A stretch of DNA of 11,422 nucleotides from a virus. The DNA lies in UHGV virus genome UHGV-2155131; one strand, given 5' to 3'. The notes under the pieces were generated by a model, which ran no database searches, was not told where the DNA came from, and saw only the letters and a list, made by a program, of their open reading frames with translations. Of the stretch, positions 1 through 11,422 are shown piece after piece. Both the position numbers and the translations under genes were made by a program. How positions within the stretch are numbered: position 1 is the stretch's first letter; every line of letters starts with the position of its first letter.

Positions 1-146
1 TATCGGCAGAACGCCCTGCCGCTGACAAGAGCTTATTTGCCTGACCAATCTACTCCACATGATAGATAACTATCATTTATAACATCTCATTGATTAGTCT
101 TTATTTTTCATTGTGTTACAAATAACAGCTCTGTCAAAAACAGCGA

Positions 147-172
147 AATTAACTACACCATTAACTACACCG
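147..172. repeat. Left copy of 26-bp direct repeat (aattaactacaccattaactacaccg); putative attL core
   Basis: Identical 26-mer recurs at 11126..11151. It contains an internal tandem 12-mer (attaactacacc x2). Confidence 0.7.
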
Positions 173-312
173 TTTCACGAACAATATCGAACAACCACGA
201 ACAAAGATCAACACGCTTTAACCGTTATCATTTTCCGGCTATCCGTTATGAAGCTGGTGGATGTTCCCCGATATGGGGATCCCCACCTACCGGAATTTTT
301 GCCAGGTTAAAT

Positions 313-551
313 GTTAACCTCTGCCCTGTTAACATTTTTACCAAAAAGGTAGTTAACATTTTTTGCACGCAACCAGATGAATCATAAAGAAAAAATCAAC
401 AACAACGCTTCATCAGGCAGTTAACATGTTAACTACTACGAAACGGTAATTTTTTCTCTGCGTGAGAGGGGGCGCGGTGTCCAGCTTATTCGTTGTTCGT
501 GGCTAACCACTCCCCCCCCATGCCGGATTTTTTTTCCGGTTAACTGTTAAT
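313..551. promoter_or_regulatory. Cluster of GTTAAC-containing palindromes in the left arm (candidate recombinase arm-type / IHF / regulator sites)
   Basis: GTTAAC at 313, 328, 352, 420, 428, 539. GTTAACATTTTT occurs twice (328..339, 352..363). Perfect 14-bp palindrome gttaacatgttaac at 420..433. Inverted repeat ccgga-T7-tccgg at 523..539. Confidence 0.3.
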
Positions 552-592
552 CAGGCTGGTGGGTTTTACATACCCTTGATCACCGTAATGAT

Positions 593-814
593 GATCCAGA
601 TCTGCACCTTTCCACCAATGGTGGAAAAGCCCACAGCAGGCCGCCCAGCCTCCACCAATGGGGTAAAAGCATCAACCGTAACGAAAGTCGTTATGGTTGC
701 CACCGATACCCCAAATTTGGGTATCACGAGTAAGCCCCAAAATCTGGGTGTTACTCTTACCACCCAAACTACGGGTAGTTTCCGTAGTTTCATGGTCGAG
801 TTGCAGATCTGCAA
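593..814. repeat. Repeat-rich non-coding segment bounded by two GCAGATCTGC palindromes, with four CCNCCAAWNTGGG-type repeats
   Basis: tgcagatctgca at ~596..607 and ~801..812. ccaccaatggtgg (613..), ccaccaatgggg (651..), ccccaaatttggg (708..), ccccaaaatctggg (735..). The three overlapping ORFs here lack Shine-Dalgarno sequences. Confidence 0.3.
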
Positions 815-1110
815 CTCCCCCATTAACCACAGGCGAATTTCCGCCTTCGGTCATTCCTTAATCATCTGCGTAATCATAATGATTATTCAGCAAGCGCAAT
901 TTTGCGCTTTGCTTAAAGTTCAGCGAGTTACCGCGCCGACTTCCTCAAATTGAGGTTTCCGAAAATATCAGCGGGTTAGCGATTAAGCTGATCATTAATT
1001 AAACTGCGAAAATTTCGTAGTTTGTGACTGTCTTTCAGGCAGCTTGTTAACAGTCCTCAGAAGCGAGGGATGTAGCCACCCATTTTTGGTCCGTCGGGAA
1101 TATCAACCAG

Positions 1111-1392
1111 TTACCGCCGCAACCGCTCCGGCTTCTTCCAGTGGTACGTTATTTTCTCCTTCTCCCGATACATCTCCACGCGGCGACGGTAGGCCAGCAA
1201 CTCAAGAACTCTGGTTCGTATGTTGCGCATATCCACGCCATTAAGTTCTATACCATCACGGCGCATCACCTCCGCAACAACACGCGCATAATTTTCAGCG
1301 GTCACGCTGTCCGGCTGCGTGGCCTGTTCGTCAACCTGCTGGCTGATTCCGGCAACGCGGCGGATTAATCCCAGTATTTCGGCTTCTGTCAT
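1111..1392 (-). CDS. Hypothetical protein (93 aa) in the position a small terminase occupies relative to cos
   Basis: ATG start at 1392 preceded by a GGGGG motif. The translation is charged and helix-rich, unlike the antisense ORFs. It lies downstream of the cosB-like region on the same strand as the right cos copy. Confidence 0.5.
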   Translation of the reverse strand: MTEAEILGLIRRVAGISQQVDEQATQPDSVTAENYARVVAEVMRRDGIELNGVDMRNIRTRVLELLAYRRRVEMYREKEKITYHWKKPERLRR

Positions 1393-1425
1393 TGTGCCCC
1401 CATCGTTCTGATAGTCTGGTGTCGT

Positions 1426-1490
1426 CGGGTCCTTCCTGGAATTATGGCCCGTTACGGGGCGGCGACCTCGCGGTTTTTCGCTATTTATGA
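1426..1490 (+). other. Lambda-type cos site, left copy (cosQ-like + cosN GGGCGGCGACCT at 1457..1468), plus orientation
   Basis: gttacg|gggcggcgacct|cgcgg...ttttcgctatttatga matches the lambda cohesive-end region recalled from the lambda genome left end. Forms a 65-bp inverted repeat (62/65 identical) with 1959..2023. Confidence 0.6.
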
Positions 1491-1828
1491 GATTTTTTGA
1501 GGGGGTGGTTGTTGTTTAATTGTTTGGTATATCTAATTGATAAGTAAGGTAAAAATAAAATTAATACAACAACCTTACGATGTATTTTGATGTCATTAAT
1601 GTGAAAAAATTCAATGATATCAAATGGTTTTGTAAAAACACATGGTTGTTGTATCGCGTATTTGATGGCGTAACAGAAAGTGATTTTTAACTTTACCGCT
1701 CTGTAACTACGGATTATTCCATGCTGGCACGGAGAACGGCTACGGCATGACGCCACCCAGCCTATACAGAACAGTAAAGCCGATAAATTGTTAATCACGC
1801 GCAGCAATGCGTGTGATTTTTGCACACT

Positions 1829-1958
1829 TCCGGTTAACGGGTACGATGTCCGGTTTTAGTGTCTGTTTTTTGCGCATGTCCGGTTCATAGAAAGCATGTT
1901 TTTATATTTTTCATATGGTTAACTTGCAGAGAAACCGGACATGGATCCCGGAAAATTT
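1829..1958 (-). promoter_or_regulatory. cosB-like region with TGTCCGGTT repeats (candidate small-terminase R sites) and an AT-rich IHF-like stretch
   Basis: tgtccggtt at 1850..1858 and 1879..1887, inverted copy aaccggaca at 1934..1942, related cttccggttaac at 1829..1840. Lies directly next to the right cosN, as cosB does in lambda. Confidence 0.4.
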
Positions 1959-2023
1959 TCATAAATAGTGAAAACGCGCGAGGTCGCCGCCCCGTAACGG
2001 GCCATAATTCCAGGAAGGACCCG
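1959..2023 (-). other. Lambda-type cos site, right copy (cosN at 1981..1992 on minus strand), the copy most similar to lambda cos
   Basis: Reverse complement reads acgggtccttcc...gttacg|gggcggcgacct|cgcgcgttttcactatttatgaaaattttccgg, matching lambda cosQ/cosN and the start of cosB through TATTTATGAAAATTTTCCGG. Confidence 0.7.
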
Positions 2024-2024
2024 T

Positions 2025-2046
2025 AAAAAAGCCGGATTTCTCCGGC
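2025..2046 (-). terminator. Rho-independent terminator ending the capsid operon
   Basis: On the minus strand: hairpin gccgga-gaaa-tccggc followed by a T6 run, 7 nt after the stop of the 2053..2460 gene. Confidence 0.6.
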
Positions 2047-2052
2047 CTTGTC

Positions 2053-2460
2053 TCAGATGGTTTTCAGTATGCGATCGATGTCGCCGTCATCGCCCTGGTT
2101 TNNNNNNNNNNNNNNNNNNNNNNNNNNNNNNNNNNNNNNNNNNNNNNNNNNNNNNNNNNNNNNNNNNNNNNNNNNNNNNNNNNNNNNNNNNNNNNNNNGC
2201 TCTATGGTCATGTTCAGGATTTCACGAGCATTATCGACGCTAATACATGGCACGTTTGCCATTGCACGTAACAGCGGCTGATAGTCTTTATGCTCATGAA
2301 GCGCCATAATCGCATCAGCGCGCGGCTTGTCCTGCTCTTCCAGTTTGTTTAGTTGATATACGGCCTCATAGGTTGATAAACCTCTGTCAGCCATTGCCCG
2401 CGCTTCGGCTTTAAATTTACTCGCCAGCGGTAGCGTCATGATGCTTTCATTCGTTGCCAT
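2053..2460 (-). CDS. Hypothetical protein, last gene of capsid operon; reading frame spans an assembly gap
   Basis: Start at 2460 with a GGGGG motif and TAA-coupled spacing after the decoration gene. N-terminal 87 aa are real sequence. The C-terminal 15 aa and the terminator placement suggest the gene ends at 2053, but frame continuity across the N run is unverifiable. Confidence 0.45.
   Translation of the reverse strand: MATNESIMTLPLASKFKAEARAMADRGLSTYEAVYQLNKLEEQDKPRADAIMALHEHKDYQPLLRAMANVPCISVDNAREILNMTIEXXXXXXXXXXXXXXXXXXXXXXXXXXXXXXXXXNQGDDGDIDRILKTI
2102..2198. other. Assembly gap (97 N)
   Basis: Literal run of n in the sequence. Confidence 0.95.
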
Positions 2461-2472
2461 CGTTCCCCCTGC

Positions 2473-2808
2473 TTATCGGGCCAGCGGCTGAACGGATACG
2501 CCGGAACCCGCAAAGGCGGCGCATTTTTTCGCATCGGTGTCGACGCTCTCAGGCCAGTTAACGGCGGCAATATTGAATATCCCCGTCTTGTAACACTGTG
2601 CTGATTTCTGCTTTGACGTGTCCACAGGGTACGAGGTCAGATAAACAGCCTTGCCAGATTCCTTACCATCCCACGGCTTAAACTCGCCATTGTCCGCCAG
2701 CATCAGCGGGGTAAATTCCTGAATAACGCCAGCATCAGCGGCAAAATGTACCAGCGTCGTGGCGACCTGCTGACTGCCTGCAAATAACTCAATGTATGGA
2801 GTGTCCAT
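2473..2808 (-). CDS. Head decoration protein, lambda gpD-like
   Basis: 111 aa. Shares TPLML, WDG, YKxGxF, WPE and KKxAAFAG motifs in the same order as lambda gpD (recalled from memory). GGGGG Shine-Dalgarno motif 6 nt before ATG. Confidence 0.8.
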   Translation of the reverse strand: MDTPYIELFAGSQQVATTLVHFAADAGVIQEFTPLMLADNGEFKPWDGKESGKAVYLTSYPVDTSKQKSAQCYKTGIFNIAAVNWPESVDTDAKKCAAFAGSGVSVQPLAR

Positions 2809-2819
2809 AGAATCCCCCG

Positions 2820-3875
2820 TTAACCAATTTTGACGGTAACAAATTTGCGAATATCTGCCGGAACCGGCTGCGGTGCGCTGTGCGTCTGCACGTACTCAAT
2901 CGCCGGATCGCCGTCCTCAATCCAGTTTTTCGGGTAAAACATGTTTTGCGTTGCGCCCGTTCTTACTGCGTCCTGATCCATAATCGCACCATAGGCCACC
3001 AGCCCTTTATTGTTGGTGTTGCCCAGGACAAGCAAATCAGGCTCAAGGAAATATTTTTCTGTGCCGTCGCTGTCAGTGTATTTGCCGGAATAGACGATAA
3101 GGGCAATATCGCCCAGATAGCCTTTAAAGCTCACCACTTCGCCCAGGTTTTTACAGGCCAGCTCTGCGGCGGACTCTGAACCACGGGAAAGATCGTACAG
3201 CTCACGGAATTTTTTAAAGCTGCGTAACGTTCGCCATACCTCAGCGCCCATAATCATGACGTTTGCGGGGCAACCAGCCTGATCGGCGTATAGTTCGATA
3301 TCATAGATTGGATCGTGGGTTTCTTTGTCCTGCTCTGACCATTTTTTCCCGTCGGCCTGCTCTATGATGTTTTTTTCCGGTATCTTCCAGTCGATTTCAT
3401 AGCGCTCTATGCCTTCGCCTTCAATGATGTTTTTTCCGGTCGTTACCGCATTTACCGCCAGCCATTCCACGCGCGCTTTTATGGCGTTTATCTGGCGGCG
3501 CATATTGCCAGTAATCAGGCGCATACGGCGATAGGTAGGGTCGTTAAGCTGTGCCGGATCTTCTCCAGCCATGCGCATGATGGTTTTCGTTGGATCGATT
3601 TCGTGCTTTGGCTTCATGTAGCCAGGTTTAATCGTGCTGGTTTCGTACCCTTTATCGCGCTGAACCTGGCTACCCACCATAGGCGAACAAAACGCCGACA
3701 TGGTGACTTCTTCAATGTCCAGGGTATCCAGCATGATGTTTTGCGTGCTGAATGTCGCCACGTTCGGGAAAAACAGCGTGGTAAACAGCGGACTGAATTT
3801 AAATTCCGCAATATCCCCGCGATTCAGGTACGCAAAAAGCTGGTTAGTGTTAAGTGCCATTGCTTTTACTGTCAT
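2820..3875 (-). CDS. Major capsid protein, lambda gpE family
   Basis: 351 aa. Collinear with lambda gpE across the whole length (FKFxPLF, TPGYxKPKHE, DPxYRRxRxI, WSxxDKxTxDP, YSGxY, VLGNT, YPKNW, GDPA, SAP). Start overlaps the upstream stop (TAATG). Confidence 0.9.
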   Translation of the reverse strand: MTVKAMALNTNQLFAYLNRGDIAEFKFSPLFTTLFFPNVATFSTQNIMLDTLDIEEVTMSAFCSPMVGSQVQRDKGYETSTIKPGYMKPKHEIDPTKTIMRMAGEDPAQLNDPTYRRMRLITGNMRRQINAIKARVEWLAVNAVTTGKNIIEGEGIERYEIDWKIPEKNIIEQADGKKWSEQDKETHDPIYDIELYADQAGCPANVMIMGAEVWRTLRSFKKFRELYDLSRGSESAAELACKNLGEVVSFKGYLGDIALIVYSGKYTDSDGTEKYFLEPDLLVLGNTNNKGLVAYGAIMDQDAVRTGATQNMFYPKNWIEDGDPAIEYVQTHSAPQPVPADIRKFVTVKIG

Positions 3876-4081
3876 TATTCACCCCCGTGAACCTGATTCA
3901 TACCCAGCGCCGCGCGTAAATAGGCGCGTACCTGCCAGCCTGTTGACGGCTCAACCATCGCCAGCGGATCAAGTCCTGCCGCAATGCCTGCTTTTACGTT
4001 CTGCTGGTGGCGTTCCTTGAGCGCCTTCACGATGTCGGGGCTTATGTACACCGAAACACCGCCTTTTTTCTCTTCAGCCAT
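3875..4081 (-). CDS. Small hypothetical protein (68 aa) translationally coupled to the capsid gene; possible beta-strand/helix DNA-binding-like pattern
   Basis: AGAGGAA Shine-Dalgarno motif 9 nt upstream of ATG at 4081. TAATG overlap with the capsid gene start. Function not recognised. Confidence 0.5.
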   Translation of the reverse strand: MAEEKKGGVSVYISPDIVKALKERHQQNVKAGIAAGLDPLAMVEPSTGWQVRAYLRAALGMNQVHGGE

Positions 4082-4248
4082 AGTAAGAAATTCCTCTTTG
4101 ACTTAAAAAATCATAACTGGATGTTCATCCAGATCTGATTATAATCATGATTGCATTTTATGCAATGATGTTGAGTTGTGTTGCAAAATATGAAATGATG
4201 ATCCCGATCATGTGTGTCAGTGCACCAAAAAAAACCTCATATGCAAAA
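4082..4248 (-). promoter_or_regulatory. Putative late/capsid operon promoter region with palindromes
   Basis: AT-rich stretch between the bidirectional terminator and the first capsid-operon gene. Contains ctggatg-tt-catccag (4119..4134) and tgattataatca (4137..4148, includes a TATAAT-like hexamer). Confidence 0.35.
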
Positions 4249-4287
4249 GCCCGATAAGATGCCTCCTGTACTTATCGGGCTTTTTTT
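4249..4287 (+). terminator. Rho-independent terminator-like hairpin (gcccgataag ... cttatcgggc + T7)
   Basis: 10-bp perfect stem, 12-nt loop, T7 tail on the plus strand. May act bidirectionally together with the neighbouring hairpin. Confidence 0.5.
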
Positions 4288-4293
4288 GGGTAC

Positions 4294-4316
4294 AAAAAAG
4301 CCGGATTACTCCGGCT
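4294..4316 (-). terminator. Rho-independent terminator for the regulator / replication-side operon
   Basis: On the minus strand: hairpin gccgga-gtaat-ccggc then T6, 6 nt after the stop at 4322. Nearly identical to the terminator at 2025..2046. Confidence 0.55.
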
Positions 4317-4321
4317 GTTGA

Positions 4322-4594
4322 TTAGCTGTCTGGGTAATTACGCCATATTTCATCGCTTACACCATCTATACCCATTTCAGCATAAGTGCGATCTACTGCC
4401 TTTCTCAGGTCTCCGAAGTTATCCGGCGGCTCCGGTGGCTTCTGTGCCTTCCTGGAACATTCCAGCCGTCGCATCGTAACCTGATGCCGTTCCTTGTCTG
4501 TCTCCACCAGTTGCATGACTTCACCCCATCGTGCCGCCGCCCTCCGGTAAAAGCCTTTTGCCTCGAGTTCCTCCGCTATGCGGTCATGTACCAT
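4322..4594 (-). CDS. PerC-family transcriptional regulator-like protein
   Basis: Motif AEELEAKGFYRRAAARWGEVM resembles the conserved PerC/Pch core as I remember it. Preferred start is ATG 4594 with GAGGGGG upstream, directly after the SSB-tail stop. The ORF track extends to a GTG at 4714. Confidence 0.55.
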   Translation of the reverse strand: MVHDRIAEELEAKGFYRRAAARWGEVMQLVETDKERHQVTMRRLECSRKAQKPPEPPDNFGDLRKAVDRTYAEMGIDGVSDEIWRNYPDS

Positions 4595-4604
4595 CCTCAC
4601 CCCC

Positions 4605-4897
4605 TCAGAACGGAATATCATCACCGTAAGGGTCATCGCCTCCCGCTGGTGGCTGATTACCCTGTGTGCCTGTGGTCTTGCGTCTGTTCCCGCCAGGACG
4701 TGCCGCACGGGCACTGATTACGCTGTCTGCAATAACCTGATAACCCTGCCGCGTTTCCCCGTTCTGTCCGGTCCACTGGCTGATCTGCATGGCAAAGATA
4801 CCGCCATACGCGCCAGCGTCATCGGTGTACCCTTGCTGGTCTGTTTTACCTGCGGGTCGTCCACCAGCCGCCCGTAAGCGGCTATCTGTGCTGTCAT
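4605..4897 (-). pseudogene. SSB-like gene remnant in two frames: N-terminal OB-fold fragment (4718..4897) and C-terminal fragment ending in the DDIPF acidic tip (4605..4790)
   Basis: Frame A (MTAQIAAYGRLVDDPQVKQTSKGTPMTLARMAV...) resembles the SSB N-terminus. Frame B (...QISQWTGQNGETRQGYQVIAD...GGDDPYGDDIPF) resembles the SSB beta4-5 region and C-terminal tail. The frames overlap out of phase, about 40 aa of OB fold are missing, and no slippery heptamer was seen. Confidence 0.5.
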
Positions 4898-5172
4898 GAT
4901 TCCACCTCTCCGGTTTTAACGTTGATGGTTGTTACCTGTTCCGCTTCTGCAATCTCCCGCTCTGTCAGCGTGGCAAAGTTTGCCGCCGCCGTGGTCATGA
5001 ATGCGCTTATTAGTTCGGGATGTGCTTTCGAGTATCCTTCTCCCGCTGTGATGTCTATCACCTTTATAGCCACCTTTAAGGCGTGCTCTGTCATCTCCAG
5101 CGCTTTATATCTTGGTGCTGTTCTGTCTTTGCGTTTTTTGAGTGATTTGTTAAATCTTCCTGATGTGTGCAT
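4894..5172 (-). CDS. Hypothetical protein (92 aa)
   Basis: ORF starting next to the iterons. Its stop overlaps the SSB-like frame A start (ATGA). Function not recognised. Confidence 0.45.
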   Translation of the reverse strand: MHTSGRFNKSLKKRKDRTAPRYKALEMTEHALKVAIKVIDITAGEGYSKAHPELISAFMTTAAANFATLTEREIAEAEQVTTINVKTGEVES

Positions 5173-5220
5173 TTTTATTTTTACCCTCGTGTTTAAAAAG
5201 TTTTAGGTTGTGGTGCACCT

Positions 5221-5445
5221 CCTCTACCTCTCTACCTAATCATCTTTCATGTCAGTAATGGCGCGGCTTTCAGATGGGTAGAGGGCTTTCGTGGCCCTCT
5301 ACCCATCCTCTACCCGCCCCTCACAAACGATCTTAATCATGGTAGAAGAGGTAGAGAGGTTTTATTAGCCTTCTACCTAGCCCTCTACCCACTTATCATG
5401 TTGAATAATATGCGTTTATTTCATTCAGGTAGATTGGGTAGAGGG
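5221..5445. repeat. Iteron array; candidate replication origin downstream of the primase gene
   Basis: About 10 copies of CTCTACC / GGTAGAG in both orientations (e.g. 5222, 5230, 5276..5285, 5295..5304, 5307..5315, 5350, 5381..5390, 5436..5445), including the palindrome gggtagagggc-N7-gccctctaccc (5276..5304). Flanked by AT-rich stretches. Confidence 0.6.
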
Positions 5446-5458
5446 CTTTTACAAAAAA

Positions 5459-7207
5459 TTATAAAAACGCGTCACAATCATCAGTTGTAATTGCGTTGGT
5501 CTGCGTTACTCCCTTAACTCTCCGCGTAATATATTCATGTCCGTAAACTTTTGCCGCTGGCTTCATGGCCTTGCTGAACTCAGCCACGTTTAGCGGTTTG
5601 CTCCTGCCTGCGTATGCCATAAACGCCAGATAGACGCGGTAAAGGCTGTTTCTGGTCGTGTACTTCACGGAATCGCCACCGCCACCCATCATCAGGCCGC
5701 GAGCTTCCTCCAGAAAATTCAGGAACTGGCAAAACTCAATAACCGGATCCGTCTGTTGCTTTATCGCCAGTGCTTCATCACCGTCGCGCTGTTCCAGTAA
5801 TAAAGCCCGTGCCTTTTCAGGGTCGGCAAAATTAGCCAGCAAGCGACGGATAATTACGGGGATTTCAGCCGCGACCTTCTCCGGCAAATCCTTGTCTTTT
5901 TCGTCCTCCCTTACAATGTTGTCGAACCGGAAAATCACCCGACGGCGTGACACACCTCCGGCCCGCTCGGTGAATATCATCGGGTTATTGTTGGTAGCCA
6001 GCACCACCGCCCTGATTACCGCCGTAAAACGCTTCTCATATTTCGGGTTTATTTCCACTGGGTCGCCGCCCGTGATTTTCTTGATGCCCGTTCCTTCGCC
6101 TGTATATTTCGGCTGGTCAGCCAGGACGATAAGACGACTCCCGACAACCTGCGCACGTCCACCAGCATCATCAAGTGAGGTCATTTCAGCGCTTACCGTG
6201 TTCTGTTTCCCTGCCAGAAGGCTGGCTATGTGCGTGAATGTACTTTTACCGCTACCGCCCTCTCCGGTGGCCTCAATAAACATCTGCCAGTCGTACCGGT
6301 TCGCCATAATCATGTACAGCGCGGCACATATACGCATCATCTTGCGCGGGTCTTTTCCGGCTGCGTGCTCAAGCCATTTATGAAAGTTTGGCGCGTTGTC
6401 GCAGATATTCTCCCCTGGTGCTGGTGGCGTGTACTCAATGCCGTTGTGCGTGGTGATCCAGTTCTCCGGCGTGTGCGGGGAAAATTCCCCCGTTTTCAGG
6501 TCAAGCGCACCATTGGCGAACGGCAGCAAATCGCCGGACGGCTCCCCCATTGGTTCGGCAATAACTTTTAACGCTTCAACGGCGTTATTGATCACGCGTT
6601 TGCTAAAAGTGGCCCTGTGCTCTGAATAGATCGCCACCATTTCGCGGCTAAGTTCCATTGTGCTGACCGGACACCATACCCCGCCGCGCCATACGTGAAC
6701 GATTTCACTTTCCGGATGCACACAAACGCCATCAAATCGACCAGCAAGCATCTGTGCGCGCTCACTGTCTGCCATTTGTGCCAGTTGCGTATTTTTCTGC
6801 TCCGGCATGGTAAGCCCTGCGGCAATATTTTCACGCTCAGCATTCAGATAGCGCCGCCAGTTTTCACACTTCTGGACGTGCATTCCTTCGGGGTAAAAAT
6901 TTGCGTCCTGAATATCTGCCGCCGCCAGCTTCTGACCAATCTTTTTGGTCTCCACCAAATCCAGTTCTCCGGCCTGGTACAGCCTTACGCGTTTTTTTCC
7001 ATCCGGAACAATTTTCAGTGCATCAAGTTCGGCAAGCTGATTTGGCCCAAGCCACACAGGCGGCACATTATCGCCGGATGCGGGGCCATCCTGCTCCTGC
7101 CATTGTTTCGCGTGCGACCAGGCATCACTACCCGCGAAAATAATTACCTCTGTGTCTTTGTGTTTTATTCCGCGTGGCTGTTTTTTTACGTTCGGTGCCA
7201 GTTTCAT
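5459..7207 (-). CDS. P4-alpha-like primase / SF3 helicase replication protein
   Basis: 582 aa. Walker A motif GEGGSGKST mid-protein with a D5_N-like upstream region, typical of phage/plasmid primase P4-family C-terminal domains. GGGG motif before ATG; ATGA overlap with the upstream gene. Confidence 0.85.
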   Translation of the reverse strand: MKLAPNVKKQPRGIKHKDTEVIIFAGSDAWSHAKQWQEQDGPASGDNVPPVWLGPNQLAELDALKIVPDGKKRVRLYQAGELDLVETKKIGQKLAAADIQDANFYPEGMHVQKCENWRRYLNAERENIAAGLTMPEQKNTQLAQMADSERAQMLAGRFDGVCVHPESEIVHVWRGGVWCPVSTMELSREMVAIYSEHRATFSKRVINNAVEALKVIAEPMGEPSGDLLPFANGALDLKTGEFSPHTPENWITTHNGIEYTPPAPGENICDNAPNFHKWLEHAAGKDPRKMMRICAALYMIMANRYDWQMFIEATGEGGSGKSTFTHIASLLAGKQNTVSAEMTSLDDAGGRAQVVGSRLIVLADQPKYTGEGTGIKKITGGDPVEINPKYEKRFTAVIRAVVLATNNNPMIFTERAGGVSRRRVIFRFDNIVREDEKDKDLPEKVAAEIPVIIRRLLANFADPEKARALLLEQRDGDEALAIKQQTDPVIEFCQFLNFLEEARGLMMGGGGDSVKYTTRNSLYRVYLAFMAYAGRSKPLNVAEFSKAMKPAAKVYGHEYITRRVKGVTQTNAITTDDCDAFL

Positions 7208-7503
7208 TTTTTACCCCTGAATACGTTAAGCATCTTTTTTATTTCCTGAATATTGGCGCGTGCTTTCTCCCTGCTGGTGGGCACGTTACGCGGTACGGCC
7301 TGCACCAGAGAAAAATCACGATCGAACTGATAAACAGGCATCACGCAATCATATTCGTAGCCTTCACGACGGTAGGTTACGCGCCGTTCCTCCACGCCCT
7401 TAATCATTACCGTGCCGCCGTACTGGTCGCGGTAAATATCACCGCGCATGAATTTAGTGCGAGTTTTGCCACTGGCAGTTAAGCCAGAATATTTAAGTTT
7501 CAT
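7204..7503 (-). CDS. Hypothetical protein (99 aa), translationally coupled to primase
   Basis: ATG at 7503 with GGAG upstream. Stop overlaps the primase start. Confidence 0.5.
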   Translation of the reverse strand: MKLKYSGLTASGKTRTKFMRGDIYRDQYGGTVMIKGVEERRVTYRREGYEYDCVMPVYQFDRDFSLVQAVPRNVPTSREKARANIQEIKKMLNVFRGKK

Positions 7504-7508
7504 TATTT

Positions 7509-7739
7509 TTATTCTCCGGTGTGGGGCGCTTTATTATTCTCGTGAATTGCCATAGCCTTATTGAGTTCATCAATAACAGGTGTCAATAATGTCTGAACAG
7601 CGGCAAACATTAATGATGAATGATCTTCGCCACCTTCCGGCACTTCAATTAATTTAATTAATAACGCATTCATTTCGCGTGCTTTAATTAATGCGTTTTC
7701 AGAGTGGATTAATACTTCAAAAGGGATTTTATGCATCAC
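7509..7739 (-). CDS. Small hypothetical protein (about 75 aa) in a low-GC segment
   Basis: GGGAG Shine-Dalgarno motif before a GTG (7739) / ATG (7736) start. Helical, acidic composition. Confidence 0.5.
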   Translation of the reverse strand: MMHKIPFEVLIHSENALIKAREMNALLIKLIEVPEGGEDHSSLMFAAVQTLLTPVIDELNKAMAIHENNKAPHTGE

Positions 7740-7959
7740 AAATTTTCTCCCTTATTCTTTTAATGTCCTCATTAAGGATGTCTGTAACTTTTATCAGCGA
7801 GTTTTTGGCAATTATTTTTATTGTTTTAAGTTTTCTTTTGTCGTGCTCCGACTGTGATTTTCTTTCCATAATCTCCACCATGTGGGTAACATCAACGAGC
7901 GCACGTATCAGTATTTGCATTGCTTCTTCTGCTGCGTCCGGACGGGTGTTATTGCACAT
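7729..7959 (-). CDS. Small hypothetical protein (76 aa) in a low-GC segment
   Basis: Strong AGGAGG Shine-Dalgarno motif 6 nt before ATG 7959. 11-nt overlap with the downstream gene. Confidence 0.55.
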   Translation of the reverse strand: MCNNTRPDAAEEAMQILIRALVDVTHMVEIMERKSQSEHDKRKLKTIKIIAKNSLIKVTDILNEDIKRIREKICDA

Positions 7960-8155
7960 GGCACACCTCCTGACGAATACGGGCAGCGAATACCATCACG
8001 CAGCCAGCCGGGGATTGCTGGCGTGCTTCCTGTTCGCTGGTGGCCTCGATGGTAATCACGCGCGGTTGTGCCGTGCTCAGGGCGATAAAACGCCAGATGT
8101 ATTTATTCAGGTCGTGCGAGTCCCGCCCTTGCGGGTGTGTGGTATGATTTCTCAT
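7949..8155 (-). CDS. Small hypothetical protein (68 aa), probable first gene of the leftward replication operon
   Basis: Internal ATG at 8155 with GAGG 6 nt upstream. Protein-like translation (MRNHTTHPQGRDSHDLNKYIWRFIALS...). Same frame as the long 439-codon ORF. Confidence 0.4.
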   Translation of the reverse strand: MRNHTTHPQGRDSHDLNKYIWRFIALSTAQPRVITIEATSEQEARQQSPAGCVMVFAARIRQEVCHVQ

Positions 8156-9268
8156 AGCTGCCTCGATACTTTCGCTATCGTTGGTGGTTAGAAGCCCGGT
8201 TAGTGTTAGCGCACTGCCGGGTTTCGTCGTTTCTGCACCTTGCGCCAACAAGGTGTTGAACACCAATTTAAACCCAGGTGTTAAACACGTCAAGTGTTGA
8301 ACACTTATTTTTTTTCCTGCATACTGCATTTGTTTTTTATGAGGGGTACACCACATGGCGACAAAAGCAGTAAACGCAAAATCACAAACCGTTGCGGCAA
8401 GGGTTCCGCATGAAGTTATGAACAATGTTGAGGCGGTAAAAATGCCTGGCGAAAGTACGGGGCAATTTGTTACTGCGGCATTAAAACGAGAAGTTGAATA
8501 TCGCCAGCGGCGCAAGGCCAGTGAATCCGAGAAATCATTAATCACGTCATAACATGAAGAACGATGGCGATAATCATAGGAGTAAAAGATGTTAAAATTA
8601 AAAAAACATGTACCAATGATGGTTGCTTTAATTATCACAATCTTTCTCTTAATATCATGCTTTGAGAAAAATAGTCTTTGCTCAAACGATAAGGGCGATT
8701 TATTACGGCGTGCTTGCGATGTAGAGTTGAAAAAAAGTTGAGCACTACCTAACCGAGACAATGCCGTAGTTCCTGTAATCACAGGATCGCTCAGGCTTTG
8801 CCCACCAGCCGCAAATATGGCATTGTTGGCAATGCTCATGCGTTGGGGATAACGTGTAGCTTGTGTCGAGGGGCCACCGTAGCGGGTGGCCTTTGTTTTG
8901 CCCGTTATTCGGCAATTGTGGCGCTTCTCCACATGGTTGATATAATCCCACTGCTCAGATTCATTTTTTGCGCAGTAGGTTAATTGTTCACAAAGGCGCT
9001 CCGGCAACGGGGCGCTTTTTGTTTTTATTAGTTTGTAGAAACCTGACTCAGAGATAATGCTCATATTCTGATTGCCGTCAGGGGTGTAAGTTAAATTTAC
9101 TCCCTTTTTATCATCAAACATCTGCAACGCTCTGGCGTTAACAATATTGGTTTCACTCCCGCCAGTAAGGCCGGAAATAACCGGAATAATTTCGGCAAAA
9201 TTTTGCAGATTCTGTTTTTCAGGACGAACGAAGCCCCGCCCTTGTTCGGGAGAATATCCAGTATTCAT
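7949..9268 (-). CDS. Bro-N domain (antirepressor-like) protein; only the N-terminal ~175 aa (about 8745..9268) is recognisable and the 3' extent is uncertain
   Basis: DGNQNMSIISESGFYKLI...LPERL matches the Bro-N core motif (NMNIINESGLYSLI). The frame then runs stop-free for about 800 nt through low-complexity translation, antisense to the RHH gene and the operators. Confidence 0.45.
   Translation of the reverse strand: MNTGYSPEQGRGFVRPEKQNLQNFAEIIPVISGLTGGSETNIVNARALQMFDDKKGVNLTYTPDGNQNMSIISESGFYKLIKTKSAPLPERLCEQLTYCAKNESEQWDYINHVEKRHNCRITGKTKATRYGGPSTQATRYPQRMSIANNAIFAAGGQSLSDPVITGTTALSRLGSAQLFFNSTSQARRNKSPLSFEQRLFFSKHDIKRKIVIIKATIIGTCFFNFNIFYSYDYRHRSSCYDVINDFSDSLALRRWRYSTSRFNAAVTNCPVLSPGIFTASTLFITSCGTLAATVCDFAFTAFVAMWCTPHKKQMQYAGKKISVQHLTCLTPGFKLVFNTLLAQGAETTKPGSALTLTGLLTTNDSESIEAAMRNHTTHPQGRDSHDLNKYIWRFIALSTAQPRVITIEATSEQEARQQSPAGCVMVFAARIRQEVCHVQ
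8253..8304. promoter_or_regulatory. Three operator-like inverted repeats GTGTTNAACAC within divergent promoters
   Basis: Copies at 8253..8263, 8278..8288 and 8294..8304. Rightward promoter candidate: -35 TTGAAC (8297..8302) and -10 CATACT (8320..8325). Leftward candidate: -35 TTGACG (complement of 8288..8293) and -10 TAAATT (complement of 8265..8270). Confidence 0.5.
8355..8552 (+). CDS. Ribbon-helix-helix-like small DNA-binding protein (putative island repressor/regulator)
   Basis: GAGGGG Shine-Dalgarno motif 8 nt before ATG. N-terminal beta-strand with alternating hydrophobics (TVAARVPHEV) followed by two helices, as in Arc/CopG-type proteins. Diverges from the operator region. Confidence 0.5.
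   Translation: MATKAVNAKSQTVAARVPHEVMNNVEAVKMPGESTGQFVTAALKREVEYRQRRKASESEKSLITS
8589..8666 (+). CDS. Candidate 25-aa cationic/hydrophobic peptide (MLKLKKHVPMMVALIITNLSLNIML) downstream of the RHH gene
   Basis: Canonical AGGAG 6 nt upstream of ATG. Below the ORF-track size cutoff. Composition resembles small membrane peptides. Translated by hand. Confidence 0.25.
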
Positions 9269-9320
9269 GGTTAGATCTCTGTATTAGTGGATGGGTGGCG
9301 GCTGTGTGCCGCCAGCCTGA

Positions 9321-9509
9321 TTAGTGAACTGCCTCGCAGCTGTCCTTCCATGCCAGAACTTCGGATAAAGACCAGCCAACGGAACGACCGCCCAGCTTAC
9401 GCCGTGATGGGAATTGTCCGGCTTTTTCCAGGCGGTACCGACATGAGCGGCTCAGGCCTGTAAGTTGCTGACATTCTTTTTCACGTATAAAGCGATCTGT
9501 GCTTAACAC
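9321..9509 (-). CDS. alpA: AlpA-family phage transcriptional regulator / excisionase-like protein
   Basis: 62 aa with the LxxxxRSVGWxxSEVxxW signature of AlpA-type winged-helix proteins. Located between int and the rest of the island, as in PICIs and P4-like elements. Confidence 0.8.
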   Translation of the reverse strand: MLSTDRFIREKECQQLTGLSRSCRYRLEKAGQFPSRRKLGGRSVGWSLSEVLAWKDSCEAVH

Positions 9510-9790
9510 AATTCCCCCTTTGTTGTTTCTTAAAGAGTCATTGGGTGGATTATTGGGTTGGGTTGTGTCGGATTGTGTCAGGGTGTTTGTGGAATGGCAA
9601 ACACTGGCGGCGGTCGTTTTACAGAAGCAGGGGGAATGAGAATAAAAACTCTTTTAATTCATTATGATGCAAAGGCATAAAATTTTACTTTTACGCCTTT
9701 TTTACATATTTTTAAGAGTGATTCGCCAGTGTATAAAAAAACAGTACACCTATAAAAATCAAATGGTTATTACGATGGCTGATTTTTAAC

Positions 9791-9850
9791 CCGTTGTTCC
9801 ATTTTGTTCCTTGTTGTTCGTCGTTGTGTCTCGTTGTTTCACGTTGTCCG
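9791..9850. repeat. Six tandem 10-bp repeats (NCGTTGTNYC) just 3' of int, in the alpA upstream region
   Basis: ccgttgttcc / attttgttcc / ttgttgttcg / tcgttgtgtc / tcgttgtttc / acgttgtccg in helical phase. Confidence 0.5.
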
Positions 9851-9874
9851 CATCCTGAAAAATCGCAAAAAAAA

Positions 9875-11125
9875 TTATATTTCTCTGGCTATTGGCAATG
9901 TGGTTACGTTTTCATGTGTTCCCGCCAGTATCCCTAACCGCTCCGTCCACATATCCAGCGCGTCACGTTTCGCATCCAGATAACGGGAATGGTTATAGAC
10001 TCGTTGCATCCCTGGCATCTGATGACCTGTAAGCTGCTCCACGACGTGAGGATCCACGCCTAAATCGTTCAGCATCGTTGTAAAGGTGCGCCGGATGTCA
10101 TGCAGTGACCAGTGAGGGTGTTTTAGCCTCCTGTGCGCTAATCTACCGTACTGCGACACGCTTGTTTCCTGTTTCACTTCCCCCAGCAATAAGCCCGTGT
10201 GCCTGTTCTGCTCCACCAGCTGCGTGACGAACGGCAGTATTGCTTCCGGTATGGGCCGGAATATTGCCACCTTCGTTTTGCTGTGTTCTTTCGGCACGGT
10301 CCAGAGCATTTCGGTAAAATCCCACTCGCTGATCTCCGATAACCTCAGTTCTACCGTCCGGCATCCGAAAACAATCAGGAGGCGGATTAGTGCGACGTAG
10401 TAAGGGGAAAATATTTTTTTGTCCAGTGCCTGCAATAATTCGCCAAGTTCTTTGGTGCTTAAGACACGCTCGCTTATATCCGGTTTTTTCCCAACGTCCG
10501 CCACACTCATATCATCAAGAACGTTGCTGATTGCATAGCGCCGCCTCCGGCAGAACTTAAGCGCCTGTTTGCACGTCTGTAGCAAGAATCCGGCAGTAAC
10601 AGGCGTTCGCTTTGCCACCTGGTCAAAACAGGCCAGCCAGTGCCGTAGCTCGCATTTATCCAGCGGCATAGCACCAATGTGCTGTATTACGTGATTATTA
10701 AGGCGCTTTTTCAGGGCGGCATAATCCACGCGGTTTTCCTTTGCGTACGACTCAAGCCAGTAGGTGAGCGCATCGCCAACCGTTACCGGCTTTAACGCTT
10801 CCTGTACGGTGTAATTAAGCTCATGACGTGGATTTTTCCCCTCTGCCAGCCATGCGCGACACTGGGCGGCTTTTTCCCTGGCTGATTTCAGGCTCAGATC
10901 AGGATAATTTCCCAGCTTAATGCGTTCCGGTGGTGCCCCCCTTCCCGTTCCGGCCCTGTAAGTGAAATACCAGGTTAAAAGGCCACTGGTTGAATGCCTG
11001 ACGCTCAGGTTTCCACCGTCATTAAGAAAGGCTGTTTTTTGGGCGGGTGTGCCGTTGATTTTCCTCAGCTGTGTATCGCTCAGTTTGTTAAGTGCTCTGC
11101 TCATAATTTTGATTCCGGTCATCAC
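9875..11125 (-). CDS. int: P4-family tyrosine integrase
   Basis: About 410 aa. N-terminal arm-binding-like region (LSDTQLRK...GGNLSVRHSTSG...WYFTYR) and C-terminal catalytic region with an HxxRRT-like motif (LHDIRRTF). The 11125 start is GTG; ATG alternatives at 11122 and 11104. Confidence 0.9.
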   Translation of the reverse strand: MMTGIKIMSRALNKLSDTQLRKINGTPAQKTAFLNDGGNLSVRHSTSGLLTWYFTYRAGTGRGAPPERIKLGNYPDLSLKSAREKAAQCRAWLAEGKNPRHELNYTVQEALKPVTVGDALTYWLESYAKENRVDYAALKKRLNNHVIQHIGAMPLDKCELRHWLACFDQVAKRTPVTAGFLLQTCKQALKFCRRRRYAISNVLDDMSVADVGKKPDISERVLSTKELGELLQALDKKIFSPYYVALIRLLIVFGCRTVELRLSEISEWDFTEMLWTVPKEHSKTKVAIFRPIPEAILPFVTQLVEQNRHTGLLLGEVKQETSVSQYGRLAHRRLKHPHWSLHDIRRTFTTMLNDLGVDPHVVEQLTGHQMPGMQRVYNHSRYLDAKRDALDMWTERLGILAGTHENVTTLPIAREI

Positions 11126-11151
11126 AATTAACTACACCATTAACTACACCG
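11126..11151. repeat. Right copy of 26-bp direct repeat; putative attR core, immediately upstream of the integrase start
   Basis: Exact match to 147..172. P4-family integrases classically have their att core just upstream of int. Confidence 0.7.
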
Positions 11152-11352
11152 ATCGTTGCACAAAGGGCTACAACGTGAAACAAGCTGGAACAAGGAAAAT
11201 CACAAATCTGTTTATAATCAAAAACATAATGAACAATCTGAAACATTATGAAACGGCAAAAAACACTAATTGATAAAATATGCCCATACTTCACGCATTA
11301 CGTTAAGCATCCGTTATAATCGGTTGCAGATACCAGCCTGTGGATGCTTAAC

Positions 11353-11422
11353 ATGGAATACCAACTCACTCTTAACTGGCCCGATTTTCTTGAACGTCAC
11401 TGGCAGAAACGCCCGGTGGTGT
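11353..11422 (+). CDS. roxA: 5' end of a chromosomal roxA (ycfD)-like gene, partial
   Basis: Translation MEYQLTLNWPDFLERHWQKRPVV matches my memory of the E. coli YcfD/RoxA N-terminus. Lies outside the right direct repeat. Confidence 0.55.
   Translation, partial: MEYQLTLNWPDFLERHWQKRPVV

Follow-up and report, generated by a model that had tools for sequence, protein, structure and literature searches.

A mosaic island of the EcCICFT073 family in which an exact 26-mer direct repeat lies inside the attachment cores and probably represents integrase arm-type sites

EcCICFT073 is the closest described relative of the locus analyzed here, and both the island type and its attachment sites are already published (Fillol-Salom et al., 2018; PMC6092414). 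The published span of EcCICFT073 (AE014075.1 1377749-1389210) runs core to core at the ycfD(roxA)-phoQ attC, a sequence resembling GGGCGGCGACCTC / GGGTCCTTCC is listed as CFT073 cos.1 in the supplement, and helper-phage induction and high-frequency transfer have been demonstrated for EcCICFT073 itself (PMC6092414). PICIs are set apart from the satellite phage P4 by their att sites and gene content and because they lack a plasmid state (PMC6092414). Regarding integration, the int promoters of KplE1 and P4 overlap Int arm-type and RDF sites, and binding of the KplE1 integrase IntS represses int transcription (PMC2951348).

The sequence studied here, UHGV virus genome UHGV-2155131, is a stretch of 11,422 nt referred to as the window, and its gene content and alignments identify it as a mosaic member of the EcCICFT073 family of Gram-negative PICIs of Escherichia coli (Table 1). 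The gene set comprises int, alpA, primase, perC, and gpE/gpD-like capsid genes (Pfam) along with cos sites; int, alpA, and primase are all encoded on the minus strand, with the integrase at one end followed by alpA and the primase, the core-to-core length of 11.2 kb (66-11285) falls within the PICI range of about 11-15 kb, and the two 72-nt repeats carry the cos-like GGGCGGCGACCTC / GGGTCCTTCC. Pfam and PHROGs searches of the window revealed no phage tail or lysis genes and only the gpE/gpD-like capsid genes, as in EcCICFT073, and PADLOC defence models yielded no matches among the accessory ORFs. The window resembles EcCICFT073 in its Int (99% identical), attR core, P′ arm, and roxA flank and in the order int, alpA, DUF4222, primase, perC, gpE/gpD-like capsid genes, cos sites, and 93-aa gene, and approximately 78% of it aligns at ~93.6% identity; identity reaches 99% both for 8795-11422 against CFT073 and for 2199-11422 against roxA-site islands. 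By contrast, the window has a left end (1-2101) and a left flank of the cspD-clpS type, its primase allele is ~86% identical, a 439-aa gene is additionally present, the SSB gene is missing, and the 454-nt inter-cos segment is inverted relative to CFT073. The PICIs at the cspD-clpS site (EcCIIHE3034 type, e.g., the NCTC9112 island, L006) agree with the window at 99.6% identity in the left core ATAACTATCAT, in the P arm, and over 2.1 kb at the left end. They differ in their Int, which shows only 76% identity, and in their right end, which has a matching core and abuts yljB/cspD. Similarities to P4 include a P4/CP4-like integrase, an AlpA/Vis-like small regulator, a D5-type primase, and an Icd-like protein; sid/psu/delta-type genes were not detected in the window with Pfam.

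Table 1. Coordinates of features in the 11,422-nt window.
Feature	Position	Strand	Remark
Chromosomal flank, clpS upstream (clpS-yljB/cspD intergenic)	1-65		Match to L004 4001-4080
attL core, cspD-clpS type, ATAACTATCAT	66-76	+	True left boundary; reverse complement of published ATGATAGTTAT
P-arm spacer, island DNA	77-146	+	Missing from empty sites
Int-distal tandem 12-mer copy	147-172	+	Proposed P arm, arm-type Int sites; 71-74 nt inside core
Three GAACAA repeats, 10-nt period	179-205	+	ACAA at 181, 191, 201; proposed AlpA/excision-factor sites
Two cos-like 72-nt inverted repeats	1426-1497 and 1952-2023		Flank 454-nt segment
Run of 97 N	2102-2198		103 nearly invariant nt here in 7/7 homologs compared
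Lambda gpD-like decoration protein	2473-2808	-	Pfam PF02924
gpE-like major capsid protein	2820-3875	-	Pfam PF03864
274-nt stretch identical in both island alleles	3859-4132		Switch from L017-type to L064-type block
Primase/replicase (D5_N, DUF5906)	5459-7207	-	Pfam; identical protein in islands at three att sites
AlpA-family regulator/excision factor	9321-9509	-	PF05930, E=3e-18
Six TTGT repeats, 10-nt period	9794-9848	-	Inverted orientation of ACAA arrays; between int and alpA
Tyrosine integrase, N-terminal Arm-DNA-bind_3	9875-11104	-	99% identical to EcCICFT073 Int
Int-proximal tandem 12-mer copy	11126-11151	+	Proposed P′ arm, arm-type Int sites
Five ACAA repeats, 10-nt period	11160-11206	+	At 11160, 11170, 11180, 11190, 11202
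attR core, ycfD(roxA)-phoQ type, AAATATGCCC	11276-11285	+	True right boundary; published core GGACATATTT (reverse complement)
Chromosomal flank, roxA upstream region and roxA N-terminus	11286-11422	+	ATG at 11353

A repeat search recovered the 26-mer AATTAACTACACCATTAACTACACCG as two exact and identical copies at the positions given by an earlier note on this DNA, well beyond chance (expectation for such a pair in 11.4 kb, ~1.4e-8). As that note had also described, the 26-mer is built of a tandem 12-mer (ATTAACTACACC x2), and its right copy abuts the integrase start. Measured against the longest int ORF (9875-11125), this copy begins 1-3 nt past it; measured against the start codon given to RefSeq homologs (window 11104), it lies 22 nt upstream. 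All four occurrences of the exact 9-mer RACTACACC in the window fall inside the two 26-mer copies. In ordinary islands the two copies differ by one base, and the perfect 26/26 identity here is a consequence of the window having a distal arm of the clpS type and a proximal arm of the roxA type. The earlier note further envisaged an integrase-bearing island of ~11 kb at an intergenic, non-tRNA target with roxA on the right, which the present analysis supports: the target next to roxA is the published ycfD(roxA)-phoQ attC site of EcCICFT073, and no tRNA or tmRNA 3′ end is present at a junction, as ARAGORN detected zero tRNA/tmRNA genes and Rfam zero families in the window. The roxA-like N-terminus is likewise present to the right of the repeat, although it starts at 11353, at a distance of 202 nt from the repeat, farther off than had been described.

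The island boundaries were located by comparison with two island-free sites read directly, K-12 J53 (L002) and RM9154-C1 (L004), each of which carries one of the published cores in a single copy. The sequence of the K-12 empty site is ...GATGAATAAATATGCCCATACTTC and its match to the window starts only at 11276, and in the clpS empty site the match stops at about 76-80; the insertion junctions lie 71 nt further out than the 26-mer on the left and 125 nt further out on the right. In K-12, the roxA-phoQ core overlaps the phoQ stop codon. The ATAACTATCAT core occurs once in the clpS empty site, and two copies flank the clpS-site islands. Relative to the clpS start codon, position 1 of the window lies 27 nt upstream, and the left flank, which also matches the occupied clpS-site loci L003/L006, is clpS upstream DNA and not the phoQ side of the roxA locus.

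In ~28 related islands, which occupy three att sites, each arm has one tandem RACTACACC pair; the pair is present in exactly two copies per island, 71-74 nt and 125-128 nt inside matching cores, and its boxes have a 12-nt period and the same orientation in the int-distal and int-proximal arms. The box is common to roxA-, clpS-, and tqsA-type integrases; the roxA-type and clpS-type Ints are 76% identical and yet have the same box, and the link between Int and box is therefore coarse. More distant integrase lineages carry other motifs. Islands with the L053-type Int (N-terminus ~60% identical) have a diverged tandem ACTGACCACACA in both arms, and those with the L058/L060-type Int (~27% identical, tRNA-Pro site) have CGTATAACTAAA x2 in each arm, at a distance of 131 nt from the tRNA end, although both types have a primase ~96%, a capsid ~95%, and a 93-aa protein 100% identical to those of the window. 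Hence the motif varies with the integrase lineage and not with the primase, capsid, or AlpA modules, in a sample of only three or four Int lineages. An iteron or packaging role for the boxes was rejected because they are absent from islands whose primase and capsid modules are ~95% identical to those of the window. A scan of species-representative genomes for the tandem motif returned 28 matches, of which only those in Shigella flexneri, a normal roxA-site island, and Phytobacter were relevant, the others being chance matches or unrelated tandem arrays; a literature search found no papers containing the motif sequence. As a separate observation, the related Int lineage L060 does use tRNA-Pro.

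The arrangement of the two arms is comparable to that of heterobivalent integrase systems (lambda attP; KplE1 IntS/TorI attL; P4 Int/Vis). The Int of the window has an arm-binding N-terminal domain (PF13356, E=5e-18, residues 15-102) and matches PDB 3JTZ, the N-domain structure of a CP4-like integrase; each arm contains short direct repeats set at a constant distance from the core (tens to ~130 nt), and attB has none; one arm includes the int start and promoter region; and phased sites suited to an excision factor adjoin. The repeat sequence also co-varies with Int: three Int lineages, a small sample, have three different tandem 12-mers but share primase, capsid, and 93-aa genes. The sequences are unrelated to those of the systems named above, and the IHF consensus WATCAANNNNTTR was found in neither arm. 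On this basis, the tandem boxes would be arm-type sites for the N-terminal arm-binding domain of a heterobivalent Int, with IHF-type bending between arm and core assumed from other systems, and the 10-nt-phased ACAA arrays would be sites of the AlpA-family excision factor or activator. The proximal copy lies 22 nt upstream of the int start, and Int bound there would therefore probably also repress int transcription, as does KplE1 IntS; a promoter scan found no sigma-70-like promoter on the int strand upstream of int. Excision would leave a box-free attB, predicted to read ...TAAATATG(C/T)CCATAC.... Taken as a whole, a mosaic EcCICFT073-family PICI in which the 26-mer provides internal attP-arm Int sites and AlpA acts on the ACAA arrays appears likely, and the assignment of each protein to its repeat, along with int autoregulation, is probable.

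Two other readings of the repeat were considered. That the 26-mer is an att core duplicated at integration, giving an island of 147-11151, was suggested by an exact direct repeat that flanks an integrase-bearing island and abuts int, and was expected to leave a single repeat copy in the empty site. This is extremely improbable, and as an attachment site the 26-mer is refuted by the empty-site comparison: a motif scan found zero copies in K-12 J53 and RM9154-C1, and their roxA-phoQ and cspD-clpS junctions are uninterrupted in 4822 and 5058 of 5426 genomes, respectively, with roughly 600 roxA sites and 370 clpS sites occupied. No genome covered ≥80% of the predicted empty site composed of flank, one 26-mer, and flank. 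Furthermore, DNA of the island, missing from empty sites, extends for 70 nt and 125 nt outside the repeats, the same motif occurs at three chromosomal sites with differing cores, and the published cores and coordinates fall outside the repeats; the span AE014075.1 1377749-1389210 corresponds to L001 2753-14214, and the 24-mers are internal to it (L001 2837-2860 and 14056-14079). The island boundaries accordingly map to 66-76 and 11276-11285, and not to the repeat as the earlier note had proposed. Alternatively, the AlpA-family factor or another regulator of the int promoter may occupy the tandem boxes and Int the ACAA arrays. AlpA of CP4-57 activates its integrase gene, and the distance of 22 nt between the proximal copy and the int start suits an operator. 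Nevertheless, this exchange of roles appears unlikely, since the L053 boxes change with the Int lineage while AlpA homologs and ACAA arrays stay, and since the AlpA-less L058 type loses the ACAA arrays and keeps its own tandem 12-mer. Arrays with a 10-nt period are, moreover, typical of oligomerising winged-helix excision factors (PMC11963761). The assignment of Int to the boxes and of AlpA to the arrays is consequently preferred.

The mismatched ends of the window raise a distinct question. All ~28 comparison islands have matched core pairs, whereas the window combines a clpS-type left core with a roxA-type right core, both published, and its two flanks derive from loci that are 267 kb apart in the same orientation in K-12 J53. 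The sequence blocks of the window switch within stretches common to the island types: from A to B at about 2000, in real sequence, and from B to C in 3859-4132. An island-type switch coinciding with the N run was thus rejected. A scaffold gap of estimated size is the most likely origin of the N run, because 103 nearly invariant nt occupy its place in seven of seven homologs compared. Its left edge (2101) lies exactly 77 nt into an allele-shared stretch starting at 2025, although its right edge, 2199, misfits the same k (2210 expected) with the available proxy alleles, and a de Bruijn-graph origin of the gap is only suggestive. The most likely explanation of the mismatched cores and flanks is a chimeric scaffold formed via sequence common to two resident islands, which is favoured over a real recombinant junction. 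A real hybrid, produced by homologous or Int-mediated recombination between a cspD-clpS PICI and a roxA-phoQ PICI, is possible, albeit the weaker candidate; it might reside where a 267-kb tandem duplication is joined or an excised circle is closed, a tentative proposal under which the mismatched cores would not permit excision. The common orientation and the 267-kb spacing give the topology of such a duplication or circle junction, and the second switch lies in continuous, N-free sequence within 274 nt identical in both alleles, as for a crossover. However, the clpS...roxA join was present in none of 5426 complete genomes (in a whole-window megablast, the single best place begins at 271 and reaches 81% coverage), searches for exact copies of four proteins, namely the primase, the capsid protein, and the 93-aa and 439-aa proteins, gave only islands with matched flanks, and every resolved island with blocks C/D has the other B allele and phoQ. 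In an independent assembly, L069, which matches the window at 100% identity over 7.3 kb, the contig stops at 4134, and the N gap with its exact 77-nt left offset also speaks against a real junction. The junction pattern across 3859-4132 had one match in IMG/VR, of a different allele at 95% identity, which is uninformative. The more specific scenario, in which a real exchange between PICIs generated the 267-kb duplication or circle and locked the hybrid, with both arms still carrying boxes for the same Int, is somewhat doubtful.

The boundaries, the motif-free empty sites, the fixed arm geometry, and the co-variation with Int are shown by the comparison. A practical lesson is that in islands with heterobivalent tyrosine integrases the longest and most perfect flanking direct repeat can represent arm-type sites and not the crossover core, and boundaries called from such repeats are then off by about 70-130 nt. 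This trap concerns at least three integrase lineages of the PICI family (RACTACACC x2, ACTGACCACACA x2, and CGTATAACTAAA x2). The comparison additionally provides a map of the ~350-nt attP of EcCICFT073-type PICIs, in the order int start, boxes, ACAA x5, core, 71-nt spacer, boxes, and ACAA x3, which is of some use since these islands are under development as DNA-delivery and diagnostic chassis. ACAA arrays are retained alongside AlpA homologs and missing in the AlpA-less type (L058). Because roxA-, clpS-, and tqsA-type integrases have a common box, co-resident islands may interact through Int. If the hybrid is an artefact, it is a warning regarding scaffolds that pass through multi-copy islands; if real, it would represent a PICI-mediated large rearrangement, and PICIs would constitute portable homology, possibly with common Int arm sites, for large chromosomal rearrangements.

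The island type in the window is already known, because the type itself has been published, as have both of its att sites with the corresponding cores, and every block of the window is 99.5–100% identical to sequenced islands. Approximately 78% of the window aligns, at approximately 93.6% identity, with the phoQ-roxA island of E. coli CFT073, and the two integrases (Int) are 99% identical. The CFT073 island, EcCICFT073, is the prototype of the Gram-negative phage-inducible chromosomal islands (PICIs) and is listed at AE014075.1 1377749-1389210 with the att core GGACATATTT and the location ycfD-phoQ (Fillol-Salom et al., 2018, Table S1; PMC6092414). Pfam domains in the window (tyrosine integrase with Arm-DNA-bind_3, AlpA, DUF4222, D5-type primase, PerC, and lambda gpE-like and gpD-like capsid proteins) match the gene set expected of EcCICFT073. 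The 454-nt segment between the cos-like repeats is inverted relative to CFT073, and its gene lies on opposite strands in two related islands (L017 and L015); this segment seems to flip between strains. Furthermore, a 439-aa ORF, for which neither Pfam nor PADLOC returned a match, shows weak BRO/anti-repressor-like PHROGs matches at its N-terminus, and its C-terminus matches a small “transcriptional repressor”/Icd-like protein (PHROGs) that other islands encode separately, as a 66-aa gene. The ORF seems to be an accessory fusion gene located in a variable hotspot.

Both identical copies of the 26-mer, which is built as a tandem 12-mer, were confirmed by a sequence check; such a pair is expected by chance at roughly 1e-8 in window-sized DNA. 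All four occurrences of the exact 9-mer RACTACACC in the window are inside these copies. The right copy directly abuts the outer end of the longest int ORF, 22 nt upstream of the start codon given in the annotation of RefSeq homologs, and roxA starts at 11353, 202 nt further right. No tRNA, tmRNA, or Rfam family was detected in the window and ycfD-phoQ is the published site, in agreement with the non-tRNA target beside roxA proposed in the earlier note. By contrast, the 26-mer is not the island boundary for which it had been taken, as the junctions map elsewhere, to cores outside both copies. The island-free junction of K-12 J53 has the sequence ...GATGAATAAATATGCCCATACTTCACGC, with phoQ and roxA spaced by 75 nt, and similarity to the window starts only at 11276; therefore, 11152-11275 is island DNA. 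At the other end, positions 1-76 are the clpS upstream region, not phoQ, and beyond ~76-80 the window no longer resembles the island-free clpS-yljB-cspD locus. This locus is occupied by a related island in other strains, and its published core is ATGATAGTTAT (PMC6092414). A single 26-mer copy had been predicted in the empty site; none was found in the two empty-site sequences read directly, even with four mismatches allowed. The published coordinates of EcCICFT073 correspond to 2753-14214 of the retrieved CFT073 locus (L001), exactly core to core, and its 24-mers (2837-2860 and 14056-14079) are internal to this range. Among 5426 complete E. coli genomes, the phoQ-roxA junction is uninterrupted in 4822 (~11% interrupted) and the clpS-yljB junction in 5058 (~7% interrupted).

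Features of the window and arm repeats of related islands (L053 and L058/L060, islands with other integrase lineages, in their own coordinates)
Feature	Position	Sequence or remark
Left core	66-76	ATAACTATCAT, window orientation
26-mer, left copy	147-172	AATTAACTACACCATTAACTACACCG
Left ACAA array	181/191/201	
Inverted 72-nt repeats	1426-1497, 1952-2023	93% complementary; cos-like sequence as listed for CFT073 (PMC6092414)
439-aa ORF	7949-9268	minus strand, between alpA and replication genes
Third array, inverted	9794-9848	six TTGT, exact 10-nt period; between int stop and alpA
26-mer, right copy	11126-11151	AATTAACTACACCATTAACTACACCG
Right ACAA array	11160/11170/11180/11190/11202	
Right core	11276-11285	AAATATGCCC, window orientation
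Block A	1 to ~2000	99.5-99.6% identical to clpS-site islands
Block B	~2000 to 4132	100% identical to allele present at both sites (L017, L018, L019)
Block C/D	4135-11422	100% identical to roxA-site islands (L064, L069)
Boxes, roxA-phoQ site		int-distal ATTGAC...ATTAAC...; int-proximal ATTAAC...ATTAAC...
Boxes, clpS-cspD site		int-distal ATTAAC...ATTAAC...; int-proximal ATTAAC...ATTGAC...
Boxes, tqsA site		int-distal AATGAC...AGTGAC...; int-proximal AGTGAC...AGTGAC...
L053 arm repeats	1-28, 11140-11167	exact tandem 12-13-mers, ACTGACCACACA x2
L058/L060 arm repeats	1-340, ~11229-11255	exact tandem 12-13-mers, CGTATAACTAAA x2 with inverted pair

The geometry of the repeat is conserved in approximately 28 related islands, all complete, from three att sites (roxA-phoQ, clpS-cspD, and tqsA). 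Each carries exactly two tandem boxes in the same orientation, one per arm, with the int-distal copy 71-74 nt and the int-proximal copy 125-128 nt inside the core, and both end cores are always the published core of the respective site. The invariant part is RACTACACC x2 with a 12-nt period; the perfect 26/26 match in the window arises only because a clpS-type distal arm is paired with a roxA-type proximal arm. In a scan of species-representative genomes, Shigella flexneri (in a roxA-site island) and Phytobacter massiliensis (once) were the only carriers of the tandem box. The box travels with the integrase and not with the remainder of the island. L058 and L060 share with the window the primase (~96% identity), the capsid protein (~95%), and a 93-aa protein (100%), whereas their integrase is only ~27% identical and targets tRNA-Pro, L060 being inserted at the tRNA-Pro(GGG) 3′ end. 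Both lack the RACTACACC box and have a repeat of their own adjoining int, with a second occurrence in the distal arm at a distance of 131 nt from the tRNA end. L053, whose integrase N-terminus is ~60% identical to that of the window, has a diverged box in both arms. Over residues 201-409, the roxA-type (window 9875-11104) and tqsA-type (L013/L016) integrases share 96.6% identity, and most of their differences fall within the first ~60 residues. Up to the core, the P′ arms of the two types hardly differ, although the cores themselves do (AAATATGYCC versus TGCTGTTAT).

The two flanks of the window belong to different sites. In K-12 J53, roxA-phoQ (~2,242,510) and clpS-yljB (~2,509,500) are 267 kb apart and oriented as in the window; therefore, a real clpS-island-roxA join would mark the junction of either a tandem duplication or an excised circle, not a deletion or inversion. 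This join was found in none of 5426 complete genomes, and every island retrieved by four exact-protein look-ups had matched flanks. In every resolved relative, block C/D is joined to another B allele and to phoQ, and the B-to-C switch falls within a 274-nt stretch (3859-4132) identical in both alleles. In an independent assembly that matches the window at 100% identity over 7.3 kb, a contig ends at 4134, which is the signature of a genome with two islands sharing this stretch. Furthermore, a run of 97 N (2102-2198) takes the place of 103 nt that are nearly invariant across all seven homologs compared; it is inside a 135/137-aa ORF that adjoins the decoration gene and keeps its reading frame through the gap. 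On the left, the run begins exactly 77 nt into a stretch that the island alleles share, consistent with a scaffold gap of estimated size at the edge of a repeat, the right edge being off for the same k.

From the absent join, the block switches in shared stretches, the contig end, and the gap, the window is probably a repeat-mediated chimeric scaffold. A genuine recombinant island joining the clpS and roxA flanks is less likely, given the matched flanks of all retrieved islands and the consistent linkage of C/D to phoQ, and a real PICI-by-PICI exchange leading to a 267-kb duplication or circle is unlikely. Under either reading, excision of the island as written by site-specific recombination would not be expected, the cores being non-matching. 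Independent-assembly contigs with the roxA-site island (L068, L069, and L070) often end inside it, at window 2706, 4134, and 7260, suggesting the presence of a second, partly identical island in many host genomes.

Each box pair is followed directly on its right by ACAA repeats with an exact 10-nt period, and the inverted TTGT array may bind a regulator upstream of alpA. ACAA arrays are retained in every island type with an AlpA homolog, L053 among them; the L058 type, which lacks AlpA, has CCGGTG repeats in their place. Given the arm-binding domain of the window integrase, taken together with the geometry and co-variation, the boxes are best read as putative arm-type Int sites (P and P′) and the arrays as candidate sites for an AlpA-family excision factor or activator. 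The KplE1 intS region provides a documented precedent for such a layout, as its int promoter overlaps Int arm-type and excision factor (RDF) sites and int is negatively autoregulated; the P4 layout is similar, according to the same authors (PMC2951348). By analogy, int of the window island may be autoregulated. Neither a sigma-70 promoter upstream of int nor an IHF consensus in the arms is recognisable. A literature search for the motif sequence returned no paper containing it. The present analysis adds a map of the attP arms, built by comparison and showing tandem boxes of Int type and phased arrays of AlpA type, and cautions that arm repeats of this sort can be mistaken for att sites.

Follow-up and report, generated by a model that had tools for sequence, protein, structure and literature searches.

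An inverted pair of lambda-type cos sites with two phage-type cosB regions in a putative Rpp-less EcCICFT073-type island of Escherichia coli

Gene content of the island

The window, i.e., the whole stretch of 11,422 nt that was analysed, appeared from its sequence to be an integrated phage-inducible chromosomal island (PICI) of E. coli, about 11 kb long and of the EcCICFT073 type. Its left end was marked by a 26-nt direct repeat (attL, 147-172) that was identical to a second copy at 11126-11151 (attR). The two copies bounded 10,979 bp, and the second one adjoined a gene for a tyrosine integrase (9875-11125, minus strand; domains Phage_integrase and Arm-DNA-bind_3), which gave the size, the att pair and the integrase of a PICI. 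The alpA and primase genes of such islands were also present, namely an AlpA homologue (Phage_AlpA, E=3e-18) and a primase with the D5_N and DUF5906 domains. Related islands were integrated at clpS/cspD, yejO, phoQ and thiM. The att site of the window differed from these, and a ycfD-like reading frame abutted attR on inspection by eye.

The locus of interest, 1426-2023, was flanked by two small genes on the minus strand. On its left was orf93 (1111-1392; phrog_1561), the left neighbour of this cassette in all architectures of the PICI family, and on its right was the conserved neighbour orf137 (2053-2460; phrog_1999), which was interrupted by a run of undetermined bases at 2102-2198; a full-length copy was present at L001:11957-12370. 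Further to the right were homologues of the decoration protein gpD (2473-2808; HDPD, E=2.5e-17) and the capsid protein gpE (2820-3875; Phage_cap_E, E=2e-52), and then a gene for a PerC-family transcriptional activator that was carried as cargo (4322-4714; E=2e-44). Regulators of the PerC type have a known link to the control of virulence in pathogenic E. coli. The integrase, AlpA, primase and PerC genes and the gpE and gpD homologues were all encoded on the minus strand. The same gene order, in which two cos sites come after the E and D homologues, was seen in strain CFT073 at the right end of EcCICFT073.

Two opposed lambda-type cos sites

An inverted repeat of 72 nt bounded the cassette; its arms, 1426-1497 and 1952-2023, were 93% complementary and separated by 454 nt. 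The alignment of the arms gave 67 matches out of 72 with a perfect run of 47 nt, in agreement with the 47-bp perfect core described in an earlier note on this sequence. Each arm carried the 12-nt lambda cosN GGGCGGCGACCT, which had exactly two exact copies in the window, at 1457-1468 on the plus strand and at 1981-1992 on the minus strand. With up to one mismatch, three matches were found in the window against 0.04 expected, and three were reached in none of 200 shuffles; the third match was located within the primase gene and was probably due to chance. The cosQ heptamer GGGTCCT was present 30 nt upstream of cosN in both arms (1427-1433 on the left and 2016-2022 on the right). In lambda the spacing between cosQ and cosN is likewise 30 nt. 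Both sites had the composition of a lambda-type cos, namely the 12-nt cosN preceded at about 30 nt by a cosQ heptamer, and they were on opposite strands; the claim of the earlier note that two such sites were inverted relative to each other was borne out. The spacer between cosQ and cosN was the same in both arms of the window, and for this reason the repeat was nearly perfect. Past cosN, the left arm continued into a lambda-like stretch, and the right copy ran on into TATTTATGAAAATTTTCCGG and then into three TGTCCGGTT repeats (1933-1941, 1877-1885 and 1847-1855), as the earlier note had described.

Such a pair of sites had been called unusual, which was an overstatement. Two inverted lambda-type cos sites are already known for the EcCICFT073 family: two cos sites were published for EcCICFT073 itself (PMC6092414, PMC6739421), and they are inverted in CFT073 too. 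A pair of lambda-type cos sites that face each other at a distance of about 0.5-0.7 kb is the signature of the family and not an oddity. A 114-aa open reading frame inside the cassette (1481-1825) was dismissed as a candidate gene, because it began with GTG, was annotated in no closed genome and overlapped cosB.

The two cosB regions and candidate helper phages

The cassette had been described as containing a single shared cosB. Instead, we found two separate cosB regions, one for each cosN, which differed in their repeats and had an rpp remnant between them. The left one (1469-1655, plus strand), which we called G-type, contained three GGTTGTTGT repeats, of which the first (1507-1515) and the third (1644-1652) were forward and the second (1566-1574) was reversed. 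The right one (1840-1980, minus strand), which we called R12-type, contained three TGTCCGGTT repeats; the first (1933-1941) was forward on the minus strand and the other two (1877-1885 and 1847-1855) were on the plus strand, i.e., reversed. At both sites the first repeat lay 39-40 nt past cosN, and the second, reversed one lay at 96-98 nt. This was the same geometry as that of the lambda repeats R3 and R2, which lie 41 and 102 nt past cosN. With three repeats and a lambda-like geometry each, the two regions can be considered lambda-type cosB regions with putative Nu1 binding. Lambda cos had in common with the window the identical 12-nt cosN, the cosQ heptamer 30 nt upstream, a first repeat near +40 and a second, reversed one near +100. 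Unlike in lambda, the repeats of the window were unrelated to the R sites, no Nu1 gene followed either site, and the sites were arranged head to head. No exact IHF consensus was found in either cosB, and likewise none in the lambda sequence used for comparison.

Both regions had close counterparts in phages. Over the stretch 1846-2029, the window had 92% identity with the cosQ-cosN-cosB that phages PhiR12_1 to PhiR12_5 (PV340549-PV340554) carried immediately upstream of the Nu1 gene; the island carried only the DNA sites and none of the terminase genes of these phages. The suggestion of the earlier note that the repeats reflect the specificity of another lambdoid terminase gained support in this way, since the PhiR12 phages carried this cosB. 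The left cosB was nearly identical to a prophage cosB as far as the ribosome-binding site of Nu1. The GGTTGTTGT repeats were invariant over six island loci and the spacers between the repeats diverged. The similarity between island and phage ended just past the third repeat, ahead of the ribosome-binding site and the start of Nu1. An island-specific origin of the left cosB, which a BLAST comparison with isolated phages had seemed to indicate (only the first 35 nt matched), was overturned because about 60 prophage contigs of IMG/VR had the same region ahead of Nu1.

The contigs of IMG/VR were scanned with patterns of the cos types and then classified. The R12-type cos was found in about 95 contigs and the G-type in about 60, each followed directly by Nu1 and gpA. 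On this sequence evidence, both cosB types were judged to be true phage cosB regions. The N-terminal DNA-binding domain of Nu1 differed with the cosB type, and the C-terminal parts could be nearly identical. This pairing of a Nu1 domain with a cosB in prophages followed the modular logic of the classical lambda and 21 specificities. Among the isolated phages in the phage collection, the R12-type Nu1 was present only in the PhiR12 phages, and no exact G-type Nu1 was found; the closest relative of the DNA-binding domain of the latter was gp1 of phage N15 (61.5%). Thus N15 gp1 resembled the Nu1 that accompanied the left cosB type in prophages. Among 5426 complete E. coli genomes, 1155 had an R12-type cos with its Nu1 and 225 had the G-type, and potential helpers were in this sense common among E. 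coli. Of the 12 host genomes with the cassette, at least 4 also had an R12-type prophage, which was not clearly above the background of 21% and was only suggestive.

Comparison with EcCICFT073 and absence of rpp

EcCICFT073 is the prototype of the Gram-negative cos PICIs, and both of its sites, cos1 and cos2, are able to drive transfer; cos1 is the site needed with lambda and phi80, and deletion of cos2 raises the lambda-mediated transfer (PMC6092414). A heterodimer of RppA (144 aa) and the helper TerS recognises the cosB of cos1 (PMC6739421). Fillol-Salom et al. found no phage cosB in either cos1 or cos2 (PMC6092414, PMC6739421). The prototype resembled the window in having orf93, two inverted lambda-type cos sites, orf137, and the gpD and gpE homologues. 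Its cosN sites were located at L002:2559 (plus strand) and 3298 (minus strand), where they flanked rppA. According to the published deletion primers, cos1 adjoined orf137 directly upstream of rppA, and cos2 adjoined orf93 and had the TGTCCGGTT repeats. Our alternative assignment, in which the site with the TGTCCGGTT repeats was the Rpp-dependent cos1, was ruled out by these primers, which showed it to be cos2. Positions 1758-2023 of the window were 96% identical to cos2 of EcCICFT073. There were also differences. CFT073 had rppA between the sites and an essential cos1 with an Rpp-dependent cosB, whereas the window had neither. Moreover, the R12-type cosB was on the orf137 side in the window but on the orf93 side in CFT073, and the orf93 side of the window was occupied by the G-type cosB.

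The absence of rpp was nearly complete. A tblastn search of the window with RppA matched only a remnant of its 3' end at 1696-1761 on the minus strand (22 codons, 73% identical to residues 123-144 of RppA), and the rest of the gene was absent. A cosB of the cos1 type, with CACCACCAC, was not found in the window. The combination of Rpp with a cos1-type cosB that characterised EcCICFT073-type PICIs was therefore lacking. Among solved structures, RppA of CFT073 and its homologue from L007 both matched the structure of RppC (6HLK) with E values of about 1e-31. As candidates for a hidden Rpp, orf137 gave no match when solved structures were searched at E up to 1, and orf93 had only matches at the level of chance (best E=0.61).

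Cassette architectures and inversion

The content between orf93 and orf137 could be arranged into several architectures, described here from the orf93 side, with rightward or leftward indicating how each cos site or gene was oriented. In type A, represented by CFT073, a rightward R12-type cos was followed by a leftward rppA and a leftward cos1. Type B (L004 and L007) differed in that the rightward site was of the G-type. In type C, found in the window and in nine closed genomes, a rightward G-type cos faced a leftward R12-type cos, and in type C', found in three closed genomes, a rightward R12-type cos faced a leftward G-type cos. Type D (L005 and L075) had a rightward G-type cos, a leftward truncated rpp and a leftward R12-type cos. 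Finally, in type E (L217 and L218) two further cosB types flanked a full-length N15-like terS. From this comparison, the inverted cos pair was the constant element, and the part between the arms seemed to be a variable specificity cassette. Types C and C' accounted for 9 and 3 of the 5426 complete E. coli genomes, respectively. The junction on the orf137 side that was common to the window and type E was present at 99% identity or more in 363 complete genomes, a number that counted the junction sequence and not the architecture. The interior of the cassette was 97-100% identical across islands that had flanks of 87-100% identity and occupied at least four att sites, which marked the cassette as both conserved and mobile.

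The loci of type E (L217:1575-2600 from E. coli 2014C-3097 and L218:1575-2600 from OkiPb01685) encoded a TerS of 180 aa between their inverted cos sites. Their cosB repeats were CAGATCCGTTCT-like in one type and GGTGGTGGTGG/ACACCAACC in the other.

Types C and C' were inversion isomers. In L010, L013, L024 and L032 the counterpart of 1426-2023 was inverted relative to both flanks at about 98.6% identity, and the closed genomes with this inversion were CP075697, AP045179 and CP172217. The orientation of the cassette did not track the sequence lineage of its interior. Namely, a 'gamma' interior, about 97% identical to the others, was present as type C in L213 and L216 and as type C' in L212. The interiors of L212 and L213 were 100% identical and in opposite orientation, and both were located in one strain, E. 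coli GF4 (CP172217), in its phoQ and yejO islands. In addition, the interior of L010 (type C') was 100% identical to those of L031 and L215 (type C), with a right flank of 99.9% identity. Since the same interior variant was found in both orientations, at least two independent inversions must have taken place; a third independent inversion was probable, with only two SNPs pointing to it. Thus, the proposal of the earlier note that the sites reflected a palindromic rearrangement was correct insofar as the cassette had inverted repeatedly in evolution, and in no other sense.

In most relatives, the spacers on the cosQ side stayed with the flanks and the polymorphisms after cosN went with cosB, which placed the exchange in 25 bp around cosN. 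An exchange within these 25 bp fits cutting by terminase at both cosN followed by religation. However, an exchange strictly at cosN did not hold for all loci, since the cosQ spacers were swapped or homogenised in the window, L217 and L218; for this reason gene conversion along the arms was concluded to occur as well.

Predicted packaging function and alternative explanations

The window combined the anatomy described above with homology of both sites to phage cos regions and the absence of an intact rpp, and the cassette occurred in nature in both orientations. Our main interpretation was that 1426-2023 is a cassette for Rpp-independent packaging by two classes of helper phage in opposite directions, to which we assigned a probability of roughly two in three. 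As regards cleavage, the identity of the helpers, the direction of packaging and the mechanism of inversion, we infer the following course from the sequences. After induction and replication of the island, the terminase of a G-type helper would bind the left cosB, nick cosN at 1457-1468 and package rightwards. For an R12-type helper, the terminase would bind the right cosB, nick cosN at 1981-1992 and package leftwards. Packaging in either direction, which the earlier note had brought up as a possibility, would be a natural consequence of two opposed cos sites. The opposed site would not terminate packaging, as its cosQ would be on the wrong side, and packaging would continue until it reached a further cosQ-cosN of the same orientation in the concatemer. 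Four copies of the island would amount to 43.9 kb, about 91% of the length of lambda, i.e., a head-full-compatible multimer. The packaging of EcCICFT073 runs to a head-full-compatible multimer (PMC6092414). In this way, two helper classes might be exploited without any specificity protein of the island. As each arm of the inverted repeat is centred on cosN, the interior 0.5 kb could flip. This might take place through homologous exchange between one arm and the other, or terminase might cut both cosN and the fragment, with its two identical cohesive ends, be religated.

The nearby run of 97 undetermined bases raised the question of whether the duplicated cos was an artefact of assembly or scaffolding. 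This run (2102-2198) began 79 nt from the right arm, which agreed with the gap of about 80 bp given in the earlier note. However, it was located within orf137 and stood in place of 103 nt in the relatives, so that it can be regarded as a gap or mask with no relation to the cos sites. Positions 1100-2100 were present as one colinear piece at 99.1-99.3% identity in the closed E. coli genomes CP166713, CP054353 and LR134079, and for this reason the run did not explain the duplication. The structure was colinear in all 12 of the closed genomes that had it, and several independent contigs of IMG/VR showed it as well; an artefact was already refuted by the closed genomes and had a negligible probability. 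A more serious alternative was that only one site works and that the other is a relic, left behind when recombination with another island or with a helper phage replaced the cos1-rpp module; the double structure would have no function of its own. The rpp remnant at 1696-1761 indicated that a deletion or replacement had happened, the type D intermediates retained a truncated rpp beside an R12-type cos, the variant was rare, and CFT073 requires only cos1 with lambda and phi80. On the other hand, all three repeats were intact in both cosB regions, which matched phages closely up to the Nu1 boundary, and the interior was 97-100% identical where the flanks ranged over 87-100% across several att sites. 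The higher conservation of the interior argued for function or selection over decay, and we considered a functionless double structure unlikely, although the rarity of the variant (9 and 3 of 5426) would also fit a form that is degenerate or does not persist for long.

It was also conceivable that the opposed sites serve mainly for interference, as decoys that waste the helper terminase (e.g., by futile cuts 0.5 kb apart) and replace Rpp. The known interference factor of the family, Rpp, was indeed missing, and a cognate cosB would be offered to common prophage types. Against this, plasmids that carry cos are transduced by lambda and do not block it, and we regarded a predominant role as decoys as improbable; such a role would in any case not exclude one in packaging. 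For the preferred interpretation, packaging by two helper classes, the second site may also have a price, since a second cos can be costly with a non-cognate helper, as was the case for cos2 of CFT073 with lambda as helper, since its deletion raised the lambda-mediated transfer.

In a broader and much more speculative view, which we considered doubtful, the cassette would be a plug-and-play module for helper range, and terminase would act as a site-specific invertase or shuffler of packaging specificity. The interior might then hold any pair chosen from phage cosB regions and from Rpp or TerS together with their respective cosB. A cut at the opposed cosN would free a fragment that could be religated either way or be swapped between islands and phages.

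The strategy of carrying the packaging site of a helper without a terminase subunit is shared with P4 (with P2), SaPIbov5 and the PICI 11capE. The nearest published remark concerned 11capE, which has 258 bp in common with the cos of its helper (bioRxiv 10.1101/2022.07.18.500453). Unlike these elements, the window had two sites that were opposed, of putatively different specificity and placed on an invertible cassette. In the searchable literature we found neither the Rpp-less form with two phage-type cosB of different specificity, nor the correspondence of 'cos2' with a terminase type that is common among prophages, nor the recurrent inversion of the cassette. If our main interpretation is true, then islands of the EcCICFT073 family are not bound to Rpp for packaging and some of them collect the cos sites of several helper classes. 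A wider set of prophages would in that case spread the island and its cargo, here the gene of a PerC-family regulator. Moreover, cos2 of EcCICFT073 can be reinterpreted, since it was published as unlike any phage cosB and yet matched a prophage terminase type that about one in five E. coli genomes carried. The recurrent inversion also offers a natural system for comparing terminase cuts with homologous recombination in the reshuffling of packaging signals. Current models are refined by these results, and none is overturned.

Other features of the island

The protein encoded by orf137 had a weak match to the C-terminal end of the head-maturation-protease family phrog_53 (E=7e-10) and was labelled 'head-tail connector' in some genomes. 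Since homologues of gpD and gpE were encoded upstream of it, orf137 may represent a remnant of a Nu3-like scaffold. A GC-rich hairpin with a T-run on the minus strand (2025-2046; AAAAAAGCCGGATTTCTCCGGC on the plus strand) followed the stop codon of orf137, between the block of capsid genes and the cos sites. A second hairpin (4294-4315) followed the PerC gene, also on the minus strand; the two were 95% identical with the sequence AAAAAAGCCGGATT(T/A)CTCCGGC and, read by eye, looked like terminators.

Between attL and orf93 there was a non-coding stretch of about 0.9 kb (172-1100) that was dense in short palindromes and repeats, for example ccaccaatggtgg at about 610-625, ccccaaatttggg at about 705-720 and several GTTAAC-containing repeats at 300-440. 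An Rfam scan of the whole window matched no family, and neither the cassette nor this repeat-rich stretch corresponded to a known RNA. In relatives, a small hypothetical CDS was annotated within its counterpart. A reading frame of 439 aa at 7949-9268 on the minus strand had a weak N-terminal match to Bro-N (E=0.009), and its remainder was not protein-like; it was probably a read-through or a pseudogene. Finally, L213 (5739-5993) and L216 (5740-5994) had a gene of the ProQ/FinO family at the position of the PerC gene together with the same cos cassette.

Follow-up and report, generated by a model that had tools for sequence, protein, structure and literature searches.

Why would a satellite of about 11 kb carry genes for its own capsid and head decoration proteins? 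The question arose from a first-pass annotation of the 11,422-nt stretch of DNA analysed here (the window), in which a four-gene operon was proposed, with implied novelty, to build or remodel the shell of the element. The operon corresponds to c1498-c1501 of CFT073, of which c1499 and c1500 were described in 2018 (PMC6092414), and SatelliteFinder counts capsid genes among the core components of PICIs (PMC10085698). The capsid and decoration module itself is therefore already known, and the window represents its re-discovery in a partly decayed copy. Three elements are added here: the scaffold homology of the fourth gene, a satellite lineage of the capsid (E) and decoration (D) genes that is under selection and has a conserved promoter, and the loss of rpp in this copy. 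PICIs, which are widespread, carry virulence and defence genes, and the acquisition of capsids is central to their biology.

Identity and boundaries of the element

As judged from its sequence, the element is a cos-type PICI of the EcCICFT073 family with an integrase, AlpA, a D5-type primase and lambda-like cos sites, and its earlier description as a satellite was upheld. Over 78% of its length, the window was 93.6% identical at the nucleotide level to the CFT073 island, and the gene order of the two islands was the same in a synteny comparison. Two 26-bp direct repeats enclose an element of approximately 11.0 kb with a terminal integrase gene, which lies in the PICI range of about 10-15 kb. 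The AlpA regulator and the primase module were present, all on the minus strand (Pfam, ORF list).

147-172, strand not applicable: left copy of the putative att, a 26-bp direct repeat (26/26 bases identical to the right copy when the two window ends were compared by blastn)
11126-11151: right copy of the putative att (same blastn comparison)
9875..11125, minus strand: tyrosine integrase (Pfam match)
9509..9321, minus strand: AlpA (Phage_AlpA, E 3e-18)
7503..7204, minus strand: DUF4222 gene (Pfam)
7207..5459, minus strand: D5-type primase (Pfam D5_N, DUF5906, Pox_D5)
4714..4322, minus strand: PerC-like gene (PICI backbone member; synteny with EcCICFT073)

In keeping with a PICI, lysis, tail, portal and large terminase genes were absent from the ORF list and from Pfam/PHROG scans of the main ORFs. 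No Pfam match to a portal, prohead protease or large terminase was obtained among the main ORFs scanned of the ~11-kb element, as the first-pass annotation had stated. The chromosomal flanks on the left and right matched two different known insertion sites: the left 2.1 kb of the window shared 99.6% identity with a sister island located at clpS/cspD (NCTC9112), and the right end corresponded to the roxA site of CFT073. The SSB gene was disrupted in the window copy, being frameshifted and carrying a deletion of approximately 109 bp in comparison to EcCICFT073.

Two cos arms and the loss of rpp

The operon adjoins a cos arm that forms one half of a 72-nt inverted repeat, the two arms of which were 93% identical.

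1952..2023, minus strand: cos arm adjoining the operon (cosN GGGCGGCGACCT at 1992..1981)
1426..1497, plus strand: second cos arm, in inverted orientation (cosN 1457-1468; inverted repeat)
1696..1761, minus strand: rppA remnant, comprising the final 22 codons and an in-frame stop (tblastn of the 144-aa CFT073/WP4-S17 Rpp against the window)

The operon-side arm was identical to lambda bases 1-45 at 43 of 45 positions and matched the cos region of a CFT073 lambdoid prophage; the second arm was identical to lambda bases 1-34 at 33 of 34 positions. Both inverted arms, with GGGCGGCGACCT, resembled the lambda left end and then diverged, so that a helper-like cosQ/cosN was combined with a non-phage cosB. 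Two cos sites have been described for EcCICFT073 (PMC6739421).

The relatives carry rpp, the gene of a TerS mimic, beside the operon, and the intact 144-aa homolog (loci L001 and L003) matched RppC (PDB 6HLK, E 5e-31). Apart from the remnant, rppA was gone from the window copy, which thus encodes no Rpp for the redirection of packaging. The missing rpp is a loss in this copy and not the sign of another family. A 93-aa ORF (1392..1111) considered as Rpp was rejected, as the PDB sequence search with it was empty and the real Rpp is the 144-aa gene between the cos arms, missing here. Because rpp is missing and the SSB gene is disrupted, the window copy may be less efficiently mobilised. The experimental proof of helper-induced excision, replication and high-frequency transfer concerns EcCICFT073 itself only (PMC6092414).

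Organisation of the operon

Four tightly packed minus-strand genes (4081..2053) encode, in this order, a 68-aa protein, the capsid protein, the decoration protein and a fourth protein.

4299..4316, minus strand: upstream intrinsic terminator, after the perC-like gene (terminator scan; RNA fold)
4236-4285, minus strand: second strong hairpin, upstream of the operon (RNA fold)
4138..4165, minus strand: putative operon promoter (-10 and -35 read from the sequence)
3875..4081, minus strand: gene 1, 68 aa, c1498 homolog (ORF list; phrog_3255, E 8e-37)
2820..3875, minus strand: gene 2, c1499 homolog, major capsid protein (351 aa; lambda gpE family, Pfam PF03864)
2473..2808, minus strand: gene 3, c1500 homolog, head decoration protein (111 aa; gpD/SHP family, Pfam PF02924)
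2053..2460, minus strand: gene 4, c1501 homolog (phrog_1999, E 4e-65; phrog_53; hhalign against Nu3)
2022..2049, minus strand: closing intrinsic terminator (stem GCCGGA-GAAA-TCCGGC, then T6; fold -16.6 kcal/mol)

The operon is bounded by terminators, as had been claimed, with a hairpin and T-run before (4316..4299) and after it (~2049..2022); the RNA folds of the upstream terminator and the second hairpin were -12.6 and -20.5 kcal/mol. The putative promoter consists of a perfect -10 element, TATAAT (4143..4138), and a weak -35 element, TTGCAT (4165..4160), the latter covered by the palindrome TTGCA-N5-TGCAA (4151-4165). This block was kept in the PICIs of E. coli, Salmonella and Edwardsiella, though their coding DNA was saturated at synonymous sites. 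The palindrome was located at the same place in six fetched PICI loci, once in each and twice in the Edwardsiella locus L013, and occurred nowhere else in the fetched loci. The block at 4138..4165 probably functions as a promoter.

The capsid gene precedes the decoration gene, and comparison of the coordinates with lambda (D 5747-6079, then E 6135-7160) confirmed the inverted order that had been reported. D was located before E in the phage relatives with returned D and E coordinates (4A7, D2, Lambda_4C10, vB_EcoM-569R10 and others), none of which displayed the E-then-D order.

The stop codon of gene 1 overlaps the capsid start (TAATG), and the gene is translationally coupled to the capsid gene. 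The 68-aa protein had no match in Pfam, NCBIfam or PADLOC. Its AF2 model was of moderate quality (pLDDT 74) with a strand-helix-helix layout, and the Foldseek search of the PDB with this model returned nothing below E = 1. The dN/dS of gene 1 was 0.18-0.31.

The capsid and decoration proteins

The family assignments of genes 2 and 3 made at first pass were verified by Pfam profiles and by matches in the PDB. The capsid protein matched Pfam PF03864 (Phage_cap_E) over essentially its full length (E 2e-52, profile positions 14-328 of 329) and was 44% identical to lambda gpE over 328 aa. A near-identical capsid protein has been crystallised (PDB 3BQW, E 1.7e-238), and the structure of lambda gpE was matched as well (7VI9, E 7e-84). 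The protein was 99% identical to the CFT073 copy, and the dN/dS of its gene was 0.07-0.15. The decoration protein matched Pfam PF02924 (HDPD, E 2.5e-17) together with gpD and SHP entries in the PDB (1TD0, 1C5E, 7VII); it was 36% identical to lambda gpD and 100% identical to the EcCICFT073 copy, with a dN/dS of 0.08-0.10 in close pairs. The operon proteins gave no matches in NCBIfam or PADLOC.

The fourth gene and its relation to the lambda scaffold

The first-pass annotation listed the fourth product merely as one more protein. The gene is there, but its product is itself a head-assembly homolog, related to the C-terminal region of Nu3/gpC. Gene 4 contains a run of 97 N in the window (2102-2198), and its product is 137 aa long in full-length relatives. 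It matched phrog_53 ('head maturation protease') at profile positions 495-567 of 583 (E 1.7e-10), and it was 32% identical to residues 411-480 of Gifsy-1 gpC (E 2e-9). Residues 117-200 of lambda Nu3 in turn matched phrog_1999 (E 2.7e-26), and the hhalign comparison of gene 4 with Nu3 gave a probability of 87.6% (E 3.5e-6). A direct BLASTP comparison of gene 4 with lambda Nu3 by itself gave no significant match; the homology emerged only via the Gifsy-1 gpC C-terminus, the PHROG profiles and hhalign. By these profile comparisons, gene 4 is a homolog of the C-terminal region of the scaffold/protease, i.e., of the approximately 85 residues common to lambda Nu3 and gpC, and this homology is an addition to the earlier description of the module. 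Only the C-terminal part of the scaffold is kept (137 aa versus 201 aa for Nu3).

The AF2 model of gene 4 was all-helical with a disordered tail and of moderate quality (pLDDT 68), and Foldseek found no PDB structure that matched it below E = 1. An exhaustive HMMER search with gene 4 returned only eight hits, mostly close relatives. The dN/dS was 0.09-0.29. The scaffold-like gene was missing from several lineages retaining E-D (L007, L010, L013-L015).

Distribution and selection

Of 5426 complete E. coli genomes, 598 (~11%) contained the module, which was identical in at least 14 genomes. PICIs of Salmonella, Edwardsiella and Serratia also carried the E-then-D pair, as did those of further E. 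coli lineages. These PICI loci were fetched by exact-protein contig look-ups; a scan of genome contigs with the capsid protein yielded no confirmed locus.

The PICI capsid and decoration proteins formed a lineage separate from the phage copies. The lowest capsid identity between PICIs (50%) exceeded the highest between a PICI and a phage (47%), and the phage capsid copies fell into a single clade apart from those of PICIs. Identity between satellite capsids and those of the phages and prophages compared was 40-47%, and the capsid of the Edwardsiella satellite (L013) was just 46% identical to that of its host prophage. On these grounds, the E-D pair is a co-inherited satellite set across Enterobacterales and not a recent capture. 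Chromosomal PICIs at roxA/phoQ, clpS/cspD and fis retain the capsid and decoration genes under purifying selection, and two PICIs located within prophage genes, namely gene E (L011) and a portal gene (L013), both carry E-D. Since dN/dS is low, the promoter is conserved between lineages whose synonymous sites are saturated and the module occurs in such a proportion of E. coli genomes, we conclude that it is maintained by purifying selection.

Possible functions of the module

The published experiments bear directly on the proposed role. In EcCICFT073, deletion of c1499 or c1500 had no effect on transfer by resident prophages or on lambda interference and left lambda plaquing unchanged, the authors saw no c1499 phenotype, and all packaged DNA was phage-sized upon lambda induction (PMC6092414). 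The c1498-c1501::cas9 islands were still transferred by phi80, and the operon lies within the 'adaptable module' of the Penades group, replaceable by cargo (PMC10530653). In view of the deletions without effect, the phage-sized DNA and the transfer of the cas9 islands, the claim that the operon builds or remodels the satellite's own shell is not supported in the form in which it was made and counts as a hypothesis. Every marked EcCICFT073 island in the published tests was either c1501::tetA or c1499::cat, i.e., the operon was disrupted, and the intact c1498-c1501 module has apparently never been tested in published work. The published negatives are weakened because the marked islands were of this kind. 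The scaffold-related gene 4 and the marking of islands inside the operon could reopen the question of function.

The reading that we prefer, tentatively and with confidence slightly short of even, is that of an accessory capsid module of a cos-type PICI mobilised by lambdoid helpers, the proteins of which form lambda-like shells as a conditional aid to encapsidation. The c1498-c1501 proteins would be produced during helper-driven induction and would form lambda-like shells on the helper portal and protease, either by themselves or together with helper subunits. The helper terminase would package the satellite via the satellite cos sites directly downstream of the operon, and the module would thereby be a conditional aid and not an essential transfer function. 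We infer this timing of expression, the shell assembly and any effect on capsid size. The presence of its own decoration and scaffold-like proteins would point to a cognate lattice, against a single modifier subunit, and phage-sized packaged DNA is compatible with full-size shells. It is rather unlikely, although conceivable, that the intact four-gene module builds satellite-specific shells on the helper portal, possibly small heads for one 11-kb genome, and that this was missed so far because every marked island disrupted c1501 (tetA) or replaced c1499 (cat).

We consider it unlikely that the module redirects capsid size, with the satellite capsid and its short scaffold-like partner forcing T=3 or T=4 heads that exclude the helper genome. 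Such redirection is known for the capsid homolog of SaPIbov5, and PmCI172, with a capsid homolog, makes small heads (PMC6092414, PMC6893505). The truncated scaffold homolog would suit this role, the module was not intact in the negative test, and 11.0 kb would fill approximately 81% of a T=3 lambda-type head (our own arithmetic, lambda capacity scaled by T^1.5). However, the DNA packaged by EcCICFT073 with lambda was all phage-sized, the deletions did not relieve an interference that Rpp alone explains (PMC6092414, PMC6739421), and several lineages have E-D and lack the scaffold-like gene. Interference or defence cargo, by which the homologs would poison or divert head assembly in lambdoid phages that compete with the satellite without being its helpers, or would serve as decoys for capsid-sensing immunity, and no satellite particles would be built, is distinctly unlikely. 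The operon is dispensable for transfer and lies in a swappable region, and at 44-47% identity to the lambdoid capsids compared its capsid is too diverged for a simple substitute; yet no PADLOC defence family was matched, lambda plaquing was not altered by the deletions, and a complete, well-folded capsid (3BQW) with a cognate decoration protein exceeds the needs of a poison subunit.

Satellites inserted in helper late genes, most often gene E, could carry E (and D) as a replacement, and chromosomal PICIs would then have inherited the pair from that lifestyle. This idea was proposed in PMC10111431 and agrees with the positions of L011 and L013, but we regard it as improbable: excision restores the helper gene, the satellite capsids are as distant from phage and prophage capsids as given above, including the host prophage of L013, and the chromosomal PICIs keep the genes under purifying selection. 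A decaying lambdoid prophage head fragment with no present function would account for the partial set of head genes and for the decay of the island elsewhere (rpp deleted, SSB frameshifted). That reading is highly improbable and was rejected, as it had been at first pass, being contradicted by selection and synteny: the reading frames are intact, the capsid is constrained, the promoter is conserved, the E-then-D order was seen in no phage relative with coordinates returned, the module sits in PICI backbones of several genera as a separate lineage, and it recurs, in part identically, across the E. coli genomes counted above.

Comparison with known systems

The closest known system is EcCICFT073 (Fillol-Salom 2018, 2019), with which the window shares its backbone, gene order and two inverted lambda-like cos sites. 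The window differs from it by lacking nearly all of rppA, by the SSB deletion of ~109 bp and by a different arrangement of the segment between the cos arms. Relative to lambda Nu3/C, D and E, the capsid (44%), the decoration protein (36%) and the scaffold C-terminal region are homologous, and both systems have an HK97-fold capsid with no delta domain and a separate scaffold. The order is scaffold-D-E in lambda and E-D-scaffold in the module, which lacks the lambda portal, protease domain, terminase, FI, FII and W. The 137-aa scaffold homolog differs from that of lambda in its N-terminal third, and the module proteins form a satellite-specific clade.

Like the module, SaPIbov5 Ccm and PmCI172 represent a helper-type capsid homolog in a satellite with no portal or terminase. 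They are linked to small heads, whereas neither small heads nor small DNA were seen for EcCICFT073 with lambda (PMC6092414, PMC6893505), and the module includes decoration and scaffold-like genes of its own and is unrelated in sequence to Ccm. The cf-PICIs, e.g., EcCIEDL933, also combine a PICI backbone with phage head genes, but they encode portal, protease, head-tail connectors, TerS, TerL and HNH and borrow tails only (PMC10085698). No portal, protease, adaptor/connector, TerS, TerL or HNH was found among the ORFs of the window (ORF list, Pfam). Like the window element, P4 is a satellite of ~11 kb that has an integrase of the P4 type, AlpA, a primase of the D5 type and a helper-type cos; no Sid, Psu, Delta or Ash family was found among the main ORFs, which were those scanned with Pfam/PHROGs. 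Membership in the cf-PICIs or P4 was rejected, since the defining genes were not found, and the distinction from both groups drawn at first pass is retained. The external scaffold Sid and the decoration protein Psu of P4 are novel remodelling factors, whereas the head genes of the module are helper-type structural homologs, and the helper of P4 is P2, whereas the helpers of the window satellite are lambdoid. If the module does not build shells, a conserved, complete capsid and decoration pair in a satellite remains a puzzle; if it builds or resizes them, it would represent a third strategy, between remodelling helper capsids and encoding a whole capsid.

Anatomy of the capsid–decoration operon

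The first-pass annotation had described a four-gene operon with capsid and decoration genes, with its strand left unstated. The ORF list, Pfam matches and identities to lambda confirmed this operon, in which all four genes lie in the same orientation on the minus strand; given the ORFs, protein families, terminators and D-E order in phages, the observation was correct apart from the unstated strand.

Features of the operon and its borders
4316..4299, minus strand: terminator upstream of the operon (hairpin and T-run)
4285..4236, minus strand: second hairpin upstream of the operon
4081..3875, minus strand: gene 1, 68-aa ORF
3875..2820, minus strand: gene 2 (E), 351-aa ORF; Pfam Phage_cap_E, E 2e-52, nearly complete profile
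2808..2473, minus strand: gene 3 (D), 111-aa ORF; Pfam HDPD, E 2.5e-17
2460..2053, minus strand: gene 4, ORF broken by 97 N at 2102-2198; 137 aa in complete relatives
about 2049..2022, minus strand: terminator downstream of the operon (hairpin and T-run)

The start codon of gene 2 overlaps the stop codon of gene 1 (TAATG). In protein alignments, genes 2 and 3 were 44% and 36% identical to lambda gpE and gpD, respectively, and a tblastn search of phages returned no capsid protein more than 60% identical to gene 2. The order E then D, noted earlier as inverted, is indeed opposite to that of lambda, and D also preceded E in the phage relatives for which tblastn returned both coordinates. Among the main ORFs scanned (ORF list, Pfam, PHROG), no portal, prohead protease or large terminase was detected, in agreement with the absence already reported. 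Gene 1 belongs to phrog_3255 and was predicted by AF2 to fold as strand-helix-helix (pLDDT 74), with no structural match in a Foldseek search against the PDB.

The profile and structure searches proposed for the operon proteins, besides supporting the gpE and gpD families, indicated by sequence that gene 4 is related to the Nu3/gpC scaffold region rather than an anonymous ORF. The C-terminal region in question is shared, in lambda, by the scaffold Nu3 and the protease gpC. Of the PHROG 'head maturation protease' profile, only the C-terminal part matched gene 4 (positions 495-567 of 583, E 1.7e-10), and residues 411-480 of a 498-aa Gifsy-1 gpC homolog aligned with it at 32% identity (E 2e-9). 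Residues 117-200 of lambda Nu3 matched phrog_1999, the family of gene 4 (E 2.7e-26), the hhalign comparison of the gene 4 family with Nu3 gave a probability of 87.6% (E 3.5e-6), and a motif common to gene 4 and the Nu3/gpC region was visible in the alignment. AF2 modelled gene 4 as helical throughout, the tail being disordered (pLDDT 68), which would suit a scaffold and proves nothing; Foldseek gave zero matches to it in the PDB.

Identity of the element and state of this copy

The CFT073 chromosome aligned with 78% of the window length at 93.6% identity, and the gene order was that of the published satellite EcCICFT073: integrase, AlpA-type regulator, small ORFs, DUF4222, D5-type primase, SSB, PerC-like gene, four-gene operon, cos/rpp and a 93-aa ORF.

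Repeats of the element
147-172 and 11126-11151: direct repeats of 26 bp, delimiting about 11.0 kb
1426-1497 and 1952-2023: inverted-repeat arms of 72 nt, adjoining the operon downstream

Both arms contain the lambda cohesive-end sequence GGGCGGCGACCT and match the lambda left end at 43/45 (arm 1952-2023) and 33/34 (arm 1426-1497) positions. The cos1 and cos2 sites of EcCICFT073 have been described (PMC6739421), and the two arms are these sites. The segment between the arms (rppA and a cosB-like region) lies in opposite orientations in CFT073 and WP4-S17 (region with the arms: 1426-2023 of the window, 8159-8971 of the CFT073 locus, 17529-18340 of the WP4-S17 locus); in junction-specific queries, 69 complete genomes had the CFT073 type and 31 had the other. 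With such a flip, the other cosN arm would gain the functional cosB, and packaging would run the opposite way. The 93-aa ORF that lies between the cos sites and the end of the island (1111-1392, minus strand; phrog_1561, E 3e-57; no Pfam or PDB match) is kept in CFT073 and WP4-S17; in NCTC9112 it is frameshifted. A 439-aa ORF at 7949-9268 (minus strand), with no Pfam match, is probably a chance read-through of gene remnants, not a gene; relatives carry there an Icd-like gene, a truncated BRO-N gene and, on the opposite strand, YlcI/YnfO.

The intact 144-aa Rpp of CFT073 and WP4-S17 matches RppC (6HLK). In the window, nearly all of rppA is gone: the last 22 codons remain (1761..1696, with an in-frame stop), and about 200 nt of AT-rich sequence stands in its place (1498-1761). 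NCTC9112 carries the same version, which shows that islands without Rpp but with both cos arms and the capsid operon exist in nature. The SSB gene has lost about 109 bp (11734-11843 of the CFT073 locus) at an 11-nt overlap (4780-4790) and is thereby split (4605-4897) into a 59-aa N-terminal ORF and a 61-aa C-terminal ORF ending in DDIPF.

The left 2.1 kb is 99.6% identical to the NCTC9112 sister island at clpS/cspD; its flank is the clpS side of that site, and bases 1-1100 are 100% identical. The right end, which takes in the start of roxA, matches CFT073 at 99% identity; its flank corresponds to the roxA/phoQ site, on the side of roxA. Since the switch from the NCTC9112 match (1-2101) to the CFT073 match (2199-11422) coincides with the N-run at 2102-2198, the window may have arisen by recombination between two resident islands, or it may span a large-duplication junction or a join made in assembly (scaffolding). 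Its exact arrangement was found in none of 5426 complete E. coli genomes.

Distribution, selection and regulation

Of these 5426 genomes, 598 carried the operon, with a maximum of five copies in one genome. Increasingly distant capsid homologs, with identities falling from 68% to 52%, were located by exact-protein look-up; all sat in PICI backbones with E then D, and a satellite-encoded portal, protease or TerL was never found beside the E-D pairs at the looked-up loci. The comparison of homologous islands suggested at first pass was thereby carried out.

Loci of PICIs with E then D
Salmonella: L007, L015
E. coli, other lineages: L008-L011
Edwardsiella: L013
Serratia: L014 (at fis)

The position after D differs by lineage (a Nu3-like gene in two, AlpA-like in others, none in some), and what usually comes next is a gene for Rpp or for a Nu1-like TerS. 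Capsid identity was at least 50% between PICIs and at most 47% between PICIs and phages (identity matrices), the four phage copies formed one clade in NJ trees, and the decoration protein followed the same pattern. The L015 PICI (Salmonella GCA_005980655.1, 2292-9812) lies within a P2-like prophage tail cluster, with Tail_P2_I and tail fibre genes upstream and tube, gpU, gpX and gpD downstream; the capsid of that prophage would not be of the gpE type. A 463-aa capsid-decoration fusion (P0068; PF03864 and PF02924 joined by LGGA) from a 56%-identical lineage is known from a single 3.2-kb Logan contig and could be genuine or a sequencing artefact.

The dN/dS values (Nei-Gojobori) were 0.07-0.15 for the capsid gene, 0.08-0.10 (close pairs) and 0.15-0.34 (distant pairs) for the decoration gene, 0.18-0.31 for gene 1 and 0.09-0.29 for gene 4. 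In the 160 nt 5' of gene 1, a -10 TATAAT, a TTGCA-N5-TGCAA palindrome over the -35 (4151-4165) and a ribosome-binding site were kept across lineages with saturated synonymous sites. An imperfect second palindrome lies 30 nt upstream (4181-4195), and in the Edwardsiella island both copies are exact; the pairing suggests a two-site operator for a regulator. The satellite-specific E-D lineage, the low dN/dS and the conserved upstream block together mark the module as a regulated unit of long standing that is inherited together and under selection. It is not a prophage remnant, a pure relic is essentially excluded, and the earlier statement that this is no simple lambdoid remnant holds.

Function of the module and comparison with described satellites

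The anatomy underlying the first-pass interpretation stood, and its mechanism, an own or remodelled shell, stays hypothetical, as deletion of c1499 or c1500 in EcCICFT073 left resident-prophage transfer and the lambda plaquing block unchanged (PMC6092414). An island with cas9 in place of c1498-c1501 was still delivered by phi80 (PMC10530653); these helpers can therefore mobilise the satellite without the module. The marked islands of the 2018 paper are listed in its Table 1 as 'c1501::tetA' or 'c1499::cat', and both deletions were built in the c1501::tetA background (PMC6092414). The scaffold-related gene is c1501. If the notation carries its usual meaning, the module of the reference strains was already disrupted, and these negative results do not test the intact module.

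As the published negatives come from islands marked within the operon, we tentatively favour a conditional structural role, in which satellite capsid proteins, alone or mixed with those of the helper, would form lambda-type shells on the helper portal and protease. Size redirection, a specific form of this role, is doubtful; the particle DNA of EcCICFT073 was phage-sized (PMC6092414). The module seems unlikely to serve as an interference factor or decoy. RppA accounts for the interference and preferential packaging of EcCICFT073 (PMC6739421). A backup copy for a helper-embedded lifestyle is still harder to credit. Two helper-embedded PICIs were found, one inside prophage gene E (L011) and one inside a portal gene (L013), the latter with a helper D-then-E pair about 3 kb from the satellite E-then-D pair. 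With a marker at a better position, it appears that the function of this conserved satellite capsid module could be tested directly.

The novelty implied at first pass did not stand: the feature is already described, c1499 and c1500 having been published in 2018. In the supplement of Fillol-Salom et al., c1498 has 68 aa and c1501 has 137 aa, which identifies the operon as c1498-c1501. The crystal structure of the capsid protein is available as PDB 3BQW, 'putative capsid protein of prophage' (E 1.7e-238), and the EcCICFT073 capsid homolog is mentioned in the Dokland 2019 review. 'Capsid morphogenesis' is one of the five PICI core components in SatelliteFinder (PMC10085698), and a major capsid gene is present in 21 of the 29 reference Gram-negative PICIs (PMC10111431).

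Follow-up and report, generated by a model that had tools for sequence, protein, structure and literature searches.

A PerC-family gene, pchE, at the end of the replication operon of an EcCICFT073-type PICI

What does a PerC-family gene do in a small satellite island, where it lies between the replication genes and the capsid genes? We asked this of an 11,422-nt stretch of viral DNA (UHGV-2155131; hereafter the window), in which a preliminary description had noted such a gene just before a strong terminator. It had proposed that the gene is satellite cargo through which host gene expression could be influenced or, alternatively, that the satellite uses a PerC-like activator for its own late operon.

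Identity of the gene and of its island

The gene is read from the minus strand (Table 1), which the preliminary description had left unstated, although the limits it gave for the gene are exact. A longer GTG-started open reading frame (4322..4714) is also called here; the match to the PerC profile begins at residue 41 of this frame, which is the ATG at 4594, and the identical 273-nt coding sequence is annotated in near-identical islands in RefSeq. A profile search, to which the family assignment had been left, gives a match of the predicted protein to Pfam PF06069 (PerC) over model positions 1-89 of 90 with an E value of 6.3e-45 and 151.8 bits (cut-off 22.6); judged by profile statistics this is far beyond chance, and the assignment is upheld. 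The protein also matches phrog_994 (E 2.8e-46). Moreover, an alignment of 49 PerC-family sequences, which are representatives of 50%-identity clusters, yields the family residues A7, L10, E11, G14, R17, R18, A19, R22, W23, C46, M74 and G75, every one of which is present in the protein. When compared with PchE (ECs_1588) of EHEC O157:H7 Sakai, it is identical at 89 of 90 positions, the remaining residue being the single difference. This near-identity, together with the place of the gene after ssb in a satellite with a P4-type integrase, puts the protein in Pch group 3 (PchE), and by sequence comparison the gene is pchE, the group-3 PerC homologue of EHEC O157:H7, carried in an EcCICFT073-type phage-inducible chromosomal island (PICI). 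Its G+C content (57.5%) is close to that of ssb (58%), so that perC is not an AT-rich moron. The four perC DNA alleles are too alike for dN/dS to inform.

An 86-aa E. coli protein opens with the N-terminus of ssb (MTAQIAAYGRLV), which is joined in frame to PerC from residue 30 on (ETDKERHH...); it is an ssb-perC deletion fusion, apparently formed at a common 'LV' motif. The pchE locus of several O157:H7 RefSeq genomes bears a second, overlapping label, 'trigger factor', which looks like an annotation artefact.

Table 1. Coordinates of perC and associated features in the window
Feature	Position	Strand	Details
Whole island, ~11 kb	147..11151		perfect 26-nt direct repeats 147-172 and 11126-11151; roxA/phoQ site
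Hairpin with U-rich tail	4132..4117	minus	6 bp; at expected capsid transcript start
Capsid operon promoter, by eye	TTGCAT 4165..4160; TATAAT 4143..4138	minus	16-nt spacer; -35 matches 3/6
Palindrome	4146-4170	minus	11-nt arms (CATGATTGCAT/ATGCAATGATG); overlaps -35 hexamer
Terminator T2	4240..4291	minus	14-bp stem, arms 4245-4258 and 4271-4284, 100% complementary; -20.5 kcal/mol, z -4.9
Terminator T1	4293..4316	minus	AGCCGGAGTAATCCGGCT + U6; 7-bp GC-rich stem at 4316..4299; -12.6 kcal/mol, z -4.4
perC/pchE coding sequence	4322..4594	minus	ATG at 4594, stop TAA 4324..4322; 90 aa; full-length match to Pfam PF06069
ssb stop/perC Shine-Dalgarno junction	4595..4607	minus	ssb stop 4607..4605 overlaps GAGG Shine-Dalgarno, 8 nt before perC ATG
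ssb	4605..4897	minus	directly upstream of perC; 119-nt internal deletion, frame shifted
92-aa ORF	4894..5172	minus	first gene of orf-ssb-perC; 80% identical to ECs_1586; phrog_1231, E 3.6e-47
Primase/92-aa ORF intergenic region	5173..5458	minus	GGTAGAGG iterons and presumed orf-ssb-perC promoter

The satellite context named in the preliminary description was borne out. On the minus strand the genes run in the order integrase, AlpA-type regulator, DUF4222, D5-type primase, iteron origin, 92-aa ORF, ssb and perC, and perC is followed by a 68-aa ORF, a lambda-E-type major capsid gene, a lambda-D-type decoration gene and a scaffold-like ORF. When examined by the criteria used for PICIs in PMC6092414, the island has int, alpA, a replication gene with an iteron origin, direct-repeat att sites and a size within ~10-15 kb, without lysis or tail genes. 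Alignment with CFT073 DNA gives 95.7% identity over 2199-4790, which covers perC and the capsid module, and 99% over 8795-11422 at the integrase end, and from these comparisons the window is an EcCICFT073-type PICI at the roxA/phoQ site. The island encodes capsid, decoration and scaffold-like proteins without a portal, protease or terminase. Rpp, which redirects helper TerS to the island cos, is not encoded intact in the window, where rppA is reduced to its last 22 codons (1696-1761); the comparison island L001 has the same rppA-less layout. Judged by its gene content, this copy of the island may be defective for transfer, or unable to direct its own packaging.

Several other features of the island deserve mention. 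Inverted repeats of 72 nt (1426-1497 and 1952-2023, 93% complementary) flank a 454-nt segment. The corresponding 72-nt repeats of CFT073 flank rppA, and part of the window segment is inverted relative to CFT073; the repeats might be the pair of cos sites known from EcCICFT073. Following the decoration gene is an ORF (2053-2460, minus strand; its L001 counterpart has 137 aa) that matches phrog_53, 'head maturation protease', in its C-terminal part, and the matched part is the Nu3 scaffold-like part of lambda gpC; in the window this ORF is broken by a masked run of 97 N (2102-2198). The DUF4222 protein (99 aa, 7204-7503, minus strand) is 93% identical to ECs_1581 (RgdR), the OI-51 type III secretion regulator, and keeps the RGD motif (FMRGDIY), so that with perC and an RgdR homologue the island carries two published virulence-modulating regulators. 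The stretch 7740-9220 is unlike the S1-CAM-02-A and Sakai Sp7 islands, and CFT073 matches it only at 7965-8242 and from 8795 onward. This part of the island holds a 439-codon ORF (7949..9268, minus strand), the N-terminal part of which is weakly like Ant/BRO anti-repressors while the rest looks non-coding, and a YlcI/YnfO family gene on the plus strand (8355-8552).

The orf-ssb-perC unit and its boundaries

In O157, RNA-seq and 5' RACE place pchE on a polycistronic ECs1586-ssb-pchE mRNA, with the transcription start site 10 nt upstream of ECs1586 (PMC7369912), and the window has the same three-gene layout of 92-aa ORF, ssb and perC. The last cistron of this short unit is perC, and the unit would start at the island origin region. 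The 8-mer GGTAGAGG/CCTCTACC has six exact copies in the window, every one inside 5173-5458, where they occur in both orientations around an AT-rich stretch. These iterons are of the PICI origin type; the PICI origin sits just 3' of the replication gene (PMC6092414). At the other end of the unit, L001 and CFT073 have exactly the ssb-perC junction of the window and Sp7 has it almost unchanged, and the overlap of the ssb stop with the Shine-Dalgarno sequence suggests translational coupling of perC. The ssb gene itself is damaged by comparison with the S1-CAM-02-A and Sakai Sp7 islands, relative to which the 119 nt are deleted; as a result it is represented by two overlapping ORF fragments (4897..4718 and 4790..4605). 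Nevertheless, perC is intact despite the damage to ssb and rppA.

The strong terminator claimed for the end of perC is real and, moreover, double, with T1 and T2 standing in tandem. An A7 run on one side of T2 and a U-tract on the other make it probable that T2 is bidirectional. Homology to Sakai Sp7 ends at window position 4294 and resumes only at 1099-1392, which identifies T1 as a module boundary and places perC in the replication-side module. The orf-ssb-perC unit ends at T1/T2, and these terminators would keep it insulated from the capsid genes. The hairpin that ends perC (AAAAAAGCCGGATTNCTCCGGC; window 4294-4315) is repeated with 95% identity at 2025-2046, after the last gene of the capsid operon, and in Sakai Sp7 the same hairpin follows both pchE and ECs_1589 (10050-10075 and 10405-10430 in the Sp7 locus). 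On sequence grounds it looks like a terminator cassette reused at module junctions.

Predicted action of PerC and the alternatives

The predicted product is small and all-helical: three helices form an ANR-like N-terminal domain, which a proline-rich linker joins to two short C-terminal helices, and the predicted model contains no helix-turn-helix. Searching the PDB with the perC protein sequence gave matches at chance level only (E 0.15 or worse) and no solved relative, and a Foldseek comparison with viral predicted structures gave nothing significant (best E 0.08). The ANR (AraC negative regulator) model NF033650 matches residues 7-51 of the protein over model positions 9-53 of 54, with an E value of 0.0018 and 18.1 bits; since the curated cut-off is 32 bits, the protein is not an ANR member by that standard. 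The same model is, however, matched at E <=0.01 by 36 of the 49 PerC-family members (best E 3e-7), and on this profile evidence the PerC N-terminal three-helix domain is homologous to the ANR family. ANR proteins have three helices and a highly conserved cysteine (PMC4038620), and in the 49-sequence PerC alignment the cysteine that closes helix 3, Cys46, is near-invariant. The window protein has the three N-terminal helices and Cys46, but at 90 aa it is longer than ANR proteins (39-80 aa) and has two extra helices, in line with the proline-rich linker and two-helix C-terminal part by which PerC differs from ANR. In addition, ANR genes (Aar and relatives) accompany AraC-type activators, whereas none is found in the window island. 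ANR matches had been noticed earlier for the EcCIMP1 PerC-like protein by the authors of PMC11773190, so that our family-wide count is a modest extension of their observation. The consistency of the profile link between PerC and ANR supports a protein-binding rather than a DNA-binding mechanism.

Published work on PchE bears directly on the proposal that the satellite could influence its host. Over-expression of pchE represses csgD, curli, biofilm formation, eae, lpfA1 and stpA, strongly activates flhDC/fliC and motility, and lowers HEp-2 adherence (PMC6265319, PMC7369912). For the most part these effects on the host were obtained by over-expression from plasmids; deletion has only a slight curli phenotype (PMC6265319). 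Unlike pchA/B/C, neither pchE (group 3) nor pchD (group 2) is reported to be needed for LEE expression (PMC6265319). Because PchE is reported not to activate the LEE and mostly represses on over-expression, the label of a virulence activator is misleading. The preliminary description is therefore supported in part: an influence on host gene expression has the backing of the published PchE experiments, made on a protein from which ours differs by one residue, but the activator label does not fit. As for mechanism, PchA activates LEE1 by relieving H-NS/StpA/Hha silencing, and Pch proteins are without homology to known DNA-binding proteins (PMC4764244); an unpublished observation quoted in the same paper is that PchA was not co-precipitated with H-NS. 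PerC would act on host promoters in trans, through interference with complexes of nucleoid proteins or of regulators, perhaps of the H-NS/StpA/Hha type as for PchA, or perhaps by binding a regulator as ANR proteins do, and it would not be a classical sequence-specific activator of the satellite capsid promoter. Taken as a whole, we regard as probable the explanation that the gene is pchE in an EcCICFT073-type PICI, expressed as the last cistron of its unit, and that its ANR-like product acts in trans on host promoters.

The distribution of the gene raises the further question of whether it is cargo at all. PerC homologues have already been described as common PICI genes (PMC6092414, PMC11773190), and RefSeq names the perC homologues 'PerC family transcriptional regulator'. 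Of 5426 complete E. coli genomes, 724 (~13%) carry a close perC DNA homologue (>=80% identity), and the wider 1.5-kb region is matched in 1280 E. coli genomes. In a small synteny survey, comprising 11 loci from a search with a 12-sequence alignment (Escherichia ruysiae, Atlantibacter, three species of Enterobacter, Shimwellia, Lonsdalea, two Pantoea, Chimaeribacter and Erwinia), the perC homologue comes right behind the satellite primase, in the same orientation, at all 11 loci, with ssb in between at 5. At five further E. coli loci the order is DUF4222, primase or RepA-helicase, an ORF, usually ssb, then perC and then an HK97 capsid module. Hence every satellite examined, in E. coli and across at least nine enterobacterial genera, has perC as the closing gene of its replication operon; to call it cargo is fair as to its carriage by the satellite, but understates this fixed position. 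A strictly fixed place at the end of the replication operon suggests a role in the satellite life cycle, and the invariant position in E. coli directly upstream of the morphogenesis module also fits such a role.

One alternative, which we judge unlikely, takes this position as its starting point and makes PerC a core satellite gene in the conflict between satellite, helper and host, for example an ANR-like anti-activator or anti-silencer of a host or helper regulator. PerC would then favour island maintenance, induction and replication, and its effects on the LEE, curli and flagella would be side effects or later co-options. The position is held not only across the genera but also with different initiators (primase or RepA helicase), and in phage SfV the PerC-like domain, as the C-terminal part of orf40, again comes directly after the replication gene. 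The homology of the N-terminal domain to ANR, a family of protein-binding anti-activators, and the survival of perC beside damaged ssb and rppA point the same way, as does the report that EcCIMP1 affects helper replication and superinfection immunity (PMC11773190). Against this, the PerC family is rare in sequenced phages (11 of 50,697 records), and retention in a decaying island fits a benefit to the host equally well. A more general form of the idea is that PerC is a conserved core gene of enterobacterial PICI/cf-PICI replication operons, an ANR-like protein-binding modulator whose original satellite job (e.g., island counter-silencing or neutralising a host or helper regulator) came first and whose control of LEE, curli and flagella was co-opted later; this we hold to be possible, if doubtful.

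We consider it quite unlikely that PerC is instead the late regulator of the satellite, made from the replication operon after induction and activating or counter-silencing the capsid promoter (~4138-4165). The attraction of this reading is positional, since perC lies directly upstream of a morphogenesis module, of the lambda E/D or the HK97 type, in all seven E. coli islands examined. Late activators in phages, such as lambda Q and P2 Ogr, often occupy such an upstream position. In addition, the intergenic region 4001-4200 is AT-rich (39.5% G+C), which is the kind of DNA bound by Pch proteins and H-NS (PMC4764244). Alleles that are 99% identical nevertheless precede two unrelated capsid modules, in the window and in Sp7, and the control regions that follow perC in these two islands have no common motif of at least 9 bases; shared 8-mers number 6 and 5 where 2.4 are expected, an unconvincing excess. 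Moreover, perC is not followed by capsid genes in EcCIMP1 (PMC11773190) or in the other genera, where the genes 3' of it are lipoprotein-like and large coiled-coil-like ORFs instead. The expression pattern is also contrary, because pchE is transcribed at a low steady level without induction and drops ~3- to 7-fold with SOS-inducing antibiotics (PMC6265319, PMC7369912). The two terminators separate the perC unit from the capsid operon, which appears to have a promoter of its own, recognised by eye and not called by a consensus promoter scan of 3800-5500, which found no sigma-70 site. This promoter and its palindrome suit a dimeric DNA-binding protein or a helper-phage factor, and the PerC model is without such a domain; from their sequence, the palindrome and the adjacent hairpin could together form an operator with an attenuator, or with an antitermination target, for a helper-phage factor. 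The suggestion that a PerC-like activator serves the satellite's own late operon is thus left without support and with some evidence against it. Finally, although the island shows decay elsewhere (the ssb frameshift and the rppA remnant), the reading of perC as a functionless passenger or mis-called ORF is effectively refuted and extremely improbable, given an intact frame with a full-length profile match, all near-invariant family residues and 89/90 identity to PchE, intact homologues at 42-54% identity in many genera, and a PchE transcript and phenotypes shown by experiment (PMC7369912).

Earlier publications cover the gene and its family, as well as its carriage by Gram-negative PICIs and its effects on adhesion and motility, and RefSeq names it, so the feature is already known. 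The value of the present analysis lies in correct annotation rather than discovery, with modest additions in the fixed last place of perC in the replication operon, the ANR homology of its N-terminal domain and the lack of a helix-turn-helix. Two of these points may serve specialists as pointers, namely the fixed position of perC and the PerC-ANR profile link in a biochemically poorly defined family. If PerC is indeed a core satellite gene, then PerC proteins are not accessory virulence cargo.

Comparison with known systems

Activation of the LEE1/ler promoter gave the family its name. The window protein has features in common with EPEC PerC (EAF plasmid) and EHEC PchA/B/C (group 1), including the Pfam family, the N-terminal LExxG-YRRAxxRW motif, the cysteine and the C-terminal MGI. 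A group-1-like plasmid-borne PerC is only ~40% identical to it, and a plasmid copy that was inspected is an isolated PerC gene among IS elements. Group 1 activates LEE1/ler, whereas for PchE little or no LEE activation is reported (PMC6265319; PMC11773190, which cites Iyoda 2004 and Porter 2005). Closer in setting is EcCIMP1_025, likewise a PerC-family gene in an E. coli PICI, with repressor-like effects on virulence genes; its product is ~40% identical to the EcCICFT073 and EcCIEDL933 proteins, and EcCIMP1 is without structural genes (PMC11773190).

The allele itself is nearest to that of the Sakai prophage-like element Sp7/O-island 51 (CP-933C), in which PchE has been listed beside a P4-like integrase, an alpha-like replication gene, ssb and structural genes (Flockhart et al., PMC3378721). 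As in the window, a homologue of the 92-aa ORF (ECs_1586) and ssb precede pchE and the same first terminator hairpin follows it; the chromosomal insertion site is also the same, with 91% identity over int and the roxA flank. The homologous stretches of the two islands are the integrase end, the DUF4222 gene, the primase gene in its 5' part, the 92-aa ORF for the most part, ssb, perC and T1. Beyond pchE, Sp7 continues with an ORF of 74 aa and a full HK97-type set of head and packaging genes (capsid, protease, portal and terminase), whereas in the window perC is followed by a mini-module with a lambda E/D-type capsid. The primases and origin iterons differ too, Sp7 having other iterons (TAACCCGCA) at the equivalent place, which match its different primase.

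In overall layout the window agrees with EcCICFT073, the prototype Gram-negative PICI, whose capsid and decoration genes are c1499 and c1500 (PMC6092414). Both have int, alpA, the DUF4222/RgdR gene, primase, orf, ssb, perC, a 68-aa ORF, capsid E, decoration D and a scaffold-like ORF. Both ssb and rppA are whole in uropathogenic strain CFT073, whereas in the window ssb is frameshifted and rppA is reduced to the remnant, and the PerC-like protein of EcCICFT073 (WP_000233305.1) is 83% identical to the window protein, with 82 aa and a different C-terminal tail.

Follow-up and report, generated by a model that had tools for sequence, protein, structure and literature searches.

The interval 4605-4897 of UHGV virus genome UHGV-2155131 very probably holds a pseudogene, namely the remains of an accessory island ssb gene that is itself dispensable. 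Throughout, we refer to the whole stretch of DNA that was analysed, 11,422 nucleotides in length, as the window, and we number positions from its first letter. The earlier note on this DNA had proposed two alternatives for the interval: a decaying ssb gene, or else a mini-protein or decoy of the SSB tail. The first of these is borne out by the intact synteny of the locus, by the deletion of the core of the gene, and by recurrent lesions of the same gene in other islands, whereas for the second we find no positive evidence. As expected of a pseudogene, the locus has intact, syntenic orthologues that read in a single frame, and it carries a reproducible lesion that removes essential parts of the protein.

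The sequence of events that we propose is as follows. The replication module of a PICI of the EcCICFT073 type would normally run from primase/rep through an iteron ori to orf92, ssb and perC. A slipped-strand deletion between ATGCAG repeats would have removed nt 108-225 of ssb, that is, residues 38-75, and shifted the frame by one base. Ribosomes that begin at the native start, which is translationally coupled, would then make a 59-aa product that presumably lacks an OB fold, while the DDIPF tail would lie in a frame reachable only via internal initiation at Met76, which is predicted to be weak. The loss of ssb was probably tolerated, if the replicon of this island, too, needs only rep, ori and host factors, and the broken allele would later have passed between island backbones through recombination or transfer.

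The ssb remnant and its deletion

The interval extends exactly from the stop codon of one reading frame, ORF-C, to the ATG of another, ORF-N (Table 1). The earlier note had described two overlapping, out-of-phase SSB-like frames, the second of which ends in DDIPF, and both are present exactly as described. ORF-N reads MTAQIAAYGRLVDDPQVKQTSKGTPMTLARMAVSLPC and then RSASGPDRTGKRGRVIRLLQTA, ORF-C reads MQISQWTGQNGETRQGYQVIADSVISARAARPGGNRRKTTGTQGNQPPAGGDDPYGDDIPF, and the two overlap out of phase at 4718-4790. ORF-C ends in GDDIPF, as does the intact orthologue, which fits the SSB-Ct pattern D-(D/E)-x-P-F, and has no DNA-binding domain attached. Against the Pfam SSB family PF00436 (cut-off 26 bits) ORF-N reaches a sub-threshold 16.3 bits, and ORF-C alone gives no Pfam match. 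Because a 118-nt deletion separates the frames, the remnant does not hold a complete OB fold (about 100 residues), linker and tip in any one frame.

Table 1. Features of the window, followed by four lesions of the same gene in other loci (positions of the latter are those of the locus named).
Feature	Position	Strand	Description
ssb remnant (probable pseudogene)	4605..4897	(-)	293-bp leftover of the 411-bp island SSB gene, by alignment to intact genes
ORF-N	4718-4897	(-)	59 aa; SSB residues 1-37, then 22 out-of-frame residues and a TAA stop
ORF-N, SSB part	4787-4897	(-)	residues 1-37, strands beta1-beta2
ORF-C	4605-4790	(-)	61 aa; Met76-Phe136 of intact SSB except V78I; beta4-beta5 hairpin with W88 equivalent, short linker (~30 residues), acidic tip
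DDIPF tip (SSB-Ct motif) codons	4608..4622	(-)	stop codon at 4605-4607
Deletion junction	4785..4790	(-)	single remaining copy of ATGCAG, from alignments
orf92	4894..5172	(-)	upstream of ssb in the same operon; TGA stop overlaps the ssb ATG (ATGA)
perC-family regulator gene	4322..4594	(-)	directly downstream of ssb; Pfam PerC 151.8 bits; own strong SD
Intrinsic-terminator-like hairpin and T-run	4299..4316	(-)	ends the orf92-ssb-perC unit
Iteron field	5215..5450		GGTAGAGG / CCTCTACC, at least 10 copies in both orientations; between primase stop and orf92
Primase/replicase	5459..7207	(-)	intact; D5_N + DUF5906
AlpA	9321-9509	(-)	65.8 bits
Integrase	9875-11125	(-)	
P0041, in L013	1501-1704		16-nt insertion, GCCATGCA in three copies rather than one; at least 24 contigs
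P0051, in L015	1501-1800		in-frame deletion between CAGCCAG repeats; 99 aa, tail retained; 2 contigs
P0036, in L017	1501-1695		deletion between CGTTGCCA repeats; 2 contigs
P0035, in L018	1501-1731		deletion between AGGCGACGTT repeats; an IS66-family element had already entered this island; 2 contigs

Aligned with two intact genes (L001, 6306-6716, and L002, 1809-2219), the window shows a single 118-nt gap with about 98% identity on either side. The gap corresponds to nt 108-225 of the 411-nt ssb, with the loss of residues 38-75, and residues 1-37 of ORF-N are identical to those of the intact protein. Since 118 = 3 x 39 + 1, the deletion splits the frames. The alignment to SSB that the earlier note had proposed as a means of defining the deletion and frameshift thus resolves the damage into one gap and a one-base shift, and the roughly 40 OB-fold residues that were said to be missing number 38. 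In intact alleles of the UPEC-455U/L002 type, the hexamer ATGCAG occurs twice, 118 nt apart, at nt 108-113 (P36-C37-S38) and at nt 226-231 (M76-Q77), and the window retains one copy of this 6-nt direct repeat. The lesion bears the signature of a slipped-strand, microhomology-mediated deletion.

We also aligned the intact island protein with the sequence of E. coli SSB. Residues W48 and F54 of the island protein align to W54 and F60 of E. coli SSB, which are the base-stacking residues in the crystal structure of SSB with ssDNA, and both fall within the deleted 38-75. The deletion also removes beta3, the helix and beta4; only the equivalent of W88 survives, in ORF-C. Neither the ORF-N product nor the ORF-C product should therefore be able to form an OB fold.

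Other readings of the interval were considered as well. A programmed -1 frameshift that joins ORF-N to ORF-C was rejected: the overlap contains only the non-canonical G_GGG_AAA, and a fusion would still be without the OB core. Nothing supports the antisense, plus-strand ORFs at 4578-4877 and 4484-4717, which lie opposite the conserved SSB frame, and an Rfam scan of the window returned no RNA family.

The intact gene and its island

We searched 5,426 complete E. coli genomes with a 901-bp query that spans orf92, ssb and perC. The locus is matched in 1,276 of these genomes, 674 of them with at least 80% query coverage, and the best matches always consist of two aligned pieces over about 1,020 bp, with a feature annotated 'single-stranded DNA-binding protein'. 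The intact gene is one 411-bp frame of 136 aa (in S1-CAM-02-A, UPEC-455U and CFT073), whose product is WP_000126698.1 or WP_000126693.1; in CFT073 the orthologue is C_RS06995 (WP_000126698.1, 136 aa), of the PICI EcCICFT073. In related islands intact ssb follows the primase gene and is flanked by a small ORF and a perC-family gene, and the intact order primase – iteron ori – orf92 – ssb – perC recurs in hundreds of E. coli genomes. The earlier note had suggested a comparison with orthologous islands, in which an unrelated protein might have been found at this place; what they hold at the syntenic position is a single-frame, 136-aa SSB.

The intact protein scores 62.4 bits on PF00436, and it matches solved SSB structures over the whole OB fold, with the match to Thermus SSB reaching the terminal PF. 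The DDIPF tail is thus not a fortuitous match, as had been allowed for, but is inherited from a real SSB. The exact intact protein occurs on at least 1000 contigs, and in diverged alleles of the island SSB the tip is kept in the variants NIPF, DIPF and GIPF.

By its gene content, the window is a Gram-negative PICI of the EcCICFT073 type, about 11 kb in length. It contains an integrase, AlpA, and a primase/rep gene with an adjacent iteron ori; it contains no lysis or tail genes, and it lies at a specific chromosomal site. The iteron field is likely the island ori, and its position agrees with the rep-ori layout of EcCICFT073 (PMC6092414). The window also encodes a DUF4222 protein together with lambda E-like capsid and D-like decoration genes, and its integrase end shares 99% identity with the CFT073 island. 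The gene orf92 is syntenic in all related islands and belongs to no Pfam family.

Two further observations concern the island as a whole. A perfect 26-nt direct repeat, AATTAACTACACCATTAACTACACCG, composed of two 13-nt units, is found at both island ends (147-172 and 11126-11151, beside the integrase start) and again close to either end of the CFT073 island; a role as an att-associated repeat or as an arm-type site of the integrase is possible. A 439-aa ORF at 7949-9268 (-) has no Pfam match and is present in all deletion carriers at the roxA site. In the corresponding stretch the CFT073 island has instead several small genes, some of them on the opposite strand, and the 439-aa ORF may not be a real gene.

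The assembly of the window deserves a separate comment. A run of 97 Ns lies at 2103-2199, within a 135-aa ORF (2053-2460, (-)). Identity to the deletion-bearing islands ends exactly at this run, and the sequence to its left resembles other islands. The two flanks of the window come from different loci: positions 1-80 are the K-12 yljB/clpS spacer, and positions 11276-11422 are the 5' end of roxA and the roxA-phoQ spacer. Probably, scaffolding has joined contigs of two resident PICIs in the window; were the join real, a tandem duplication of about 265 kb would have its junction here.

Spread of the deletion allele and recurrence of lesions

The exact 59-aa product of ORF-N is present in a collection of 15 billion proteins, where 24 or more contigs carry it (they stem from assemblies in NCBI, ENA and Logan, of isolates as well as metagenomes), and two near-identical variants of it are in the same collection. 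One strain with the deletion is GCA_029122295.1. The seven further loci that we fetched (L003-L009) match the 293-bp remnant of the window at 100% identity. Over positions 4000-11422, the aligned parts of the carriers depart from the window at 0-2 nt. Because the remnant is identical, and the surrounding 7 kb nearly so, among the carriers, the comparison indicates that the deletion arose once, and recently.

The remaining differences between carriers and the window cluster at 2200-4000, in the capsid region. There, the capsid and decoration genes of the window show some 70-90 substitutions relative to the other deletion carriers, alongside the adjacent 7 kb that are nearly identical. A local excess of divergence such as this is the mark of a recombination tract, and it illustrates the mosaicism of these islands.

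The deletion allele occurs on two island backbones. The first lies at the roxA/phoQ site and has a 409-aa integrase (L004, L006, L007 and L009); the second lies at the cspD/clpS site and has a 407- or 412-aa integrase, AlpA and a 239-aa protein (L003 and L005). The integrases and regulatory modules of the two backbones are unrelated, and yet the backbones have in common a block of 6,952 nt at 99.7% identity, outside of which the flanking DNA is unrelated or only 80% identical. Since two backbones share this near-identical block, the broken module must have been exchanged between islands after the deletion had arisen. Two of the backbone loci come from metagenome assemblies, which makes a chimera conceivable, though an unlikely one given that on each contig both chromosomal flanks belong to one site.

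Outside of the isolate, ENA and Logan assemblies found by the exact-protein look-up, the deletion allele is rare. The junction is found in none of the 5,426 complete E. coli genomes, whether by exact 41-nt megablast or by 50-nt blastn. The pattern TTGCCATGCAGNTCAGCCAGTGGAC was not found in IMG/VR viral contigs, nor was the shorter pattern GCCATGCAGNTCAGCCAGTGGAC in GTDB species representatives or JGI metagenome contigs. One protein in the cluster of the 59-aa product, P0003, which is encoded on a 5.15-Mb NCBI contig, has the same C37|R junction followed by an out-of-frame tail that matches a diverged ssb allele, and when it is read in the SSB frame its changes are mostly synonymous. Either the same deletion has happened twice, or recombination has taken place downstream of the junction.

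A protein search with ORF-N returned many truncated products of the same gene, four of which we checked at the DNA level (last rows of Table 1). The repeats involved are direct repeats of 7-10 nt in the deletions, and a unit of 8 nt in the expansion. The other lesions are known at the protein level only. Four 98-aa products of diverged alleles (P0034, P0037, P0038 and P0039) leave the SSB frame at one point beside an A5 run, which looks like a 1-nt slip, with the reservation that some of these products are confined to one or two contigs and may reflect errors of sequencing. Further frameshifted products are P0040, P0044, P0045, P0068 and P0071, and P0043 is a 71-aa in-frame deletion that retains the tail. 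As read from these sequences, the centre of island ssb is a hot spot of slippage, with independent lesions that are mostly of the slippage type. The tail remains in frame in about two of 16 distinct lesions (P0043 and P0051), which is below the one third expected by chance, and we therefore see no sign of selection for tail retention.

Competing explanations and known systems

Apart from the loss of a dispensable gene, three other explanations can be given for these observations. One of them is that the lesion is an artefact of sequencing or assembly and that ssb is intact in the real genome. The source assembly is indeed not clean, as its N gap and hybrid flanks attest; but the N run lies 2.4 kb away from the ssb remnant, and the identical junction and 59-aa product recur in independent assemblies of isolates and metagenomes, on 24 contigs or more, which leaves an artefact next to no probability. 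It is less far-fetched, though still improbable, that the loss itself was selected: the island SSB may be costly in some hosts, for instance those with an SSB-sensing defence such as Retron-Eco8, in which case null alleles would be favoured and the leftover ORFs would be by-products. Phage SSB proteins are known to activate Retron-Eco8 (PMC13402713; bioRxiv 10.1101/2022.08.27.505566), and there are many independent inactivating lesions, two of which are each found on at least 24 contigs. Set against this are the intact alleles, which far outnumber the broken ones (at least 1000 contigs for the intact protein, and the locus in 1,276 of 5,426 genomes), and the short direct repeats, which alone account for the recurrence of lesions. 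Two facts could be held against a pseudogene: the island otherwise looks intact, and the broken allele occurs on two backbones, which is compatible with a neutral pseudogene and with a selected allele alike.

The remaining explanation, which we regard as very unlikely, is that ORF-C is translated from Met76 as a free SSB tail that competes for SSB-interacting proteins (chi, PriA, RecQ, ExoI and others) and thereby alters the replication of helper or host. ORF-C is open, begins with ATG, retains the linker and the GDDIPF tip, and lies in an operon with a strong neighbouring gene, and the allele persists in two island backbones. Its start is preceded by a weak SD-like GGCGG, 10 nt upstream (-15 to -11), whose pairing with the anti-SD (dG -6.1 kcal/mol) resembles that of the genuine starts with the weakest pairing in the window (-6.0 to -6.6), perC being far stronger at -12.1 kcal/mol. 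This point counts against a plain pseudogene, as some translation of the tail ORF is possible. The 10-nt spacing is long, however, a small hairpin takes up the motif in its 3' arm, and the start falls within the translated ORF-N, so that internal initiation at Met76 is possible but should be weak. Also adverse to a decoy are the scarcity of in-frame tails among the independent lesions and the rarity of the allele, absent from every one of the 5,426 complete genomes. The monomeric tip peptide of SSB binds its partners weakly, with micromolar affinity, and a decoy would thus have to be highly expressed. The invariance of the remnant among carriers makes conservation neutral for either side. Slightly more doubtful still is the full form of the proposal, in which the deletion created a new gene, with a junction-borne ATG from which a peptide of SSB linker plus tip is made that titrates SSB-interacting proteins during induction of the helper phage. 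If true, this would be the first natural, genetically encoded SSB-tail decoy on a phage satellite; the literature that we searched yielded no natural, genetically encoded free SSB-tail decoy.

The pseudogene is a broken copy of an accessory gene that is already known and annotated, and its island belongs to a familiar class of E. coli phage satellites. The rep and ori of EcCICFT073 alone replicate in E. coli DH5alpha (PMC6092414), and since these suffice, the island SSB lies outside the minimal replicon. We found no paper in the PICI literature on the role of the intact island SSB. What the present locus adds is that a satellite-encoded SSB is evidently dispensable, in that it has been broken repeatedly at a cluster of short direct repeats while a broken allele has still moved between backbones, and this dispensability fits the published sufficiency of rep and ori. 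There is a practical consequence as well: annotation pipelines will call both leftover ORFs small hypothetical proteins, and these should be flagged as fragments. By itself the remnant carries little weight, and it becomes interesting only if the tail-bearing fragment proves to be expressed and active.

Among known systems, the closest are the SSB of EcCICFT073 and orthologues of the EDL933 O-island-51 type, which occupy the same island position as the window copy and share about 98% DNA identity with it flanking the gap. Residues 1-37 and 76-136 of the EcCICFT073 SSB are those of the window remnant, except for V78I. The window copy differs from the EcCICFT073 gene in that it is without nt 108-225 and is frameshifted, and in that both of its ORFs fall short of the Pfam SSB threshold. 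The chromosomal SSB of E. coli (178 aa; 1EYG, 1EQQ, 4MZ9) is more distant: its OB fold aligns with that of the intact island SSB at 26% identity. The island protein has the equivalents of W54, F60 and W88, ends in DDIPF where the chromosomal protein ends in DDDIPF, and, at 136 aa in total, has a much shorter linker. Compared with E. coli SSB, the window remnant has lost beta3, the helix and beta4, and according to the alignment an OB fold or tetramer should be impossible. Synthetic SSB-Ct peptides, which serve in vitro as competitors of the interactions between SSB and its partners, have the same acidic-hydrophobic tip as the putative ORF-C product. Finally, the slipped-strand deletion pseudogenes of prophages and genomic islands resemble the window copy in that the deletion ends in repeats of which one copy is retained; the remnant is a textbook example of this class, with no notable difference.

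Follow-up and report, generated by a model that had tools for sequence, protein, structure and literature searches.

The intergenic gap downstream of the alpha-like helicase gene in the window (the whole stretch of DNA analysed here, 11,422 nt) is very probably the vegetative replication origin of a phage-inducible chromosomal island (PICI) of the EcCICFT073 type. The window itself is an EcCICFT073-like PICI, an E. coli phage satellite; EcCICFT073 is the prototype of Gram-negative PICIs. A satellite iteron origin 3' of the initiator gene had been proposed in a preliminary description of the sequence, and that proposal is borne out by homology to the tested EcCICFT073 origin, by conserved iteron cores, by a P4-type binding domain in the initiator and by covariation between this domain and the iterons. 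The basic picture is already established for EcCICFT073, and the window origin is an allelic variant of the described origin type. The new points are modest: a two-module layout, apparent natural swaps of binding domain and iterons, a conserved 21-bp box, and an initiator with no detectable primase domain.

The origin region and its iterons

The gap is 286 bp long and runs in the direction of the island operon, which is on the minus strand. It reaches from the stop codon of the 582-aa gene to the start of the next gene, and thus lies 3' of the former (Table 1). A small hypothetical gene is annotated at the position of the downstream gene in L001, in EcCICFT073 (L002) and in other relatives.

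Table 1. Features of the origin region, the initiator and the surrounding island.
Feature	Position	Strand	Description
Origin gap	5173-5458		between the stop of the 5459-7207 (-) gene and the start of the 4894-5172 (-) gene
Module A, P4-ori-like core	5341-5445	-	from the iteron map
AT-rich spacer	5392-5427	.	36 bp, 75% AT; presumed DNA melting site
Module B, P4-crr-unit-like	5223-5314	-	from the iteron map
Perfect palindrome	5273-5307	.	two long-form iterons head to head
Conserved non-iteron box	5253-5273	-	CTGAAAGCCGCGCCATTACTG, 21 bp; near-invariant in 59 distinct origins
A-tract/T-tract	5191-5204	-	AAAACTTTTTAAAC in gene sense; directly after the last iteron pair
Ribosome-binding site of next gene	5184-5188	-	downstream of the A/T tract
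ATG of next gene	5170-5172	-	after the ribosome-binding site
Downstream gene	4894-5172	-	92 aa, phrog_1231; marks the 3' boundary of the origin
Truncated SSB ORF	4718-4897	-	59 aa, against 136 aa in relatives; ~108-bp deletion relative to L001
PerC ORF	4322-4714	-
Replication initiator Pri-Rep, P4 alpha-like	5459-7207	-	582 aa; Pfam scan, 89% identical to EcCICFT073 Pri-Rep
Initiator N-terminal segment (aa 1-150)	6758-7207	-	hypervariable, mosaic; no Pfam family
D5_N domain	aa 151-280 of the 582-aa protein		Pfam scan
SF3 P-loop helicase DUF5906	aa 314-415 of the 582-aa protein		Pfam scan
C-terminal Pox_D5/winged-helix domain	aa 485-573 of the 582-aa protein		Pfam scan
Putative origin-binding winged-helix domain, coding part	5486-5752	-	aa 486-574
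439-aa ORF	7949-9268	-	low-GC stretch (0.39-0.45)
AlpA-like excisionase/regulator	9321-9509	-
Integrase	9875-11125	-

GGTAGAG occurs eight times in the window, every time at 5222-5443, against a mean of 0.57 in shuffled sequences, none of 200 of which reaches eight. For the hexamer GGTAGA, 13 copies are seen in the whole window where 2.5 are expected. Eleven of these GGTAGA/TCTACC hexamers stand at 5223-5442, five on the plus strand and six on the minus strand, and the two in the other 11.2 kb are inside the integrase gene, at about chance level. By the seventh base, the 11 hexamers are made up of eight GGTAGAG, two GGTAGAA and one GGTAGAT, so the roughly ten copies of GGTAGAG/CTCTACC in both orientations that had been counted earlier correspond to eight exact 7-mers and three variants. 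A long form of the iteron, TGGGTAGAGGGC(T), 12-13 nt in length, is present in four copies, and two of its sites are non-palindromic.

A single-protein scan of GTDB genomes for relatives gave only three loci, and an alignment scan of IMG/VR, with 569 relatives, gave useful diversity. Among 15 E. coli loci, the TCTACC/GGTAGA cores are fixed in position, and the flanks and spacers are variable. In a set of 59 distinct related origins (the E. coli loci plus IMG/VR relatives), mean column conservation is 0.91 in the hexamer cores versus 0.71 at the intervening positions of the cluster (Mann-Whitney p ~1e-10, a descriptive figure only, because columns and sequences are non-independent). This pattern suggests that the hexamer cores are the selectively conserved functional units of the origin.

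The cluster divides into two modules. Module A, read in gene sense, opens with two TCTACC (5442-5437, 5433-5428) and the AT-rich spacer, which is followed by two inverted GGTAGA (5389-5384, 5377-5372) and then by another two TCTACC (5355-5350, 5346-5341). Module B, in the same sense, opens with two GGTAGA (5314-5309, 5303-5298) and an inverted TCTACC (5282-5277), and ends with the 21-bp conserved box and two GGTAGA (5236-5231, 5228-5223); after it come the A/T tract and the ribosome-binding site of the next gene. The IMG/VR loci L079-L082, L085 and L086 have module B ahead of module A (330 nt after the initiator gene), opposite to the order in the window and EcCICFT073. Thus, the modules are separable units. 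This two-module, P4-like layout with permutable order goes beyond the first reading of the region and is a modest new point. One E. coli locus (L012, FDAARGOS_943, 2339-2543) has a 205-bp origin with six iterons, in which the middle iterons are missing and the initiator gene is intact; this may be a minimal or a disabled origin.

The AT-rich spacer of module A is bracketed by a perfect 13-bp inverted repeat (5379-5391 / 5435-5447), and both ends of the origin region are 74-78% AT. AT-rich stretches between the repeats, as first described, are thus present, but they are moderate: the spacer, at 75% AT, falls in the 94th-96th percentile of duplex instability in the window and is not its least stable site, which was counted against the origin reading. 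An AT-rich spacer of similar length (about 36-38 bp) is there in every E. coli relative examined, with varying sequence.

Two further conserved elements are not iterons. The 21-bp box has a single occurrence in the window and is still recognisable in L085, which has TGTTCA iterons; neither the DnaA nor the IHF consensus fits it. The A/T tract is invariant in the 15-locus alignment, and L016, L017, L085, L089 and both P4 crr units have a comparable tract behind their terminal iteron pair. A scan of 5000-5650 found no sigma-70-like promoter and no terminator-like site, and thus lends no support to a promoter or operator function of the region, or to the palindrome as a terminator. An RNA gene was considered and dropped, as an Rfam scan of the whole window returned no family.

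The palindrome

The preliminary description had noted a palindrome with 11-bp arms at 5276..5304, within what is here module B, as a possible dimer binding site or hairpin. The palindrome exists and is perfect, but its size was understated: the arms are 14 bp, GATGGGTAGAGGGC at 5273-5286 and GCCCTCTACCCATC at 5294-5307, with a 7-bp spacer. The centres of the two hexamers are 21 bp apart, or about two helical turns.

As single-stranded DNA, the palindrome has a strong predicted fold (-19.5 kcal/mol, z = -6.65), which is the point in favour of the palindrome being the working element of the region, as a hairpin or cruciform that serves in single-strand initiation, termination or nicking, with the other repeats incidental. 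Conservation of the hairpin was not found across relatives, where arms range from 5 to 14 bp, spacers from 7 to 16 bp and folding energies from -3 to -16.5 kcal/mol. In many of them the arms are only 5-9 bp with spacers of 10-16 bp (-3 to -8 kcal/mol), and the inverted hexamer pair stays. The long arms of the window are explained by the meeting of two copies of the 12-13-nt long-form iteron, which is also found at two non-palindromic sites. Additionally, the stem is not followed by a T-run, and the palindrome is therefore not an intrinsic terminator. A hairpin as the working element is thus highly unlikely. The preferred reading of the palindrome is two putative binding sites placed head to head, and not an obligatory hairpin; of the two functions first suggested, paired inverted sites are upheld by the hexamer pair kept in relatives, and an obligatory hairpin is contradicted by the shrinking of the arms.

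The initiator protein

The protein encoded upstream of the origin carries D5_N, an SF3 helicase and a C-terminal Pox_D5 domain (Table 1), the last with a Pfam score of 21.1 bits, just below the cut-off of 21.4. Residues 486-574 match the origin-binding domain of P4 alpha (PDB 1KA8) with E=5.5e-6 from the single sequence and E=2e-24 from a five-sequence profile. Residues 193-437, spanning the P-loop helicase, match the structure of SaPI PriRep (7OLA, E=2e-14). By analogy with P4 alpha, we infer that the C-terminal domain binds the GGTAGA iterons.

P4 alpha and an alpha-like protein of Morganella have Zn_Ribbon_Prim and Toprim ahead of D5_N, helicase and Pox_D5. No Zn-ribbon or Toprim primase domain was detected by Pfam in the 582-aa protein, even when its N-terminal 150 aa were searched at E<=1. 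The annotation as a "DNA primase family protein" is therefore unsupported at the domain level, and the first description of the region as directly 3' of a primase/helicase gene is right as to position, the gap beginning at the stop codon, but finds no support as to the primase. With no recognisable primase domain, priming for the island is probably supplied by host DnaG or by the N-terminal 150 residues of the protein itself. This N-terminal segment is 28-100% identical among proteins that are otherwise 91-100% identical. It was rejected as a determinant of specificity, since it does not track origin type: L009 has an N-terminus 100% identical to that of the window, yet a CFT073-type origin, and L004 has one that is 62-78% identical, yet a window-type origin.

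Relationship to the tested origin of EcCICFT073

In EcCICFT073, a fragment carrying pri and ori was able to maintain a temperature-sensitive plasmid, and colony numbers at the restrictive temperature were significantly lowered by ori deletion or pri mutation (Fillol-Salom et al. 2018, ISME J, PMC6092414). For the ori deletion, the text of that paper reports a reduction and does not state abolition. With the island coordinates taken from its supplement, the published primers were mapped: the pri-ori clone spans L002 5196-7307, and the pri-delta-ori clone spans L002 5196-7000. From these clone ends, the deleted "ori" is the whole intergenic region, homologous to 5150-5454 of the window. The cloned-fragment replication assay called for earlier has in effect already been done on this homologue, where deletion of ori lowered Pri-dependent plasmid maintenance.

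The two islands have in common the order DUF4222, pri-rep, origin, small ORF, SSB, PerC, capsid E and decoration D, and their initiators are 89% identical. The origins are of almost equal length (286 bp in the window, 288 bp in EcCICFT073), each with 11 GGTAGA/TCTACC hexamers aligned in register, and the conserved box and the A/T tract are found in both. However, identity over the intergenic region is only ~63%, and the transfer of function from EcCICFT073 across this distance was counted against the origin reading. The base beside the core is G in most copies of the window (GGTAGAG, with GGGTAGAGGGC as the long form) and C or T in most copies of EcCICFT073 (GGTAGAC, with TGTCTACC as the long form). 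Module A is arranged as 2/2/2 direct/inverted/direct copies in the window versus 2/1/3 in EcCICFT073, and the palindrome arms are 14 bp versus 8 bp. The islands also differ in the integrase and in their regulatory part.

If the window origin works in the manner of P4 alpha and SaPI Rep with their origins, helper-phage induction would lead the 582-aa protein to bind the GGTAGA iterons through its C-terminal domain. Oppositely oriented pairs of iterons, about one helical turn apart (8-12 bp), would bracket the 36-bp AT-rich spacer, where the SF3 helicase would self-assemble and melt the DNA. Melting would then start replication of the excised island before packaging.

Comparison with P4, SaPI and plasmid origins

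The features of P4 are taken from the GenBank annotation of X51522 and from general background. The annotated P4 ori (X51522 9310-9413) consists of TGTTCACC twice, 35 bp of AT-rich DNA, one inverted copy, 14 bp and three direct copies. The crr locus is directly 3' of alpha and has ten type-1 repeats in both orientations; its 120-bp unit comprises inverted and direct repeats, a CTGAAA motif and a terminal inverted pair, then an A/T tract. The window resembles P4 in several respects. The helicase and origin-binding domains are homologous (40% identity over aa 133-571, and the match to 1KA8), the iterons are short and in both orientations, and the cluster lies directly 3' of an alpha-like gene, as crr does. 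Module A has the layout of P4 ori, to which the 2/1/3 layout of EcCICFT073 is identical, and module B resembles the crr unit, although this match is looser than that of module A to ori. The CFT073-type 8-mer TGTCTACC differs from the P4 type-1 repeat TGTTCACC at two of eight positions. The differences are that the core in the window is GGTAGA/TCTACC and not TGTTCACC, that there is one composite cluster where P4 has ori and crr 4.5 kb apart, that the window is without the crr-style 120-bp duplication, type-2 repeats or a terminator after the gene, and that its protein is without the Zn-ribbon and Toprim domains of alpha.

The location beside an alpha-like gene is that of crr in P4 and not of ori, which counts against the origin reading. 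The cluster could accordingly be a cis replication enhancer like crr, bound by the initiator, with replication starting elsewhere, as in P4, where the true ori is 4.5 kb off; the resemblance of module B to the crr unit points the same way. However, module A has the layout of P4 ori, no second GGTAGA cluster is found in the window (two stray copies are at chance level), and in EcCICFT073 a fragment with only pri and the homologous region sufficed for plasmid maintenance. An enhancer of this kind is quite improbable, and the cluster is preferred as the origin itself.

The rule described for SaPI origins is 6-12 penta- or hexanucleotide iterons directly after rep, around an AT-rich centre that is flanked on either side by two or more iterons pointing in opposite directions; SaPI Rep combines an SF3 helicase with a winged helix at its C-terminus (PMC9371898). 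The window agrees with this rule, having 11 hexamers with two direct copies, the AT-rich spacer and two inverted copies. It differs from SaPIs in iteron sequence and host clade (Staphylococcus aureus for SaPIs), and sequence similarity between the initiators is in the helicase core only (7OLA), the C-terminal domain of the window protein matching P4 and not SaPI.

Theta plasmid origins of the pSC101, F, R6K and P1 type have iterons of 17-22 bp, mostly in direct tandem, which are bound by winged-helix initiators of the RepA type, along with DnaA boxes and often IHF sites. They are like the window origin in having repeated initiator-binding sites beside an AT-rich region, near the initiator gene. 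They differ from it in that its core is 6 bp (up to 13), in both orientations, and its initiator is itself an SF3 helicase. Searches with the DnaA-box and IHF consensus found no site in the origin, and host-initiator sites of the plasmid type were set aside on this basis.

A similarity search of the origin against phage records gave no match, which rules out a copy of a helper-phage origin or cos. That the region is the packaging signal (cos or pac) of the satellite has next to no probability: packaging sites of the helper type do occur in satellites, and cosB regions often contain repeats, but the origin is similar to no record of the phage collection, the published EcCICFT073 cos sequences (PMC6092414 supplement) look unrelated when compared by reading only, and the repeats track the DNA-binding domain of the initiator and not the packaging genes.

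Iteron class follows the binding domain

In all examined loci with enough 3' sequence where the initiator is at least 69% identical to that of the window, 6-12 copies of GGTAGA are found 3' of the gene. Where it is 52-55% identical, TGTTCAC, TGTTCAT or GTATACA repeats are found at the same position instead. A Serratia locus with a diverged C-terminal domain has TGTTCAC(C), which is the P4 type-1 repeat, a P4-like locus of Morganella has TGTTCAT, and IMG/VR loci have GTATACA or TGTTCAT.

The sharpest comparison is between L087/L094 and L089/L091. Across the helicase gene, their DNA shows 95-100% identity, a level reached again further downstream. Identity is lower in the final 300 nt of the gene (~70-90%), where the binding domain is encoded, and in the origin (55-70%). 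With this change, the iteron switches from GGTATACAT to GGTGTTCAT, and the diverged cassette lies at about 2640-3200 of the locus. The difference resembles a natural switch of specificity, and L087 has kept a few repeats of the other type. Taken with the other loci, such natural swaps of binding domain plus iterons appear to define several recognition classes, with the reservation that physical linkage could account for part of the covariation, since the codons of the domain are within 300 bp of the origin. Within the GGTAGA class, domains with A542/S545 go with C beside TCTACC (GGTAGA-G, as in the window), and those with N542/G545 go with G or A. There may thus be a finer split, of A542/S545 with GGTAGA-G and N542/G545 with GGTAGA-C, which is kept as a hypothesis because these codons are within 120 nt of the origin and linkage could explain the pairing. 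If the recognition classes are real, they could set which co-resident satellites cross-activate or interfere with one another in replication.

The repeats might alternatively be operators for a transcription factor of the island or helper that controls the downstream morphogenesis genes. In favour of this, the region immediately precedes the next gene, AlpA-like and PerC regulators are encoded by the island (9321-9509 and 4322-4714) with targets unmapped in the window, and the conserved box and the A/T tract are unexplained. Such a function is nonetheless very unlikely, as 5000-5650 has no sigma-70-like promoter, the repeats change with the C-terminal domain of the initiator while flanking DNA is 95-100% identical, and the same region of EcCICFT073 is needed for Pri-dependent replication. 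A secondary regulatory role may belong to the repeats, the conserved box or the A/T tract.

A broader model, held tentatively and at somewhat less than an even chance, is that the enterobacterial PICI origin condenses the two-part P4 replicon into a compact form open to rearrangement. In this model, ori-like and crr-like modules would have been joined beside an alpha-like helicase that lost its primase, their order would have been swapped in some lineages, and the binding-domain and iteron cassette would be exchanged or diverge as a unit, giving at least four classes (GGTAGA, TGTTCAC(C), TGTTCAT and GTATACA). PICIs and P4 have been argued to have evolved independently (PMC6092414). Replication specificity and the relation between PICIs and P4 could be approached through the two-module layout, through the natural swaps in which binding domain and iterons change together, and through the 21-bp box.

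Distribution and island context

The minus-strand gene order of the window is integrase, AlpA-like regulator, 439-aa ORF, DUF4222, the 582-aa "primase", the gap and the small ORF, followed by a truncated SSB, PerC, a lambda E-type major capsid gene and a D-type decoration gene. E. coli S1-CAM-02-A has an annotated island with the same order from DUF4222 through the decoration gene. From 7737 onward, the window has no match to the closest E. coli island, and the integration and regulation module is thus mosaic. The 439-aa ORF, which had no Pfam or PADLOC match, sits where that island has Icd-like and ash genes; its last 90 residues are similar to "transcriptional repressor" families of phages (phrog_6196, E=1.5e-53), and its N-terminal part has a short motif like that of anti-repressors. 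As a result of the deletion in SSB, the PerC ORF gains an upstream in-frame extension. A run of 97 N at 2102-2198 breaks the ORF 2053-2460, downstream of the head-decoration gene.

Of 5426 complete E. coli genomes, 560 (~10%) have matches to a 451-bp query taken around the region, in 597 places altogether and in up to four per genome. All matches are chromosomal, and each is at the 3' end of a gene annotated as "DNA primase family protein". Co-resident satellites may thus share initiator and iteron specificity. The pri-ori module is joined to differing packaging modules, with a lambda E/D-type capsid, an HK97 capsid and protease, or TerS (loci L003-L011). For annotation, the origin type can be recognised by an alpha-like helicase gene followed by ~290 bp with 9-12 GGTAGA hexamers, and the "DNA primase" label can be corrected, as no primase domain is detectable. 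The origin lets the satellite amplify after helper-phage induction, and PICIs of the EcCICFT073 type spread virulence and defence genes.

A similarity search of plasmids with the origin gave two partial matches, which are uninformative for function. One is a remnant beside a truncated primase-like gene in pKP187. The other, L102 (CP088587.1, "plasmid" pD17EC0246-3, 32.5 kb), is deposited as a circular, non-mobilizable plasmid without a replicon type. It contains a capsid-forming PICI with the pri-ori module, and its flanks (clcB, mlc, pntAB, ydgH) are chromosomal; the record represents either a misassembly or a piece of chromosome that was amplified or excised.

Follow-up and report, generated by a model that had tools for sequence, protein, structure and literature searches.

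Two small AT-rich genes are one version of a variable small-gene slot before the replication genes of an EcCICFT073-type phage-inducible chromosomal island

The genes orfA and orfB, located at 7509-7959 on the minus strand of the 11,422-nucleotide stretch analysed here (UHGV virus genome UHGV-2155131; hereafter the window), are one interchangeable version of a small-gene slot that precedes the replication genes in most surveyed relatives. Since the same slot is occupied in most of these relatives, the two genes are standard equipment and not imported cargo. The initial annotation had read their low GC content and small size as marks of imported accessory cargo. This reading was not borne out, as the orfA family is locked in position and has low GC3 throughout, and orfB, too, represents one allele of a widespread family, phrog_5146. 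Our best explanation, which we hold tentatively, is that orfA and orfB encode small hairpin modulators that act early and bind a host or helper protein, and that they are neither replisome subunits nor recent cargo.

The window is an EcCICFT073-type Gram-negative phage-inducible chromosomal island (PICI). Its int, alpA, Icd-like, DUF4222, P4-type primase, SSB, PerC, lambda-E-type capsid and decoration genes are co-oriented on the minus strand (Table 1). The gene order Integration - Bro - Replication - Late, with int, alpA and pri co-oriented, matches the four-zone organisation of such islands (PMC10111431). The Icd-like gene is the C-terminal part of the 439-aa Eta-like ORF and forms the conserved left flank of the slot. 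The DUF4222 stop and the primase start overlap by 4 nt, and DUF4222 is translationally coupled to the replicase. The primase is 40% identical to P4 alpha aa 326-756 (432 aa). Origin iterons were located downstream of pri, where PMC6092414 places the ori of Gram-negative PICIs (GN-PICIs). None were found in 7509-7959, so the AT-rich tract was ruled out as the replication origin. No Rfam match to a C4/CI-type immunity RNA was obtained in the window. Region 7200-8200 was matched in 1797 of 5426 complete genomes, and Gram-negative PICIs are widespread in E. coli.

Table 1. Features of the window, with positions counted from its first nucleotide.
Feature	Position	Strand	Details
int	9875-11125	minus	
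alpA	9321-9509	minus	
Eta-like 'Bro-zone' ORF, 439 aa	7949-9268	minus	P4 eta/kil analogy from PMC10111431
Icd-like gene	7949-8155	minus	NF033153 phage_ICD_like, E 1.5e-19; phrog_6196
Shine-Dalgarno AGGAGG for orfB	7966-7971	minus	6 nt before ATG, within the Icd-like 3' end
Variable segment	7535-7964		blastn: zero DNA similarity to EcCICFT073, collinear homology on both sides
orfB	7729-7959	minus	ORF, 76 aa, ATG; phrog_5146 (C2) family, low-GC 'KSQSE' allele
Shine-Dalgarno AAGGGAG for orfA	7747-7753	minus	within the orfB 3' end; read from the sequence
orfA	7509-7739 (GTG, 76 aa) or from ATG 7736 (75 aa)	minus	ORF; phrog_2196 family, A1 allele
DUF4222 gene	7204-7503	minus	PF13973, E 5.3e-24; conserved right flank of the slot
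P4-alpha-like primase/helicase	5459-7207	minus	Pfam D5_N, DUF5906, Pox_D5; TIGR01613
Replication origin iterons TGGGTAGAGGGC	5226-5449	both orientations	downstream of pri; repeat search
Capsid gene	2820-3875	minus	

Comparison of the window with EcCICFT073 by blastn gave collinear matches of 86-96% over 2199-7534 and 7965-8242, with the HSPs adjoining the slot at 4780-7534 (85.9%) and 7965-8242 (92.5%). Nothing matched in between, where EcCICFT073 has four different genes. The collinear flanks and the lack of DNA similarity across 7535-7964 indicate a recombination-delimited variable segment, so that the initial annotation is borne out in so far as the stretch is a discrete, exchangeable unit. 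Across 98 distinct segments compared, 7509-7959 corresponded to the 3' end of a variable small-gene array, which is flanked on one side by the conserved Eta/Icd-like ('Bro zone') gene and on the other by the conserved pair of DUF4222 and replicase. Gene order in this array is constant, Icd - (Icd2) - (C4) - (C5) - C2 - (C7) - (C3) - orfA family - DUF4222 - primase or RepA helicase, and its members vary by presence or absence and by allele. The window carries the haplotype 'orfB-type C2 + A1-type orfA'. Members of the orfA family lie 5-6 nt upstream of DUF4222 and the replicase in ~131 of the 136 surveyed loci (98 distinct segments). Distant orfA homologues (30-39% identity) in other satellites, including loci L141-L145, follow Ash/Icd-like genes and precede DUF4222 or the primase.

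The two genes are translationally coupled, and both are chained to their neighbours by overlapping or near-adjacent stop and start codons. The Icd-like stop and the orfB start share ATGTGCAATAA in an 11-nt overlap, and the orfB stop and the orfA start share GTGATGCATAA. The two ~76-aa genes overlap by 11 nt, as first annotated, if orfA begins at GTG 7739, or by 8 nt if it begins at ATG 7736. The ATG is the likelier start, since most homologues begin MHKIPF (75 aa). The orfA stop lies 5 nt ahead of the DUF4222 ATG (7503), and the good Shine-Dalgarno sequences reported earlier were recovered for both genes. Internal promoter-like and terminator-like sites within 7100-9700 occurred at chance level only, suggesting that the genes form one operon.

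Both are real coding genes, and orfA is under clear purifying selection at the protein level. The dN/dS of orfA was 0.20 over 26 distinct alleles, third-position changes predominated, all other frames were closed and conserved motifs were seen in the family. Selection on orfB was moderate (dN/dS 0.39-0.44). Profile matches assigned orfA to phrog_2196 (E 3.7e-10, residues 2-70) and orfB to phrog_5146 (E 1.6e-8, residues 1-70), of which orfB represents one of at least four alleles. An alignment of 41 distinct C2 proteins revealed the N-terminal motif MCNxTxPDAAxxAxxxLxxALxD, and the orfB N-terminus, MCNxTxPDAA..AL.D, is common to at least three other C-terminal alleles. Both proteins had been described as acidic. 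This is true of orfA (pI 5.43, net charge -5) but not of orfB, which is slightly basic (pI 8.66, net charge +1.7).

The orfA family comprises four alleles, A1-A4. An HMM built from A1 alone recovered A3 (77 aa) with E-values of 1e-8 to 1e-14, and PHROG placed A3 (8.4e-42) and A4 (2.4e-5) in phrog_2196, as it did A1. The A1 and A3 proteins are about 33-41% identical. A1 was found with the primase 31 times and with RepA 11 times, and A3 24 and 18 times, respectively. A 100%-identical DUF4222 was found beside both A1 and A3, and no association of the orfA allele with Int, AlpA, capsid or replicase type was seen among the surveyed segments. C2 and C3 accompanied A3 in 33/33 cases, and the orfB-type C2 was found only with A1 (21/21). 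C2 and C3 are fused in some islands. In sister islands, a homopolymer G-tract fuses or separates C2 and C3.

The stretch is more AT-rich than its neighbours, as originally noted, with a GC content of 0.377 compared to 0.480 for the whole window, placing it at the 2nd percentile of all 451-bp windows. In 300-bp windows, GC was 0.353-0.360 inside the stretch and 0.477 and 0.563 on its flanks. The codon-usage check that the initial annotation had proposed agreed with this, as GC3 was 0.33 in orfA and 0.40 in orfB compared to 0.52-0.64 in the DUF4222, Icd-like and primase genes, and 15.8% of orfB codons were rare. All orfA alleles have low GC3 (0.32-0.45) despite a median dS of 0.72, suggesting a stable family trait and not a signature of recent transfer; mean GC3 in the C3 genes was 0.37. 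Conserved orthologues of uniform composition had been named as evidence against a cargo role. Position proved conserved and fixed, but composition was not uniform. A sharp GC drop within an operon can mark a long-standing property of a resident-gene family and should be interpreted as imported cargo only with caution.

The AF2 model of orfA is a confident two-helix hairpin (helices 7-32 and 40-69, pLDDT 80.8), as is that of orfB (helices 9-34 and 38-75, pLDDT 86.9). Both proteins of ~75 aa are thus modelled as antiparallel two-helix hairpins. The profile and structure searches suggested earlier led to the two PHROG families but to no match in Pfam, NCBIfam or PADLOC and no significant fold match. 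Foldseek returned generic hairpins only, with a best E of 0.14 for both models against the PDB and 0.3 for orfA against viral models. The Pfam and NCBIfam libraries searched include ArdA/Ocr/Ral-type families, and when orfA, orfB and the adjacent genes were compared with the PADLOC models, 0 families matched at E <= 0.1. The two proteins showed no homology to each other (hhalign probability 0.3). Neither matched P4 epsilon (PF25738) in Pfam (hhalign probability 0.2-0.5), where epsilon itself, as a positive control, scored 9e-51, nor P4 Cnr (DUF5375; no Pfam match, hhalign probability 0.2), nor P4 orf151 in sequence or profile comparisons. A weak BLAST hint of kinship between DUF4222 and orf151 fell at hhalign (probability 2.6). 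The resemblance of orfB to encapsulated ferritins was discounted, as C2 alleles do not conserve the Glu/His positions. A type II toxin-antitoxin pair was rejected, as 16 of the 39 complete A1 segments carry A1-type orfA but no C2 gene, and no toxin-antitoxin family matched. Searching 50,697 phage records by tblastn yielded one satellite-like record for orfA and none for orfB. Among the 600 stretches of GTDB representative genomes picked out by two exact peptide patterns, no orfA relative was confirmed. When 1.84 billion representative proteins were searched with a profile, only 15 clusters and no informative domain fusion emerged, and a literature search by PHROG ids and RefSeq accessions returned no papers.

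In the explanation we favour, orfA and orfB would be made only once a helper phage has induced the island and AlpA-driven transcription passes through the Eta/Icd-like gene. Their hairpins would be small protein-binding modules, probably paired as four-helix bundles (homo- or hetero-oligomers), and may bind a protein of the host or of the helper phage at an early stage of the satellite cycle. They would act in takeover or modulation, like the small early-operon proteins of P4, P2 and 186, and the persistent AT-richness would be a selected or inherited family property and not a mark of recent transfer. We infer such a possible role from the position of the genes and by analogy with early operons elsewhere. 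That orfA so consistently adjoins the replication genes is explained just as well by a role in replication. The co-occurrence of A3 with C2 and C3 and of orfB-type C2 with A1, together with the C2-C3 fusions, hints at hetero-oligomers, but the co-occurrence patterns could reflect linkage alone. As host targets in E. coli are conserved, a target of this kind does not obviously account for the deep divergence of the alleles. It is also conceivable, though we consider it doubtful, that the orfA family and DUF4222 constitute an unrecognised core function of Gram-negative PICIs, a satellite-specific early factor, with A1-A4 (plus C2/C3) setting the exploitable helper or host and the G-tract adding a switchable layer.

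Alternatively, orfA and DUF4222 may help or restrain the replicase as replication accessory or regulatory factors, with orfB as an optional co-factor, which we regard as possible but somewhat unlikely. orfA could recruit parts of the host replisome, or it could keep copy number down in the way that Cnr acts on P4 alpha. The start/stop-coupled location of orfA just upstream of DUF4222 and the replicase in nearly all loci is consistent with this, as are the overlap of the vB_KppS-Ant homologue's stop with the primase start and the presence of cnr directly upstream of alpha in P4. PMC6092414 also indicates that EcCICFT073 is harmful to its host when it replicates without control, which would make a brake useful. 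However, the same orfA alleles are freely combined with either the D5/SF3 primase-helicase or the AAA_25 RepA-type replicase, which are unrelated to each other, and A1 and A3, for all their divergence, adjoin identical DUF4222 genes. The lack of similarity to Cnr/DUF5375 likewise argues against this role. So does the EcCICFT073 pri-ori clone, which was kept as a plasmid whereas the Δpri and Δori clones were not, in the available text of PMC6092414, which does not state the upstream gene content of the clone.

That the genes are accessory cargo on a mobile low-GC cassette, with anti-defence (e.g. anti-restriction) or helper-interference functions, appears unlikely. The segment is exchangeable and bounded by recombination, its deeply divergent alleles reassort independently of the rest of the island, and P4 epsilon, a helper derepressor, occupies the equivalent position. 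Moreover, the published EcCICFT073 interference screen cloned only genes downstream of ori (PMC6739421). In contrast, the orfA family is near-universal and position-locked and not sporadic, its low GC is a stable family trait, and neither PADLOC matches nor similarity to epsilon was found. The acidity of orfA is in keeping with cargo, but orfB is basic. Typical DNA mimics carry a charge far from that of orfA (-5, pI 5.4), which also counts against cargo.

The AT-rich DNA itself might be functional, as an H-NS- or Rho-sensitive tract upstream of the replicase that would silence the replication genes until AlpA read-through, with the ORFs secondary; we consider this improbable. The low GC3 of all orfA alleles and of C3 between higher-GC flanks (GC3 0.53-0.63), maintained despite the dS values given above, and the richness of orfB in rare codons are consistent with such a tract. 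According to PMC6092414, GN-PICIs have no classic master repressor and need activation by AlpA. However, orfA shows purifying selection and conserved motifs, the H-NS high-affinity motif was not enriched (7 matches compared to 13.4 expected), promoter- and terminator-like sites were at chance level and the vB_KppS-Ant homologue has ordinary GC. A function of the DNA would be compatible with, and not exclusive of, a function of the proteins. Finally, it is highly improbable that one or both ORFs are not genes, for instance because the stretch is decaying filler or because the 166-aa plus-strand ORF 7691-8191 antisense to orfB is the real feature: that frame is stop-free in 13/13 orfB-type alleles and not much worse in selection (0.61) than orfB (pN/pS 0.44, moderate), but it is closed in most other C2 alleles, its ATG has no preceding Shine-Dalgarno sequence, it shares third codon positions with orfB and is thus open as a by-product, and orfB has AGGAGG, coupled start/stop codons, a confident predicted fold and phrog_5146 membership, while every alternative orfA frame is closed.

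For GN-PICIs, published functions cover int, alpA, pri/ori, rpp and the capsid genes. The available text of PMC6092414, PMC6739421 and PMC10111431 neither describes nor tests the small genes that lie between the Bro zone and the replicase. One of them, orfA, proves near-universal, position-locked, allelic and compositionally odd, which moves it from an anonymous 'hypothetical protein' to a defined target for deletion and allele-swap experiments.

Among known proteins, the modelled folds resemble generic hairpin and four-helix-bundle proteins (type III secretion CdsO, phyllogen, encapsulated ferritin EncB/C and Tsi2) with TM-scores of 0.6-0.8, the common feature being an antiparallel pair of ~26-38-residue helices. 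These matches have E >= 0.14, identities of 8-27% and no shared functional residues. The two-helix hairpin fold recurs by convergence and gives no functional inference. The small early genes of P2 and 186 (orf80-83; fil, dhr) and other host-takeover peptides are short, poorly conserved and non-structural. Genes of this type sit between lysis-lysogeny control and replication genes, and several act on host division or replication. We know of no homology between them and orfA or orfB.

A homologue of orfA (CAD5235981.1, 36% identical) is present in 'Escherichia phage vB_KppS-Ant' (LR881103), a 16.5-kb satellite-like genome. It is preceded by genes for a protein with an Icd-like domain and a helical protein of 64 aa, and its stop codon overlaps the start of the primase gene. 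This genome differs from the window in its capsid module (annotated as major capsid protein precursor, portal and terminase) and in lacking DUF4222, and its orfA homologue has a GC content of 0.51. The left operon of P4 runs eta/kil ('cI' ORF, Phage_ASH) - epsilon - orf151 - cnr - alpha. P4 and the window have a common layout, in which an excisionase/AlpA-type gene is followed by a Bro-network/Ash/Icd-like gene, small genes and an alpha-type primase-helicase, but no DUF4222 match was found in P4. The analogy of orfA and orfB to the P4 genes is positional only.

EcCICFT073, the prototype E. coli PICI, belongs to the same island family and has the same slot and gene order, with C_RS06960-C_RS06975 between Icd-like and DUF4222. 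No published function is given for these slot genes in the available text of PMC6092414 or PMC6739421. One of the encoded proteins, WP_001372127, is a C2-family allele, like orfB, and is close to orfB only over the N-terminal ~25-38 residues. The last, WP_001204962 (77 aa), represents allele A3 of the orfA family. The EcCICFT073 slot thus holds four genes (C4, C2, C3, A3), compared to the two in the window.

The window was compared by BLASTN with EcCICFT073, the prototype of its family of Gram-negative phage satellites (GN-PICIs). Collinear matches were obtained at 2199-4790 (95.7%), 4780-7534 (85.9%) and 7965-8242 (92.5%), with no match across 7535-7964. This gap coincides almost to the base with the segment 7509-7959, and EcCICFT073 has four other genes in the corresponding interval. 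The alignment marks the stretch as a variable segment bounded by recombination, and it agrees with the initial annotation's view of a discrete exchangeable unit. Among the complete E. coli genomes, 1797/5426 matched the 1-kb region around the segment but only 321 matched the 451 bp itself, 43 of them over at least 80% of it. Other relatives also differ at this position: one locus has two additions, a 76-aa gene and a second Icd-like gene (L001), one has three different small genes (L004), and in a third orfA is the sole small gene (L005).

The gene content of the window is that of an EcCICFT073-type GN-PICI. Its genes, all co-oriented, encode a tyrosine integrase, AlpA, an Icd-like protein, a DUF4222 protein, a primase-helicase, SSB, PerC, a lambda-E-type capsid and a decoration protein, a layout that fits the four-zone scheme of Integration, Bro, Replication and Late (PMC10111431). 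The gene order is shared with EcCICFT073, in which four small hypothetical genes stand between Icd-like and DUF4222, followed by primase, SSB, PerC and capsid. The primase-helicase (D5_N/DUF5906) is 40% identical to residues 326-756 of P4 alpha. GN-PICI origins have been described downstream of the primase gene (PMC6092414), and the iteron region found there is the probable replication origin; the AT-rich tract of orfA and orfB, also considered as an origin, was ruled out by these iterons. An Rfam search of the whole window at gathering thresholds gave no match, including to the C4/isrK families, with which CI-type immunity RNAs have reportedly been detected in certain GN-PICIs. The split of the SSB gene is probably a frameshift or sequencing error; relatives have intact genes of 136-141 aa (e.g. 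L001 5268-5690).

Features of the window with their coordinates
Feature	Position	Strand	Remarks
Run of 97 N	2102-2198		breaks the 135-aa gene that lies downstream of the head-decoration gene
PerC ORF	4322-4714		runs upstream over the split SSB gene from a GTG
SSB gene	4605-4897	minus	seemingly in two pieces, overlapping ORFs of 59 and 61 aa
Iterons TGGGTAGAGGGC/GCCCTCTACCCA	5226-5449		both orientations; between primase stop and next gene, just downstream of the primase gene
orfA	7509-7739	minus	76 codons from GTG; alternative ATG at 7736
Antisense ORF	7691-8191	plus	166 aa, hydrophobic; opposite orfB and Icd-like gene
orfB	7729-7959	minus	76 codons, ATG start
Long ORF	7949-9268	minus	439 codons, stop-free; starts shortly after alpA and ends at the Icd-like C-terminus
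YlcI/YnfO-family gene	8355-8552	plus	antisense to the long ORF

The small-gene slot between the Icd-like gene and DUF4222 was surveyed in IMG/VR loci retrieved via orfA (49), orfB (21) and a DUF4222 alignment (80 of 271). The gene chain upstream of DUF4222 was reconstructed for each locus, and removal of duplicate contigs left 98 distinct segments. The order was fixed, with optional small-gene families in parentheses: Icd-like - (second Icd-like) - (C8/C9) - (C4) - (C5) - C2 - (C7) - (C3) - C1 - DUF4222 - primase or RepA-type helicase. C1, the orfA family, was present in about 131/136 chains and always ended a few bases before DUF4222. It occurs as four allele types, A1 (75 aa, window), A2 (68-69 aa), A3 (77 aa, EcCICFT073) and A4 (h72-like); an HMM built from A1 sequences only matched A3 at E 1e-8 to 1e-14, and A1, A3 and A4 all fall in phrog_2196. 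orfB belongs to C2 (phrog_5146), which combines a common N-terminus, MCNxTxPDAAxxAxxxLxxALxD, with at least four divergent C-terminal alleles. Haplotypes were clear-cut: A1 was found alone (16) or with an orfB-type C2 (21), and A3 with another C2 allele plus C3 in 33/33. Both types occurred with either replicase (A1 with primase 31, RepA 11; A3 with primase 24, RepA 18), and a DUF4222 identical to that of the window was found with A1 and with A3. The survey revealed no association of allele type with integrase, AlpA or capsid type; orfA alleles vary independently of the rest of the island. In sister islands, a homopolymer tract of G8, or an interrupted one as in L087, goes with separate C2 and C3 genes, and a G7 tract with their fusion into a single 144-154-aa protein, phrog_2512 (tract at ~1478-1485 of the CFT073 locus L140; L115 and L073 compared with L082, L105, L111, L093 and L094). 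Slipped-strand switching, programmed frameshifting or sequencing error could account for the difference. Neither C3 nor the tract is present in the window.

The two genes are tightly packed. Read on the minus strand, the Icd-like gene ends ...CAT GTG CAA TAA with the orfB start, ATG TGC AAT AAC, nested inside (11-nt overlap) and AGGAGG 6 nt 5' of it. orfB ends ...TGT GAT GCA TAA over the orfA start, GTG ATG CAT AAA, which is preceded by AAGGGAG. The two genes share 11 nt if orfA starts at the GTG and 8 nt if it starts at the ATG, which is the likelier start because most orfA homologues (75 aa) begin MHKIPF. The pair of overlapping genes with Shine-Dalgarno sequences was thus correctly described initially, as was its AT-richness (GC 0.377 versus 0.480 for the window). 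A 5-nt gap separates orfA from DUF4222, and DUF4222 and primase overlap by 4 nt. These junctions link the five genes from Icd-like to primase into a single translationally coupled chain. Between 7100 and 9700, sites resembling promoters or terminators were no more frequent than in shuffled sequences. Upstream, RefSeq relatives have only the last ~68 aa of the long ORF annotated, as 'Icd-like'. The same frame is open in many relatives, and in L039, where it is longest, it reaches 805 aa and includes a Phage_ASH domain. There was a weak Bro-N match (E 0.038), and the long ORF fits the P4 eta/kil arrangement of a 'Bro network' gene coupled to alpA (PMC10111431).

Single-sequence searches of 5.8 billion proteins returned 125 orfA clusters and 24 orfB clusters; every named match was a 'hypothetical protein' from Escherichia or Shigella. 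A profile including distant members of the orfA family returned 740 clusters, with the named matches among the 120 listed again all Escherichia or Shigella. Exhaustive profile searching of 1.84 billion representatives yielded only 15 clusters, none with an informative fusion. Among 185,579 GTDB species representatives, no orfA relative was confirmed in the 600 stretches matching two exact close-family peptide patterns. Distant orfA members (30-39% identity) in other satellites follow Ash, AntA or Icd-like genes and precede DUF4222-AAA_25 or a D5 primase, and in the 16.5-kb 'phage' vB_KppS-Ant the stop of the homologue overlaps the primase start. On this evidence orfA is a satellite-specific, position-locked gene. 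In CFT073, the lambdoid prophage inserted beside icd, known to be the helper of EcCICFT073 (PMC10111431), likewise encodes a DUF4222 protein, adjoining xis (L140 20191-20430). Satellites of this kind and lambdoid phages thus share DUF4222, whereas the orfA family was seen in satellites only.

Pfam, NCBIfam and PADLOC gave no match for orfA or orfB, and PHROG labels both families 'unknown function'. AlphaFold2 confidently predicted a two-helix antiparallel hairpin for each (orfA, pLDDT 80.8, helices 7-32 and 40-69; orfB, pLDDT 86.9, helices 9-34 and 38-75), and no relationship between the two was found. The best Foldseek E-values were 0.14 (PDB) and 0.3 (viral models), and the leading matches were generic hairpins such as those of CdsO, phyllogen, EncB/C and Tsi2. 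The 2018 GN-PICI description tested int, alpA, pri and ori (PMC6092414), the 2019 interference screen cloned genes solely downstream of ori (PMC6739421), and the EcCIMP1 and HE-PICI papers give the slot genes only as 'hypothetical proteins'; the slot is previously catalogued but uncharacterised. We tentatively favour, short of calling it probable, a reading of orfA and orfB as early protein-binding hairpin modules. They would be made early and AlpA-dependently, and may bind a host or helper-phage partner, like small early-operon proteins of P4, P2 and 186. Deep allelism, strict co-variation with the small genes alongside and the C2-C3 fusions suggest hetero-oligomers with a variable target. 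The invariant adjacency to replication genes would suit a replication accessory or regulator, which we consider unlikely; a replicase-specific partner is argued against by the free reassortment of orfA alleles with two unrelated replicases and by maintenance of a pri-ori clone of EcCICFT073, which persisted as a plasmid whereas Δpri and Δori versions did not (PMC6092414). It is also quite doubtful that the orfA family and DUF4222 are an unrecognised core PICI function, with alleles setting helper or host specificity.

The initial annotation took the composition and small size as typical of accessory cargo such as helper-interference or anti-defence proteins. The GC content of the segment lies at the 2nd percentile of 451-bp windows, and 300-bp windows gave 0.353-0.360 inside versus 0.477 and 0.563 outside. 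GC3 was 0.33 for orfA and 0.40 for orfB, compared to 0.52-0.64 for their neighbours. Of the two products, both initially described as acidic, this holds for orfA (pI 5.43, charge -5), whereas orfB is slightly basic (pI 8.66, charge +1.7). Mean GC3 was low in every orfA allele type (A1 0.34, A3 0.35, A2 0.42, A4 0.43), as in C3 (0.37) and orfB-type C2 (0.42), against averages of 0.53-0.63 for DUF4222, Icd-like, Pri, RepA, Int, capsid and SSB. Since it is kept across alleles whose synonymous divergence has already reached 0.7, the low GC3 is not a fading signature of recent import, and the GC drop should not be taken as a sign of foreign cargo. We regard interference or anti-defence cargo as improbable. 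Slightly more improbable is a cis-acting AT-rich silencing tract, which would be compatible with protein function: the tract showed no enrichment of the H-NS high-affinity motif, and the vB_KppS-Ant orfA homologue, the one clearly different case, has a GC of 0.51. Rare codons make up 15.8% of orfB (ATA x6, AGA x3, TCG x2, AGG x1) versus 3-6% of neighbouring genes, suggesting low translation efficiency.

That orfA and orfB are non-genes is highly improbable: across 26 distinct alleles orfA has a dN/dS of 0.20 (median dS 0.72), variable sites at codon positions 1/2/3 of 27/19/47 and all five alternative frames closed in every allele, although coding support is weaker for orfB (dN/dS 0.39-0.44). 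The plus-strand frame antisense to orfB is stop-free in 13/13 orfB-type alleles and closed in most other C2 alleles; it shares third codon positions with orfB, has a pN/pS of 0.61 and no Shine-Dalgarno sequence, and was judged a by-product. No relationship of orfA or orfB to P4 epsilon, orf151 or cnr was found, yet P4 has the same overall layout despite its unrelated small genes. Together, orfA and orfB represent one haplotype of a slot that is standard in a known family of satellites, its prototype EcCICFT073 included.

What the first reader, a model, noticed from the sequence alone, without database searches (positions are those of the whole stretch)
7949..9268. Anomalous 439-codon stop-free frame behind a Bro-N domain, antisense to the RHH gene and operators
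Only the first ~175 residues look like a protein (Bro-N domain). The remainder translates as low-complexity sequence, yet the frame stays open for about 800 nt through an AT-rich stretch, the operator region and the opposite-strand RHH gene, ending in a plausible 68-aa gene with its own Shine-Dalgarno sequence. Possible explanations are a homopolymer indel error (A7/T7 runs near 8600 and 8735), a genuine long fusion protein, or selection on the opposite strand.
Basis: seen in the sequence. Interest (0 to 1): 0.45.

Follow-up and report, generated by a model that had tools for sequence, protein, structure and literature searches.

The report
Satellite's long stop-free translated leader ORF
The odd 439-codon reading frame is real and is kept open by selection: it matches the layout of the 'eta/kil' nested genes of satellite phage P4, where translating a long, otherwise meaningless frame lets transcription run through the island's immunity region to its replication genes.

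Summary
The ORF (7949..9268, minus strand, 439 codons) is real and not due to chance. No stop occurs in 376 codons upstream of the nested 68-aa gene. The other five frames carry 14-29 stops, and 0 of 2000 shuffles match this. The last 68 codons encode an Icd-like protein, the same family as P4 Kil. In P4, kil is the 3' end of a longer in-frame ORF, eta. According to the P4 literature, eta translation stops premature termination of late transcripts.

The same long in-frame run upstream of icd-like genes occurs in 8 of 9 other species. It also occurs in 101 of 116 distinct metagenome or viral loci, even where the middle modules are unrelated. Outside icd the frame shows no amino-acid constraint (pN/pS 0.8-1.0).

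Only about 40 residues are Bro-N-like, not 175. A roughly 442-nt deletion joined a decayed Bro-N gene to the frame. No homopolymer indel exists.

Unlike P4, there is no CI/C4 RNA. Instead there is an opposite-strand YlcI/YnfO gene, three operators, and a candidate cis-antisense small RNA over the icd ribosome-binding site.

Verdict: a new variant of a known kind. The architecture is well supported; the mechanism is inferred by analogy.

The parts
9572..9600 (-). Promoter-like site upstream of alpA (TTGCCA-17-CACAAT with TG). Candidate counterpart of P4's late promoter PLL.
   Evidence: Consensus scan only. Function not shown.
9321..9509 (-). AlpA-family regulator/excisionase gene. It is the counterpart of P4 vis, which precedes eta.
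   Evidence: Pfam Phage_AlpA, E 3e-18. Its position matches that of P4 ORF88/vis.
7949..9268 (-). Long eta-like ORF of 439 codons. It consists of a Bro-N remnant, then a sequence-unconstrained open frame, then the nested Icd/Kil-like gene.
   Evidence: (0/2000 shuffles).
9026..9148 (-). The only part with real Bro-N/antirepressor homology (residues ~41-81). The junction with the open frame lies at about 9027.
   Evidence: tblastn with intact Bro-N proteins of L003/L005. Pfam hit below threshold. PHROG antirepressor hits at residues 49-88. Window 9026-9130 matches L003 4005-4112, and window 7965-9027 matches L003 2501-3562.
8992..9029 (+). Intrinsic terminator of the plus-strand (YlcI) transcription unit. 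In the long frame it reads as the conserved 'KTKSAPLPER'.
   Evidence: Terminator scan: 12-pair stem plus T-run. The motif is conserved at the start of the open frame in relatives.
8589..8741 (+). 50-aa ORF with a lipoprotein-like signal (LLISC). It is 87 aa in L003 because window TGA 8739-8741 is TGG there. No evidence of purifying selection.
   Evidence: pN/pS about 1 against L005. No family hit.
8355..8552 (+). YlcI/YnfO-family gene, presumed to be a small DNA-binding repressor, embedded antisense in the long frame. Third codon positions of the two genes coincide.
   Evidence: NCBIfam NF041551, 59 bits. phrog_949. Phase. Fold not confirmed.
8251..8304 (.). Three operator-like copies of the palindrome GTGTT-N-AACAC. 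They cover back-to-back promoters.
   Evidence: the repeat finder family D1 and pair I1.
8265..8293 (-). Promoter-like site inside the long ORF (TTGACG-17-TAAATT) that would drive the short icd transcript. Counterpart of P4's PLE.
   Evidence: Consensus scan. It overlaps the operators. Function inferred.
8140..8233 (+). Candidate cis-antisense small RNA. Elements: extended -10 TGGTATGAT (8140-8148); predicted start near 8153-8156; stem-loop at 8163-8179; terminator hairpin at 8191-8226 with a T-rich tail. It is fully complementary to the icd Shine-Dalgarno sequence and start codon.
   Evidence: Weak Rfam symR-like hit (29.8 bits, below the gathering score of 61). 83 distinct relatives keep the hairpin with different sequences. 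10 pairs show compensatory changes and many are G-U pairs.
7949..8155 (-). Nested Icd/Kil-like gene of 68 aa with its own Shine-Dalgarno sequence. Under purifying selection.
   Evidence: NF033153, E 1.5e-19. P4 Kil hits the same model at E 1.6e-21. pN/pS 0.20 over 98 distinct sequences.
5459..7959 (-). Downstream genes, tightly packed or overlapping: 7729-7959, 7509-7739, DUF4222 at 7204-7503, and primase at 5459-7207. This is the operon whose expression the long ORF is proposed to permit.
   Evidence: ORF coordinates show overlaps of 11, 11 and 4 nt. Pfam DUF4222, D5_N and DUF5906.

Best explanation
The 439-codon frame is the counterpart, in this phage-inducible island, of the nested eta/kil genes of satellite phage P4.

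The proposed mechanism has three parts:
- The short product is an Icd/Kil-like protein of 68 aa. It is made from a promoter inside the long ORF. That promoter sits under three operators, next to a divergent YlcI/YnfO gene.
- The long ORF is read only when transcription comes from upstream, from the alpA promoter. Ribosomes then load at the start codon of the Bro-N remnant, just after alpA. They translate without interruption through the convergent terminator, the opposite-strand genes, the operators and the icd leader, and on into the overlapping downstream genes up to the primase.
- Continuous translation keeps the ~1.3-kb antisense-running transcript covered. This is proposed to prevent Rho-dependent termination, and perhaps antisense-RNA action at the icd ribosome-binding site. 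Induced transcription would thus bypass the immunity region.

On this reading, selection acts on the absence of stop codons, not on the encoded amino acids. In this window a ~442-nt deletion fused a decayed Bro-N gene in frame to the pre-existing open frame.

What is shown: the architecture, its conservation, the lack of amino-acid constraint, and the homology of the short gene with P4 Kil.

What is inferred by analogy with P4: that the frame is translated, and that translation prevents termination.
For: (1) Non-random openness. The icd frame has 0 stops in 376 codons, the other five frames have 14-29, and 0 of 2000 shuffles reach this.

(2) Conservation across unrelated sequence.
- The run is 435, 359, 653 and 366 codons in four E. 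coli relatives. This holds although window 8538-8794 is replaced by an unrelated 230 nt in NCTC86, and although RM10410 has about 900 extra nt.
- It is 193-310 codons in 8 of 9 other species, against 0-40 in the other two frames.
- The median is 271 codons in 116 distinct metagenome or viral loci, and 101 of these reach at least 150.
- The exceptions look like one or two nonsense or frameshift changes in an otherwise open frame.

(3) No amino-acid constraint outside icd. pN/pS is 0.79 for 8855-9025 and 1.0 for 8156-8353, with variable sites spread evenly over codon positions. For icd it is 0.20.

(4) The P4 precedent.
- P4 ORF 8168..8812 holds eta. Its start codons ATGATGATG overlap the vis stop codon, and its last 65 codons are Kil.
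- P4 Kil and the window's 68-aa gene both hit NF033153. Both long ORFs share phrog_1743 and phrog_29966.
- PMC10111431, section 20 (citing Forti et al. [quoted passage not shown]

(5) Coupling. In 8 of 8 species loci a start codon of the long frame (ATG or GTG) overlaps the stop of the upstream same-strand gene or lies within about 10 nt of it. That gene is an AntA/ANT antirepressor or an HTH_17 gene.

(6) Same gene order as P4: alpA/vis, then the long ORF with nested icd/kil, then small ORFs, then primase. The downstream genes overlap.
Against: - No direct evidence of translation or of Rho-dependent termination exists for this island.
- The window's ATG at 9268 lies 52 nt after alpA and has only a weak Shine-Dalgarno sequence.
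- In E. coli relatives with an intact Bro-N gene (L003-L005), the open frame starts 136-150 nt after the Bro-N stop, with no convincing start codon. How ribosomes would enter there is unexplained.
- The P4 hallmarks CI/C4 RNA, seqA/isrK and the Phage_ASH region are absent, although they are found in the P4 control.
- The long regions of P4 eta and of this ORF share no detectable sequence similarity outside Kil/Icd.
- AlpA-type regulators may provide antitermination by another route (own knowledge).
- The Forti 1999 paper itself could not be read.
Confidence: 0.65

Rival explanations
1. The ORF encodes a genuine multi-domain 'Bro-network' fusion protein (Bro-N, an unknown middle, then Icd), and its amino-acid sequence is functional along its whole length.
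For: - Gene callers and NCBI annotate hundreds of 350-550 aa 'Icd-like proteins' from this frame. One, P0034, is seen on at least 1000 contigs.
- PMC10111431 treats P4 eta as a Bro-network protein gene.
- Start codons are coupled to upstream genes.
Against: - pN/pS is about 0.8-1.0, with no codon-position bias in the parts not overlapped by other genes.
- Unrelated modules substitute for one another.
- There are no Pfam, NCBIfam or PHROG hits between residue ~92 and ~347.
- The Bro-N part lacks about 20 core residues and the whole C-terminal half.
- Much of the apparent conservation lies where the other strand encodes YlcI, an RNA hairpin or a terminator.
Confidence: 0.12
2. The frame is kept open by translation, but the benefit is not protection from Rho. 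Ribosomes instead shield the transcript from pairing with the convergent plus-strand RNAs and the cis-antisense small RNA (RNase III cleavage or translational block), or they dislodge the repressor or colliding polymerases.
For: - A convergent plus-strand unit runs from about 8330 to the terminator at 8992-9029.
- A candidate antisense small RNA lies exactly over the icd ribosome-binding site, with covariation support.
- The whole long ORF is antisense to these.
Against: - No expression data exist.
- P4 genetics points to Rho-dependent termination (as summarised in PMC10111431).
- The two mechanisms are not exclusive.
Confidence: 0.15
3. The open frame is a passive by-product of coding or composition on the opposite strand.
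For: - The YlcI-like gene is always in the phase where third codon positions coincide (8 of 8 species loci; 33 of 33 ORFs).
- This phase is relatively permissive. Redrawing synonymous codons leaves it open with probability 0.09-0.68 per allele.
- The antisense frame in this phase also mimics low pN/pS (icd r1 = 0.25).
Against: - Plus-strand ORFs cover less than half of the run.
- Each plus-strand frame has 14-23 stops, and the other two minus-strand frames have 24-29.
- Segments with no ORF on either strand (8156-8354 and 8853-9027) are also stop-free, in 19 of 19 and 18 of 19 distinct relatives.
Confidence: 0.04
4. The ORF is an artefact or an accident: a sequencing indel in a homopolymer, or a recent meaningless pseudogene fusion.
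For: - A7 runs are present.
- NCBI annotates the Bro-N part of the near-identical NCTC86 locus as a pseudogene missing its C-terminus.
- The Bro-N part is indeed a deletion remnant.
Against: - There is no indel relative to independent complete genomes or to GCA_054495925.1.
- The frame is open in relatives that have an intact, separate Bro-N gene and in other genera.
Confidence: 0.04

Closest known systems
Nested genes eta and kil of satellite phage P4 (Forti et al. 1999, J Bacteriol 181:5225, PMID 10464191; summarised in PMC10111431)
   Same: - The short C-terminal product belongs to the same family, NF033153 Icd-like.
- It is the 3' end of a much longer in-frame ORF that begins upstream of an internal promoter.
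- The long ORF follows the alpA/vis gene and precedes the primase operon on the same strand.
- The long part has no recognisable protein character.
- In relatives, the long-frame start overlaps the upstream stop as in P4.
   Different: - The open run is two to three times longer (376-586 codons upstream of icd, against 152 in P4).
- There is no CI/C4 RNA, seqA/isrK or Phage_ASH segment.
- Instead the frame runs antisense through a YlcI/YnfO gene, further plus-strand ORFs and their terminator, plus operators and a candidate cis-antisense small RNA.
- Here it is also fused to a Bro-N remnant.
- Termination control has not been tested.
Phage P1 immI region (c4 antisense RNA, icd, ant) and Gifsy-1 isrK-orf45-anrP
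   Same: A small Icd-type or leader ORF must be translated for downstream genes to be transcribed, and an antisense RNA controls its ribosome-binding site. Basis: own knowledge for P1; PMC4825925 for IsrK and the P4 comparison.
   Different: Those systems use trans-acting C4- or IsrK-type RNAs encoded on the same strand upstream. Rfam finds none here. They have no long upstream in-frame ORF overlapping an opposite-strand gene.
'Bro zone' of Gram-negative phage-inducible chromosomal islands and helper-embedded islands (PMC10111431)
   Same: The four-zone order is the same: int/alpA, Bro zone, primase, late genes. Here the late genes are capsid E, decoration protein D and PerC. That paper notes that Bro-zone genes such as P4 eta host regulatory activities.
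   Different: That work treats these ORFs as domain-swapping proteins. It reports CI/seqA homologues in some islands. In what I read, it does not describe the sequence-unconstrained open frame, the embedded opposite-strand YlcI gene or the antisense RNA candidate.
SymE/SymR-type (type I) toxin control by a cis-antisense RNA
   Same: A roughly 75-nt structured RNA is encoded opposite the 5' UTR, Shine-Dalgarno sequence and start codon of a small growth-inhibiting protein gene. Rfam's best hit is symR.
   Different: The score is half the gathering threshold. The similarity rests on one of at least nine hairpin variants. No expression data exist, and Icd is unrelated to SymE.

Membership tests
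P4 eta/kil nested-gene architecture | The short distal gene is a Kil/Icd-like protein | tested here: met
   Window 68 aa: NF033153, 69.8 bits. P4 Kil: 76.1 bits.
P4 eta/kil nested-gene architecture | A longer ORF in the same frame extends upstream past the short gene's own promoter | tested here: met
   376 stop-free codons lie upstream. However, the internal promoter is only a consensus match, at 8265-8293.
P4 eta/kil nested-gene architecture | The long ORF follows the alpA/vis gene and is translationally coupled to an upstream gene | tested here: inconclusive
   Window: ATG lies 52 nt after the alpA stop, with a weak Shine-Dalgarno sequence. Relatives: a start codon (ATG or GTG) overlaps or lies within about 10 nt of the upstream stop in 8 of 8 loci. 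P4: ATGATGATG overlaps the vis stop.
P4 eta/kil nested-gene architecture | Lies upstream of, and on the same strand as, the replication (primase) operon | tested here: met
   compared with P4.
P4 eta/kil nested-gene architecture | CI (C4) immunity RNA and its seqA/seqC targets lie inside the long ORF | tested here: not met
   No C4, isrK or c4-a1b1 hit at E <= 10 in 7900-9350. All three are found in the P4 control. There is no Phage_ASH domain (compared).
P4 eta/kil nested-gene architecture | Translation of the long ORF prevents Rho-dependent termination, and nonsense mutations are polar | not testable with these tools
   Needs genetics or transcriptomics. The only indirect evidence is selection against stops.
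Bro-N domain proteins (Pfam PF02498) | A complete Bro-N domain above the curated score | tested here: not met
   15 bits against a cut-off of 25.6, covering profile positions 37-85 of 96 only. About 20 core residues are missing relative to P0022. The C-terminal half is deleted.
Icd-like host cell division inhibitors (NCBIfam NF033153) | Match to the 48-position domain model above the cut-off | tested here: met
   66-70 bits against a cut-off of 25. The cell-division inhibition activity itself was not tested.
YlcI/YnfO family (NCBIfam NF041551 / DUF3950) | Match above the cut-off | tested here: met
   59.2 bits against a cut-off of 30. A relative hits DUF3950.
Ribbon-helix-helix repressors | A strand-helix-helix fold, or a profile match to an RHH family | tested here: inconclusive
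   - No Pfam RHH hit for the window protein.
- No PDB sequence hit.
- A single-sequence model (pLDDT 73) shows two helices after an N-terminal segment.
- Foldseek finds no match.
- A relative has only sub-threshold Arc, HicB-like and NikA hits.
SymR antisense RNA (Rfam RF01809) | Score at or above the gathering threshold | tested here: not met
   29.8 bits against 61.

The most novel reading that the evidence does not exclude
The long 'Icd-like proteins' of enterobacterial phage-inducible islands are not proteins in the usual sense. They are sequence-free 'ribosome tracks' of up to about 650 codons, selected only to lack stop codons. These tracks carry induced transcription antisense through a complete immunity module: a YlcI/YnfO repressor gene in a fixed codon phase, its operators and terminator, and a previously undescribed cis-antisense small RNA that silences the Icd/Kil toxin. 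Translation of the track would override all of these at once. The Pfam 'Ash' family would likewise be the translated shadow of the CI/C4 RNA region.
Probability: 0.4. Interest if true: 0.65.

Novelty: new variant of a known kind. Interest (0 to 1): 0.5.

Why it matters
If correct, this has four consequences.

- It explains a very common annotation oddity. Hundreds of 350-550 aa 'Icd-like proteins', Bro-N 'pseudogenes' and overlapping YlcI genes in E. coli and its relatives are annotated inconsistently, even between assemblies of the same strain.
- It extends a regulatory principle to a large class of phage-inducible islands across Enterobacterales. The principle is that translation of a long, meaningless ORF acts as an anti-termination, immunity-bypass device. 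So far it has been shown experimentally only for P4.
- It gives a clean natural example of selection on the absence of stops without selection on the amino acids, and of a gene kept in a fixed phase inside an antisense ORF.
- It makes island induction control directly testable, using stop-codon insertions, Rho inhibition, and detection of the predicted ~75-nt antisense RNA.

Tried and rejected
- **Homopolymer indel.** Rejected by gapless identity to independent genomes.
- **Chance.** Rejected by shuffles and by stop counts in the other five frames.
- **Opposite-strand by-product.** Rejected because the non-coding segments are open too.
- **CI/C4-type immunity RNA in the window.** Searched twice with Rfam, with P4 as a positive control. 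None found.
- **Sequence similarity between this ORF and P4 eta beyond Kil/Icd.** None seen.
- **Ribbon-helix-helix fold of YlcI.** PDB sequence search, a single-sequence AlphaFold model, Foldseek and Pfam on relatives all gave nothing significant.
- **C-rich, G-poor Rho-loading signature on the minus-strand RNA.** The composition profile was not informative.
- **Profile-based locus search with a divergent Icd/Kil alignment.** The single-protein search was used instead.
- **Reading Forti et al. 1999.** The paper is not held. Its content is taken from PMC10111431 and my own knowledge.
- **Synonymous-codon redraw test inside YlcI**. It gives a joint probability of about 3e-4 over 8 alleles. It is partly circular, because only loci with open frames were sampled, so I give it little weight.
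- **Global pairwise dN/dS against L004**. It is unreliable where modules are not homologous. The gapless-segment analysis is preferred.
Full report
**1. Observation**

The ORF listing gives an ATG-to-stop ORF of 439 codons at 7949..9268 on the minus strand. Stop-to-stop it spans 7949..9283, 444 codons. It crosses four features:
- a 65-aa plus-strand gene at 8355..8552;
- a 50-aa plus-strand ORF at 8589..8741;
- an AT-rich stretch (GC 0.29 at 8555-8690);
- three 13-nt repeats, AGGTGTTGAACAC, at 8251-8304.

The 376 codons upstream of the internal ATG at 8155 contain no stop. The other five frames of the same DNA carry 14-29 stops. None of 2000 dinucleotide-preserving shuffles gives a run this long.

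**2. What the parts are**

- *The last 68 codons.* With their own GAGG Shine-Dalgarno sequence, they match NCBIfam NF033153, 'host cell division inhibitor Icd-like' (E 1.5e-19).
- *The opposite-strand gene.* It is a YlcI/YnfO family member (NF041551, E 2.9e-16). Its ribbon-helix-helix fold is plausible from the sequence pattern. It was not confirmed by Pfam, PDB sequence search, a single-sequence model or Foldseek.
Pfam Bro-N scores 15 bits (cut-off 25.6) over residues 52-91. Intact Bro-N proteins from related islands align only with window 9026-9148.
- *The surroundings.* They identify a Gram-negative phage-inducible chromosomal island: integrase, AlpA, this region, DUF4222, a D5_N/DUF5906 primase, PerC, lambda-type capsid E and decoration protein D.

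**3. Origin of the fusion, and no sequencing error**

Window 7965-9027 is 96.7% identical to E. coli AREA_492 (L003 2501-3562). Window 9026-9130 continues at L003 4005-4112. The ~442 nt that the window lacks hold the C-terminal half of an intact 192-aa Bro-N gene and its 3' spacer. A deletion therefore joined a Bro-N remnant to what lies downstream.

Between 8025 and 8830 the window and L003 differ by a single SNP and no gap. That SNP is at 8741: TGA in the window, TGG in L003, which lengthens the plus-strand ORF to 87 aa. NCTC86 assemblies match 7919-8537 at 97.4% and 8795-9600 at 99.6%, but carry an unrelated 230 nt in place of 8538-8794. GCA_054495925.1 holds window 5449-11422 with one mismatch. 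The A7 runs are therefore not indel errors.

**4. The key result: the frame was already open, everywhere**

In relatives that keep a separate, intact Bro-N gene, the frame that ends in icd is still open for 359 (L003), 653 (L004) and 366 (L005) codons. It begins 136-150 nt after the Bro-N stop. In NCTC86, with its unrelated middle module, the run is 435 codons.

Loci were then found through the Icd domain alone, so they are unbiased by gene calling:
- In 8 of 9 species the in-frame upstream run is 193-310 codons, against 0-40 in the other two frames. The species are Escherichia ruysiae, Cedecea, Enterobacter, Rahnella, Rosenbergiella, Superficieibacter, Intestinirhabdus and Tenebrionibacter. 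Edwardsiella is the exception, with 5 codons.
- Shuffle tests give 0-1 of 2000 for each of these loci.
- In 116 distinct upstream sequences from metagenomes and viral contigs the median is 271 codons. 101 of them have at least 150.
- The short cases look like one or two nonsense changes, or a frameshift, in an otherwise open frame.

The protein database holds 1707 relatives of the 439-aa translation. Many are annotated as 350-550 aa 'Icd-like proteins', and one is seen on at least 1000 contigs.

**5. Openness is conserved, amino acids are not**

The analysis used gapless homologous segments from all loci.

| Segment | pN/pS in the long frame | Variable sites at codon positions 1/2/3 | Distinct sequences with a stop |
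|---|---|---|---|
| icd | 0.20 | 22/18/32 | 1 of 98 |
| 8855-9025 | 0.79 | 12/13/12 | 0 of 19 |
| 8156-8353 | 1.0 | 15/11/12 | 1 of 19 |

In 8855-9025 all six frames score 0.69-0.89. Against L005, the segment opposite the 50/87-aa ORF gives 1.48 in the long frame and 1.06 in the plus-strand ORF frame. No family model hits residues ~92-347.

The YlcI-like gene always lies in the phase where the third codon positions of the two strands coincide (8 of 8 species loci; 33 of 33 ORFs). In that phase each frame mimics the other's low pN/pS (icd control). The overlap region therefore cannot tell the two apart. Synonymous redraws of the YlcI alleles keep the antisense frame open with probability 0.09-0.68 (partly circular, low weight).

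**6. The precedent**

In P4 (NC_001609), the ORF 8168..8812 on the minus strand contains eta. Its three start codons, ATGATGATG, overlap the stop of vis/ORF88, an AlpA-family gene. Its last 65 codons are Kil. P4 Kil hits the same Icd-like model (E 1.6e-21). Both long ORFs share phrog_1743 and phrog_29966 through that part.

PMC10111431, citing Forti et al. 1999, makes four statements:
- a constitutive promoter lies inside eta;
- Kil is the truncated product;
- full-length eta is translated only from the upstream late promoter and is coupled to the alpA homologue;
- eta translation prevents termination, so the late transcript reads through to the downstream genes.

From my own knowledge of the 1999 paper, nonsense mutations in eta caused premature Rho-dependent termination and suppression restored readthrough. 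I could not read the paper itself.

The window has the same order: alpA, the long ORF with nested icd, overlapping small ORFs, then primase. In 8 of 8 species loci a start codon of the long frame (ATG or GTG) overlaps the stop of the preceding AntA/ANT antirepressor or HTH_17 gene, or lies within about 10 nt of it. That is the signature of translational coupling.

**7. How this differs from P4**

Rfam finds C4 (CI RNA), isrK (seqA) and c4-a1b1 inside P4 eta. Pfam Phage_ASH covers exactly that stretch of Eta, residues 22-146. The window has none of these. Instead the frame runs antisense through a plus-strand unit made of:
- a weak promoter candidate that I read by eye (TTGAAC-17-CATACT, 8297-8325), which falls below the scan's threshold;
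- the YlcI gene;
- the 50/87-aa ORF;
- a strong intrinsic terminator at 8992-9029. In the long frame this terminator reads as the conserved 'KTKSAPLPER'.

A promoter-like site for the short icd transcript (8265-8293, minus strand) lies under the operators.

**8. A further element: a candidate antisense RNA**

A further element lies directly opposite the icd Shine-Dalgarno sequence and ATG. Its features are:
- a nearly invariant extended -10 box, TGGTATGAT, at 8140-8148;
- a conserved stem-loop;
- a GC-rich hairpin with a T-rich tail at 8191-8233.

The hairpin occurs in at least nine unrelated sequence versions among 83 distinct relatives. Ten base pairs show compensatory changes. Many pairs are G-U, which fit only this strand. 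Rfam's best, sub-threshold, hit is symR. This looks like a cis-antisense small RNA controlling icd. It could be a functional stand-in for CI/seqC.

**9. Model**

- *Uninduced state.* The repressor-operator module and the antisense RNA keep icd and the replication genes low.
- *Induced state.* Transcription from the alpA promoter is followed by ribosomes that start at the Bro-N remnant. In relatives they start by coupling to the antirepressor gene. They translate without a stop through the whole immunity module and into the overlapping downstream genes.
- *Proposed benefit.* This would protect a 1.3-kb antisense-running RNA from Rho, and possibly from antisense pairing.

Shown here: the anatomy, the conservation, the lack of amino-acid constraint, and homology of the short gene. 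Inferred: translation of the frame and its anti-termination role.

Weak points:
- the 52-nt gap and poor Shine-Dalgarno sequence before the window's ATG;
- the lack of an evident start codon in E. coli islands with an intact Bro-N gene.

**10. Rivals**

- *A functional full-length fusion protein.* Disfavoured by section 5.
- *A by-product of the opposite strand.* Disfavoured by the open non-coding segments.
- *An artefact.* Excluded by section 3.
- *Translation protecting against antisense RNAs or RNase III rather than Rho.* This remains possible and is compatible with the main model.

**11. Novelty and interest**

The principle has been known since 1999 for P4, and was noted for island 'Bro zones' in 2023. 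Three things appear undescribed in the papers I could search:
- the generality, length and sequence-free nature of the frame across Enterobacterales;
- the embedded fixed-phase YlcI gene in place of the CI RNA;
- the antisense RNA candidate.

I rate this a new variant of a known kind, interest 0.5.

Noticed in passing
window 8140-8233 (+): Candidate ~75-nt cis-antisense small RNA lying exactly over the icd Shine-Dalgarno sequence and start codon. It has a nearly invariant extended -10 box (TGGTATGAT) and a conserved first stem-loop. Its terminator hairpin exists in at least 9 unrelated sequence versions with compensatory and G-U pairs. The only Rfam hit is a sub-threshold symR match.
   Followed up: partly
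L006 (P4) 8330-8704; P0002 residues 407-497: The Pfam 'Ash protein family' (PF10554) matches P4 Eta residues 22-146. That is exactly the DNA that encodes the CI/C4 RNA and its seqA/isrK and a1b1 targets. The 'protein family' may therefore owe its conservation to RNA genes read in the eta frame. PHROG labels these hits 'transcriptional repressor', apparently inherited from the old 'cI gene product' annotation of P4.
   Followed up: partly
window 8589-8741 (+); L003 3124-3387: Small ORF with a lipoprotein-type signal (…LLISC…). It is 50 aa here but 87 aa in AREA_492, because of one SNP (TGA/TGG at 8739-8741). It has no family hit and pN/pS of about 1 against L005, so it may not be a real gene.
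   Followed up: partly
L001 and L002 (two assemblies of E. coli NCTC86): The same locus is annotated differently in the two assemblies. The Icd-like protein is 135 aa in one and 68 aa in the other. Both call a Bro-N 'pseudogene, missing C-terminus' that overlaps the YlcI gene and starts at the internal Met69. This illustrates how pipelines mishandle the long frame.
   Followed up: yes
window 8121-8136 (both strands), inside icd codons 7-12: An almost invariant hairpin, CCCGC-CCTT-GCGGG, lies just upstream of the putative small-RNA promoter. The icd N-terminus MRNHTTHPQGRD is conserved at nucleotide level even in Cedecea and Edwardsiella, although it lies outside the Icd domain model. This suggests an RNA- or DNA-level constraint.
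   Followed up: no
L004 (E. coli RM10410) 1023-2984: This is the longest case, with 653 stop-free codons. The frame runs antisense through two YlcI/YnfO genes and a hypothetical gene, all three in the same plus-strand frame.
   Followed up: partly
window ~2100-2210: A run of N (masked or unresolved bases) interrupts the 135-aa ORF 2053..2460 on the minus strand, which translates as a stretch of X.
   Followed up: no
window 9272-9305 (-), between alpA and the long-ORF ATG: A GC-rich hairpin (GGCGGC-ACACA-GCCGCC) lies in the 52-nt spacer. It has no U-run, and its role is unknown. It sits where P4 and other species have overlapping stop and start codons instead.
   Followed up: no
L177 1-212; window end 11422: In GCA_054495925.1 the island's integrase end abuts a chromosomal JmjC/ROXA-type gene, not a prophage capsid gene. 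Although the island carries capsid E, decoration protein D and PerC like the helper-embedded 'capE' islands, this copy appears to be chromosomally integrated.
   Followed up: no

What the first reader, a model, noticed from the sequence alone, without database searches (positions are those of the whole stretch)
8156..8552. Divergent genetic switch: RHH-like regulator facing the replication operon across three GTGTTNAACAC operators
Three evenly built inverted repeats overlap candidate -35/-10 elements for both a rightward promoter (RHH-like gene) and a leftward promoter (small genes then primase). This looks like a repressor-controlled lysogeny-type switch, the layer a helper phage antirepressor would target to induce the satellite.
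Basis: partly seen in the sequence, partly recalled or inferred. Interest (0 to 1): 0.5.

Follow-up and report, generated by a model that had tools for sequence, protein, structure and literature searches.

The report
Satellite immunity switch: RHH repressor, swappable operators
The three palindromes are real operator sites for a small ribbon-helix-helix repressor, and together they form the swappable immunity cassette of an EcCICFT073-type phage satellite, a Gram-negative group for which no repressor had been identified; the cassette lies antisense inside a conserved read-through gene and next to a SymR-like antisense RNA.

Summary
GTGTTNAACAC occurs exactly at 8253-8263, 8278-8288 and 8294-8304. 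The sites overlap a leftward sigma-70 promoter (-35 8293-8288, -10 8270-8265) and a rightward one (-35 8297-8302, -10 8320-8325).

About 100 distinct related loci keep the same site geometry. The inner 5 nt of GTG-N5-CAC change together with beta-strand residues 12 and 14 (Mantel p=0.001).

The window is 99% identical to the model satellite EcCICFT073 across int and alpA. The stretch 8243-8794 (operators, RHH gene, a small ORF) is replaced there by a different allele, so it behaves as a hetero-immunity cassette, and AlpA cannot be the protein that reads the sites.

- A 439-codon leftward ORF (7949-9268) runs antisense through the RHH gene and the operators. It stays open in 25 of 27 classes and resembles the nested eta/kil genes of phage P4.
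- A SymR-like antisense RNA (about 8156-8237) covers the ribosome-binding site of the Icd-like gene.

The helper-antirepressor idea is untested. Published data showing that AlpA alone induces EcCICFT073 argue against it. No binding or expression was measured here.

The parts
8253..8263 (.). Operator O1 (GTGTTGAACAC), over the expected start site of the leftward promoter
   Evidence: Exact match. The equivalent site S1 lies at -99 to -104 from the RHH ATG in all related loci.
8278..8288 (.). Operator O2 (GTGTTAAACAC), in the spacer of the leftward promoter and touching its -35
   Evidence: Exact match. The equivalent site S2 is fixed at -77 and is always followed by (C)GTCAA, which is TTGAC on the other strand.
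8294..8304 (.). Operator O3 (GTGTTGAACAC), containing the -35 (TTGAAC) of the RHH gene's own promoter
   Evidence: Exact match. The window's clade has a site at -61. Most other clades instead have a site at -32 overlapping the -10. Either position would give autoregulation.
8265..8293 (-). Leftward promoter PL: -35 TTGACG 8293-8288, 17-nt spacer, -10 TAAATT 8270-8265
   Evidence: Promoter scan, 9 of 12 positions. The -35 is nearly invariant in related loci.
8297..8325 (+). Rightward promoter PR of the RHH gene: -35 TTGAAC 8297-8302, -10 CATACT 8320-8325
   Evidence: Read from the sequence, 8 of 12 positions. The -10 is conserved as TATACT/CATACT at about -40 to -33 in related loci.
8355..8552 (+). 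65-aa YlcI/YnfO-family ribbon-helix-helix protein, proposed to be the immunity repressor
8243..8794 (.). Swappable immunity cassette: operators, RHH gene and a small downstream ORF
   Evidence: This stretch has no blastn match to EcCICFT073, while its flanks are 92.5% (7965-8242) and 99.0% (8795-11422) identical.
8143..8237 (+). SymR-like cis-antisense small RNA gene: -10 TATGAT 8143-8148 (preceded by TG at 8140-8141), RNA about 8156-8237, terminal hairpin 8191-8225 followed by a U-rich tail
   Evidence: Rfam symR match, 29.8 bits, E 6e-4 in 301 nt. Fold z-score -4.3 on the plus strand against -2.0 on the minus strand. 15 of 21 pairs show compensatory changes, and 0 of 500 shuffles reach the observed values. 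125 G-U cells against 6 A-C cells. A covariance model built from these sequences finds the authentic K-12 symR at E 8e-7.
7949..8155 (-). Icd-like (P4 Kil-like) 68-aa gene, the first gene downstream of PL; its GAGG ribosome-binding site lies opposite the small RNA
   Evidence: NCBIfam NF033153, E 1.5e-19. GAGG lies 5 nt before the ATG at 8155.
7949..9268 (-). 439-codon read-through ORF (eta-like): conserved N-terminal part, then antisense to orf50, the RHH gene and the operators, ending as the Icd-like domain
   Evidence: ORF list. Open in 25 of 27 operator classes. In-frame with the Icd-like domain in many loci, and starts shortly after the alpA stop codon. NCBI annotates relatives of 350-470 aa as Icd-like proteins.
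9321..9509 (-). [quoted passage not shown]
   Evidence: Pfam Phage_AlpA, 3e-18. 62 of 62 residues identical to EcCICFT073 AlpA.
8589..8741 (+). orf50, a small lipoprotein-like ORF downstream of the RHH gene and inside the cassette
   Evidence: AGGAG Shine-Dalgarno sequence and an LISC lipobox, read. Not conserved in other cassettes.

Best explanation
The window is an EcCICFT073-type Gram-negative phage-inducible chromosomal island (PICI). The region 8143-8552 is its immunity and control region.

Step 1 (inferred from fold, geometry and covariation). The 65-aa YlcI/YnfO-family protein is a ribbon-helix-helix repressor. I assume it binds as a dimer, one dimer per 11-bp GTG-N5-CAC site, reading the variable inner bases with beta-strand residues 12 and 14. 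Bound at O1 and O2, it blocks the leftward promoter PL, which drives the Icd-like gene, small genes, DUF4222 and the primase. Bound at O3, it limits its own promoter. This keeps replication genes off in the resident island and in incoming islands of the same type. The many alleles make islands hetero-immune.

Step 2 (RNA structure, strand and similarity to SymR shown; function inferred). A SymR-like small RNA is transcribed rightward from a promoter inside the Icd-like gene. It is fully complementary to the PL leader and ribosome-binding site, so it should silence leaky synthesis of the Kil-like protein.

Step 3 (architecture shown; mechanism inferred by analogy with P4 eta/kil). Induction bypasses rather than removes the repressor. 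AlpA-dependent transcription from the alpA side runs leftward through a long ORF that is kept open across the RHH gene (antisense), the operators and the leader. Its translation does not need the blocked ribosome-binding site. The translating ribosome may also protect the transcript from premature termination and help it pass the bound repressor and the antisense RNA. Transcription and translation therefore reach the replication genes while running head-on over the repressor gene.

The confidence given applies to step 1. Steps 2 and 3 are less certain.
For: Sites are real and non-random.

Family: NF041551 scored above its cut-off.

Comparative evidence: 196 related loci were fetched, giving about 100 distinct ones. 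Site positions are fixed relative to the promoter elements: S1 at the start site, S2 in the PL spacer, S3 on the PR -10 or -35. The site core differs between loci and follows residues 12 and 14:
- T,A goes with TTGAA
- K,E goes with TCAGC
- A/S,K goes with TGGCC
- R,D goes with TCGGA
- K,Q goes with GAnTC
- S,T goes with TAAGA
Mantel r = 0.33, p = 0.001, against r = 0.06 for the rest of the protein. The partial Mantel test gives p = 0.0015.

Each island's own sites occur essentially only in this region.

Cassette swap against EcCICFT073, with AlpA identical while the operators differ. Other E. coli islands carry 101-aa alleles with their own matching sites. A stand-alone homolog with a single self-site and no antisense ORF shows that the plus-strand gene is real on its own.

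Long ORF: in the wobble-aligned antisense frame there are 6 stops in 972 intergenic codons and 0 in 1603 codons opposite the RHH gene, against 76-89 stops in each of the other two frames. It is in-frame with the Icd-like domain and follows alpA.

Small RNA.

[quoted passage not shown] P4 eta/kil nesting and read-through logic (PMC10111431). SymR layout (PMC1891008).
Against: No binding, expression or transcript data exist for any part.

Covariation could be inflated by shared descent. The K,Q and K,S classes are heterogeneous.

The rightward promoter is weak by consensus (8 of 12).

The P-values for ORF openness assume independent loci. The wobble-aligned antisense frame is naturally poor in stops: the chance that it is open opposite the RHH gene alone is about 0.4 per locus.

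AF2 of the 439-aa ORF was uninformative (pLDDT 28).

The SymR match is below Rfam's gathering score (29.8 against 61).

Whether AlpA drives transcription across this region in this island is inferred from another island and from P4.
Confidence: 0.7

Rival explanations
1. The RHH protein is a Stl-like master repressor, and induction occurs when a helper-phage antirepressor binds it and releases the operators.
For: The repressor gene is divergent from the replication operon and has cognate operators, as with the Stl/Rpr repressors of Gram-positive PICIs (PMC6092414). Many RHH proteins are controlled by partner proteins; this last point is from my own knowledge.
Against: EcCICFT073 carries the same module. 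Even so, AlpA over-expression in a non-lysogen is enough for excision and uncontrolled replication, and helpers act by raising alpA expression (PMC6092414). A conserved ORF bridges alpA to the replication genes across the repressor gene, which offers a route that needs no antirepressor. No candidate partner was found.
Confidence: 0.15
2. The 65-aa ORF is not a real gene. The real product is the long leftward Icd-like protein, and the palindromes are read by some other factor (AlpA or a host protein) or act at the RNA level, like P4 seqA/seqB.
For: Many genomes annotate only the long ORF of 350-470 aa. The two frames share wobble positions, so conservation cannot separate them. P4 immunity works through RNA pairing (PMC10111431).
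Against: The family has a curated NCBIfam model. It has members in non-overlapping contexts: K-12 ylcI beside cos and the stand-alone L004 gene. The RHH model is confident, whereas the antisense-encoded stretch has no confident fold. AlpA is identical in two islands whose operators differ. No complementary copy of the sites exists elsewhere in the islands. Non-palindromic sites occur as direct repeats, which cannot form hairpins. There is no C4/isrK match.
Confidence: 0.05
3. The RHH protein is the antitoxin, or autoregulator, of a small toxin-antitoxin or exclusion module formed with the downstream ORF. It is not a regulator of replication.
Against: The downstream ORF is not conserved. It is lipoprotein-like here, a basic 57-aa ORF in CFT073, and absent in Xenorhabdus-type loci, where alpA ends about 150 nt after the gene. 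By contrast, the two sites on the leftward promoter are conserved everywhere.
Confidence: 0.05

Closest known systems
Phage P4 immunity region (PLE promoter, CI RNA with seqA/seqB, nested kil within eta, upstream late promoter with vis/alpA homolog)
   Same: The position between alpA and the primase operon is the same. A short Icd/Kil-like gene forms the end of a longer ORF that begins upstream of an internal promoter. Read-through from the alpA side would be insensitive to immunity (PMC10111431; window). The primase is of the P4 type.
   Different: There is no CI/C4-type RNA here, and my RNA model finds nothing in P4. Immunity here is a protein repressor acting on transcription initiation, encoded on the opposite strand inside the eta-like ORF, plus a cis-antisense RNA. 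The Icd-like protein and the P4 ORF are only marginally similar (E 0.08).
EcCICFT073, the model Gram-negative PICI
   Same: 99% identical across int, alpA and the start of the long ORF. Same integration side, next to roxA, and the same gene order through primase, PerC and capsid.
   Different: The cassette 8243-8794 is a different allele. EcCICFT073 has beta-strand QALKA with GTGTGGCCCAC sites; the window has QTVAA with GTGTTGAACAC. In the papers I could search, the YlcI/YnfO gene is not assigned any role in PICI control.
Ribbon-helix-helix repressors with repeated short sites: P22 Arc/Mnt, plasmid CopG, and the omega repressor of pSM19035
   Same: Small beta-alpha-alpha proteins. Several short sites overlap promoter elements, with autoregulation. 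As with omega heptads, the sites occur in direct or inverted orientation.
   Different: No sequence-level membership in those families. The site is an 11-bp GTG-N5-CAC, with an apparent two-residue specificity code and many natural alleles.
Stl/Rpr master repressors of Gram-positive PICIs (SaPIs)
   Same: The role is the same: a divergently transcribed repressor holding the replication operon off (PMC6092414).
   Different: The fold differs, since Stl/Rpr are helix-turn-helix proteins (my own knowledge). The orientation relative to int differs. Induction most likely goes through AlpA-driven read-through, not a helper antirepressor.
SymR/SymE of E. coli K-12 (Rfam RF01809)
   Same: [quoted passage not shown] It has two stem-loops, including a shared GUGUUNGCGCAC loop region. 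The matches are reciprocal (PMC1891008).
   Different: The target is an Icd/Kil-like gene of a satellite, not SymE. The score is below Rfam's gathering threshold. It is paired with an RHH repressor here, not with LexA.

Membership tests
YlcI/YnfO family (NCBIfam NF041551) | HMM score above the curated cut-off | tested here: met
   59.2 bits against a cut-off of 30, E 2.9e-16, residues 9-50. RefSeq names the homologs this way in L001, CFT073 and other islands.
Ribbon-helix-helix (Arc/MetJ/CopG) DNA-binding superfamily | beta-alpha-alpha fold | tested here: met
Ribbon-helix-helix (Arc/MetJ/CopG) DNA-binding superfamily | Sequence match to a curated RHH family or to a solved RHH protein | tested here: not met
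   No Pfam family reached threshold for any of the 39 members. No PDB sequence match below E 0.99.
Ribbon-helix-helix (Arc/MetJ/CopG) DNA-binding superfamily | Dimer whose paired beta-strands read repeated operator sites | tested here: inconclusive
   The evidence is indirect only: residues 12 and 14 of the predicted strand co-vary with the inner 5 nt of the sites. Dimer formation and binding cannot be tested with these tools.
Gram-negative PICI (EcCICFT073 type) | Co-oriented int, alpA, Bro-type zone, primase and late genes, of small size, integrated at a specific site | tested here: met
   Domains found. 99% identity to EcCICFT073 across int and alpA, and the same flank. Organisation as described in PMC6092414 and PMC10111431.
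Stl/Rpr-type PICI master repressor | Repression lifted by a helper-phage protein binding the repressor | not testable with these tools
   Published results that AlpA alone induces EcCICFT073 argue against it being required.
P4-type immunity | CI/C4-type immunity RNA with seqA/seqB targets | tested here: not met
   No C4 or isrK match at the gathering threshold or at E up to 5.
P4-type immunity | Short kil-like gene nested at the end of a longer ORF that starts upstream of the internal promoter and follows the alpA homolog | tested here: met
   7949-8155 lies within 7949-9268. Conserved in 25 of 27 classes.
SymR antitoxin RNA (Rfam RF01809) | Score at or above the gathering threshold (61 bits) | tested here: not met
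   29.8 bits, E 6e-4 in a 301-nt search and 0.004 in a 1.9-kb search.
SymR antitoxin RNA (Rfam RF01809) | Cis-antisense to the 5' end or ribosome-binding site of the target, promoter inside the target's coding region, conserved two-hairpin structure | tested here: met
   Layout read. Structure and strand. My model finds K-12 symR at exactly its annotated place, E 8e-7. Transcription itself was not tested.

The most novel reading that the evidence does not exclude
Gram-negative PICIs are kept quiescent by a previously unrecognised, highly polymorphic RHH immunity repressor (YlcI/YnfO family). Its gene and operators are nested antisense inside a translated read-through ORF. AlpA-driven transcription and translation physically run over the repressor gene, its operators and a SymR-like antisense RNA, and so flip the island into replication. 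This would be a three-layer, two-strand switch that fuses P4-style read-through logic with lambda-style hetero-immunity.
Probability: 0.35. Interest if true: 0.8.

Novelty: new variant of a known kind. Interest (0 to 1): 0.66.

Why it matters
[quoted passage not shown] This analysis does four things:
- It names a concrete candidate repressor that is present in the model element EcCICFT073 itself, together with its operators.
- It gives a function to the uncharacterised YlcI/YnfO (DUF3950) family.
- It predicts a simple two-residue code for operator specificity that can be tested by swapping residues.
- It explains the mosaic immunity types among otherwise near-identical islands.

It also points to an unusual coding arrangement, with a repressor gene entirely antisense within a conserved ORF, and it links the K-12 SymR RNA to a satellite control module. 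For engineered PICI vectors, knowing the immunity determinant matters for host range and for superinfection.

Tried and rejected
Searches that found nothing, and readings I set aside:
- Sequence searches for a known DNA-binding family. Pfam gave nothing significant for the window protein or for any of 39 homologs. A PDB sequence profile search gave nothing.
- Rfam at gathering thresholds over the whole window found nothing. No C4 or isrK (P4 CI-type) RNA appeared even at E up to 5.
- The fourth near-site, at 9499-9509 on the alpA start codon. It recurs only with this alpA allele in QTVAA-type loci. No other specificity class has a cognate site at alpA, and the number of stray sites in 493 kb is about what chance gives. 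I treat it as coincidence.
Rejected, because AlpA is 62 of 62 residues identical in EcCICFT073, whose operators differ.
- The PHROG label 'transcriptional repressor' for the Icd-like protein. It most likely derives from the old annotation of the P4 'cI' ORF. I do not count it as evidence of DNA binding.
- AF2 of the 439-aa ORF was too shallow and low in confidence to say whether the antisense-encoded middle part is disordered (pLDDT 28).
- tblastn against 50,697 GenBank phage records found no relative, so there is no sign that helpers carry the same allele.
- The toxin-antitoxin reading was rejected because the downstream ORF is not conserved.
- The PerC-type 'repressor' described for EcCIMP1 is a different protein.
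Full report
**What the window is.** The window carries, all on the minus strand:
- an integrase (9875-11125)
- alpA (9321-9509)
- an Icd-like gene (7949-8155)
- two small ORFs
- a DUF4222 gene (7204-7503)
- a P4-type primase (5459-7207)
- a PerC-family gene
- a lambda E-type capsid gene and a D-type head-decoration gene

It is 99.0% identical to the model Gram-negative PICI EcCICFT073 over 8795-11422. That stretch includes int, an AlpA identical at 62 of 62 residues, and the flank towards roxA. It is 86-95% identical over the replication and late genes. A near-identical island in E. coli AREA_492 sits inside a lambdoid prophage terminase gene. That is the helper-embedded configuration described in PMC10111431.

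**Check of the observation.** GTGTTNAACAC occurs exactly three times, at 8253-8263, 8278-8288 and 8294-8304. With up to 1 mismatch allowed the window holds 4 matches, against a mean of 0.39 in shuffles; 1 of 200 shuffles reached 4. The three sites form one repeat family with spacings of 25 and 16 nt.

The scan found a leftward promoter, TTGACG(8293-8288)-17-TAAATT(8270-8265). O2 fills its spacer, O1 covers the expected start site, and O3 abuts the -35. A rightward promoter, TTGAAC(8297-8302)-17-CATACT(8320-8325), matches 8 of 12 positions, and its -35 lies inside O3 (read). So the description is correct, except that the sites are not evenly spaced and the stretch is not plain intergenic DNA (see below).

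**The protein.** The 65-aa ORF (8355-8552) has no Pfam or PDB sequence relative. It does score above the cut-off for NCBIfam YlcI/YnfO (NF041551, 59.2 against 30 bits), a family with no assigned function. In the only satellite paper I found that names it, it is listed simply as a 'prophage-associated protein' (PMC13612085).

The family is small. Only 80 clusters at 50% identity, out of 1.84 billion representatives, reach E ≤ 0.001. None is found in GenBank phage records.

**Comparative evidence that protein and sites belong together.** I fetched 196 related loci from genomes, viral contigs and metagenomes. They span Escherichia, Salmonella, Klebsiella, Pectobacterium, Proteus, Xenorhabdus and other genera, and most have the same order of int, alpA, this gene and then the primase operon.

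In about 100 distinct loci the geometry is fixed:
- One 11-bp site lies at -77 from the ATG, immediately followed by (C)GTCAA, which is the -35 of the leftward promoter.
- One site lies at -99 to -104, just past that promoter's -10.
- A third site overlaps the -10 of the gene's own promoter (at -32) or, in the window's clade, its -35 (at -61).

The general site is GTG-N5-CAC. Its inner bases differ between loci, but they are the same among the sites within one locus. They also track strand residues 12 and 14:

| Residues 12, 14 | Site core |
|---|---|
| T, A | TTGAA |
| K, E | TCAGC |
| A/S, K | TGGCC |
| R, D | TCGGA |
| K, Q | GAnTC |
| S, T | TAAGA |
| M/L, T | AAATA / AAACA |

Across 18 strand motifs, the Mantel correlation between residues 12/14 and site distance is 0.33 (p = 0.001). 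The rest of the protein gives 0.06, and the partial test gives p = 0.0015. Distant genera with the same strand keep identical sites while the spacers have diverged; KKLEA in Escherichia and Xenorhabdus is one example.

Scanning 73 loci (493 kb) with each locus's own site found no conserved extra sites. The near-site on the alpA start codon (9499-9509) is limited to one alpA allele, and I treat it as chance.

**An immunity cassette.** Against EcCICFT073, the window's 8243-8794 has no blastn match, while its flanks are 92.5% and 99.0% identical. This stretch holds the operators, the RHH gene and a small downstream ORF. EcCICFT073 has at that place a QALKA allele with GTGTGGCCCAC sites. Other E. 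coli islands have 101-aa alleles with their own matching sites.

This is the pattern of a swappable hetero-immunity module. Because AlpA is identical in the two islands while the operators differ, AlpA is not the protein that reads them.

I found no paper in the searchable library that assigns this role to the gene. The founding PICI paper says a global repressor in Gram-negative PICIs is 'unclear' (PMC6092414).

**First missed layer: a gene on the other strand.** A minus-strand ORF of 439 codons (7949-9268) starts 52 nt after the alpA stop. It runs antisense through orf50, the whole RHH gene, the promoters and the operators, and it ends as the Icd-like domain.

Across 27 representatives of different operator classes, I counted stop codons in the antisense frame that shares wobble positions with the RHH frame:

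| Region | Wobble-aligned antisense frame | Other two antisense frames |
|---|---|---|
| Intergenic (972 codons per frame) | 6 stops | 88 and 76 stops |
| Opposite the RHH gene (about 1603-1630 codons per frame) | 0 stops | 79 and 89 stops |

That frame is open throughout in 25 of 27 classes. The chance estimates are about 1e-11 and 1e-26 if the loci were independent, which overstates the significance.

In many loci the ORF is in-frame with the Icd-like domain and begins within tens of nucleotides of the alpA stop. NCBI annotates relatives of 350-470 aa as 'Icd-like' proteins.

This matches the arrangement in phage P4, where kil forms the terminal part of eta. There, eta starts upstream of the internal constitutive promoter, follows the alpA homolog, and is translated only from the upstream promoter. 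Its translation lets transcription read through the immunity region (summary in PMC10111431).

A stand-alone homolog with a single self-site and no antisense ORF (L004) and K-12 ylcI beside cos show that the plus-strand gene is real in its own right. AF2 of the long ORF was uninformative (pLDDT 28; only the Icd-like end reached 50-62).

**Second missed layer: a SymR-like antisense RNA.** The plus strand at 8156-8228 gives the only notable Rfam match in the region: SymR, 29.8 bits, below the gathering score of 61, with E 6e-4 in 301 nt.
- *Folding.* The plus-strand RNA folds far better than shuffled sequence (z -4.3). The minus strand gives z -2.0.
- *Covariation.* In an alignment of 42 diverse loci, 96.9% of cells pair and 15 of 21 pairs show compensatory changes. 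No shuffle out of 500 reaches the observed values, and slid controls pair at only 35-46%.
- *Strand.* G-U cells outnumber A-C cells 125 to 6. The structure therefore holds on the plus strand (96.9% paired) and less well on the minus strand (83.4%).
- *Reciprocal match.* A covariance model built from these sequences finds the authentic K-12 symR at exactly its annotated position (34 bits, E 8e-7). It finds nothing in P4.
- *Layout.* A -10 element (TATGAT, 8143-8148, preceded by TG) lies inside the Icd-like coding region. The RNA would start at about 8156 and be complementary to the GAGG ribosome-binding site and the whole PL leader. It would end in a hairpin (8191-8225) with a U-rich tail, just short of O1.

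This is the layout described for SymR and symE (PMC1891008). Many E. coli islands share the Icd-like gene and this RNA up to about 8233, and diverge beyond that point.

**How it most likely works.**
- *Shown:* the sites, their geometry on both promoters, the fold class, the residue-site covariation, the cassette swap, the conserved open frame, and the RNA structure and its strand.
- *Inferred:* the RHH protein binds O1 and O2 to shut off PL, and with it the replication operon. It binds O3 (or the -10 site in other clades) to limit itself, and its alleles define immunity types. The antisense RNA silences leaky translation of the Kil-like protein. Induction goes through AlpA-dependent transcription from upstream, carried across the cassette by translation of the long ORF, and it runs head-on over the repressor gene.

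In support of the last point, AlpA activates genes downstream of alpA in EcCICFT073, and AlpA alone induces replication without a helper. An AlpA protein of Pseudomonas acts as an antiterminator (abstract of PMC7969949). The helper-antirepressor idea is therefore possible but not needed, and it has no support here.

**Verdict.** It is a new variant of known kinds: an RHH repressor-operator immunity system, P4-type nested read-through genes, and a SymR-type antisense RNA. Its importance lies in filling an acknowledged gap for Gram-negative PICIs and in the unusual two-strand coding. Everything about binding, transcripts and induction remains to be tested.

Noticed in passing
window 8589-8741 (+): A 50-aa ORF with a strong AGGAG ribosome-binding site and a lipoprotein signal (lipobox LISC) follows the RHH gene inside the swapped cassette, antisense to the long ORF. 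EcCICFT073 and another island have an unrelated basic 57-aa ORF at that place.
   Followed up: partly
window 8741-8765 (-): A weak terminator-like hairpin followed by a T-run lies on the minus strand inside the long ORF, between alpA and the RHH gene. It could be a point where translation or AlpA decides read-through.
   Followed up: no
L001 (NZ_CP123335.1 2824334-2843168): A near-identical island, with a different integrase, is inserted in the terminase large-subunit gene of a lambdoid prophage. This is the helper-embedded PICI configuration of PMC10111431.
   Followed up: partly
L199 3550-3643 (+): An E. coli O111 island holds a second full copy of the SymR-like RNA (79.9 bits) between the YlcI/YnfO gene and alpA. 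This suggests a duplicated or remnant control module.
   Followed up: no
L198 8252-8446 (E. coli K-12 ylcI): The family's namesake, ylcI, lies immediately beside the cos site of prophage DLP12, upstream of nohD and opposite to the late genes. It is only 22% identical to the window protein. Its role there is unknown and could relate to packaging or late transcription.
   Followed up: partly
window 9499-9509: A one-mismatch operator-like site (GTGCTTAACAC) coincides with the GTG start codon of alpA. It recurs only with this alpA allele, so I judge it to be chance.
   Followed up: yes
window 4605-4897 and 4322-4714 (-): The single-strand-binding protein gene appears broken: a 59-aa N-terminal SSB fragment at 4718-4897, with another ORF overlapping it. 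L001 and CFT073 have an intact ssb of about 140 aa. The PerC-family ORF here is extended to 130 aa.
   Followed up: no
window about 2100-2250: A run of masked or unknown bases (translated as X) interrupts the 135-aa ORF at 2053-2460 downstream of the head-decoration gene.
   Followed up: no
L201 8168-8584 (phage P4): The GenBank record of P4 still annotates the eta/kil ORF as 'cI gene product, transcriptional repressor'. This probably explains why PHROGs labels Icd-like proteins as transcriptional repressors.
   Followed up: partly
L001 15043-15109 (-): A weak match to the SymR-like RNA model (23 bits, E 9e-4) lies in the lysis region of the surrounding lambdoid prophage.
   Followed up: no
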